Source: Narcine bancroftii (taxonomy: Eukaryota). Taken from it: DNA of 64,000 bases. Location of the stretch: positions 80,786,001 to 80,850,000 of the forward strand of contig NC_091479.1 of assembly GCF_036971445.1 (NCBI RefSeq), given 5' to 3'. The stretch's first letter is position 1; the number at the start of each line of letters is the position of its first letter. Position numbers and translations under genes: made by a program. Shown in pieces: positions 1 through 64,000 of the stretch. Under the pieces are notes generated by a model. It was not told the origin of the DNA. It saw only the letters and a program-made list of their open reading frames with translations, and did no database searches.

Positions 1-404
1 ATTTGATTGTTGTACTTGAAAACTAACCTTCAGTGATTTGTGTACAAATCCTTCTGAACACCAACATTTTCAATGACTTAACAGTTTAAAAAATTGCATC
101 TTTCATTGACCACTTTTATCTTGCTAGACTCAAGATCATTCCTGGCAAATGCTGGCTGATCTCAACAGCATCTCCTTTTGTGACTGTAAAAGGAATCCCA
201 TGAAAACTCTTAGCAATGAAGACTTTATCTATTGTTCCTTCCACATGCAAAGGTACAGTGGATGTGGGTAATTCCCACTACACAAAGAAATCTGACAATA
301 GTGCTTTGCTATGAATCTTGCAGTTAAAGATCTCAATCTATCCAGGACTCTCACAAATGGCAACATTCTATTAAAATGGCAAAAAGATCATTTATAAGCC
401 ATTC

Positions 405-900
405 TCTTTTTAAAATTTTTTTCAAAAATATACATAGTAACTTTTTAAATATGCAATATATTGAACTTTTTTCTTACAAACACAACAAACAAAAACAAAA
501 AAGTCCCTTCCTCCTCTCCCCCTCCCCACAATACATACAGATCCATTCACCATCAGAACTTACATATATTTTAAATATAGAGTACAGTTTGGGAAACTAC
601 GTTTTTGTATGTATAATAGTTACTTTTATAACCCTTTTTCCCCCCCCCTTTTTATTACTGTATCTGGGCCCCTATATGGTCTAGGTATTGCTGCCAGACC
701 TTTATAAAAGTGTCATATTTGTTCTTTGTTATATGTGATTTATTTTTCCCATAGAACAACTGTTCATTAGTCCACCATGCTAGAAGTAGAGGGGAGCTGG
801 ACTTGCAAGTGATTGCGATTATATCAGCCACCTGTTCCCCACTTAGGGCCAAGGACTGAAATCATTAATTCTTTTGGTTTTTCTTGTTGGGAGGAGAGAA
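405..900 (-). mobile_element. L1 3'-end fragment
   Basis: ORF 655-852 resembles an L1 ORF2 C-terminus (KNKYDTFIKVWQQYL), followed by a G-rich 3' UTR and A-rich end; limits approximate. Confidence 0.55.
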
Positions 901-1239
901 ACATGAAAGACACCAACTAAACTTGACTGCTTCACAGGGAAGGGGGCCCATAAACTGAGCAAAGTCCTAAGGAGGCATAACTAAAAAGTTTAGAATGACT
1001 GAATACATTATCTGTATTATTTTCATGGAATGTCATGCCAGTTAGTTTCTATAAAACTATTCTGCGACATAGCATAAACTATTAAAGTTACAGGTCAAGA
1101 AATACAAGTCTGTGCAATAAAATGATCAAAAATAAGCTTGACAATGTAAAAATAAAGACATTAATAAGTTCAAGTTGCAGTCTGTATGAGCAACTAATAA
1201 TTGATAACAGAATCCATGTCTTAACTCAGTACAACTTAC

Positions 1240-1361
1240 TTGTATCCTAATGATGGTAGAAAAGAGTTGGCAATCTGACTGCGCAGGTCACCGAGAGTAG
1301 GCTCATTCTGTTCCAACTCCACCCAGCCTCTCTGTCTTTGTATACGCACTCGCAGTTTCAT
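1240..1361 (-). CDS. FBXO7: F-box only protein 7, first coding exon (N-terminal Ubl domain); rest of gene lies left of the window
   Basis: Minus strand reads MKLRVRIQRQRGWVELEQNEPTLGDLRSQIANSFLPSLGY, then AA|GTAAGT. Resembles the human FBXO7 N-terminus ([30 protein letters not shown]...GYS). 122 coding nt, phase-2 donor, CAG acceptor at 1369-1367. FBXO7 is near RTCB in human. Confidence 0.9.
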
Positions 1362-2467
1362 TTTTGCTGATTCAACATAAAGGTGTTACGTGCTGTTGGA
1401 GGAGTAGAGATGGAAAGGGAAGAGTAAAATTAATTCCATCCAAAATTGCATTGTACCACTGCACCTCAAATTTAAGCGACTTGTGTTCATTAGTTCTGTG
1501 GCATTTATGGTGAGTCACTGTGGCTTTGAGGGGGATCATACACTTAATTCCCATGCAATACCAAGCAACTTATTTTCTGGCCAGCAAGAACAATAGACAG
1601 ATCCATGATCTCCAGTAAATATATCCAAGAATAACCCCCTTCCTCACAAATTTGTAAAGATAATTATGATAGCACAAGTACAATTGGCTTCAGGAACTGA
1701 TCCACAGCTGCAGGTTCTGTGGTACTGAACATTGATGCCCTCAGGAAGATGAAAACTCTTAATTCCTCATTTTTAAAATGTATTTTCAGGACTGGGCATC
1801 ACTGGCAAGGCTCGCATTTCATGCCCTTGAGAAGGTGACAGGGAGCCACCTTCTTGAACCACTGTAATTCTTCTAGGGAAGGTACTCCCACGGTGCTGGC
1901 TGTTCCCGAACTGGGCTGTCCAAGCCGCACTCCCCGAGGCAAGTGGGTAATATTCCACCACACTTCAGAGTGGTGTCAGGTAGAAAGGCCAGCGAGTGGC
2001 TGGAATATGGGCACTTAGGTCAGCAGCTCTTCCTGTGGCGCACCGAGACAACTTTAATATCTGATAAGACCCCAGTCTCAAAAGGCTCGGGAAAAGCTGC
2101 AAAGATATTTGGAACATCCTCCAAGTGCGACTCGGGGATTTTGACCAGCGATCAATTTGGCATCGCAGCAAGTTAAGCAGGAACAAGGAACATCGACTGG
2201 CTTCATTGCAGAGCTCTGGGAAAGATTAAGAAAATGCTTCTCCAGTTGCATGAGTAATAAATAAACACACTCGGGAGAAAATTGCAATATTAAATGTCTG
2301 AAAAGCACTGCGAAGAGGCAGGCTCTAAATGCAAAACTATGCGGGGCTTTGGCTTCTGCGAACAGAACGCACCCCCCCCCCCCCCCCCCACCTTCCCGAC
2401 ACGAAGTTACCCCACGACCCGGTTTGCTTTCCCCACTGCAGCCGCAGACGCTCAGGACATTTCAACT

Positions 2468-2660
2468 AGCCTCCCCCACCTCCCCCCTCACCCCCCCCTC
2501 CCCCAACCTCACCCCCCCCTCCCCCTAACCTCCCCCCCCTCCCCCTCCCCCTAACCTCCCCTCTCCCCCAACCTCCCCTCTCCCCCAACCTCCCCTCTCC
2601 CCCAACCTCCCCTCTCCCCCAACCTCCCCCCCTCCCCCTAACCTTCACCCACCCCACCCC
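2468..2660. repeat. C-rich low-complexity tandem tract
   Basis: Repeats of ccccaacctcccctct and variants. Confidence 0.9.
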
Positions 2661-2752
2661 GGACTGACGGGCCGGAGCTGGCGTGAATTGCGGCCTAGCA
2701 CCCGCTCCTAACTGCCAGGACCCACAGCTGTCGGGAAACTCCCCCAACTCAC

Positions 2753-2980
2753 CGCACACAGGCCGACTCTTGCCCTCTCCCTCCTCCTCCTTCCCACTCC
2801 CCCCCACTTGTCCCCCGGTTTGGCTTTGACACGAGCTATCAGCGGTCACTATGCTGATTGTTACTCCGAGACATCAGCCTCGCCACAGCCCCGCCTTCAG
2901 ACCGGGAGGGTGTCAGTCACCGACTGCGCCAGTCCACATCTTCCTGGCACTCCGAGCTGTGACGATTTGATTCCGCCATT
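2753..2980 (-). promoter_or_regulatory. FBXO7: Probable FBXO7 CpG-rich promoter and non-coding first exon
   Basis: CpG-rich patch with a strong minus-strand donor GCG|GTGAGT at 2753/2752, a GC box (ccccgcc ~2890) and a YY1-like CCGCCAT (~2973). Upstream boundary is uncertain. Confidence 0.55.
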
Positions 2981-3029
2981 ATTAATAAAGGCATCACTTG
3001 GTTCTGAAAACTTTTCTTTCATATAGAAG

Positions 3030-3210
3030 TAAAACACGAAAGTCTGCAGACACCGTGGTTGAAGTAAAAGCACAGTGCTAGAGAAACTTAGCAGGTCAAA
3101 CTTCAAAGGTAAAGATAATCATCAACTTTTCGGGCTCAACGTTGGTGATGTATCTTTATCTTTGCTCCATCCTCTGACCTGATGAGTTTCTCAGGCACTG
3201 CGTTTTACTT
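3030..3210. repeat. Short palindromic Penelope-associated terminal repeat, one of >10 copies (also ~3530-3660, 17660-17825, 26980-27130, 38820-38990, 51165-51280, 52090-52180, 61640-61750, 61965-62110)
   Basis: tgctggagaaactcagcaggtca ... tgacctgctgagtttctccagca arms around a gggct.a.gcccgaaac core. Confidence 0.7.
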
Positions 3211-4049
3211 ATTCCATATGGAGTTCTCGAACTCTAATACATTGCAGATTTTTTTCAATTCTGTTGTTTATTATTTGGGAAACCTTCACATGTTACTGGT
3301 ATACATTAGAACCACTTTTTAAAAAAGTCCTATTTATCCCTCCTTACTACAACACCTACAATATTTTGCGAACACTTTCGAATCAGTAATTAATATTTTC
3401 GTACGCAGGTTCTGAAAACAAACAAAAAACGATTCTGTGTTCTCCAGTAAGCAATCCATAGCGATCTGAGTGTTAGGTGAGAAGCAGAAAGTCTTAGAGA
3501 CATTTAGTAACCATGTGTTTAAAAAAAACCCAGAAATGCTGGAGAAACTCAGCAGGTCAAACTGTGCCTTTATGAAGCCAAGGGGAAAGATACATCACCA
3601 ACGTTTCGGGCTTAAGCTCGAAATGACCTGCTGAGTTTCTCCAGCATTTGTGTTTTTTTTAAATCTCACTTAACAGAATCCTGTGTTTTACCTTTAGTAA
3701 ACATGTGTTTTTTAAAAATCCGCATTTTACACTCTGGTCGAACCGGTTGGTCGATTTAGTAGGATTAGGGTTGATCTCAGTTTTCTCCTTTGATGTCTTT
3801 GCCTTCAAAAAATATTGAGGAAATATACTGAGAAAAACACAAGAAACATACAGGGATATTGACAAGAAAGGAATGTGGCAACAATGAGGAAAGATTAAAT
3901 AATTTTGCTATTTACTTTGGCATAGAGGCTGAAGGTTGACATTGGAGATGGATAAAATTTTTGAGGTCTGTCCAGGAAAGAACAAATAAAAAGTGGGAGC
4001 AGGAGGTGACCCTTCAAGATATAACCCTCAAGTGCCTGATCATTTAGAT

Positions 4050-5161
4050 CGCACATGTCAAACTCTGGCCCGCGATATAATTATATTTGGCCCACAAGAT
4101 CATATTAAATATATATTACAGTTGGCCTGCTGGCCGCCGCGCCAGTATAGCGCATGCACACTAAAGGTGAGAATGAAGACGCCGGAGGTGTGGAGGGATC
4201 TCAGAGTCCCGAATCCCGGGGATCGGAGCGCCGCACTCAGCCCACCCGGCTCCCAGACACACAGACGCGGCTGGAGTTGGGGACGATCCTCCCTGGGTCT
4301 GCGCTTCAGTGGCGACGCCGGACCGAATGTCTCGTTGGCGATGCCTACCCCCTCGCTCCGTGCGCGGCGGACCCTGCCTCCCGCTCCTTTTATTGGAGAC
4401 GAGCCCGGCGCCGTGAGATCGCAGTTTAATCCCTCTCCAACCATGGGAGGGGGGTGGGAGCAACGCGCTCTTCTCATCCAATTCCTCCACCACCCCGGAC
4501 GCCGGCGTTTCAACGGGGGGTTCGGGTGCCTTCGTCAGGCGACCGACCTGTTGGTCCAAGACAAGGGGAGAGCGTACAAACTCCACACAGACAGCACCTG
4601 AACTCGGGTGAACGTGGAGCTGCGACCCCACATTCCACATCAGGACTGTGTGTAAGATTGGGAGCAGTGAGACGGAAGCTTATTTTGTTCCTGTGATTTA
4701 AGCCTTTCTTGGGGTGGGGGGGGGGGTCCTTCTCTGACCACTTGCCTAACAATTAACCTAATCAGATGTGGAGTTACCACAATACAACAGTTCTCAACCT
4801 TTTTCTTTCCACTCGCGTCCCTGTGCCATTGGTGCTCTGTGATTAGTAAGGGATTGCTTAAGGTGGTCTGTGGGTGGAAAGAAAAAGTGTGAAGACCACT
4901 GCTTTAATCATCCCTCATTGACTCGTCATGTGCACGGTTTCAGATCTCCAAAGGAAATGGGCCAATGACAACGAAAGAGTTTATCCCAAAACTATTATTA
5001 AACATTTATTTTAATAAGAAAAAGTTCAACATTACATATGTTGAAAGAAGAGAAAACATGCAGATGTTGTTGAAAATTTTCAATAAATATTTAGTTCGGC
5101 CCTCGACTTAGTCCAAGTTTTTAATTTTGGCCCTCTGTGAATTTGAGTTTTGACACCCCTG
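4050..5161. mobile_element. Composite non-autonomous hAT-like element with CpG-rich interior and nested MITE (~4786-4970)
   Basis: Ends ...tgtcaaactc / gagttttgacacccctg, subterminal ggccc motifs, imperfect 8-bp TSD atttagat / ctctagat; nested piece matches the 7405 MITE. Confidence 0.5.
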
Positions 5162-5404
5162 CTCTAGATCATTTAACTGGCTATCTAAAATAGTTTTAGC
5201 TTCAAAATGTGCTCCTGTGAGTATAATGTTGATGCGTGTCCCGTGAATGTTATGAGATTCAAACACCGAAGTTCTGGCCCGAGTTGGCATTTTGAAAACA
5301 GAAACGCGTTGGTTGGTCGTCCGGCTGTTTTGAGCTGCCGCGGGACCGGTAGTGGAGGGGTCGCCGCCTGCGTGTAGTCATTTGGTATCGGGGCAATTGT
5401 CGCG

Positions 5405-34401
<28,997 letters not shown>

Positions 34402-34617
34402 TGGGAAATGTTGATAGTTTAAATCTTTAGATGAACTGACAACATTAGTAAGATTTGTGTACTATTTTGTGAAAAACCTCATTTATTTTTCCTGTTTGCT
34501 CATCATAAAGAATTAAGCTTCATTCAAAAATCTCAACTTCAAATTACCTTTTTGCTCTTGTGAATTGTGCTACAATTCTTTCCAATTTTTATTTTGAGAA
34601 AGCATGTATTTTTAAAA

Positions 34618-34627
34618 AATAAATAAA
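34618..34627 (+). terminator. Candidate RTCB polyadenylation signal (overlapping AATAAA x2)
   Basis: aataaataaa about 220 nt after the stop codon; another AATAAA at 34801. Usage not verifiable. Confidence 0.5.
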
Positions 34628-35757
34628 ATGGATTCAATTCAAGTACAATAAATTAAGAATCAAATCTTGTATTTTGTTTGAAAGATTTTGGTCAATATTA
34701 GAGAAACTCAACAAAACATTGTTTATGAAGTATATGATGGTCTCATTCAGGATAGAAGAGGATGTGCTATGTGCTAGAATTAATCGGAATACTATGGAGG
34801 AATAAAGTAGTCTGCAATCCCACACTTGATCACAATTTCATAATTCAGGTTAGAAAGTTTAAGTGGATTTTTAATGAGAGCAAGAGACCAATCTGAATTA
34901 ATCCTTTCAATGCTTGAATAGCTTTTGTGTGCATCTTGGAGGTTTGTAAAAAGCCCACGTACAGGAAAAGATAATTAACCTATGGAGTCTCCTTCAATTA
35001 TGCCATAACCCTCAATAACAGCTACTTTAAAGTGGAAAACATTCATAATTCTTCTGGAACACGAGACATGGCTCAAGCAGGGTAAATGTAATTTTAATTG
35101 AATAGGGATCAATCATGTTTTTTGTTCCTACAACCAGTCTTGTTTGGAAGGCAGATTAATATACTTATCACTTTACTAACAACGTCTAAATGAGGACACC
35201 TTGAATACAAATCAAGCACGTGAAGTAAAAGCTCGTGGGTGAAAGAAAACGACGTCAAAAGGGTGGCGGCGGATCCGCAAGGGGCTTTGCGGCTCACGGA
35301 CACAAAGGCAGCAAGTTGTTGGCAACTTGCAGATGAGGAATCCATGCAGGCTGATGTTAACTGGCTCATGAGTACCAAGTATTGAAACCAGGATTTGAGA
35401 GGGCGCTGAGGACAAGACAGGGTCCTGAAGGCTTCCTCATTGTCTCAGAGGATTGGATCTGGGCTTAGGTTGCTGATGGTTTGGACTGGAGTCTTGTGCA
35501 GCTGCAGATTGCTGGAGGCAAATCCATGGACACTGCATGACTCTAGTGGCTCTCTTTTGCTTCTCTTTCTCTGACCAAGGTGTGCTGAGCAATGCTAATA
35601 ATTAATCTTTGTCTCCCTTATGGCAGACTAATTTTGTGTAATATTGCATTTGTTTTATTACATGACAATAAATAGTGTCTGAAAGATCTTAATTTCTTGA
35701 GATGTTTTTTAACCATCAAGCATGAACCAGTCATCCCATGCAGAAATACGTTGGAAG

Positions 35758-35763
35758 TTTATT
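35758..35763 (-). terminator. Candidate WASHC1 polyadenylation signal
   Basis: AATAAA on the minus strand about 1.4 kb after the stop codon, at the edge of unique sequence; other candidates exist (e.g. ~36144). Confidence 0.3.
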
Positions 35764-37189
35764 AAACAAAGTTGGTGTTGAATTATGGTGACCTGTTTCA
35801 TATTACAGCTGATCTTTGCTGCTCTACTCAATAACAATTCAAAACTGTCATTAACATCCAAGCAAATGGGTAAATGATTCAATCGTGATAAATAAAAACA
35901 TTAATCATATACATTTAATTTCTATATATTCATATGTCCATGGTCAATTAGGAAAAACAATACCAGGTTCAACTGGAATAATGAACAGAATTGTAATGTC
36001 AATTAAGTAAAGACAAAATGACCATAGTGGCTTAGTCATCCAGCTCTGAAAAGTACAACAGCTCTGATTCTATCGTTAGGCATTGTTTCTGCATCTGCAA
36101 TAAGTGTGATCCAGGTATGCTTAATGACCATTAAGACCAGGGATTTTATTGCAGTCTGCTCTTTCAGTGTACTTGAGAAGAAATTGAAAGAATGATTCTT
36201 TAGCTATAGTAGAGGTAAAGATTGATGTAACCTGTTTTGGTGGAAAAACGTCAATTTCTTCATAGCAATTGGAATTAAAGCTTACTGCTAGAACAAATCT
36301 TCCATTTGTGGTCAGCAAAGTTCCACTGTTAGGTTAAAGTTCACCAGCTCGTGCAATAAATCCTAACCTAATCCTCAAAAAGATGATATCATCCATGACA
36401 CATTGCTTATTCAAGTGGTATTTATGCAATAGTGAAATGAGTGATAGCAAGCATGTTGCTTGAAACTTTTACAGAATATTTATATTGACCAAACTATTGC
36501 TGACTATATTTCAAAATTTACAATTAGACTAAATTTTACTACTGTTCTAAACTAGTCAGTTGATAGAAATTAATATTTTATCATGATTTTCCTAAACATT
36601 TGAGGATTAGGTACAGTGTAATCAAAAACCCTTCAAGACAGTGCAGCACTGGAGCACTAATTTTCCTGATCACCTTCTGTATGATGATTGGTAAGGGGAT
36701 TTGGCAGAGCCTGAAAATAAGTTACTGTGAAGAATGACCTTGCAATTCAAAGATAGAGGTTAATCCTAGCCGTGACTATTTCCAAACCTAAAATCTATTT
36801 TATAAAAGGAAAAAATATACCTGAGTAAATTTTGCTTAAAACAAACTATGAATGGTTTGTTATTAGAAACAGTGCAGATATCCTAGCAACAACTCATACT
36901 TTAGCTTTTGTATTGCAGACTGGACCACTTAATACAAGAGTAGGATAAAAAAAAATCTTATTAATATGGTCTTTAATCCATTAATTTAGTGAACTTGAAT
37001 CAGTAGGATTAAAAAGCTGTGTCCACGTCTCAAGCACAAAGGCATTAATGACAATTGGAGGCAACATTTCTTCTCAAAAGAAAAAAGCATTTCCAATCTT
37101 GACCCAGAATTGATAAGACACTAGAGTTCAAGCTTTCACAGGAACCAGAGATTAAATGCGTACATCCTTGCTGAATCATTCAGACAATA

Positions 37190-37356
37190 TCATGCTTCCC
37201 AGTCATCGTCATCTTCAGCAGTCTGTTGTTGCGGAGGTGGGAGAGGTGGAATGGCATCAGACATTCGAGCAAAAGCACCACCTGGTGCAGAAACATCGCT
37301 TCCAGTTACTTCACCACTTCCTTCACTTTGTTGTTGAGGGCCTTTACCTGAAATAC
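37190..37356 (-). CDS. WASHC1: WASHC1 coding exon 10 (acidic C-terminus)
   Basis: tgcag|(G)ISGKGP...[30 protein letters not shown]. Confidence 0.95.
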
Positions 37357-40300
37357 CTGCAAGAAATTAAACCTGCAAATTTGAACCAGCTTATTGAATA
37401 TTAATGCTATGCTGCAGTTAAGTAGCTCAAGCTACAGTTCTGAATAAAATATCAGTAGGGAGCACATCCTCAGCTCAAAATCAAGTTAGAAAATAGTTGG
37501 AAGCATAAGCCTGTCCATAGGTTGATATTAAATGGTAACTGGTTTCAATAGAAGTCCTGAAGCGAACCAACTATGAAAATGCTACTGAAATGGATTAGAG
37601 GTGGAAGCTCTGTATTAACAGTTTTTGTACACTTTGGATATAGCACCTAAGTAAAACTTTTCTTTTTAAATATTTGCATTAATTGAAGTTAAAAATCAAC
37701 ATTTGTTTGTCATTGGGTTTTATACCTTTCCTCCTCATTGCAAGCTTGTTGAAAAGATCAGCCATCATATTCCCACCTCCTTCCCTTGTTCCACCTACAA
37801 ACATAAGACACATTTAGCAAAATGTCCACTTCATCCTCGCCCTACTCAAAATCAATGAGTGGAGGCGGGGAAACAACCAGTTCCATTACTGTAGTTGTAC
37901 TAAATACTTGCTTTCATTTTAAATTCTCAAACATATTACAGGTTGTACCTCTTTAATCCGGCGTCATTGGGACCTGGCCATTGCTGGGCCACAAAAAATG
38001 CTGGAAAACAGAAATTGACCCCTAAGGGAACCCCTCCCCCCATGTAGGTATAGCAAAAGTAGAACAAAGCTTAAAAAAGAAAATTATACTGTGAGGCAGT
38101 AAAGTGGTGAGTGCAATGCCTTACAGAACCAGCAATTGGGACCAGGGTTCGAGTCTGTGCTGTCTATAAGGAGTTATTACTAACGGCAGCAGATTCAAAT
38201 GAGCCGGACCACAGAGTGGTGGATGAAAGGTACAACCTGTATCAAACTATCTGAAAATAAAGGAGGAGGAAAAAAAAGCCACTCCACGCAGAATATTTCT
38301 ACTATTCAACAAATGAAACACAAATGGGAGCCATTTTTTGCAACCATCAGCATGAAAAGGTTCATGTCTGCAACAGGTGATATTCATTTTATTTAAACCA
38401 ATCCCCAAATATGTAGCAGGTATTAACAGTTCCTGAAAATGAGGGAATATGAAAAATATTTTAACAGCTCCAAATATTAAATATAAATGTAAACAATGGT
38501 TTCAAAATCCAGAGTCATGTGCTAACCAAAGAGTTAGATGGGATAATACCTTGTTCCTGCTCTTTTTGTTTTTTCTTTTCCATTTTAATAGTTTTTGCAT
38601 TGCGCAGTTTGGCTTTCCCAATTCCTCCTGCCTGCCGGATAGATTCCAGCAGACTGGCTCTTCCATTTGAGGGCTTTACGACTTCCTGAGGTGCTCCTTG
38701 AACAATACCATCTTCCAAAAAAGAAAATAGAGAAAGCAGAAGTCAGGAAATGTATACTTAACAAATCAATCCAATTTTAAAAAAAGTATAATCAGCTCGG
38801 ATGTGAAAAGATGGAGAAAAAGCTGCAAATGCCAGAAGTCTGAAATAAAACCAAATGCTGGAACCACTCAGTAGGTTTGGCAGCATCTCTGCCAAAAGCC
38901 TTCCATTAGAATAGTCAACCTGAAATAACAATTTCTCTCCCCTGTTGATGTTGCCTGATCTGTTGGGTGTTTCTAACAGTTTCAGCTTTCTTTTATATCA
39001 ATAGATATTTGATATAGAAAATCTAATTTAACATCCCACGGAGACTGAATTTACTATGGTTCCTGGACATTAGAAAGCATTTTGTAGAATCTCCAAATAT
39101 CATTGCAAACAGAGCAACTGTTTCATCTACAAGCAAAGTTCATTAAATGGTTCTTTTTTTAATCTGTTTCTAGTTGAGTTGATAAATGCGAGAATGTTGC
39201 CAAATACACCAGGGTCTTTTAACAAACAAGCCATGTACTACTTCAATAGGAACCCACAACAAAAATAATGCTCCAATCCATCAGTTCTGCATCAAAGGAT
39301 CTCAGCTCATGAATCAAAATTGCCTCTCCTCTTGCTTTTGAATTAAAGGAAGATGAAAATCCACGTCCAACCCAGTCCCTCTTCAATCTCAAATGTTCTT
39401 TTTCGGTTAAATGAGTCTCCTGCAAAAAAGCAATGTCAACTTTCATCTTTTTTATACAAGCTAAAACACGTTTTCTCTTAATCGGATTATTTAAACCCTG
39501 AACATTAAACATTGCTTTGAACTTGTTTCTTTGTCGGAATCAGTTGGTCGTATTTTAATAATTAATTGTTTGCTGAGCCATGGTCCTTATTGAATGTGTA
39601 TGCAGCTAATGTTGATGATGAACAGTTTGTGTCTGAAGCTTTCTTAACTTTAGGTCAAGTTAAGGAGAATATTTTGATTGGGGGAGACTTCAATTGTGTG
39701 TTAGACCCATTATTGGATAAATTTCTAAAAGTTGTGAAAAAAATCAAAAGCAGCGGTTCAATTGGTTTCCTTGATGAAAGATCTGAATTTGATAGAGGTC
39801 TGGAGATTTATTAAGGATCAAATTGCTATTTATTTAGATTTGAATAAGAATACAGTCAGGAATAATTTTATTGTATGGGATACTTTAAAGGCATTTCTAC
39901 ATGGTCAAATCATTAGTTATGCATCAAAGGAAAAGAAGAAATTTCTGGTAGACTCTCAGTTGTTTGGAAAAACAAATAGCAGAGTTAGAAAAGGAATTTC
40001 AGAGGAATTTTACAGAAGATAATAAGGCTTTTTTAACAAAATTGAAGCTAAAATATAATATATTGCAAATGGACCAATTTGAACGTTTTCTTCAACATTT
40101 GTATAAAATTCAATTTCCTTTAGATCCAAAATGTTTTTGTGAGGTTATTTTACTTCGTTAGTGGACTTGGGGTTGGATAAGTTTCATACAGCGTTTATTC
40201 ATCTAACATTGGCACTTGCTTGTAAATGTCTTGGAAAGATGAAGCGGAGTTAAATGTAGTTCGATGGCATCATGAGTTGAAGTCGTGTATCTATATGGAG

Positions 40301-43300
40301 AAAATAACATAACATTTACATAATAATTATGATCTTTTTGTTAAGATGTGGACACCTTATATGAAGAATATGAATTTAATAATATTGTAAATTACTGAAT
40401 GTTTTTGTTTATTTTTAATGCTTCCCTTTAGGGATCTGTTGTGGGAGGGGGAGGGGATGGGTTTGTTTTATTATTAGACTACTTATTCTGTAAAAGTCTG
40501 TTTATTTTTATTGAAAAAATACTAAATAAAGTTAAAATAAGAAAGCATCTCAGCTCAAAAACTGAAAGGAATTGTGAGAGAAGTGTTAAATTCCCAACTT
40601 TGCCCAGATGAGAAACCACTACTAAACTTTGGTCAAGTATGCAGGGAGAAACATTGAGGAACTGGATTATATCCATAGGCTTTTGCCCCAAAAACAGATT
40701 AAAAATAAATACAGTATAATTCCACATTTAAAAAGGTTAACCAAGGAATGCTATTCAATTTGAAATTCAAAATTACAGATTCAAGTTCTCTTTGTGATTT
40801 AGATGTAGCTCTTGAAGGAGATGTTATTAGCACTCCTGCAAAATGATATTGGAAAGATAGAAGGCATTTTTGAAATGCTATGATCTTACAGGATTTTTAG
40901 GGCAGTGATGGTGAGGAAATATGGAATAAACTTGGTCATTTAATAATTTGAAACTATTTCAAAAAAAAAAGCAAAGTCCTCTGAAGGTGATCTTTATTCT
41001 ATGAATATTAATGGTTTCTGAATTCCTGAGTTAGGGTTCTTTTAAGTTCATTAAACTTAATTCAGAGTATTTACAATGCATTCAGATTGGGTTATGCGTA
41101 CTTTTTGGGTAATACTGCTCTTGCATTTGTTGCAATAACCTGCAATCCTATTACATCCCTGCTGATGGCAGCATAGGTCTATGAGATGGTTCAGACACAG
41201 CTTATAAGGAACAATCATGTTATTTGCTGGCTGTCTTGATCCCAGTCTCACAGGAGAGAAAATTGATCAATTTTAGACTAGATTAAGGAGAGATCTTACA
41301 AACCTGGTGGTTGATTACTGGTAGCCTGAACTGGAGGTGGTGGGGGTGGTGGGGGCGGAGGTGGAGCATTCATTTGCGTCCACAGATTAGGTGGAGGAAG
41401 TGCTACTGAAGGCAGTGAGAGATTAGTATTCTGTTGATCTGAAATAAGAAAACAACATTTGTGAACTTTCATTAACCTGAAGAATAGGCATAAAACAGAA
41501 AATGCTAGAGGCACTCAAAGTCAGGGAACAGTTATGCAGAGTTCTTGATTGAGCTCAATGATTTTTCAAACAAGAAACGGGAGAAGACGAGCACGCTTTA
41601 AGTTGGGGGATGTGGAAATGGGGGGGTGGGGGGGGAAGTGTAAAAAGAGACCATCTGTGATGGAGACCACACTATCCAGGAAACATAAATGCTATTTGTA
41701 CCACCTGAAAGTGACGAATGTTTAAATCATAGCAGATCAGTTTATTGGAAGTGTAAGTGAGCCAAAAAAAATGCTACAACTGTGAGAAGCAAAACAGCTA
41801 TTGCACAAATTCTCAGATAAAAGAAAATGCAGGAAACATTCAGCAAACCATGTTGCATTGGTGCAGATAGGAAAAACTGGATTAATGTTACAGGTGGAAA
41901 ATCTGGCCAGTTCTCTCACGAACAGGAGAGATGATTCATCTGAAACTGTTCAATTCATTATCGAGTCCTAATAGCTAGAACACTTTGAGGTAGAAATGGA
42001 ATGCTGTTTCTCAAGCATACAAGGATAATAAGAAGAGGGGTCAAAAAGTGATACAGGCAGGCATGAGAATGATTGAACTCAGCAGTTCAAAGCAGTCACC
42101 CAACCTATGTTTAGTTCTCCAATGGAGAACAGACCACTGAATGCAGTGCACTAAGCAGGAAAAAGTGCAAGTGAACTCCTACCATACACAGATGGGCTGC
42201 TTGGGTCCCTGGATGGTGTGAAAGGCAGAATGGGTAGATGTTGCAATGCTTTTGTATGAATGGAAAAGTGTTATGGCTTTGGGGACCAGACTGGTTGGTG
42301 AAGGTAGGAGAGTGAAACAGAAGGATCAAAGAACATATCACCATATACAGCACAGAACAGGCCAGTTTGGCCCTACTAGTCCATGCCGGAACAAATCCCC
42401 ACCCTCCTAGTCCCACTGACCAGCACCTGGTCCATACCCCTCCAATCCTCTCCCCTCCATGTAATTATCCAGTCTTTCCTTCAATGTAAATAACGTCCTT
42501 GGTTCAACTCATTGCAAGGGAAAAGCGGTGTCTCATAGAGGAAGCTCTTTGAAGGATAATCCATTGAGTGAGGAGTTTGAGACAGAAGGTGAGGAAATAG
42601 GAATCCCCTCCTTGCCCTTGCTGGAGAGCACGAATGTGGAAAATTGAAAAGAAACAATTCACAATGTAAAGGGAAAGCCATGGTTCGGGGGAAAAAATGT
42701 ACCAGAGACATTTTTGTGGAAAGTCACATCTTCAGAACAGATACAGAGGCACATAAACTGGTAAAATAGAGCAAAGTCCTCATTTTGAAAAGGATATTGA
42801 TCACCAAACTATAAGATCAAAACAGAGAAATCAAGGAGAAGAGTCAATCATGAATGACACTGATAAAAATGTTCTGTAGGCAGAGAGGACAATTGATTCC
42901 TTTATACACCTTCCCAAGAAATAAATGGCATAGTGGGGGGTGGGGTTAAGATGATGCAAAGGCTGGTCACTTGGTCTACTATTAGAAGGTTGTCAAAATA
43001 TTTCAGAAACATAAAACAGACAGGTTAATCAACGCTGAATATTTTGAAAACGTACTCTGCTCAGGTGCTCCTGATGGGTGAAAGTAATATCCACAGCATC
43101 AACTGTAGACTGTGTTACCTGGGCCATTTGTGTAAACAGGTTCCGTATTGAAACTAGGCAGTTCAGGCATATTGCTTCCTGGTGCCGAGGGTGCAATACC
43201 CGGACCTAGATCAGCACTATACATGAGGTCATCTGCGATGCCAGGCAAGTCCGGCAAGTAGGATGGTACATCTATCTCTGGGACCTGACCCAGGTCTGGG

Positions 43301-46300
43301 ACATAGAAATAATTCTCAGTAGTCTGAAACAAAAAGAAAATGCCATATTCAGAAACCCAAGAGAAACAGCCAAAAAATATCTTGCAGCAATTTTGGAGTT
43401 GGTGCGCTAATAATAAACTGCATCATCTTAGCATTTACTTTTATTCACAAACCAGAAAACTATTTACAAATTCAACATTCTATTAGCATTTCCTTTCAAG
43501 TTTGCCAAATCCTATATTAAGCTCATAAAACTAAAGAGAAGCTTGTTCCAGATTCAAACTCAAAAGCTTAGATTTTGGTATTTTCTCCCTTTACGCCAAG
43601 CAAGGAGGTCCTTGATGAACACATTACAAGTAGAAGGAAGTAAATCTTATACTCAGCCAGCATCAACCTGATAGAATTAAAGCAAACCTCTGCATCAGTC
43701 CAAGATATTGTAATGATAATGATTTGCAGCAGTGAACATGCACAAATGGCAATTTAATTGTGCACAGAACTGTATTCCTATGCGCACAGACTGTAAAATT
43801 AACTCGTTCATTCGTTTTTGTTCAGCTAATGATGCAGTGTTGCTTTCATGAACTACAAATGATTCCAAGTACATATTGCTTGTTCTGGCCTCATTCAATG
43901 AGGTCGCTTCCAGAAGATGACAAGTGATAAATATTGATTTTGCATGAAACAAAGTTGTGTCCATTAACTCACTGGACTCCAGCCACTTTTAACCTTTCAT
44001 AATATATATTGTGGACTGGTCCGTGGGTGAACCTTTATAATACAAACACTAGTTCAAACCAGTTGGGTATAAAATAGTCCCAGAAAACCAGAACCAGGAG
44101 ATATGCACTTGATGGTAGCTCAGCAAAAATGGGGACACAGAGTATATATGCTTGTTGGAACACGGTTAAAGTATAAAGTTAAGATTTAGTGTCAGAGTAC
44201 AGAGTACATCATTATTTTTCCTGCAGGCCAGGCAGAATTTCTACTCATAAGAAGTGCAAACTGTACTCAAGAAGATACAAAGACAAGAGAACTGTAAGCA
44301 AACTGACTGTGCAATACAAAAGAAAAAAACAAATATTCAGTAATAAGTATTGTGCAAAGTAAAAGTCCTTGAATGAATCCGATTGAGTTTGTCGTTGAGG
44401 AGTCTGATGCTGGAGGGGTAGCAACTGTTCCTGAACCTAATGGTAGAAGTCTTGTGGCATCTATACCTCTTTCCTGATGGCAGCAGTAAGTCCTGGGTGG
44501 TATCGATCCCTGATGATTTCTTCTGCTCTCCGACGGCAGCATCCCATATAGATTTCTTAGTGGTGGGAAGAGTACTGTAATGTACTGGGCTCTGTCCACT
44601 ACTTTTTGCAGGGCTTCAATCAGGTATTTGTGTTCCTTACCAGGCCATGATGCAGCTGGTCAGCACACTTTGCACTACACATGAATGTATTACTTGATCA
44701 AAATGTACCCTGCATTATATACAGTATTTTTGTGGTGCAGCAAGTTATGTAGCTGGATAGACTGAGTCATGAGCTTCTTCAATGTCAAGTGATCAGATTC
44801 TCCAATATTTACCTGTCTTTCAAGTTGTTCCCTCTTGGTGATAGAGAGCGGTGCATCAAATGGCTTTTCCTCTTTCTCAGATTCTAATGCAGTATGAGTT
44901 TTTGTCACAGCACCAGATAATGGATCCAACAGAACATATTTCTTGTAGCTGCCAGAAGGAGGAGAAGAACATGACATAGTTCAATATTTTAGACTTGGCT
45001 TTCAGTAAGGACAGAACAAAAATTGCAAGCTGCATGTCAATGAAATACATTTTATATATTCTTGATAAATTTCCATTATAATCTTCAAAATTCCTAATTA
45101 CTCCATCCCAAACTTCCTAATTAGAACTTAGCCATAAAAGTTTAATGTGTGTTGGAACCAGTCCAGAATTTCTATCATTAGGGGATGTCACAGTGAAATG
45201 TACAAACTAGTTCTAGTTCCCACAGACTCATAAGGATAGTTTATGTTTATTAAAAATGCATTTGACACCCACATTAAGATCCTAAATGCAAAGGTTGAAA
45301 TAACTTCTAAATAATTCCATCATCTGCAGTCCTTTGTCTTCACTCATCACCTCCCAATCTCTGTTGCTATCTCCACCCTTCTCTTTCCCCACCCATCCAT
45401 TAAGCCCTCCTCACCTGGGTCACTTGTTACCTCCTGCCTCACATCTTAATGCTGGTTTTTTCCCCCCCATTACACTCTCTGTCCTGATGCAAGGTCTCAA
45501 CCCAAAGTCTTTCCTTCCACAGATGCTGCCTGACCTGTTCCTGTTTTTTTCTCCCCTCTGGTTCCAGTAACAGCAGTCTCTTCTGTCTCTAAATAATTTG
45601 TATCTCCTTCAGGTGGCACAGCAATAGTTCTGTTGGGATAACTATTTCTGTTAGAATTAAAACCTATGAATATATTTCACACTATACTCATTTGGCTCAG
45701 GAATGGACATTTATATAATTTGCTTTTTGAAAGGATGAGTAGATATGAAGATTGAGATTGAGAGAAAATTCCTTTACATGAACTTCAACAAGATTAAAAT
45801 GGCTTTGCAAAGTAATGACAAGTCCTTTAGTAAAAATAACAACTTTCATCCAAAATGTGTAGCTTCCAAGTTTATATTTATGAAAATCCATTCTGGGCTG
45901 TCTACACATAAGCAAAAGTTTAAGACTAGTGCTTTATTCACGTTTTTCAATTTATTCCTCTTTGCTCCAGTTCACAACAGCTAAGACTTCTTTGAAACAT
46001 TTGAGATACTGTCATACATAGAATCAACAATAAACAGTTGTAGTAAAACAACAGATCTGCTGCAGGAACTCAGGAGGTCTTGTAGGTAAAGATATACTGT
46101 ATAGCCAATGTTTTGGGCCTGATCCCTTCCTTATGGTACGAGCAAAAAGCAGGCAGGAACCTGAAGAAAAAGGCTGAGCCAAAATGCAAAAGGAAGGGTG
46201 TGGTTCTGTGAATCTAGGGCTGGAGGAAGAGACACAGGGGTGCGTAAACATTCACTCCGTAAACAGTAGTCGGGTTTTTTTAAAACATGATGCTGCCTGT

Positions 46301-49300
46301 AATTCTGCAAAAGTATTCCCAAGATATCAATATTTAATAGTGTAACTTTCATTTTGCACAATGGACCATCTTCCTTTATATTTTACATGTATCCTAGATA
46401 CACGGAATTGCTCTCTTAATAGGATCAATGGTACCTACGGGTTCTCAGTTGTGTTGAACAGCAGAAGAGAACTGATGGAGCTGATATTTCGAGGAAGACT
46501 CCCCAATCCTTCTTCCGTTTCATTGTCCTCCCGTGACTTAGTGTTTAAACACACAGGATAAAGCTTTGCTTTCTCCTAAAATAAGTTAAGGAAAATATCT
46601 AAATTAGTTTAGACAGCAAGTCTTCACCAGGGCTAGAAGCACCTGCCCTGCTAATATGGCTACAGGGTTTTCACTGGACTGTTGGAATTGATCTCCAATT
46701 TCAGGGGAAGATTTGGACAGAAAGATTGGTCTCTTTTTGTAGTCAAAACTTGGCAGATTGAATTATAGTCAGGGAATTTACCTTCATCTCACATGCCCTT
46801 TTAACTTGGAGGAAACTCTCTCTTCAGCATTCAGATACAGCAATTTCAGATGATTCTTCACAATCTTATCTCTGACAAACGTTTCATTACCATCTGCACT
46901 GAAATTAGACTCCAGAGAAAGGGTACAAATTCAGAGCAGGAGAGTGAACAGAGTCCTCCTCCCATACAAGATCATGACTGGTTTGACTGTAATGTCTGCA
47001 TTCCCAACTACTTACAGTACCACCCCTTTATCAGAAATCTATCCTATATTCCTAAAAATGGTAGATTCTTCCAAAACTGTTTAAGAGGTCCTAAAGACAC
47101 CCAACCTTCTAAGAAAAAAAATTGCCTTACAGTCTTAAATGGGTAACCCCTTATTCTTAAACAGTGACCCAAAGTTCTGGAATCTTTCATAAAACAAATA
47201 TCTTCTCCATGAATGTCTCAGCAATATCTCTCAGAATCTTATGCATCAATCAAATAACCTTTCAGATTCAGATTCATTGTCAGAGTTACTCACATGGACA
47301 TCACATACATCTCTGAGATTCTTTTTCCTGCGGGTGAGGCAGAACAAATAAAGAAATGTCTGCCTTCTTCCTCAAACATGGCTTCCTCTCCACCACTATC
47401 AATTCAGCCCTTATTCACATCTCCTCCATTTCCTGCTCATCTGCCCTGGCCTCCTCTGCCCCCAGATGCAACAATTATAGAATCTCCCTCATCCTCACCT
47501 ACCACCCCACCAGCCTCCACATCCAACACATCTACAACAGAATCCCACTACCGGACACATTTTTCTTTCTCCTCTCCTCTCGGCCCTTCATAGGGACTGT
47601 TCCCTCTGCGATTTCTTTGTGCACTCTACCCTCTATGCCCATTGCACCCCTAGCATCTTCCCCTGTGCCTACAAGAGGTGCAGCACTTGCACCCACACCT
47701 CCTCCCACACCACAGTCCAAGGCCCCAAACAGGCCTTTCAAGTGAAGCAACACTTGTACATCCAGAGGACCTATTTATTGCATCCAGTGCTCCCTCTGTT
47801 GCATTCTCGACATCAGAGAGACTGGTCACAAATTGGGAGATCGCTTCACTCAGCACCTCCTCTCCGTTCGCAACCACAGCAACCTCCCAGTGGCCAACAG
47901 TTTCAATTCCAAGTTACACTCTCACGCTCACATGTCTGTCTATGGCTTTTTTTCCATCTGGGCACTCTCCAGCTAGATGGCATGAACATTGACTTTACTG
48001 GTTTCCACTAAACCTGCTCATCTTTTCTTTCCCCTCCCCCCTTTTTTGTCTCTCTAGTTCTTCCATCCACCCAGCCATCCCTCCTCCCCCTCTTTGCTGC
48101 TGTCCCTTCCTGCCTTTCTCCACCTATCATCTCCTGCCTTTGCCTTTCCCCCCATTCTTTTGTTTAGAAGCCTGCCAGCATTTTCTCATACAGTATTTTG
48201 AAGGGCTCAAGCCCGAATTGTCAGTTCTGTATCTTTACCTTTGCTAGATAAAGGACACTATTTGACCTGCTGAGCTTCTCCAGCATTGTGTTTTTACAAG
48301 AAATGTGACTGTGCAATGCAGAGGGGGGTAAAAAAAATCAATAAAGTGGAAAAGTAAGGGTCCATAAGTAAGTCCCTGATTGAGTTTGTTGTTGAGGAGT
48401 CTGAAGGTGGAGGGATAGCAGCTGTTCATGAACCTGGTGGTGTGAGTCTTGTGGCACCTACACTTCCTTCCTGATGGTAGCAGAGAGGTCAGAGCATGTG
48501 CTGGATGTTGTGGATCCTTGATGATTGCTGCTGCTCTCCCACGGCCTTTTTCCCGGTAGATGTTCTCAATGGTGGGGAGGGTTTCACTGTTCAAACTCTA
48601 ACAAACAAGCCAGGCTTTTGCAATCTGCTGATTTCAGGAATCAGTCTAATAAACATTCCCTGAACTATTTCCAATGCATTAAAATCCTCATCAAACTTGA
48701 GACAATGGCAGAGCTGTCATTAGTGCAGACCCAGGTGTGATGGGCCAGAGGACCCAAAAGCCCAGCAGCAATAGAAATTCACAAAGACAAATGGTTACTT
48801 AAACAAAAGTTACTTTTAATTTTCTTTAAACATAAAAACAGGATCAAACTTTAACTTATTACTATTAATTTAACCCCCTCCGAATTCTAAGCGCACGTAT
48901 ATGTAATGTGTGCATAAGTTCAGAAAAGTTATTTGATTCACAATCCAATCTCATTTCTCACTCCTCCAAGTTCACTGGTATCAGGAAATTCTTATACTGT
49001 GCACAGAATTTAAAATTTATGAATCTTCACCAGGTTTTGGTGCTTGAAAGGCAAATGGGGTTACTGCTCAGGAAGGTTCTTGTCAGTTTTCAGAGAGAGA
49101 TTTGTTGCTCATTGGACACACACAACTGATTCCTTCCTTGCCACTTCAGTGTCTTGCCGAAGAAACTTGCCTTGTCAGGGTTTTCCAGATGATGACCTCT
49201 TTCTTTCAGGTCACCACAGAATTCCTTTTCTGTTTCCCTTATCTCAGGTGAAATATTATGCAGCCAGCCATCTCCTCTTGTATGGATCACAAGGGCTTTG

Positions 49301-52300
49301 AACAGGCTGAACTCAGAACTCACAACCTATCTTCAAAATGGGGTTTTCAAACAAGCTTCCAAAAGCCACTGCAGAAAACCAGCAGTTTCTCTCTCTCTCT
49401 CTGTTTCACACTTAAGAGAAAAAAAACTGTTTGACTCTCTCTGCTTGCAAATTCACATGACCCTCCTAGAACAGCAAACTGCATTTAGACAGACTGTGGC
49501 ACTGAATCTGATCTTCTGAGTCTGTTCATCTGTTGCTTTCCAAAACAATAATCCATTGCTGCACAACATGTCCAATTAACACCAACTTGTGAAATCCTTC
49601 AGCAAAGCAGTTTCCATTGTCTTTACAAAGGCACTGGGAGCCTGAACTGTCTGGCTTGAGCAGAGCTCTGGCATTTTAAATGAGATCTGTGTTGTGAAGT
49701 GTTTGCATTTGTTTGTGACCTACACTAAAAACCCACAATTTATCTTCCAAAACATATCTATATACAATATAAAATATATAATCCATCACACAGGATAGTG
49801 GGGAAAGGAGACACAGTGCTCCACTGCAGAGTCCAACTGCCCGATCGTGATGCCAACAGTTCCATACAAACTTTAAAATGGTACGTCACTGAAACATCCT
49901 GTAATTACAGAGGTCTGTGCTAAAGATAGCGGTACCTATGCTGGGTAGCATAGGGAGCAGTGGACTGGCACCAGAATCAGGGGAACACTCCCTGTTGAAA
50001 AGCCTGGGAAACAACTCTATAAGAAGGTAACAACAGCAGCAGACTAGTGAGGGGCTCAGCGGTTGAAGGACCTATGTAGGCTGCAGGTAACTTGTGGTCA
50101 AAGGACTATCACCAGGCTGTGGGCTGCTGGAGACTGGTTCACAGGAACCACGTATTGGAACAGGGTTTTGAGTGGGTGCTTGGGGGAAGAAGGGCTTGGG
50201 TGCTGAAAGCATCCTGATCATATTGAGTTTTGGATCTGAAGCTTGGGTTGCCAATGGATTGAACAGGAGTCTGTGAGGCTGCGTGAGCACCGGAGGCAAA
50301 TCCACAGACACTCCGTGCTTCTGAAGGAATCCTTTTTGCTTCTTTTTCTCTGGTCTTATTATTGAGGGTGCTGGGTAATACTCATGGCAACTCCTTTCTT
50401 GCCTTTATGGCAGGCAAAAGTTTCAGTATATCATGCATACTACATTTTTTGAATTATGACTATAAATTGAACCTTTGAACAACTACAGGTCCATTGCCTT
50501 AAGGCTGGCAGATTATGACAGATGGGTACCAATGAGTTCAATACTTGATCTTTAGCTATTCACAATAGATAGGAACAATTTGATTGAGGGGACCAAATAT
50601 GATTTCCAAATTCTAATCTGGATAGGTTTGAGGGAATGGAAGAGGATGCAAAGTCTCTTCACGGGGATATGAGCAAGAATATAGCAGATAGAATTTCATG
50701 TGAGAAAATGTGTGGTCATTCACTTTCATGAACACAAGTGGAAAACGATGATTTATTAAGAGGTGGGAGATTGAGTAGTGTTGAGATTCAAAGGGAACTG
50801 GGGATATTTGCATGTTATTTTCTGAATGTGATTATCCCATTGTAGCCATTGATTAGGTCAACTGTTAGCCTTCATTATAATAACAGGAGACAAGGTTGTC
50901 CACTGTAATTGAGAGAATGTTTCCAAATTATTTTGTGCAGATTTTGGCTTTGTACCCAAGAGAGGATGTGCTTGCCAGAGGGGGAGCTCAGCAAAGATTC
51001 AATGGATTGGTTTGCTATCCACAGCATAGTTGAATAAACTGGGACTGTATTCTCTTAAGTTTAGAAGAGAATTATCCATTGAAACGTACACAATCCTTAA
51101 AGGATTTGACAGGCTAGAATACAGAAAGATTGTTTATCCTAAGGAATCTAGTCATGGGCATAAACTGCTGGAGAATCTCAGCAGTCATAGGGCATCCATA
51201 GGATACAAAAGTATATAACCAATATTTCAGGACTGAGTCTTTCATTAAGTTATGAGCAAAAGGTAGGCAGGCATCTGAATAAAAAGGTGCAGGGGAGGAG
51301 CATAGACCACTGGGATATAGGCGAGAGGGCAGAAAAGAAAAAAGCTGAGAAGTGACGTGGAGGGAAGAATTGTTTAATTGAAAAAGAAAGGGAGTGGGGA
51401 GCTAAGGAAAGGAGACAGAGGGAAAGAAAGAGTCAGAGGAAGGCCCTAATGGAGACCAGAGAAGATGTTATCTTCTGCAATTTCCACCACCTACAACATG
51501 ATTCCCACCAGCAGAGAGACATCAGCCACTACCCTCTACCTTCCAACAAACCAATTTTAAAAACAGTTTGACAACAGACCTTGGATCTCACGTGCCCTCA
51601 CTTTCTGGACCACCTTACCATGAAGGACTTTGTCAAAAGTCTTGCTAAGGTCTATGTAAACTAGGTCTGTTTAATTGGAAACAGTTGTCTTCAAGATTCC
51701 TAGCTACCTTCTCAAGAAAAATGTCCAATTTGTGAGACAGGATTTCCTCTGCGCAAAGCCACATTCACTCCTCATCAGTTCTTGCCTTTCCAAGTGTACA
51801 CAAATTCTGTCCCTTTGAAAGCTTTTTCCTCTATATTGCCACAATTGTTACATAGCTCACTAGCCTGTAGTTTTCTGGTTTATCCATACTTCCCTTTGAA
51901 TAAGTGAACAACATGGCTATTTTTCCATCTTCTGGTACCTCATCCATGACTAAGAAAGATGCAAAAACCTTTATTAGGGCTCTAGCAATCTACTCCCTTG
52001 CTTCCCATAGAATCTTGAGGATTTGTCCACCTTAATGAGTGCCAATATCCCTCACACTTCTTCCTGCAGACAATGACATATTCCAACATACCAGATGCCT
52101 ACCTGCCTTTTGCTCACAACTTCATGAAAGACTCAGTCCTGAAATATTGGTAAATATCTTTGTATCCTATGGATGCCCTAGCTCCCATACTCCACATCCT
52201 TCTCACTGAGAAATAATAGTTTAGGACCCTGCTCATGTCCCCTCACTCCATATAGATTTCTTATTCAGTCCTGAAGGGTAATTATTTTTCCTCAACTATT

Positions 52301-55300
52301 CTCTTGCTTCCACTGTTCTTAAAGTTTTGGGAAGACCATTGCATGTCCTCTTTTCCAGGAATAGGGTACACAGCTGAAGAATAAAAAATTTTAGGACTAA
52401 GACAAGAAAGTTTCCACAATCTGAGGTAGGCAGATTCTTTGGAATTTTATAGCCTGAACAGCTGAGGACTTGGTTATTGAGTTCATTTCAAACAGAGTTT
52501 GATAGATTTCTGAATGTTAGGGAATTTAAGGGACATGGTGATATTTCTGGAAAATGGTGTTGAGATAGATTTTCAGCATGATCTTGACAAATGGTAGAGC
52601 AGAGTTAGAGGGCCAACTTCTACTAGTATTTTGTAATCTAGTCTATTCTGGAAAATTAAAATCAGGACCCAACTATCTTACTAGCCACCTCTTAAGAAAC
52701 TCTGATACAGTTGACCAGAAACTAGACAGATAGCAACCTGTAACTCCAATAATTTGCAAAGTACTTCTGCCCAAATGACTTACTTTCCCAATTTCTCCCT
52801 TCTAGTTCTCGTTAGTTATTTCTGCAATGTTACTTGTATCCTGCATCATGAAGGCTGATGGAAAATACCTGTTTAATTCTCCTTTCTTCTTGTTTTCTAT
52901 CATTAAATTCCCAGAAGCACTTGCCACAAAACCAATGCTCTCTTTGTTCTTTTAATAGAAACTATCTGTTTTTAACCATTTCTGTCCCACTTTATCACAA
53001 ACTTGCTTTTTTCTCATTCCCTTAGGAGTGGGTAAAATTATTGGAACTTGTCTGTGCTGTAATATTCTATGGTTCACAAAAGATAAACTCAGCAACAATT
53101 TTATATATATATATTTAAATTCTAGTGATGCATTTATTGCATTTCCAAAAATGTACAACTTCAGAAGCAAAATGTAATGAAATCTATTCCTCACACTGCC
53201 TTTATACATCAGATGGCATAATAAAGGAATGACTTGCAATCTCTTCTGCTCAAGAATGGGTAAAATGTTAATTTTTTTCCAGAATAAGAGTATAGTTAAA
53301 TATAAATTAGGCTCCCTGAAGAATATCAATGAACCAGCTGAACTTTTACATCAAGCTGGTGTTGTATACTTACCTTCACAATGCTGACAAAATAAATTTA
53401 AAATAAAAAGCAGCTGTATTTGAACCCTGGTCTAAAAATTTGATTCTGAGAGGATGTTTTCTTTACACTCCGCTTCAGTCAAAAGCAAGTCTCCCAGTTT
53501 GCACAGCACATAATTGAAGACTAGTTTGTATGTTTCCAACTGTGAAACTCATGAATGTATAAAAAGCTGCATGTATACACCAGTGATGTCAGTCGACCTG
53601 TGGTGCCCTTTTGACATCGCTGTTGAAATGTTGCATGGCAAATACATGCCAAAGAACAAGATGGGCTCTCAAGAGAAAAAGAAGACTTCAGCACCAACAT
53701 TTTTAAATGCTTGGATGTCTCTTTATAGGTTATTTATTGTTTGGAAATTCTCTTTTAATGATGAATTAGATTTCTCACCATTTTTCAGGTCAGTCCTTTC
53801 GACTTCTCTGCTGAGCTGGAGAGAGATTTGAAGCCTCTATCCTCAAGGGTCCCCACCTCCCTCTTCACTCCGTTCCCATCAGGAAAAAGGTAAACGAGCC
53901 TGAGACGGGGACTCAGCGGCACAGGACAGCTTCTTCCCCTCTGACATCAGATTCCTGAACCACCAACACTGCCTGACTTTGACTTTTCCTTGCTATTTTT
54001 ATTTATTTTGTAAGGTGGTTTATATGAATGTTTGCACTATGATACTGCAGCAAAAAAAAACAACCCAAATTTTGTGACATTCATGATAATAAATTCTGAT
54101 TTTTGCTCTGGTCAAAAGGGGTGCTTGCACCCATATATGTCTAGTATTTGTCATCCCAAATAACCCATGGAATTTGCAGTGAAAGAGTTAATAAAATTGT
54201 ACTACACCTGTACTGCTTTAGTAAGACTTGAATGACAATCAAAATATTCACATCATTGGAATGTGACCATCTGCACCATCAAATTTGAGCCAGGTCTATG
54301 CAGAATAATCCACCAGACCCATTCTCCTGCCCCTTCAACACCTTGAGAACATTTAGGAACTAGCAGCACTGAAAAGATAATTCATTGCTCGATCTGTTTT
54401 CTGGTTCAATTTACTTTGCATTGTAAATGAACAATACACTGCTTAAAGAAATGAAAAGGTTCAATGCATTAACTAGAAATGTACAGCACAGTAATTTGAA
54501 GTCGAGTGAGATCATTACTTTAGATCATTCACATCAATTTTGAAGATGGAAAACACTTCAGCCTCATGTGCACAGTAATTCATATTTATGAATCACATTG
54601 TGGATCATGAAGATGGTTTCAAGCACAGAACTGGAGTAAACAGAATTGAAGCTTTGTATTTTATATGCTTTAAAATTAATTTAACTACAATGCATGACAA
54701 GTTGCCAGTAACCCAGCATATTTTGGGGCTTGGCAGCACAAGTTTCAATTGACGTCAAGAATGGTGTAACTCCCACAGATTGTCTGGAGCTGTTCTAAGA
54801 AGGTCAAGTGGTTTGGCAAGCAGAGAAGTCNNNNNNNNNNNNNNNNNNNNNNNNNNNNNNNNNNNNNNNNNNNNNNNNNNNNNNNNNNNNNNNNNNNNNN
54901 NNNNNNNNNNNNNNNNNNNNNNNNNNNNNNNNNNNNNNNNNNNNNNNNNNNNNNNNNNNNNNNNNNNNNNNNNNNNNNNNNNNNNNNNNNNNNCAGCTAA
55001 CAGCGGCAGCTGGGACTGGAATAGGACAAGCTGGCAAGGTTGTGGAAAACCCCATTTGGAAGATGGGTTGTGAATTCTTAATTCAGCCTGGTCAAAGCCC
55101 TTGTGGGTCATACAAAAGGACAGGAATTCACTTGGAATGAGGAAAACAGGGGGGGATCTCTGTGGTGACCTGGAGGAGGAAGATTGTCATCTGGAGAACC
55201 CTGATGGGGCGGGTTTCGTCGGCAGGACGCTGAGGTGGCTGATTAAAAAGGAATCAGTTGTCTCTCTCTGAAGACCGACGAGAGCCTTCCTGAGCAGTGG

Positions 55301-58300
55301 CCATTTACCTTTCAGGCGCCAAAGCATGGTGAACTTTGTAAATGTTGCATTCTGTGCACAGTGTGGGAGTTGCCTGCAACTGGTGAACTTGGAGGAATGA
55401 GGGGAGTTTGGATTGTGAACCAGGGAACTTTTTTGAACTTGTACGCATATTATATGCATGTGCGCTTGGAGTTGGAAGGGGGTTAAGTCAGGTTAGTTGA
55501 GTCAGTAGTGATGAGTTGAAGTGTGGTTCTGTTTTCGTGTTTAAAAATGATTGAAAGTAACTTTTGTAAAAAGTAAAAAAAAAATGGTGTAACTAATCAT
55601 TATTATGACAAGCAAATCTGTTTCATTTAAGATGCAAAAATGTAATATTGCAATAAAACCTAAATATTGCAAAAACTGGTTTGTCCTGAAAATTATGGTT
55701 TTCATTCTCAATAAACTATGCACCCACAGCACAAGAATGTCCAAATTTAAAAGTACAAGATAATTTTGCAACCGACTTTATACTGGAAATACTCTGGATA
55801 CAAAGACTCTGGAAAGATCCAAAAGAACACGTGGCCAATTTGGAATTATTTCACAAATGAGTCATTGATGAATGACTGATACCTGTACTGCTTTCTCGTC
55901 CATTGGCTTAAACTTGCTGTGAATCTTGTACCGTGGACGTTTCTGCAAAGTGGACTCATCTACACCAGTGAAAATTGAAACATAATCCTGAAGTCTGTCA
56001 GGTGCAGGATACTTTGCACTGGAAAACACCTGTAAAAGACAAATATATACTAAGCAAAACAAATCAGCAGTAATACTGTGCAGTATATAACAGATGGTAG
56101 CATATTGAGGAACCAGTAAGGGAAAAGATTATTTTAGAAAGAGTATTGTGTAACAAGAATAAGCTAATGACGATCTAGTACAGGGGTGGCCAAACATTTT
56201 TGGTCGTGAGCCACATATAGAAAAATGTAATGAGTCGCGGGCCAAACATTATGCTTGGCAGTTTTCAACCACCTTTAACAGGCTATTTAAAGCCAGTGCG
56301 GAGCCAGAGACAGTCAGACTTTGGGGGTGGGGGCTTTGGACCCCGTGAGGGAGCACAGAGACTTCGTTTCCTGCTCTCTGTTACAGCAGCGCTGCCATTT
56401 TTTTTTCACTAATGGGCCACTCAAAATGGGCCTCAGGCTGCAAATGGCTGGGGGCCATAGTTTGGCCACCTCTGATCAAGTACTTAATGGGGCTTTAGGG
56501 AACATTGATCAGAATATGATAGAATTTTTCACAAAGATTACAGACTTTTTCTTTACAAAAAGACAAATAAAACGACCCCTCCCCCTTTCACATTATAAAT
56601 CCAGACACTAAAAATTCTATATGGGAAAGTCACTTGTATTTATACTTCAGCAGCATTTATTATTATTCTTTTTATTATATTCATAATTACAATTGGGACC
56701 CTAGATGATCCAAATATGGTTGCCATATCTTAATAAATGTCATTATTTGTTCCTTAAGTTATGTGTAATTTTTTCCATATATATATTCATCTCAGTAATC
56801 CAGGGAAACTACATTTAAAAGCAGGACAGTTTCAGTAAAAGCCAACATTTAAAGAACTAATAATAGTTAAGTTTTGTATACCTTTAGGCAAAAAAAACAG
56901 GTAAAGTAAATCAGATTTGACTATTGACAGAATTTGTGGATTGTTAGATTAAGGGAAAAAGTTTATAAAACCAAAAGCAGCAAAACCTGAAGATTGGGAA
57001 AATTCAAAATACAAAGGGGAAAACTGAACTCACGGGATTGGAAAAGCGATTCAAGAGTAGGCTGGTGAGAAACAAGCAGATTGCAGTTATATTTCATTTA
57101 TCATGACCTTGGCATTCCTGGCAAGGCCAGCATTCATTCTCCATCCCTAATTGGAGTGCAGATTCAATTGTTCTTTTTCCAATTTTGGATTGAAAATATC
57201 AGAACATCTAAATTCAAATCATGCAATAGAATGTGATCATATGTGATCATTTTTTTCCCAAATTAAATGGCACCATGTTTTCATAAAGTCAGTTTCAAAT
57301 CACATTTACTCAAAGAAAATAATGAATTCAGCCCTTACTTTAGTTGCTTTCTTGCTGCCTTTAATTTTCTTGATCTTAGCTTGTGCCAGATTGATCCGTT
57401 CACTGATGGACCTCAAGCGAGTTTGGTTACTTTCCACATTTTGGGAAACCCTGTAATGTGACATCCTGTTAAGATTTTCTTCTACAAGGTCAAACACCAT
57501 TGTGAAAATGTAATTACCACGTCTTAATTTCAATGGATGAAGTTAATGCAAAGATAGTTAGATAGATTCAAATTGGATGGACAGAATGTTCCCTCCACCA
57601 TCAGACTCCTCAGCAACAAACTCAATCAGAGAGTTGTTTAAGGACTCTTACGTGCACTTTATGGATTTAAAAAATTCTCTCTGTATTGCAGTCAGTTTGC
57701 TTACATCCGTTTTCTGTTTACAGTTCTTTATCTGTTTACATGTTTATGCTGTGTATGGACAGTTTTTTTTTTGCACGATCAATTCGTGGAAATTCTGCTT
57801 TGCCTGCAGGAAAAGGAATTTCAGGGTTGTATGTGATGTCATGTATGTGCTCTGACCATAAATCTGAAATCTGGGGAACACATTTTACAAGCAGCTTCTC
57901 AGAGGGGTCTATAGTTCAGGAGGCAACTGTTTTCTGCAGACAGGTTGAGAAGTTACGGATGGAACCAGAAAAGTCAGAATAGTTACTCTCGAGGAGACCA
58001 TTGAGATAAAAGTGACCAAGCTACAGGGAAGATAAATTCTGAGAAAGTGTGTTAAAAGGTAGATAAACTATTACAACAGCATGTTTGACCTAATGCCATT
58101 GGATTAATCATTTCATTCCTCATTACAGCATTGTCTCTGCTCCATCCTCAACATTCATTGGAGCGACTTCATCCCTAACATCAAAGTACTCGAGATGGCA
58201 GAGGCCGACAGCATCGAATCCACACTGCTGAAGATCCAACTGCACTGGGTAGGTCACGTCTCCAGAATGGAGGACCATCGCCTTCCCAAGATCGTATTAT

Positions 58301-61054
58301 ATGGCAAGCTCTCCACTGGCCACCGTGACAGAGGTGCACCAAAGAAGAGGTACAAGGACTGCCTAAAGAAATCTCTTGGTGCCTGCCACATTGACCACTG
58401 CCAGTGGGCTGATATCGCCTCAAACCATACATCTTGGCGCCTCACAGTTCGGCGGGCAGCAACCTCCTTTGAAGAAGACCACAGAGCCCACCTCACTGAC
58501 AAAAGACAAAGGAGGAAAAACCCAACACCCAACCCCAACCAACCAATTTTCCCTTGCAACCGCTGCAACCGTGTCTGCCTGTCCCGCATCGGACTTGTTA
58601 GCCACAAACGAGCCTGCAGCTGACGTGGACATTACCCCTCCATAAATCTTCGTCCGCGAAGCCAAGCCAAAGAAGACAGCATATTATATGTTGAATTTCA
58701 ATCACTTTTGGTGCCGTATACAATAAAAAAAGATTTACAGGTACAAGGTTCACAAACTTTGCAAATGAAGTTTGAGGTTTTCCGCTTGGGTACAATATAA
58801 AATATAAGTGACGAGAACTTGTAAACCTGTCTGCAGAAGCTTGCACAAAACCCGAAAATCTAAACTCCACTAGGTGCAACACAATAAGAAATAAGATGCA
58901 ATACTCTCCGTCCAGCCACAAGTGCAGCTTCAAAGACCTCAATAGTCAACTTTATTCAGAGTAACTCAATTCAACTGAAGGCAGTCCACTATTTATGTGC
59001 TCGACCAAATTGCATAGGCTAAGATTGGTGCGGAAGCTCATTAAATAACAGAAGGGATAGTAACCCTTGGGGGGGGGGGGGGGGGAGTACAAATTAGTGC
59101 CAATGGTGCTATGAATAGTTAACATTGCAATGTACAGTAACAATGAAACTATGAACATTGCAGATCTTGCATATAAAAATCTAACTGACACCATAATTTA
59201 ACTGAACCTGGAGAGGGGGTGCTGGGAGAAGAGGCCTTATGAATGTTTTTCTACGTTATTATATTAATTGAGTACTATATTCTGTATTTTCTTGAAACTT
59301 AAATAAAATATTCAAAAACCCTCACTCCTATTGTGACTGGTACATGTAGAAGGCAACATAATTTATCTCTGATACATCTTGGTTTTAAACATTACTTCCT
59401 TTCTTTTTTCTTAATGTCTCTTCTGAGTCTCTGCAACTGAGAAGAGGTCCTTCATTCCCAATTGTTACTTTCATTGAAATCAACTGAAATCAACCACTTG
59501 ACCACTTCTCAGACAACAGGACCATTCAGCTTGTGCCCATTCCCCTTTTCAACTTTTGGTCAATATTCCTTTAGACAAATACAGTCATGTGCAAATTAAG
59601 TCTCTTAAATTTGACGAGGGTTTCTGCTTCCACAATCTTTTTCTTGAGAAACTGAGGAGAGTCTCTAATCTAGTGTATAGTCTCCTCATGATGCAAACCT
59701 AACAGGATGACTGGAAGAGAGCACATCAGTTCTCAGTGAAGTACTACTGGATCATTTTAATTCAGCGTTGTAAAACTGGAAATGGGAAAAGTTTCCTGTA
59801 AATTTCTCTAAAAAGAAAATAATGACTTTTATGGTTCTACCAATTAACATATACCTATGTCAATTAGTTGGGTTAGAAATGGATTCTTTCTGTTCACTTA
59901 GCCTGGGTTCAATATTATACTATCTCCATCACACCACTATGAGAAACATAGATCCAAGTTAGTTGGGTATTGAGCAGTATCCATGTTCTCAGGTATACAA
60001 GAACATAGGAAGCACTCTTATACCAATCCATTGCTTGTGGTTGAAACATTATCTGAGTAGCCTTTATCTATCTGAATTTCTCCTGAAATGTATCTCATTA
60101 ATCTACAATTTGATCAAATCTAGCACCTATTCAATTTTCTTTGTAATCTTCCATTTGTTTTTTGTTTCCTAACACAATCAATGAAATACCTTCCTTCTCA
60201 TGAATCTTTCAACATCTCTCCCATCTAAAAAATATACTCTGAATATCAGTAAAGATCAATGCTATCAATCCAGGCAATCTAATTTTTCTTGCAACATCCA
60301 GCATACCAACTGTACCCTTCATAACCATTTACTCCATCTTTTGTCCCTGACCTGGACAAACCAATTCATACACAAGCAATTTTTTGTATACTAAGTTTAT
60401 GTCTTCAAACGGCCACATTAAAGACCATTATCCATCAGCTTTCAGCCTCTGGGCATCATTCTTCCATTCCTTTGCATCAGAGAGAAGGCTTTTCAGCTAA
60501 CGACCTCCAGTTTTCTCCCTAAACTCATCTGTAGAAGTCTCATTAACCCCACTGTTATGACACATTCTTTATTAAAGACTCAATAATCATTCTTTCACCT
60601 TTACATGCTTAAAAAAAATTGAAAAATACTTTGATTTATAATTTTATCCTACGTTAAAATGTTCCACATCACTTCACATGCAATTGTGTAATTTTGAAGT
60701 ATATTCTCTCTATTGTAAGGATTTTGGACAATTTATGCATAGAATAATCAACAGATCATGGGTTTTAGACTGAGTGATGAATATTGGCCATGACACCCAG
60801 GCTAATTTGCTGTATGGGCAGAACTGAATACATGTAAATAATAATTGTTATGCTCTACAAAAGCTATCAAAAGTATCACCAAGAAATCTATTTAGAGACT
60901 TTCAAGACCCATACCTAGTAAACACATCATTGGAGATTTTCTGTAAATATTGAAGGGCATCGCTGATCTGGTGAATGGCTTCCTCACGACGCAAGTCTGA
61001 CTGGATGATTGGAACAGTGTATACCTGTCCTTCAGTGAAGCACTTCTGCATCAT
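37190..61054 (-). CDS. WASHC1: WASH complex subunit 1 (WASH1), complete, 10 coding exons, 469 aa
   Basis: complement(join(37190-37356,37726-37794,38550-38711,41304-41438,43119-43323,44813-44948,46439-46575,55883-56029,57339-57450,60915-61054)) = 1410 nt, GT-AG introns with consistent phases. WHD1/WHD2, polyproline, WH2 ([13 protein letters not shown]), central ([11 protein letters not shown]) and acidic (EDDDDWEA*) motifs present. Confidence 0.96.
37726..37794 (-). CDS. WASHC1: WASHC1 coding exon 9 (central region)
   Basis: tgtag|(G)[22 protein letters not shown]|gtata. Confidence 0.94.
37939..38239. mobile_element. Tc1/mariner-type MITE
   Basis: TIR caggttgtacct / aggtacaacctg with TA on both sides. 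Confidence 0.75.
38550..38711 (-). CDS. WASHC1: WASHC1 coding exon 8 (WH2)
   Basis: ggaag|(D)[36 protein letters not shown]...QKEQEQ|gtatt. Confidence 0.94.
39310..40541. mobile_element. 5'-inverted, internally deleted L1 (~1.2 kb)
   Basis: EN N-terminus on minus (39310-39512), EN continuation and ORF2 C-terminus on plus, A-rich tail; TSD aaaggatctcagctca 39294-39309 / aaagcatctcagctca 40542-40557. Confidence 0.8.
41304..41438 (-). CDS. WASHC1: WASHC1 coding exon 7 (polyproline)
   Basis: ttcag|(D)[44 protein letters not shown]|gtttgt; donor chosen to keep frame with the next exon. Confidence 0.85.
41490..42800 (-). mobile_element. Old Penelope-like remnant with a nested short repeat (~42330-42500)
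   Basis: Degenerate reverse-complement similarity to the two plus-strand Penelope-like copies; limits approximate. Confidence 0.4.
43119..43323 (-). CDS. WASHC1: WASHC1 coding exon 6
   Basis: ttcag|[46 protein letters not shown]...NGP|gtaac. Confidence 0.96.
44813..44948 (-). CDS. WASHC1: WASHC1 coding exon 5
   Basis: gcag|[18 protein letters not shown]...[14 protein letters not shown]|gtaaa. Confidence 0.95.
46439..46575 (-). CDS. WASHC1: WASHC1 coding exon 4
   Basis: tttag|EKAKLYPVC...[25 protein letters not shown](P)|gtagg. Confidence 0.95.
47350..48298 (+). mobile_element. Penelope-like element remnant
   Basis: Homologous to 20165-21190 ([24 protein letters not shown]); ends in the gacctgctgag...ctccagca terminal repeat. 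Confidence 0.7.
48300..48590 (-). mobile_element. Rex1/Babar-like LINE 3' fragment; related pieces at ~44190-44680 (-), ~53840-54100 (+), ~57580-57870 (+)
   Basis: [23 protein letters not shown]...[17 protein letters not shown], typical of this clade's C-terminus. Confidence 0.6.
48736..49790 (-). mobile_element. Solo LTR, copy 2
   Basis: Terminal inverted repeat TGTGATGG...CCATCACA, perfect 4-bp TSD cagg (48732-48735 / 49791-49794), ATTAAA on minus at 48820-48815. Confidence 0.85.
50480..51150 (+). mobile_element. CR1-like LINE fragment
   Basis: [26 protein letters not shown] and upstream degenerate RT motifs. Confidence 0.55.
54772..55582 (+). mobile_element. Polyadenylated retrocopy of the same LTR family, A-to-G hypermutated; contains an N gap
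   Basis: Reverse-complement homology to both solo LTRs, lacks both LTR termini, A tail ~55568-55584, TSD aatggtgtaact 54760-54771 / 55583-55594. Confidence 0.8.
54831..54993. other. Assembly gap
   Basis: Run of N at the position where LTR copy 1 has its (CT/AG)n microsatellite. Confidence 0.99.
55883..56029 (-). CDS. WASHC1: WASHC1 coding exon 3
   Basis: tacag|[16 protein letters not shown]...MDEKAVQ|gtatc. Confidence 0.95.
56181..56474. mobile_element. hAT MITE
   Basis: TIR caggggtggccaaac / gtttggccacctctg; 8-bp TSD atctagta / atcaagta. Confidence 0.8.
57339..57450 (-). CDS. WASHC1: WASHC1 coding exon 2
   Basis: tacag|[37 protein letters not shown]|gtaag. Confidence 0.95.
58132..58675 (+). 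mobile_element. RTE-clade non-LTR retrotransposon, 5'-truncated, same family as 21506-22013
   Basis: Near-identical ORF C-terminus and tail; TSD acagcat 58125-58131 / 58676-58682. Confidence 0.88.
59635..59795 (-). pseudogene. Decayed duplicate of WASHC1 coding exon 1 (pseudoexon)
   Basis: Reads MIQ*YFTE...[25 protein letters not shown] versus the real MMQKCFTE...[26 protein letters not shown]; the upstream acceptor region also aligns. Confidence 0.8.
60915..61054 (-). CDS. WASHC1: WASHC1 coding exon 1
   Basis: [46 protein letters not shown](R)|gtatg; acceptor just upstream of the ATG. Confidence 0.93.
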
Positions 61055-62149
61055 TTTAAATCAATGCTGTAAAACTGAAAAGAAAAGTTAATTACCATAT
61101 TTCCTTTTAACACAGGAGACCAATTCAGTCCTTTAATTGTAATTAATTCACCTCTCACGAGAAATCTGAAAACTATTTTCTCCAAATACCCATCAATCTT
61201 CCCCCAAATTTCTACCACATCTACACAGTTGCCAATTAGCTGAGCAATTCATTTCCTTCCAATCTTTACACTTTGAGAGGAAACCCAAGAATCTGTCAAA
61301 AGTCCACAATAGCTACAGAGAGAACATGCAAACTACACAAAGACAGCACTGGGACAGAATTGATTGGGCCAGGATCATTGGAATGCGAGGCTATGCCACG
61401 ATCAAGGTGCAGCCGTGTGGATTTTAATTAGAATAACAACTATTCAAGTTTTCATTTAACAGAAAACTTGATTTCTGAGCTGTGCAACAAATTTATATCA
61501 AGATCAGAGGTCCTAAATGCTTGACGATTTCTAAAGAACACCCAAATGCAAATACATAACCATTTCCAACTTGCATAATACACATCAGCTGAATCCACTA
61601 CTTAAATACCCAGTTCTTTCCTATGGTTAAAAAAAAAGCCCTCAGATGCTGGAAAGCTGGAGTAACACACAAAATGTTGGAGGAACTTAGTGGGTCAGAC
61701 AAGGTCCATAGAAAGCAACAGATGGTCAACATTTCAGGCTAAAACCCTTAATCGGAAATAACAAGTATAGTTCTTTCATGTGACCAAGAAACATTCACCA
61801 ACATCACTGGGGTTTGGCGCCGGGGATGGGGAGCGGGGATCGCTGCCAAGAACTGGGGAGGGGGGTTGGTGCTGTTAAGAGGTGCCAGAGCACCAACCTG
61901 GCCAGCGGGTGCCCGCATTCAACCTTCCAGACCCAGGGCTCGGGGATCAACTGTTGAATCCAATACACAAAAGTGCTGGAGAAACTCAGCAGGTCACGCC
62001 GCATCTCTAGGAAGCAATAAGTAAACAATGTTTCGGGCGTGAAACATAAGTTAGCCTTTATTTCCTATGGACGTGGCGGGACGCGCTGAGTCTCTCGGTC
62101 ACTTTTGTGCATTCCATTCTCCCCCAGCGTTTGCAATTCATCTGTTGAA

Positions 62150-62620
62150 CCGAGTCAGCTTTCTTTCTGCGCCTGCGCAGACACCCGAGGCCTGCCGGCA
62201 ACTTGCGCAAACACCCGGGGCCTGCCGGCAACTTGCGCAAACACCCGGGGCCTGCCGGCAACTTGCGCAAACACCCGGGGCCTGCCGGCAACTTGCTCGC
62301 GCCGACATCGTTCACTTGTGAAGCTGGGTCAGGTGCTTGTGACCTCGATGCCGCGGTCCACCCAACCGCCCCCACGCAACCCCATAATCGCTCAATCAAT
62401 TCCCTCCAGCCCCACATCGACCTTCCATCATCTCACCTCAGGAAATGATCCGGCGCCTGCGCACCACCGTACACAGTGTGCGCATGCACCTGCCCGCCAC
62501 CACCACCGGACACGGTGTGCGCATGCGCCTGCCCTTGCCCGGTGAAACTTGGCTCCGCCGCTCTCTCGATCCACCGGCCCGGGATCTCCGCGCCCTCCCT
62601 TGTCCCTGCCGGATGAACTT
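62150..62620 (-). promoter_or_regulatory. WASHC1: WASHC1 CpG-island promoter and probable non-coding first exon (donor at 62437/62436)
   Basis: CpG-rich; minus-strand donor GAG|GTGAGA at 62437; NRF1-like motifs TGCGCATGCGC (~62518), TGCGCATGCAC (~62479) and GCGCCTGCGCA (~62453, ~62169). Confidence 0.65.
62181..62296. repeat. 30-bp GC-rich tandem repeat, about 3.9 copies
   Basis: (acacccgRggcctgccggcaacttgcgcaa)n, units nearly identical. Confidence 0.95.
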
Positions 62621-63774
62621 CTTCTCATTGCTCCTTGGATTGATTTGTAATTATTATACGCATTTCTTTTTATTTTTGAGTAGAAGCCCTTCTGGCCCAT
62701 CAGCCCGTGTCTCCCAAATGCCCGTCCCCCGGTTAACCCACAGGCCCCGCCCGGTACGTTTTGAAGGGTGGGGAAAACCCACGCAGACACCGGGGTTTGG
62801 TGGGGGGGGGGGGGTGAAGAGAACGTGCAAACTCCTTATAGACAGCGCGGGATTCGAACCCAGTCGTTGTGCTGGCCACTATACGAATTGTGCTTTTGGC
62901 TCCTGTTAATTTCGCATGATAATTTAAATCACAACTTCCTAGTTCAAAATCTGTTACTTTGAACATTTCTACCAGATCATTGAGAAAAGGCCACACATTT
63001 TCTCAATAGAAATCTCATCAACATCTCTGCTTTGGTATTGAAACTATTTGTTAAAAGGCTGTTGGGCACTACCAGTTGTCCCAATGACAAAGACTGCGGG
63101 GAACAATAGGCTTTATTGTACAGAAGACTTAAGCTGGCAAGGAAAGTGCTTAGAAGGGAAAAGTGGTCTGACCATAATGGCCTGGGTCCCAGGGGAGGAG
63201 TCCAGGTGAGAGTGTCATCAGGGGGCGGGCCATTACAATGCTTGTATAGCTTTTTTTAATGAAGACCAGGCCTGTTCACTATTCCAAATGTAGTCTAAAT
63301 AAATGTGATGTTTAAACCCAGTAGGGCTACTCTGCTTTTGGAATCAGAGTAGCTATGAGATTGATAGATACCATTTGGTTCATTAAATCTGTCCTATTTG
63401 AGAAAGAGCTATCCAACCTAATCGTGAAGTTTTACAGATGGTATTAAATTAAGGGGAACGCACCAGGCCTGAGGATTGGGATAATTTTTGAAGTCAGCAA
63501 AGAGTCAATCAAGAAATTGATAAGAAATGAAATGAAGTTGGAATAAGCTGGCAAGAAACAAAAATTGTGCTACCAGGCCATCCATGGGTCTACAAAAAAA
63601 TAAACTCGCAAGAGCAAATAAAAGAGATGGAAGAATTTGTGTCTGTCTTTGAGTAAGGGAAAGAAAATCTACCAGACAACAAAGAGTCAAATGAGGATAA
63701 GAAACTAAAGGAAATTATGAGTAAAAAGTAGAATATTGGATAAGTTGGCTTAAGTGAGACCATACCGTGAATGT

Positions 63775-63990
63775 TTTTTTAGATATACAGCACAGTAACA
63801 AGCCCTTTTGGCCCTCTAGCCCGTGCCACCCAGTAGACCTACAACCACAGTGTGTTTTAAATGGTAGGAAGAAACAGGAGCACCCAGAGGAAACCCACGC
63901 AGACACAGGGAGAACATACAAACTCCTTACAGACAGCGCCGGATTCGAACCCCAGTTGCTGGCACTGTAACGGCATCGCACCAACAAATG
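63775..63990 (-). mobile_element. tRNA-derived V-SINE (HE1-like); related copies at ~62680-62890, ~9740-9925, ~61200-61410
   Basis: B-box GGTTCGAATCC on minus and V-domain-like core gagtttgtatgttctccctgtgtctgcgtgggtttcctc. Confidence 0.7.
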
Positions 63991-64000
63991 CACGAACCTG

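Follow-up and report, generated by a model that had tools for sequence, protein, structure and literature searches.

A Gypsy-type LTR retrocopy in the WASHC1 gene of Narcine bancroftii carrying sense-strand A-to-G changes likely made by ADAR

How does part of a long terminal repeat (LTR), lacking both of its ends and closed by an A tail, come to carry dense A>G changes in one direction only? The question is raised by a retrocopy, Q, at positions 54760-55594 of the window (the whole 64,000-nucleotide stretch of Narcine bancroftii DNA that was analyzed). With high confidence, we read Q as an LTR copy reduced to R, its sense-strand A>G changes likely made by ADAR on double-stranded RNA of the element and the copy itself likely inserted in the germline by LINE-1 (L1).

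Q, ca. 0.8 kb long, corresponds to R of a Gypsy-type LTR; U3 and U5 are both missing, in agreement with the loss of both LTR ends that a preliminary description had noted. All its features lie on the plus strand. The R body (54772-55574, Gmr1-like Gypsy LTR) ends at the main poly(A) site of the family and stands between the two arms of the target site duplication (TSD) claimed earlier, which we located at 54760-54771 and 55583-55594; they match exactly over 12 bp and, with the 5' arm extended to 54757-54771, over 15 bp with one mismatch. The consensus of the L1 endonuclease is TTTT/AA on the bottom strand; that of Q's extended site reads pyrimidines/purines, a loose likeness that holds for the 15-bp version alone. 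The A tail sits at the family poly(A) site, but AAGT (55571-55574) is probably LTR sequence rather than tail, since all 10 matches to family copies ending in A (9 distinct) do so directly after AAGT. The true tail would then be short, at about 55575-55582, and continue into the TSD; 55568-55572 is also A. The start of Q lies ca. 34 nt 3' of a TATA-like word present in other copies, and because 10 of 29 copies have a second such word more upstream, it is uncertain whether Q holds the full-length R. An N run inside the 5' half of Q was excluded from the analysis. An A tail at the cleavage site, a TSD of 12-15 bp, an A-rich target and the loss of U3 and U5 are hallmarks of L1 retrocopies (processed pseudogenes and poly(A)-tailed LTR or ERV RNAs retroposed in trans), whose TSDs measure about 7-20 bp, and Q has each of them. 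It differs from such retrocopies in that its template carried dense A>G, a combination that was not found in the literature searched.

Compared with 31 other copies, Q shows A>G at 49 of 176 sites but T>C at a single one of 139 (p 6e-13, Fisher's test), which bears out the dense one-way sense change first reported; likewise, within 55261-55320 there are exactly 7 positions with A in both window copies and G in Q, and the three example strings of A>G change were located as described. After triplet polarization, the A>G rate was 27% in Q, against a mean of 2.7% and a maximum of 7.4% in the 31 others. The tabulation of all 12 substitution types that had been proposed leaves A>G alone outlying, the other 11 being ordinary. 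G>A, at 7%, falls within the 2-10% of the other copies, and with no sense-strand G>A excess Q was rejected as an APOBEC-edited LTR. The changes are concentrated in a hyperedited zone at 55139-55553 that contains 48 of the 49 sites; from 55135 on, 47 of 144 A sites had changed, versus 1 of 35 within 54994-55134 (p 1e-4). By 5' neighbor, the rate was 15/25 after T, 22/69 after A, 8/38 after C and 4/44 after G, which is the order known for ADAR. An A preceded by G had been said to be spared; it is depleted among the edits (4/44 vs 45/132, p 9e-4) but not always spared. Both the excess over T>C and the 5'-G depletion are therefore present, and PMC5625713, in the text available, gives depletion of an upstream G as the motif that ADARs share. 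On the 3' side ADARs prefer G, or A in some lineages; a preference for a 3' G was absent in Q alone (14/50, p 1).

Could the G alleles be an assembly artefact, or belong to an unrecognized G-rich subfamily? Q adjoins an N run, and the DNA search for relatives scored 40 of 8595 candidates, so that neither idea is idle. However, of the 49 G sites, 28 are present in zero-mismatch contigs from two samples (two studies), with 16 and 6 covered in run X1 and 12 in run X5, X5 being another sample and study than X1 (the kind of sample is presumed), while X1 may be the sample behind the assembly. These are read-derived contigs, not raw reads, and the other 21 sites fall outside the zero-mismatch contigs listed; within that scope, the genomic presence of the G alleles is supported. 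Zero-mismatch X1 contigs also span the 5' junction (54301-54804) and the 3' junction (55507-56600) of Q. The closest other copy among those scored was 80% alike, at most 6 of 47 G sites were shared with any of 48 copies compared, and both TA>TG changes occurred in 9 of 8074 pattern-matching copies, so a G-rich subfamily, which would have counted against the earlier reading, was rejected as the source. The edited copies, moreover, differ in branch and ends. We give next to no credence to either artefact or subfamily.

The changes might instead have arisen in the DNA after insertion. The nearest exon of WASHC1 (WAHD profile positions 76-128) is in the minus-strand reading frame 55862-56128, and a profile search placed other WAHD exons in frames 57306-57542, 44690-44980 and 43099-43422; because these frames lie on either side of Q and WASHC1 is on the minus strand, Q is intronic and antisense to the gene. 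The window holds two further copies, both solo LTRs of the same family as Q, on the minus strand and not hyperedited: copy 1 (23738-24767) and copy 2 (48736-49790), with TG..CA ends and a 4-bp TSD, inverted with respect to Q. ADAR could then have acted on the plus strand, which is the WASHC1 template strand, within an R-loop, or gene conversion could have proceeded from edited host pre-mRNA paired with inverted copy 2, the inverted copy being 5 kb from Q; ADARs do edit DNA in model DNA:RNA hybrids (PMC12925331, available text). Against this, edits of the pre-mRNA would appear as T>C on the plus strand, and the preliminary description was right to deny that the changes are WASHC1 pre-mRNA edits, for which they lie on the wrong strand. 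In-place change would also be expected on both element strands genome-wide, whereas all seven cases known to us are sense, and the edits keep to the limits of R. In organism C both flanks of Q are covered, with zero depth over most of the element and no flank-joining contig among the contigs listed; a comparison of the flanks with that organism gave no excess of the matching kind (7 G>A and 13 C>T). We consider an in-place origin extremely improbable.

The search for other A>G-skewed, poly(A)-tailed copies, suggested at the outset, yielded one (L096), and targeted searches gave six further hyperedited copies altogether, the other five being solo LTRs. L096 has A>G at 54/139 vs T>C at 1/111, an A tail, a 15-bp TSD and an insertion site that fits the L1 endonuclease well (TT, then AAGA). 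For the solo LTRs the respective values are 54/281 vs 6/256 (L092), 45/226 vs 13/217 (L094), 23/178 vs 2/170 (L091), 19/303 vs 4/264 (L090) and 55/243 vs 11/224 (L112). In all seven copies the edits are on the sense strand and mostly inside R; U3 shows no A>G excess in L092 (0/54) and L090 (2/66), and in the edited solo LTRs U5 has A>G at 2/24 sites, against 80/229 for the final part of R (p 0.006). When the five most strongly edited copies were pooled and the sites by which the searches had selected them were disregarded, the rate was 56/99 after T, 104/284 after A, 27/121 after C and 30/163 after G, and 70/153 (46%) before G vs 25-30% before other bases. The edited copies sit on different branches of a weakly supported tree, and their sharing of G sites is near chance in 9 of 10 pairs, which led us to reject a single edited ancestor for all seven. 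Judging from these sequences, the same editing appears to have entered the genome on at least six further occasions, one of them by the A-tailed retrocopy route and five in solo LTRs, where the edits were likely fixed by the Gypsy element's own reverse transcriptase.

Three of the four sense search patterns were designed from Q itself; the one independent of Q had a single match, not edited, and another caught mainly subfamily variants (14 of 16 matches unedited). Among 31 of the 41 matches from four mirror-image control searches, one pattern of which likewise caught mostly subfamily variants, no T>C-edited copy was found. Of 76 loci picked without regard to edits, none showed strong editing; together they had A>G at 393/16630 sites and T>C at 329/14910. 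L048, L060 and L072 pass p<0.01 but were left out of the tally, because their changes extend to U3 and the signal is weak toward the end of R. Hyperedited copies would make up roughly 0.2-0.3% of the family, a rough figure based on 6 edited among 9 double matches of 8074 and corrected for ca. 30% detection. A-tailed copies are rare as well, with 10 matches vs 8207 continuing into U5. An A-ended search gave 25 matches at 21 places, of which 17 were A-rich-variant LTRs running into U5 and 4 truly A-ended. There are 13 other A-tailed copies that lack U5, several of them showing TSD-like repeats, and none of these 13, found without selection for edits, is hyperedited.

Reverse transcriptases can hypermutate under dNTP pool imbalance, and a biased misincorporation of this kind, e.g., with skewed pools, would give A>G without any deaminase. 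Many edits do fall within A runs (5' A 104/284). However, the rate is highest after T and lowest after G, the changes end at zone borders inside a single copy, the U3 of the same cDNA is spared, the 13 other A-tailed copies are clean, and two different enzymes would need an identical bias. Misincorporation is, in our judgment, very improbable.

A two-step origin deserves more attention, in which the element's reverse transcriptase initially fixed the edits in a solo LTR and L1 later retroposed a transcript of that G-rich locus, so that G and not inosine was copied. The five hyperedited solo LTRs are potential examples of the first step, and the sharing of G sites between Q and L096 is above independence (27 vs 19.3 expected, p 0.0016, the exception among the 10 pairs) and could indicate a common edited parent. 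But no parent was found, the best relative and the unedited copies being as distant as stated above, Q shares G sites with the edited solo LTRs at chance level, and only 1 of 14 other changes is common to Q and L096. A-tailed copies, so scarce in the family, account for 2 of the 7 that are hyperedited, or 1 of 6 if Q is set aside. The poly(A) signal position of Q (55550-55555) reads ATTGAA, as the preliminary description had it, against ATTAAA in most copies; ATTGAA is a weak poly(A) signal and, if templated, would have served the G-rich locus poorly. We regard the two-step origin as unlikely. The same hexamer had been taken as a sign that the transcript was polyadenylated before it was edited. 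A hyperedited and retroposed transcript is supported, but this order is not established, because ATTGAA also occurs in two unedited copies (L007 and L044) and the edited L096 keeps an intact ATTAAA.

The preferred reading, direct retroposition of ADAR-edited RNA, calls for a duplex. In three unedited copies, folding of the zone of R homologous to the edited one was no stronger than in shuffled sequences (z +0.7 to +1.2), its longest helix being 8-9 bp, and the long elements checked contain no inverted LTR piece; self-folding was therefore rejected for these copies and elements. L121 has an inverted repeat outside its LTR. As the LTR RNA has no long self-duplex, we infer an intermolecular antisense partner. 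The genome has ADAR-type deaminase exons on six contigs and 72 above-cut-off matches to L1 ORF1 (PF02994), many in open frames of 305 aa. A solo or 5' LTR would be transcribed, from a start that we place tentatively, and the transcript cut at the LTR's own poly(A) site, a site visible in the other A-tailed copies. Some 420 nt of the RNA would then pair with complementary RNA, most likely antisense RNA transcribed through an intronic copy in the opposite orientation, of which there are thousands, and ADAR would deaminate about one third of the adenosines, as spectrum, strand and context suggest. Finally, L1 ORF2p, to which the observed anatomy of the insertion points, would prime on the tail where an A-rich target had been nicked and read inosine as G, leaving the TSD of 12-15 bp.

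RNA edits thus likely become heritable repeatedly in this genome. A wider model, which we offer as a tentative possibility, has short R-only transcripts of thousands of solo LTRs pairing with antisense intronic RNA in the germline, being hyperedited by ADAR and then passing through one of two doors, whole copying by L1 or use as a strand-transfer template by the Gypsy particle; by the latter, new LTRs would gain an R that is edited while their U3 and U5 are not. In retroviral proviruses, ADAR marks are already known. The available text of PMC12925331 describes A>G of ADAR type in the U3 of Rous-associated virus, an inverted repeat of avian leukosis virus and HTLV-2/STLV-3, and that of PMC8025556 three bovine leukemia virus (BLV) proviruses with at least 7 changes in about 70 bp of the 3' LTR U3. 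As here, clustered sense A>G from edited RNA is kept in integrated DNA; however, as far as these texts go, the viruses are exogenous, in cells or somatic clones, use their own enzyme and are mostly edited in U3, whereas here the element is endogenous and Gypsy-type, the copies are inherited and about 400 nt or more of R is affected. The A tail and long TSD of two copies point to L1 acting in trans. In cell assays, L1 is restricted by ADAR1 and ADAR2 although no editing of its RNA is detected (PMC12925331 and PMC8677026, available text). The APOBEC-edited vertebrate LTR elements of PMC4866542 are similar in being strand-biased, hypermutated germline copies recognized by spectrum, strand control and context, but their G>A changes stem from C-to-U in the minus-strand cDNA; the filter described there retains G-to-A and not A-to-G, other cluster types being called negligible. 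ADAR hyperediting of metazoan repeat double-stranded RNA (PMC5625713) resembles our case in its repeat targets, cluster density and upstream-G depletion, with the mark, in the text available, in RNA alone and here in DNA. No report of an L1 or Gypsy germline route for ADAR edits was found in the literature searched.

Whether A-to-I RNA edits can be inherited has long been asked, with little to go on in the way of direct evidence, and seven copies of one family, with two reverse-transcription routes and with strand and zone controls, now bear on it within one genome. If our reading is true, germline ADAR is catalytically active on the RNA of Gypsy LTRs, and L1-type machinery remains able to copy and insert RNA that bears much inosine. 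Comparing sense A>G with T>C and the 5' context in A-tailed copies is a genome-only assay usable on any assembly, and could map the place and time of ADAR editing of mobile RNA. With ca. 0.2-0.3% of copies edited, the effect on genome composition is small and the value mechanistic. If the wider model were true, A-to-I editing would be a recurring, heritable, context-specific retrotransposon mutagen, the mirror image of APOBEC editing removed by filters in genome scans, and genomes would keep a record, open to dating, of how active ADAR was in the germline and of its motif.

As for the source family, a profile search of one long element (L118) found Integrase_H2C2, rve and then RVT_1 between two LTRs, and the best PDB match of its integrase is Ty3. 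The family LTRs have TG..CA ends and 4-bp TSDs, and a TGGGG-led leader (primer-binding site) is common to about 16 of 30 loci. An integrase upstream of the reverse transcriptase is the defining order of Gmr1-like elements, and from this order and the Ty3-like integrase the family is probably Gmr1-like Ty3/Gypsy. An endogenous retrovirus (RT-RNase H-IN, usually with env) was rejected as the source because IN precedes RT here; no env family matched the reading frames scanned. Gmr is a fish Gypsy branch in the available text of PMC11117352. The family shares with Gmr1-like elements the integrase upstream of the reverse transcriptase between two LTRs, and differs from Gmr1-4, with LTRs of 337-518 bp as tabled there, in having LTRs of ca. 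1.0 kb.

All strings and coordinates quoted in the preliminary description of the A-tailed LTR copy at window 54757-55594 (Q) proved correct. Minus-strand WASHC1 exons lie on both sides of Q. The target site duplication (TSD) is 12 bp long (54760-54771 and 55583-55594; 15 bp allowing one mismatch), ATTGAA is found at 55550-55555, and seven A>G positions in 55261-55320 distinguish Q from both other family copies within the window (23738-24767 and 48736-49790, minus strand). A DNA search of the genome (3.3 Gb, presumably a vertebrate's from its gene content; 40 scored of 8595 candidates) recovered 29 other loci, the best of them 80% alike to Q. These copies extend ca. 70 nt beyond the point where Q stops and terminate in CA. 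Q begins ca. 34 nt downstream of a TATA-like word, and its 3' end coincides with the family's main cleavage site, where 10 matches (9 distinct) end in A directly after the same AAGT word and 4 more a few bases earlier. Q is therefore close to a whole R region, its start being uncertain, with another TATA-like word upstream.

The source is a Gypsy-type element. Its solo LTRs begin with TG, end with CA and are flanked by 4-bp TSDs, and about 16 of the 30 loci recovered in a primer-site search have a common leader beginning with a TGGGG word, which we take to be tRNA-Pro-like. In the locus L118, two LTRs flank frames matching Integrase_H2C2, rve and then RVT_1, and the top PDB match of the integrase is Ty3. 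This is not the pol order of ERVs; integrase ahead of reverse transcriptase characterises the Gmr1-like Gypsy layout. Searches with single exact motifs each find over 8000 copies (8074 for one, 8207 for another). The genome also contains 72 matches to L1 ORF1, many within 305-aa open frames, and ADAR-type deaminase exons on six contigs.

On the sense strand, and with the N run in the 5' half of Q excluded from every count, polarisation with pairs of real copies gave A>G at 44.7 of 166 A sites and T>C at 1.9 of 130 T sites; by the same count, A>G averages 2.7% in 31 other copies (maximum, 7.4%). The remaining substitution types in Q are ordinary. The proposed excess of A>G over T>C with depletion after a 5' G is borne out at sites where at least 70% of the other copies agree (49/176 versus 1/139, p 6e-13), the rate being 15/25 after T, 22/69 after A, 8/38 after C and 4/44 after G (p 9e-4 for G). 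In ordinary copies the rate is 1.3 to 3.3% in each of the four 5' contexts, and no 3' neighbor preference was found in Q. The onset is abrupt, with 1/35 in 54994-55134 and 47/144 downstream. Reverse-transcriptase bias seems a very unlikely source of such a spectrum.

Ten runs from four studies contain the whole stretch or part of it, and four were compared with the window through their contigs (32 pieces listed). In X1, which may be the assembly's own sample, zero-mismatch contigs among the pieces listed span both junctions of Q and 16+6 G sites, and none is G-bearing at 55505. In X5, from a different sample and study with the same organism label, 12 G sites are covered by a contig free of mismatches. 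Jointly, the contigs of these two samples cover 28 of the 49 G sites. The common G-bearing subfamily that had been raised as a refutation was not found, no copy among 48 sharing more than 6 of the G sites, and an artefact or subfamily is the least credible of the alternatives. The pieces listed for X6 are family copies only. In X10 (another organism, C) both flanks are covered at ca. 91%, with no G>A excess (7 versus 13 C>T) and no flank-joining contig among the pieces listed, and depth is zero over 54537-55446. Since this covers most of the LTR, the spread of the whole family may postdate the split from organism C.

The pattern recurs. A sense motif requiring two TA>TG changes had nine matches: Q, the locus L096, four edited solo LTRs and three unedited copies (two of them duplicates). 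A second retrieved 16 (Q, L112 and 14 unedited), a third Q alone and a fourth one unedited match. L096 is the one further A-to-G-skewed, A-tailed copy obtained in the search that the preliminary description had suggested; it is 5' truncated, has a 15-bp TSD after TT and shows A>G at 54/139 versus T>C at 1/111. Its truncation nearly coincides with the onset of editing in Q. The solo LTRs have A>G versus T>C of 54/281 versus 6/256 (L092), 45/226 versus 13/217 (L094), 23/178 versus 2/170 (L091) and 19/303 versus 4/264 (L090), and L112, in which no TSD was seen, 55/243 versus 11/224. Four mirror-image T>C motifs had 0, 1, 0 and 40 matches, none hyperedited among the 31 examined, and no strong editing was found in 76 loci picked regardless of edits or in 13 other A-tailed copies.

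In the edited solos the excess is located in R. A>G in U3 is 0/54 in L092, 2/66 in L090 and 5/57 in L091, and in L094 and L112 it does not exceed T>C but equals it; in U5 it is 2/24, compared with 80/229 for the final portion of R. The 3' limit of the edited zone, at the poly(A) site, is common to the copies and the 5' limit is variable. Editing in place is even less probable than polymerase bias. With selected sites removed, pooled A>G is 0.57 after T, 0.37 after A, 0.22 after C and 0.18 after G, and 0.46 before G versus 0.25 to 0.30 before the others. For 9 of 10 pairs of edited copies, the number of shared G sites is close to that expected by chance; the exception is Q and L096, which share 27 (19.3 expected, p 0.0016; Q zone 55135-55567) but only 1/14 of their other changes.

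This one-way sense A>G change, in an ADAR-like context and confined to R, in a copy with retrocopy anatomy, present in two samples and recurrent, is very likely explained by ADAR hyperediting of element RNA, copied into the genome by reverse transcription. A two-step route is improbable, if somewhat less so than the other alternatives. ADAR would deaminate the LTR RNA, L1 ORF2p would copy it into Q and L096, and the element's own enzyme would fix the edits in solo LTRs, presumably all in the germline. Folding did not support a duplex from the RNA's own fold, so a second RNA is the likely partner; it could come from the family's thousands of copies, which lie in either orientation (Q is antisense in an intron). 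Either the edited RNA stops at the poly(A) site, as an R-only transcript or 3' R, or the partner does, as antisense RNA from 5'-truncated A-tailed copies; the fixed 3' and variable 5' limits agree with each. The original interpretation is upheld overall, except that tailing before editing is possible and unproven, because ATTGAA is also present in the unedited L007 and L044, L096 has an intact signal with its last 35 nt unedited, and L092 shows that the signal is editable in RNA that gives a whole LTR.

The observation is confirmed, and the process resembles ADAR hypermutation of proviruses, with the differences that this family is endogenous and Gypsy-type and that the changes are in R, inherited, recurrent and fixed by two routes. 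ADAR-type A>G clusters are described for exogenous-retrovirus proviruses (PMC12925331, PMC8025556); a scan of vertebrate LTR elements was aimed at G>A, screened out A>G and judged clusters of other types to be negligible (PMC4866542), though its supplements may bear on A>G; A>G in DNA traces served as a control (PMC2873906); L1 is restricted by ADAR1 and ADAR2 with editing undetected (PMC12925331, PMC8677026); and ADARs aid silencing of C. elegans LTR elements (PMC7084138). The ADAR motif is from PMC5625713. We found no account of ADAR-hyperedited RNA retroposed by L1 into the germline, or of ADAR-hyperedited Gypsy-element copies, in a literature search that covered few subscription papers; novelty is not established by this for either.

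Some related loci deserve mention. L047, L127, L131 and L132 keep the exact 5' TG end and have an A tail at the poly(A) site (U3-R-poly(A)); no long TSD was found in them, and neither normal integration nor simple retroposition by L1 accounts for such copies. In L124 and L127 the A tail is directly followed by a fragment of this LTR in inverted orientation, and transcripts reading through such loci would form a hairpin, a candidate ADAR substrate. A broken A-rich LINE at window ca. 11700-17500 (minus strand), with endonuclease and reverse transcriptase Pfam matches and an A-rich 3' end, appears L1-like by its anatomy. L125 joins an L1-like 3' end (81% to this LINE) to U3-R and a 24-A tail, possibly by L1 3' transduction via the LTR poly(A) site. 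L033-L039 (G000:C1 216.9-217.3 Mb) are local segmental duplications, not independent insertions: the seven copies are nearly identical and share one 3' flank. A different Gypsy element of canonical order (L086:2266-6453, minus; open frames of 1075 and 320 aa) is nested in a family copy. A frame at L119:274-654 (minus) matching the EpoR ligand-binding Pfam adjoins an element copy and is probably a host exon. Finally, the window contains a 508-bp repeat pair (21504-22011 and 58172-58676), 95% alike and in the same orientation.
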